Positions 1 through 6,792 of a DNA stretch of 6,792 nt are shown one piece after another. Source of the stretch: Promethearchaeota archaeon. Its GTDB lineage: Archaea > Asgardarchaeota > Thorarchaeia > Thorarchaeales > Thorarchaeaceae. Position 1 is the stretch's first letter; every line of letters starts with the position of its first letter. The notes beneath the pieces were generated by a model. It searched no databases. It had not been told where the DNA came from and saw only the letters and a program-made list of their open reading frames with translations. Position numbers and translations under genes: made by a program. The stretch is taken from positions 8,888 to 15,679 of the forward strand of contig JALVPN010000059.1 of NCBI GenBank assembly GCA_027031765.1. Reading direction: 5' to 3'.

Positions 1-1
1 C

Positions 2-559
2 CCTTCGTTAGAGCGCGGTGTCGACCCACCAGAGACCGGCGTGATGGAACGTCCTCCCAGGAAACCGGGCGAGAAAATGATGAACCGTGGCATGGCCTCG
101 TTTGTCGCAGTCGCCGGGTTCGTGGCCTTCGTGTCGTCGTCCTTCATATTCATGTGGGCACTGACCACATACGGTGGCTGGATCCCCGGCATCACGGGCC
201 CGGTGGTCGACTGGTCCGACCCAACATGGCGCCGCGTCCTCCTGCATGCCCGCACGGCCGTGTTCGCAGGTGTCGTGACCTTCGAGCTAGTCTTCGTGTG
301 GAACTGTCGTGATGAGTACCACCCCATCTGGCGCACCGACTGGAAACACTCGTGGGCACTGATGGCTGCGGTGCTCCTCTCTGCGGTCCTGACCCTCGCC
401 ACTATCTACGTGCCCTTCCTGCAGGTGCTGTTCCAGACAATGCCACTGAACGCGATTGACTGGGTCATCATCATAGCGACATGTATACCCGCGCTGTTGA
501 TACCGCCCCACATCCTCTTCGGACACACACACGAGCACTACCCTGGACAGCAACAGTAG
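2..559 (+). CDS. P-type cation-transporting ATPase, type IIA (SERCA/PMR1-like, probably Ca2+), C-terminal part (end of M6, then M7-M10); 5'-truncated by the window
   Basis: Frame 2 is open from base 2: PSLERGVDPPETGVMERPPRKPGE (post-M6 loop, typically ALGxxPxExDVMxRPPR), ARTAVFAGVVTFELVFVWNCR (M8) and IYVPFLQVLFQTMPLNAIDW (M9-M10 loop). This matches the Cation_ATPase_C pattern. TAG at 557-559. The GTG at 41 in the ORF track is internal, not the true start. Confidence 0.93.
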   Translation, partial: PSLERGVDPPETGVMERPPRKPGEKMMNRGMASFVAVAGFVAFVSSSFIFMWALTTYGGWIPGITGPVVDWSDPTWRRVLLHARTAVFAGVVTFELVFVWNCRDEYHPIWRTDWKHSWALMAAVLLSAVLTLATIYVPFLQVLFQTMPLNAIDWVIIIATCIPALLIPPHILFGHTHEHYPGQQQ

Positions 560-646
560 GGTACACCTCGTGTGAGTGGTGCACTCCCACACCCAAGGGG
601 GTGGGGACGCAGGTACAGAACATTTGTCGCAGCCTGTAGTCTGCAC

Positions 647-1483
647 TCAGAGGTGCTCGCGGACCCACGCCACCGCGTCTGCAAGGACTGCGGGCCCTTC
701 GGGGTCGTCATACGGGTCGTGGTACGCGCCCTCGTAGGTCCGCAGGGTCTTGTCGGCAGACGCTATTGACTCGAAGAACCGGATATTCTCCTCTGGCACC
801 ACAATCCTGTCGTCAAGTGGTTGCTGCATCAGTACCGGCAACACGATTTCCGGGCCCATGGTCACAGCCTCTGCGACGGCCCTGAAACCCTCTGCTGCAA
901 ACCTCGTGGTGACCATGTCAAAGCGCAGGGGGTCTTCTCTGTTCCGTCTGACAGCCTCCTTGCTCTTGAACACGAGGTCGAGGTCAAGTCCGTTGTCCAC
1001 GAGCTTCGTCGGGCATACCCTCGACAGCAGGCCCACCAGTGCCTTCAACGGCCGGCTCACCTTCAGCCGTTCCGAGAGCCCTGGTGACGACAGTACGAGT
1101 CCTGCGAGCCTGTCCGCCCTGCGTCTGGTAACGTAGGACACTGCTATCAGGCCGCCGAAGGAGTGACCGAACAAGAACAGTGGTCTCTCTGGGTGCTCCC
1201 CCTGGACCTGCTCAACCAGGGCGTCGACGTCGTCGAGGAACTCGTCGAAACGTTCTATGTGTCCCCTGACGCCGTCATACTCTCCAAAGCCCCTCAGGTC
1301 CGGGGCATAGAATGCAATCCCGTTCTGCTCATAGTATTCGCCAATGGTCGAAATCAGCCCGCTGTGGCTACCGAGCCCGTGGAGTCCAAGGACGACACCA
1401 TCCGGCTCCCCGTCCGGGGCCCAGACCCTCATGGCCATGCGCTTGCCGTCGTAGCCTGTGTAGTGCGTTCTTCTCAGTGGCAC
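647..1483 (-). CDS. Alpha/beta hydrolase, monoacylglycerol lipase/lysophospholipase (Hydrolase_4) family, 278 aa
   Basis: LHGLGSHSG oxyanion motif, DLRGFG, nucleophile elbow GHSFGG (Ser codon 1160-1162), acid in QQPLDDRIV, His in YEGAYHD. GTG start preceded 6 nt upstream by GTGGTGA. Confidence 0.92.
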   Translation of the reverse strand: MPLRRTHYTGYDGKRMAMRVWAPDGEPDGVVLGLHGLGSHSGLISTIGEYYEQNGIAFYAPDLRGFGEYDGVRGHIERFDEFLDDVDALVEQVQGEHPERPLFLFGHSFGGLIAVSYVTRRRADRLAGLVLSSPGLSERLKVSRPLKALVGLLSRVCPTKLVDNGLDLDLVFKSKEAVRRNREDPLRFDMVTTRFAAEGFRAVAEAVTMGPEIVLPVLMQQPLDDRIVVPEENIRFFESIASADKTLRTYEGAYHDPYDDPEGPAVLADAVAWVREHL

Positions 1484-1489
1484 TCGTTG

Positions 1490-1496
1490 TCACCAC
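1490..1496 (-). promoter_or_regulatory. Shine-Dalgarno site (GTGGTGA) for the hydrolase starting at 1483
   Basis: Minus strand reads GTGGTGA-caacga-GTG. GGTGA complements the archaeal 16S 3' tail (GAUCACCUCC). Confidence 0.6.
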
Positions 1497-1630
1497 AACA
1501 TGTGTGGGACGGGCCACCATTTTACTCTTCGTCCTCGACCGCAGGAGTGCTCTCCCAGCTCCAGAGACCCCTTGCTGGCAAGGTACAGCGCCCCCGCTGG
1601 GCCAGTCATCAGCCCCCGTGCAGGGCCCCA

Positions 1631-2479
1631 TCACCTCGGTAGTCTTCTCTCCAGCCACGCATAGATGTCATCGAGTACGCGGTCAGTACCAGACCCCCCG
1701 AGCAACATGTGGTAGTGGTCCTCGTAGAGCACCCATGTCTTGTCAGGTGACGAGAGCCGGTCATAGAACTCCCTGACCTTCCCTACCGGTACCTTGCTGT
1801 CCGCCCCAGCCTGCTGGAGCAGCACCGGCTGCTTGATGACGTCCGCTAGGCGAGAGGCCTCGTCCATCGCCCTGTACATGGATGTCACGAACCTCGGTGT
1901 CAGGGTGTCGCACCGTAGGGAATCCTCCTCCAGTCTCCTCACCACCTCCGGGTCGCCTGAGATTGCACTGCCCTCCATGTCCGCCGGATATGGTGTCTTG
2001 GTGTTGAGCAGCGACAGCACCCAGGCAACAAAGCGCTCCCACCGCCCCATCGGGTGAGCAAGCGCCACCATCGGGCACTGGAGTACCATCCCGTCCGTCA
2101 CAAGCGGGTATGCCAGGACGTACTTGATGACCACAAGCCCACCGAGGGACACCCCGAGCAGGTACGTGAGCCTGTTGATGAACCTGTCCTTCACCTGCAT
2201 CACGATGTTCTGGAGGTCCTCCACGTATTCCTCAAAACTGATCACATGACCACGCGTCCCGGTGTAGTGGCCGAAGCCCCGCATGTCCGGTGCAAAGAGG
2301 GCGAGCCCTCTCTCTGCCAAGAACTGCCCTGCTGTTTCGAGGTCGCCGCCGTGACCACCAAGGTCGTGGACGGCCACAACCAGCGCGCGCGGCCGCTCGT
2401 CCTCCGGTATCCACGCGTGCATGAACATGCGTGTACCGTCGTAGCCGATGTACTGTGTCTCCTCGTGCGCCGCGCTCAT
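1631..2479 (-). CDS. Alpha/beta hydrolase, second monoacylglycerol lipase/lysophospholipase-like paralogue, about 282 aa
   Basis: VHDLGGHGG, DMRGFG, GVSLGG (Ser codon 2147-2149), QQAGADSKV (acid), YEDHYHM (His). The N-terminus aligns with the neighbour (YxGYDGxRMxMxxWxP), which supports the ATG at 2479 over the upstream GTG at 2500 used by the track. Confidence 0.9.
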   Translation of the reverse strand: MSAAHEETQYIGYDGTRMFMHAWIPEDERPRALVVAVHDLGGHGGDLETAGQFLAERGLALFAPDMRGFGHYTGTRGHVISFEEYVEDLQNIVMQVKDRFINRLTYLLGVSLGGLVVIKYVLAYPLVTDGMVLQCPMVALAHPMGRWERFVAWVLSLLNTKTPYPADMEGSAISGDPEVVRRLEEDSLRCDTLTPRFVTSMYRAMDEASRLADVIKQPVLLQQAGADSKVPVGKVREFYDRLSSPDKTWVLYEDHYHMLLGGSGTDRVLDDIYAWLERRLPR

Positions 2480-2675
2480 ACCTACAGCCTGCACGCACAC
2501 CCTAATGTATTCTCTGCAATGCGTCGTCCCCGCCGACTGGCCGGCAAGAGGGACGGGAGTGTGTCCACGCAGGGGACATGCGGCGACGACGGCACAGTCT
2601 GGCCCGTGTGAGGGGGGCGGCCCGTCGCTGAGCCGCCCACCCGTACCAATGATGTCCTCCGGTGGCCCTCTCGTA

Positions 2676-3557
2676 CTAGAACCTCATCGGCTTCGGCTCG
2701 TCGCCTGAGTAGTCATAGAACCCGCGGCCGGCCTTCCTGCCCAGCCATCCAGCCCGCACCATCTTCCTGAGCAGTGCTGGCGCCCGGTATTTGCTGTCCT
2801 TGAACTCGTCGACAAAGTAGTCTGAGATGTACAGCAGGGTGTCCAGGCCCACAAAGTCGGCAAGCGTCAACGGTCCCATGGGCCAGTTCAGACCCAGCTT
2901 GATTGCAAGGTCCATGTCCTCGACCGTGGCGACGCCCTCCTGGACTGCAAAGATTGCCTCGTTGATTGCCGGTACCAGCAGGCGGTTGACCGCGAAGCCG
3001 GGGGCCTCGTTCACTAGCACGGTCTGTTTACCGAGCCTCTCAGAGACCCGTCTTATGACCTCCACCGTCTCGTCTGCTGTCGCCTGCCCCTTGATTATCT
3101 CTACCAGACGCATCACGGGTACCGGGTTGAAGAAGTGCATGCCTATGAACTTCTCCGGCCTGTTCGTGACCGCAGCCATCTGCGTGATGCTGATGCTCGA
3201 TGTGTTCGATGCCAGTATCGCATGTGGTGGTGCCAGGCCGTCGACCTCCTTCCATGTGTCGAGCTTCAGCTGCACCACCTCTGGGATGGCCTCTATTACG
3301 AGGTCGGCCTCTTTCACTGCCTCCTCAAGGTCAAGGACACCATCAATCCGCCCAAGTGTCGCCTCGATCTCCTCCTCTGTGGTCTTGCCCTTCTTCAGAC
3401 CACGTTCGAGGTTCTTCTTGATTGTGGCCATGCCCTTGTCGAGGAAGCGCTGCTCAATGTCTCGCATCTTCACCTCGTAGCCGGCCTGAGCACATACGTG
3501 GGCAATCCCGTTGCCCATCTGCCCTGCACCCAGCACGGCTATCTTCTTTATCTCCAT
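2676..3557 (-). CDS. hbd: 3-hydroxybutyryl-/3-hydroxyacyl-CoA dehydrogenase (NAD-dependent), 293 aa
   Basis: Rossmann motif IAVLGAGQMGNGIA, IEAIPE, ASNTSSISIT, catalytic GMHFFNPVPVM...VEII, PGFAVNRLL, PMGPLTLADFVGLD, GRKAGRGFYDY. Confidence 0.96.
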   Translation of the reverse strand: MEIKKIAVLGAGQMGNGIAHVCAQAGYEVKMRDIEQRFLDKGMATIKKNLERGLKKGKTTEEEIEATLGRIDGVLDLEEAVKEADLVIEAIPEVVQLKLDTWKEVDGLAPPHAILASNTSSISITQMAAVTNRPEKFIGMHFFNPVPVMRLVEIIKGQATADETVEVIRRVSERLGKQTVLVNEAPGFAVNRLLVPAINEAIFAVQEGVATVEDMDLAIKLGLNWPMGPLTLADFVGLDTLLYISDYFVDEFKDSKYRAPALLRKMVRAGWLGRKAGRGFYDYSGDEPKPMRF

Positions 3558-3567
3558 CTCTGGTGTT

Positions 3568-3573
3568 CCTCCT
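3568..3573 (-). promoter_or_regulatory. Shine-Dalgarno site (AGGAGG) for hbd
   Basis: Minus strand reads AGGAGG, 10 nt upstream of the ATG at 3557. Confidence 0.65.
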
Positions 3574-3614
3574 CTGTAGGGGGTGTCTACGCCACTCCCG
3601 CCGGTGCCTGCACG

Positions 3615-3627
3615 TAATATGTTTGAC
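3615..3627 (-). promoter_or_regulatory. Candidate archaeal BRE/TATA promoter for hbd
   Basis: Minus strand gtcaaac-ATATTA is an AT-rich island in GC-rich DNA. It would put the transcription start near 3590 and give a short leader containing the SD. The match to consensus is weak. Confidence 0.35.
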
Positions 3628-4165
3628 TGTTCACACGCCCACCACGGCCCGCATGTTATAGTACACGTGTTCTAGGGCTACATCACAGACCGACACGTTG
3701 GGCATGGTCCTGTGTAGTGGGGGTTGCACAGCTGTCCTATAGTGGTGTACATGTCGGCAGCAGGTCGTCGCTGACCCACTGAGATGATGCGGGTAGTGAG
3801 ATGTTGTGTACCATAACGGTGTTCGCGGCATGTGGCCTGCCCTCACATGCAGACATGCGTGGTGGTGGGATGGGGGTGTGGTTGTCCAGCAGGTCACAGG
3901 TGACAACTAACCAACCAAATAGTGTATGGCTGCTCAAGAGCGTTGCCAGAGGCACGCAGGCGTCACGTATCACGAGTTTCTTCGGACTTGCAGGTGCAGA
4001 TGAACGTCTAGGGGGGAGGGTGTCTCGTCGAGGGTCCTGCTGCAGTGCCCCGGGTTGTAGAAGTGTCAGAAGGGGCTGGCTGAAAGACCTTTCCAGTCGT
4101 TTGAGAGGGATTGCAACAGGAGTCAGACATGTCGTGTGGTGGTGTGCCGTAGGAGTGGGTGCCCG

Positions 4166-4179
4166 CAACAAGATTAATA
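4166..4179 (+). promoter_or_regulatory. Candidate archaeal BRE/TATA promoter for the 4214 gene
   Basis: caacaag-ATTAATA is an A-rich BRE-like stretch followed by a TATA-like box. The predicted transcription start near 4200-4203 lies just before aggtgtga (SD-like, 4203-4210) and the TTG at 4214. Confidence 0.45.
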
Positions 4180-4213
4180 CGAGTTCCAGCAGTCCGTAGT
4201 CTAGGTGTGACCA

Positions 4214-4936
4214 TTGAGTAGGCGTCCTGCATTCCTTACGGTAACGTACTCGGGCTCCGGCTTGAACCCGATGGACTACGAGCGCAAGATGGTGCGCGAG
4301 AAGAACGTGAAGTTTGATGGTGAGGACGGTACCCTTGAGGTCACCGACATCCGTCTGGTCTGGATCAAGAAGCCCTCGCGGTGGGGTGCAGTCAAGAAGG
4401 TCGGTGCGGTGGCCGGTGCCATTGCGGCTGCCGTGGCCGTGGACGCGCTCGGTGATGCTATTGGTGGTCGGGCCGGCCGTGCGGTCAGTCGGGTGGGCTG
4501 GCACGTTGGGGCCGCGATGGCCGGCGTGGCAATAACACACATGGCGCTGGACTCATTCTACAACCGTGATGAGCACGGTAACATGGAGAGCATCGCAATC
4601 CCAATCATCGCCATCAGCCAGGCCGCCCAGAGTGGTGACCGGCTGATTGTCGAGCTCAAGTCAGGCGGCACGGTCGAGTTCAAGTTCAAGCAGAAGAAAG
4701 TGATACCCACGGTGATTGCAAACATCACGAGCGCCCAGCAGGAGGGCAAGTGCCCATACTGCGGTGCGAGTACCATGAATTCACCGACGTGTCCGAACTG
4801 TGGTGCTCCAATCGACTCGTCAGCCACCGGCGGCCCGTCAGCCCCGGCGGGTGGTGGGAAGTTCTGCACCAAGTGTGGCCAGCCACTACCCGCAGATGCC
4901 CGTTTCTGTAGCAAGTGCGGTGCTCCCGTGAGCTAG
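4214..4936 (+). CDS. Hypothetical protein: putative split PH/GRAM-like domain with an inserted Gly/Ala-rich helical hairpin, plus two C-terminal zinc ribbons (4 CxxC)
   Basis: Coding-like codon usage (G/C-ending codons). DGTLEVTDIRLVWIKK...SIAIPIIAISQA...RLIVELKSGGTVEFKF plus a terminal helix is a PH-like strand pattern. CPYC-x9-CPNC and CTKC-x10-CSKC are zinc-ribbon pairs. Start is either TTG 4214 (SD-like element and promoter spacing) or ATG 4271. The CDS call is secure; the fold call is inference. Confidence 0.85.
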   Translation: MSRRPAFLTVTYSGSGLNPMDYERKMVREKNVKFDGEDGTLEVTDIRLVWIKKPSRWGAVKKVGAVAGAIAAAVAVDALGDAIGGRAGRAVSRVGWHVGAAMAGVAITHMALDSFYNRDEHGNMESIAIPIIAISQAAQSGDRLIVELKSGGTVEFKFKQKKVIPTVIANITSAQQEGKCPYCGASTMNSPTCPNCGAPIDSSATGGPSAPAGGGKFCTKCGQPLPADARFCSKCGAPVS

Positions 4937-4980
4937 TGTCCAGCAGGTGCGCATGGCGTCTGCGACGCGGTCTCTGGGCC

Positions 4981-5736
4981 CTACCTGAACAGGTTGAGTC
5001 CCCTGGGCCTGTTGATGTCAGCGCCATGCTCCTCACCGCACTCCACGTCCAGCCCCCTGACTATGACAAAGGGGACTCCTTCCCCGGCCTGCCCCATGAG
5101 GAGTTCTGCTGCTGCTGCCAGCTCGTCCGCTGTGCACACCTTTGACGAACGCAGGACGTAGCCGTACAGGTCGCTCTTCCCACGGTTGTGCGTGAATGCG
5201 TTGACTCCCGCGCAGCCGAGGGCCACGTTGACAGCCCCATCACGCCAGGGGCGTCCCTGAGTGTCGCTGACCACTACTCCCACATGTCTGCCCGTCCTCA
5301 TCACGATCTCGTCGCGGAAACGCTGTGCCGATGCGTCTGGGTCTTCCGGCAGGAGCACGTACGTCCCCCCGGGAGCGTTGGACCTGTCCACCCCGCTGAA
5401 ACTGCATATCGGCCCGCCGCGCGTTTCTGTTATGAGTGCCCGCGCCTCACGCAGGACATCGACGGCCTCCCGGAGGGCAAGTTCTACCTGTACCGGGTCG
5501 AAACCGTTCCTCTCGGCTATCCTGCGGGCCCTCTCACTGACCACGACGCTCTCTGCTGTGACGACCCGTCCCTCCACCTTCGAGACCACCTTGTGGGTGA
5601 TGACGACCACATCGCCGTCCTGGAGGTGCACCCCCTCAGAGCTGAGCCCCGTGAGCAGGTGTCCTACAATGTCGTCACCACTGCGGAAGTCGTGTCGTGT
5701 GCGTATCCCAATGACCCGGTACTCCTTGGTCACCAT
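4981..5736 (-). CDS. cofE: Coenzyme F420-0:L-glutamate (gamma-glutamyl) ligase, about 251 aa
   Basis: GDD..., DGDVVVITHKVVSKVEGR, GVDRSN, SDTQGRPWRDGAVNVALGCAG, DLYG, ADELAAAAELLMGQAGEGVPFVIVRG and a terminal RP...LFR are the CofE family motifs. The ATG at 5736 has GGGGTG 6 nt upstream; the track's GTG at 5745 lies inside that SD. Confidence 0.94.
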   Translation of the reverse strand: MVTKEYRVIGIRTRHDFRSGDDIVGHLLTGLSSEGVHLQDGDVVVITHKVVSKVEGRVVTAESVVVSERARRIAERNGFDPVQVELALREAVDVLREARALITETRGGPICSFSGVDRSNAPGGTYVLLPEDPDASAQRFRDEIVMRTGRHVGVVVSDTQGRPWRDGAVNVALGCAGVNAFTHNRGKSDLYGYVLRSSKVCTADELAAAAELLMGQAGEGVPFVIVRGLDVECGEEHGADINRPRGLNLFR

Positions 5737-5922
5737 GTCAGCCACCCCGTTGTCGCTGCCACAACAAGGCCGGTAATGCGAGCCTCACTCTACGCCCACT
5801 GGCTGGTGGAACCCTTGACCGGCGGCGTCCGAGTGCGCCCCGTGGAGCACGACATGCCCTGGTTGCGGTCTCCGATGCCATTTGCAGGCGCCCTGAGCGC
5901 TGCAGAGGGGCTCTGACGGCAA

Positions 5923-5938
5923 ATGACTAATAAGTCAT
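5923..5938. promoter_or_regulatory. Palindrome ATGACT-aata-AGTCAT in the divergent cofE/top6B intergenic region; candidate operator overlapping a TATA-like core
   Basis: Perfect 6-bp AT-rich inverted repeat with a 4-nt spacer (7 of 8 half-site positions symmetric), in the only AT-rich patch of this spacer. Confidence 0.4.
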
Positions 5939-6042
5939 GTTAGACTGGCTTGTGTATAGTACAAGACTTGACACAGGCGTCGGGACGCCCTTCCGGGCAC
6001 GCAGCCCCGCCCAACATGGGCCACACAGGAAGAGGCGACGTT

Positions 6043-6049
6043 GGAGTGA
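6043..6049 (+). promoter_or_regulatory. Shine-Dalgarno site (GGAGTGA) for top6B
   Basis: GGAGTGA-aagact-TTG, with the same 6-nt spacing seen at the hydrolase-1 and cofE starts. Confidence 0.6.
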
Positions 6050-6055
6050 AAGACT

Positions 6056-6792
6056 TTGAGCCCATCCAAGAAGAAGCGTACTAGAAAGAAGAGAAAGGCG
6101 TCGTCGACACGCCCCGCCAGTGGTGAGTCCCAGGGCGACATCACCCAGGGGACCATTGCGAAGTTCATGCGCAAGAGGACCCAGCTTGTCGGCTTCGAGA
6201 CAGGCCTCAACAAACACACACAGTACGCGATTGAGTTCCTCGACAACGCAATCGATGCACTGGAGAGCTGGTGGTGGAAAAGTGACAAGCACCCACGTCT
6301 GACCCCCCAGCTCGACCCGGCGCTGGTAGAAGAGGCGTTGGCAAAGCTCAAGGACGACCTCTTCGACTCGATTGCGCTCAGCAAGCAGCTGGAGAAGGCT
6401 GTCCGCCAGGGCAAGGAAGTGAAGATACCGCCCCGGCGCAAGGAGACCCTCGAAGAGCGCCTCCGTAGGTTCCGCAAGTTCCTCGTCCCGTTCAGGGCCT
6501 TCATCAACAAGGAAGAACCCCTCGTCGTGATGCAGCTCACAGAGATCCAGATGCCTGACCTCGTGCCCATTGATGACGAGGAGGGCATCAAGGTCTACGA
6601 GTTCACATGTTTCGACACCGGCGTCGGTATGGTGCCCTCTGACCTTGAGAAATTTGGTATCTACCTTGCGTCCAGCAAGTCGGAGCGTCTGCGCCAGACC
6701 CGTGGCAGCCAGGGCTTCGGTGCCCCATCGGCCTTCAGCGACGCCCAGAACACCACTGGCAAGCCCATCTTCGTCGTGACAAGGCGCTTCAC
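6056..6792 (+). CDS. top6B: DNA topoisomerase VI subunit B, N-terminal GHKL ATPase region; 3'-truncated by the window and absent from the ORF track
   Basis: My translation of frame 2 from TTG 6056 has no stop to the window end: ...TIAKFMRKRTQLVGF (cf. SPAEFFxxNxxxxGF), QYAIEFLDNAIDA (N box, Glu60/Asn64), FDTGVGM (G1), FGIYLASSK...RQTRGSQGFG (ATP lid/G2), AQNTTGKPIFV (cf. QxTTGKPxxV). Confidence 0.93.
   Translation, partial: MSPSKKKRTRKKRKASSTRPASGESQGDITQGTIAKFMRKRTQLVGFETGLNKHTQYAIEFLDNAIDALESWWWKSDKHPRLTPQLDPALVEEALAKLKDDLFDSIALSKQLEKAVRQGKEVKIPPRRKETLEERLRRFRKFLVPFRAFINKEEPLVVMQLTEIQMPDLVPIDDEEGIKVYEFTCFDTGVGMVPSDLEKFGIYLASSKSERLRQTRGSQGFGAPSAFSDAQNTTGKPIFVVTRRF

Follow-up and report, generated by a model that had tools for sequence, protein, structure and literature searches.

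Eukaryotic coat and sorting complexes are brought to membranes by PH domains of the GLUE, BBS5 and GRAM types, and a small gene on a Thorarchaeial contig raises the question of how Asgard archaea direct their eukaryote-like membrane machinery to membranes. The gene lies in the window, by which we mean the whole stretch of 6,792 nucleotides that was analyzed, and the original prediction held that it encodes a PH-GRAM-superfamily protein interrupted by a membrane-seeking segment and followed by zinc ribbons. What is this protein, and might it work at a membrane?

Distribution, start and layout of the gene

The gene is real, conserved and present only in some Asgard archaea. Of 400 Asgard genomes, 105 carry the same protein, each of them once, with E values down to 1e-91 and profile positions 1-177 covered, so the reading frame is not a chance one. 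Five of about 33 Asgard families carry it, with an occupancy of 76/85, 18/19, 6/6, 3/3 and 1/1 genomes, while most of the Asgard families scanned had no occurrence (e.g., 0/135, 0/31 and 0/22). The source names of the members are mainly Thor-, Jord-/Frey- and Atabeyarchaeia, and 165 database proteins matched at E ≤ 0.001. An exhaustive HMMER search of 1.84 billion representatives returned 12 clusters, of which 11 share the architecture and one was spurious; the latter (P0130, 1382 residues) is a eukaryotic Knl1 with MELT repeats that matched through a chance motif. Whether the protein might be a routine member of a widespread family that has already been described can thus be answered in the negative, since only these 11 clusters share the architecture and the first 178 residues lie outside every Pfam and NCBIfam model. 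We regard it as a family without a described function.

Gene order is conserved only within Thorarchaeia, where the neighbors are 3-hydroxyacyl-CoA dehydrogenase, two α/β hydrolases, CofE and topoisomerase VI. Across seven neighborhoods, no neighbor was shared between Thorarchaeia and the Jord/Frey-like, Atabey or other contigs, and neither a function nor a partner can therefore be inferred from the neighbors. The TTG start, two codons before 'RP', is kept in the window and in 14 Thor loci, and ATG or GTG is the start codon in other classes. Upstream of the start, five loci (the window, L003, L004, L005 and L019) share a GGTG at a distance of about 6-9 nt and an A/T box (TTAATAC or a variant) at about 40 nt (40-41). 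Because both elements recur, the earlier claim that the gene has its own promoter-like element holds, and the position and conservation of TTAATAC suggest that it serves as a TATA-box-like element (Table 1). The upstream gap (3558-4213) contained no Rfam family, no tRNA, no repeat in the genome and no remnant of the genes that fill that position in a relative. The sequencing runs with a match comprised no RNA data set and a single hydrothermal-vent metagenome, probably the source, which has no bearing on expression.

Table 1. Features of the 240-residue gene and of its upstream region, in window coordinates
Feature	Position	Strand	Basis or remark
Candidate TATA-box-like element, TTAATAC	4174..4180	+	40 nt upstream of start codon; conserved A/T box
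Shine-Dalgarno-like GGTG	4204..4207	+	6 nt before TTG start
ORF, 240 aa	4214-4936	+	TTG start to stop
N-terminal extension, residues 1-20, RPxFLTVxYSGSGL, part of PH module	4214..4273	+	Conservation, AF2
PH-like domain, first half (β1-β3), residues 21-54, motif G-x-L-x-x-T-D-x-R-x-V-W	4274..4375	+	AF2, conservation
Gly/Ala-rich glycine-zipper-like insert in β3-β4 loop, residues 55-115	4376..4558	+	Composition, conserved small-residue columns
PH-like domain, second half (β4-β7 and C-terminal capping helix), residues 116-178	4559..4747	+	AF2
Zinc ribbon 1, residues 179-200, GKCPYCG...CPNCG, straight after PH helix	4748..4813	+	Pfam Zn_ribbon_3 and DZR
Gly/Ser/Pro-rich flexible linker, residues 201-215	4814..4858	+	Low pLDDT, variable
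Zinc ribbon 2, residues 216-240, FCTKCG...FCSKCG, and stop codon	4859..4936	+	Pfam Zn_Ribbon_1

The layout agrees for the most part with the one first described. The segment GTLEVTDIRLVW is indeed found at residues 39-50, and the Gly/Ala-rich stretch is followed by SIAIPIIAISQA...LIVELKSGGTVEFKF and a closing helix, which we place at residues 161-177. The stretch itself was correctly recognized, but it spans about 61 residues (55-115) instead of about 70. Likewise, there are two zinc ribbons, although they are built not from two CxxC pairs but from four (at 180, 193, 218 and 232), which form two Cys4 ribbons whose eight cysteines are invariant or nearly so.

The N-terminal extension was modeled with a pLDDT of 74-90 and is covered by the six-frame matches in other families, which begin at profile positions 1-7; the structural alignments to BBS5 and Vps36 begin at model residues 5-8. 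At the other end of the protein, ribbon 1 has a pLDDT of about 90 and four cysteines that are invariant or nearly so, and it is missing from the Atabeyarchaeia subfamily, whereas the terminal ribbon 2 is kept in every aligned subfamily (Thor-like, Jord/Frey-like and Atabey). Zn_Ribbon_1 (PF13240) matched residues 217-239 above its cut-off (E 3.2e-13, 49.4 bits versus 25), as did DZR (PF12773; E 1.6e-8, 35.0 bits versus 27.3) and Zn_ribbon_3 (33.0 versus 27) above theirs. The linker between the ribbons is highly variable in length and sequence across homologues, and its residues 204-213 have a pLDDT below 50.

The PH-like core and its closest relatives

Two AF2 models were built from separate alignments, the second from the Atabeyarchaeia subfamily alone (25% identical). 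Both show a seven-strand antiparallel PH sandwich closed by the C-terminal helix, with strand order and position of the insert in common. The model of the window protein has a mean pLDDT of 79, with 93-98 in the PH strands: those of the first half lie at residues 25-34, 37-44 and 47-52 (pLDDT 96-97), and those of the second half at 116-118, 124-130, 134-140, 143-148 and 153-158 (93-98, capping helix included). G39, D45, R47 and W50 in the first half are invariant in the family alignment.

Foldseek returned the GLUE domain of Vps36 (2cay) as its top match (E 6e-5), followed by BBS5, EAP45 GLUE, Lam6 and MTMR2, with a probability of 1.00 for the top rows. In VIA-align, the first model scored highest against BBS5 (Z 13.1), MTMR2 (PH-GRAM; 12.6), the TFIIH subunit p62 (11.9) and Vps36 (11.6), and the Atabeyarchaeia model against BBS5 (13.7) and Vps36 (12.7). 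The best 50 VIA-align matches were all PH-like domains (Z 9.0-13.7), and no bacterial PH structure was among these top 50 structural matches. The modeled core belongs to the PH-like domains of GRAM/GLUE/BBS5 type. In two separate predictions, the residues on either side of the insert form a PH β-sandwich whose best matches fall in the GLUE/BBS5/GRAM group, which supports the original assignment to the PH-GRAM superfamily.

BBS5 (Pfam BBL5, PF07289; PDB 6vbu chain 5) belongs to the eukaryotic BBSome and has two PH domains in tandem. It is the best structural match of both models (109-113 residues aligned, rmsd 2.3-2.8) and the sole match below E 0.01 when the family profile was compared with PDB sequences (E 0.0017, spread over three collinear segments to either side of the insert). 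The first half of the PH domain aligned to the 'GTFFITNVRIVWH' segment of BBS5, and 'IALPL.aI' in the second half was paired with 'VSIPYLQI'. Common to the two proteins are an extra N-terminal strand, the motif G-x-[FL]-x-[IL]-T-x-x-R-[IL]-V-W and an 'IP..I' strand. In contrast to the single, interrupted PH domain of the 240-residue protein, BBS5 has a β3-β4 loop of about six residues and carries neither a glycine-zipper insert nor zinc ribbons.

In yeast Vps36, zinc fingers are inserted at β6-β7, inside the PH domain, whereas the 240-residue protein is split in the β3-β4 loop by a hydrophobic segment. It also lacks an EAP30 or winged-helix domain, only zinc ribbons following the PH domain, and these C-terminal ribbons are of the DZR/Zn_Ribbon_1 type, with no NZF/RanBP2-type Pfam match at E ≤ 0.01. 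The likeness is nevertheless considerable: Vps36/EAP45 GLUE (PF11605; PDB 2cay, 2hth and 2dx5) leads the Foldseek matches, reaches Z 11.6-12.7 and is the commonest sub-threshold Pfam family, and yeast Vps36 likewise joins a split PH domain to zinc-binding modules (PMC10936438).

No Pfam PH model reached the family above threshold. Among 53 members, Vps36_ESCRT-II matched below threshold in 14 (best E 0.015; no match for the window protein) and BBL5 in 4 (best E 0.0013); BBL5 also matched a fragment of the window protein below threshold (E 0.069). GRAM (PF02893) had no match at the family locus, and a search of the genome at E ≤ 10 found only a protein on contig C117 (P0157, E 0.15), to which we return below. 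Matches to DUF6232 (E 0.058-0.8) and to CcmL (2qw7, E 0.31) were too weak to be considered.

The combination of a PH domain with a zinc ribbon is in itself common among archaeal proteins. Those combining bPH_3 (PF14470) with Zn_Ribbon_1 have the same plan, a PH-like domain followed by a zinc ribbon, and were compared by cluster models and annotation: ESM-Atlas models from Nitrososphaerota and Microcaldota gave TM scores, by matched model, of 0.43-0.55, and the clusters comprise proteins of 161-210 residues that reach the bPH_3 model. By contrast, bPH_3 had no match in the genome of the window at E ≤ 1 and matched one of the 53 members, at E 0.051; in several compared genomes, bPH_3 matches lie on contigs other than that of the family locus.

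The insert as a candidate membrane anchor

Gly and Ala make up 44% of the insert against 14% of the rest of the N-terminal domain. Along it, a hydrophobic helix (about residues 63-80) is followed by an amphipathic segment with an Arg face (about 81-98) and by another hydrophobic helix, a short one (about 97-112), and GxxxG-type spacing occurs at G64-G68-A72 and G80-G84-G88. The resemblance to glycine-zipper families is compositional: the Glycine zipper 2TM model (PF05433) gave E 0.96-7.1, far below its cut-off, and TraT (0.028-3.3), the NCBIfam model PRK11280 (0.0087) and Rick_17kDa_Anti were all sub-threshold. At the level of sequence, the Gly/Ala composition suggests a monotopic membrane anchor; membrane insertion and lipid binding are both putative.

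A soluble PH-like scaffold would explain some of these properties differently, the insert then being a flexible loop, or a zipper of helices through which the protein self-associates in the cytoplasm, and in either case making no contact with the membrane. The hydrophobic stretches span no more than 14-18 residues, with much Ala and Gly, and their Hessa free energies add up to positive values (+3 to +8 kcal/mol, with KD 19-residue maxima of 1.3-1.9), so they are not classical transmembrane helices. AF2 places a helix at residues 56-75 and gives residues 78-110 a confidence below 50, and several Arg and acidic residues lie within the insert, all of which is in line with a soluble protein. Against it, the insert is present in every subfamily, keeps its small-residue columns at i/i+4 spacing and shows a degree of conservation close to that of the PH core (column entropy 1.27 versus 0.83-1.17), and it is therefore not a free linker. 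Moreover, aromatic and basic residues bracket the insert and an Arg face occupies its middle, as in interfacial segments; this middle segment is cationic and strongly amphipathic (muH 0.83-0.98), while the first helix has almost no hydrophobic moment and a borderline transmembrane hydrophobicity (<H> 0.64-0.69). We consider a soluble scaffold somewhat unlikely.

We favor, with a probability of about one half, a stand-alone cytoplasmic adaptor at the membrane, in which the PH-like domain forms the core, the insert the anchor, and a ribbon captures a partner. The two halves of the PH domain align without the insert in BBS5 and in the probable paralogue from the ESCRT locus, and the β3-β4 loop would have grown to about 60 residues, in which a hydrophobic glycine-zipper helix of 18 residues is followed by an amphipathic stretch with an arginine face and then by another short hydrophobic helix. 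This insert would enter the cytoplasmic leaflet as a monotopic anchor and would leave the two PH halves and the Cys4 ribbons in the cytoplasm. Basic residues are usual at the phosphoinositide site of PH domains. Here the β1-β2 loop is acidic (GEDG) and without the basic residues typical of such a site, and lipid recognition by the PH core thus finds no support; the anchor would stand in for the lipid-headgroup recognition of eukaryotic PH domains. The terminal zinc ribbon, on its flexible low-complexity linker, would together with the PH surface capture a putative partner at the membrane.

Two precedents exist. In LITAF, a small zinc-binding domain is split by an in-plane hydrophobic helical anchor that is monotopic and leaves both ends in the cytosol (PMC5142333). 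LITAF/SIMPLE is an analogy only, being a eukaryotic endosomal protein whose interrupted fold is a zinc ribbon and which has no sequence relationship to the family. Haloferax CdpC ties FtsZ1 to the membrane via a long linker that bears a zinc ribbon (bioRxiv 10.64898/2026.07.16.738847).

The ESCRT locus and the remaining alternatives

The protein on contig C117 of the same genome (P0157) combines zinc ribbons, a coiled coil, a PH domain and a steadiness box, and its gene adjoins Snf7 and EAP30. When the insert-less family profile was aligned to the P0157-type PH domain with hhalign, the probability was 92.8-94.5% (P 4e-7 to 8e-8), compared to at most 0.9% for 31 shuffled or reversed controls, and the two PH domains are probably paralogues. 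The β3-β4 loop of the ESCRT-locus paralogue is short and basic (GRxRKK), and its PH profile found nothing meaningful among PDB sequences. Makarova et al. (2024; PMC10936438) proposed that this protein type, Znr_PH_CC_SB (cog.011556), forms part of ESCRT-I. The likeness to the 240-residue protein lies in the PH domain, the zinc ribbons and the Asgard origin. However, of the defining set of three N-terminal ribbons, PH domain, coiled coil and steadiness box, the family shares the PH domain only. P0157 has 633 residues; its ribbons lie at the N terminus, and it also has a coiled coil and, at the C terminus, a helix region that resembles a steadiness box (Mod_r, E 0.076), whereas the 240-residue protein has its ribbons at the C terminus and neither a coiled coil nor a steadiness box. 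Relatives of P0157 in other Asgard families reach Pfam bPH_3 above its cut-off, which the family of the 240-residue protein never does.

This paralogy, together with the Foldseek match to Vps36 GLUE, would fit a protein that assists the Asgard ESCRT machinery as a GLUE-like receptor and uses its PH domain and ribbons to bring ESCRT components or ubiquitin-like cargo to the membrane. We hold this to be quite unlikely. The gene and the EAP30 genes lie on different contigs, and ESCRT genes never adjoin it in the seven neighborhoods; most of the scanned Asgard families lack the gene, yet the ESCRT-locus PH protein is found in families without it too. Furthermore, no ubiquitin (PF00240) was found at E ≤ 0.01 in the genome of the window, which is 95% complete, and neither a winged-helix nor a steadiness-box domain is present in the protein. 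The data thus lend no support to a working ESCRT role, and the original prediction was right both in placing the gene outside an ESCRT cluster and in calling any ESCRT link speculative, as the gene lies outside the ESCRT locus and its neighbors differ between classes.

The adaptor reading can be extended to a lineage-restricted paralogue of the Asgard ESCRT-I-like PH module in which a permanent glycine-zipper anchor took the place of a basic loop that touches the membrane. The product would be a resident receptor that marks ESCRT or cytoskeletal sites via its tethered ribbon in cells without phosphoinositide signaling. This version is unlikely, but if true it would represent a prokaryotic answer to the membrane-targeting task of eukaryotic GLUE, BBS5 and GRAM domains.

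A nucleic-acid or transcription factor, with a TFIIH-p62/FACT-like PH domain binding acidic peptides and ribbons binding DNA or RNA, seems very unlikely. The PH domain of p62 ranks with the best structural matches (Z 11.4-11.9) and appears among the sub-threshold sequence matches, and zinc ribbons are common in archaeal transcription proteins. However, BBS5, GLUE and GRAM domains score equally well or better, such a factor would have no use for a conserved hydrophobic glycine-zipper insert, and topoisomerase VI adjoins the gene only within Thorarchaeia, where gene order is conserved anyway. Although GxxxGxxxG motifs occur in oligomeric membrane proteins and the weak matches to TraT and Rick_17kDa_Anti point the same way in composition, a membrane-perturbing or channel-forming oligomer of glycine-zipper hairpins, regulated by PH domain and ribbons, is highly improbable given the lack of significant similarity to any such family and an Arg-rich loop between the helices that argues against a full transmembrane hairpin.

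In the adaptor reading, the locus encodes a small, strongly conserved, Asgard-only protein whose PH domain appears to be fixed at the membrane by an inserted anchor and which carries a tethered ribbon. If both the anchor and a partner are real, the protein would offer a simple, testable handle on Asgard membrane targeting and would exemplify a PH domain in which an inserted anchor takes over from lipid recognition. Its bearing on the origin of eukaryotes is limited, because most of the scanned Asgard families are without it and its members come mainly from Thor-, Jord-/Frey- and Atabeyarchaeia.

The main texts of two structure-based Asgard ESP studies (PMC12962969 and bioRxiv 10.64898/2026.10.28.762692) contain no mention of Vps36, GLUE, BBS5 or pleckstrin. 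We also found no mention in the literature of PF27000, 'PH_gly_zipper', an entry that is not listed in the Pfam 38.1 annotation of the ESM-Atlas cluster of the family (87 members). It is listed for a bacterial ESM-Atlas cluster of 134-residue proteins, in 10% of the members.

Gene, start codon and upstream signals

The open reading frame at 4214-4936 (+ strand) opens with TTG and encodes the 240-residue family protein, for which a database search returned 165 matching proteins at E ≤ 0.001. A six-frame scan of the phylum found it in single copy in 105 of 400 genomes, the matches spanning profile positions 1-177. The N-terminal extension RPxFLTVxYSGSGL is conserved across homologues; the TTG, two codons ahead of 'RP', is shared by the window and 14 loci from Thorarchaeia, and classes other than Thorarchaeia start with ATG or GTG. 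Judged from sequence, the gene is real and its long form the right one. GGTG and an A/T box are conserved upstream in five loci; the gene is thus equipped with a promoter-like signal of its own, as originally suggested, and with one for ribosome binding. TTG is a weak start codon, and its conservation at fixed distances from both elements (4174-4216; homologous loci L003, L004, L005, L019) points to a conserved short-leader transcript; translation is possibly deliberately low.

Predicted and mapped features (P numbers, individual proteins)
Feature	Location	Strand	Remarks
Strands before insert (AF2)	residues 25-34, 37-44, 47-52
Helix (AF2)	residues 56-75
Low-confidence stretch (AF2)	residues 78-110
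Strands after insert (AF2)	residues 116-118, 124-130, 134-140, 143-148, 153-158
Capping helix (AF2)	residues 161-177
Segment SMRITY...DGDG.PDSV.[IV]DY	columns about 250-300 of homologue alignment A1		e.g. P0064, P0072, P0106, P0117
GGTG	about 6-9 nt upstream of start	+	window, L003, L004, L005, L019
A/T box TTAATAC	4174-4180	+	40-41 nt upstream of start; similar box in window, L003, L004, L005, L019
P0157, 633 aa	contig C117, L018:754-2652	-	adjoins Snf7; EAP30 near
Upstream block	1-3557		P-type ATPase C-terminus, two tandem paralogous Hydrolase_4 alpha/beta hydrolases, 3-hydroxyacyl-CoA dehydrogenase

Split PH domain, insert and zinc ribbons

The AF2 model, built on 54 sequences, reached a mean pLDDT of 79 (93-98 in the strands). 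Foldseek against the PDB placed the yeast Vps36 GLUE domain (2cay) first at E 6e-5, followed by BBS5, CARMIL PH, EAP45 GLUE, Lam6 and MTMR2, and exhaustive VIA-align gave Z scores of 13.1 for BBS5, 12.6 for MTMR2, 12.0 for pICln, 11.9 for TFIIH p62, 11.6 for Vps36, 10.8 for Lam6 and 10.4 for EAP45. The fold was replicated with the Atabeyarchaeia subfamily, about 25% identical, using its own 20-sequence alignment; strand order and insert position were the same (Z: BBS5 13.7, Vps36 12.7, MTMR2 12.2). Because these two separate models agree in strand order, insert position and best matches, the PH reading of the N-terminal domain is robust at the level of predicted structure, and the PH-GRAM/GLUE-like domain first proposed is borne out as a modelled GLUE/BBS5-like fold, with its nearest solved structures in the GLUE/BBS5/GRAM/TFIIH group.

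At the sequence level, a PDB search with the N-domain profile matched BBS5 (E 0.0017). The match runs collinearly over three segments, namely the N-terminal strand, the pair of strands with G-x-[FL]-x-[IL]-T-x-x-R-[IL]-V-W and the strand with 'IP..I'. The second and third are separated by about 6 residues in BBS5 but by about 70 in the family protein. When 53 members were scanned singly, sub-threshold matches were to Vps36_ESCRT-II (14/53), BBL5 (4/53), PH_TFIIH (4/53) and bPH_3 (1/53). The motif GTLEVTDIRLVW indeed occupies residues 39-50, as had been noted; SIAIPIIAISQA...LIVELKSGGTVEFKF and a helix follow the Gly/Ala-rich stretch, where Gly and Ala make up 44% of residues 55-115 versus 14% of the remaining N-terminal domain. 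The insertion site is the beta3-beta4 loop, which we take to be where the PH domains of PLC-gamma and syntrophin are split, and presumably not the insertion site of yeast Vps36.

A glycine-zipper-like insert is conserved in this loop. Every subfamily has it, and its columns are about as well conserved as those of the PH core (entropy 1.27 against 0.83-1.17). Conserved small residues recur with i/i+4 spacing (G64-G68-A72, G80-G84-G88), and basic and aromatic residues flank it on both sides. Every match of the insert to the glycine-zipper-type families TraT, Rick_17kDa_Anti and PRK11280 was sub-threshold. Helix A (about 63-80) has an Eisenberg <H> of 0.64-0.69 and almost no moment; it is followed by an Arg-faced middle stretch (muH 0.83-0.98 over 11 residues) and then by another hydrophobic run, about 14 residues long. 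With 19-residue Kyte-Doolittle maxima of 1.3-1.9 and summed Hessa values of +3 to +8 kcal/mol, the hydrophobic stretches are not classical transmembrane helices, and the Arg-rich connecting loop likewise speaks against a hairpin that spans the whole membrane. For both reasons the composition favours a monotopic or interfacial anchor.

The predicted zinc ribbons were recovered as two Cys4 ribbons from four CxxC pairs (at 180, 193, 218 and 232), with Pfam matches to Zn_Ribbon_1 (3.2e-13), DZR (1.6e-8) and Zn_ribbon_3 (3.7e-8); they are borne on a flexible linker. In the Atabeyarchaeia form ribbon 1 is missing, and the single terminal ribbon follows a linker rich in Pro and Gln. What all members have in common is therefore an N-terminal strand, a split PH domain carrying the insert, a flexible linker and one ribbon at the end. 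The Atabeyarchaeia linker (alignment A4; e.g. P0143, P0133) is rich in Pro, Gln and Tyr and repeats PPPQY, a fit to the PPxY pattern that may reflect low complexity alone. A subset of Thor-like homologues carries an extra conserved segment between the two ribbons (Table), absent from the window protein, that resembles a small insertion with a structured or metal-binding role.

We propose that the insert would anchor the protein in the cytoplasmic leaflet, where the PH surface and tethered ribbon could recruit a partner. By analogy, this logic is supported by LITAF, in which an in-plane anchor interrupts a zinc-binding fold (PMC5142333), and by Haloferax CdpC, whose linker-tethered zinc ribbon brings FtsZ1 to the membrane (bioRxiv 10.64898/2026.07.16.738847). 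Other archaea also have PH plus zinc-ribbon proteins, and Pfam 38.1 has a bacterial family named PH_gly_zipper. No description of the family was found in the literature searched.

A probable paralogue at the ESCRT locus

The ESCRT genes of this genome lie on a separate contig, C117 (EAP30 at 5411-5845, Snf7 at 8365-8823), and no ESCRT gene adjoins the family gene in the neighbourhoods examined, in agreement with the original placement outside an ESCRT cluster. P0157, encoded at the ESCRT locus, carries zinc ribbons at its N-terminus together with a coiled coil, the PH motif 'GTLFITDVRMVF' and a weak Mod_r (steadiness-box) match; it matches Znr_PH_CC_SB, a family put forward as part of an Asgard ESCRT-I (Makarova et al. 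2024, PMC10936438). After removal of the insert columns, the family profile aligned to the P0157 PH region with a probability of 92.8% (P 4e-7, 75 columns). A template of greater diversity raised this to 94.5% (P 8e-8, 64 columns), and none of the controls (30 column-shuffled, one reversed) exceeded 0.9%. With the alignment well above controls, the two PH domains are therefore probably paralogues within a broad PH-GRAM/bPH_3 group. Pfam bPH_3 exceeds its cut-off in P0157 relatives from other Asgard families; the family does not reach it, the compared bPH_3 places being on contigs other than the family locus. The P0157 beta3-beta4 loop is short and basic (GRxRKK), whereas the family protein carries its long insert there. 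In this genome (95% complete) EAP30 and two Snf7 genes are present, yet nothing matched the ubiquitin family (PF00240) at E ≤ 0.01.

Distribution and gene neighbourhood

Residues 1-178 lie outside every Pfam and NCBIfam model and gave weak matches only (BBL5, DUF6232, PRK11280). Searched exhaustively with HMMER, 1.84 billion representatives yielded 12 clusters, 11 of them the family itself; as first supposed, no named family can be assigned. The remaining cluster, Knl1, was a spurious match. Within the phylum, the family was present in 76/85, 1/1, 3/3, 18/19 and 6/6 genomes of five families and absent from all others (e.g. 0/135, 0/31, 0/22). Members are named as Thorarchaeota, Sifarchaeia, Jordarchaeia/Freyarchaeia and Atabeyarchaeia; some few others, at Thor-like identity, carry Loki- or Hodarchaeota labels.

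Gene neighbours are kept within Thorarchaeia only and differ elsewhere. The order of the upstream block is shared among Thorarchaeia (L003, L005), and in most loci CofE lies downstream in convergent orientation; these neighbours hint at lipid metabolism, though this may be coincidental. Between the family gene and the 3-hydroxyacyl-CoA dehydrogenase gene, which points the other way, is a gap of 656 bp (3558-4213). The gap gave neither an Rfam nor a tRNA match, is not repeated elsewhere in the genome and keeps nothing of the genes that occupy this position in a relative; on its + strand G strongly outnumbers C (skew about +0.23 to +0.25).
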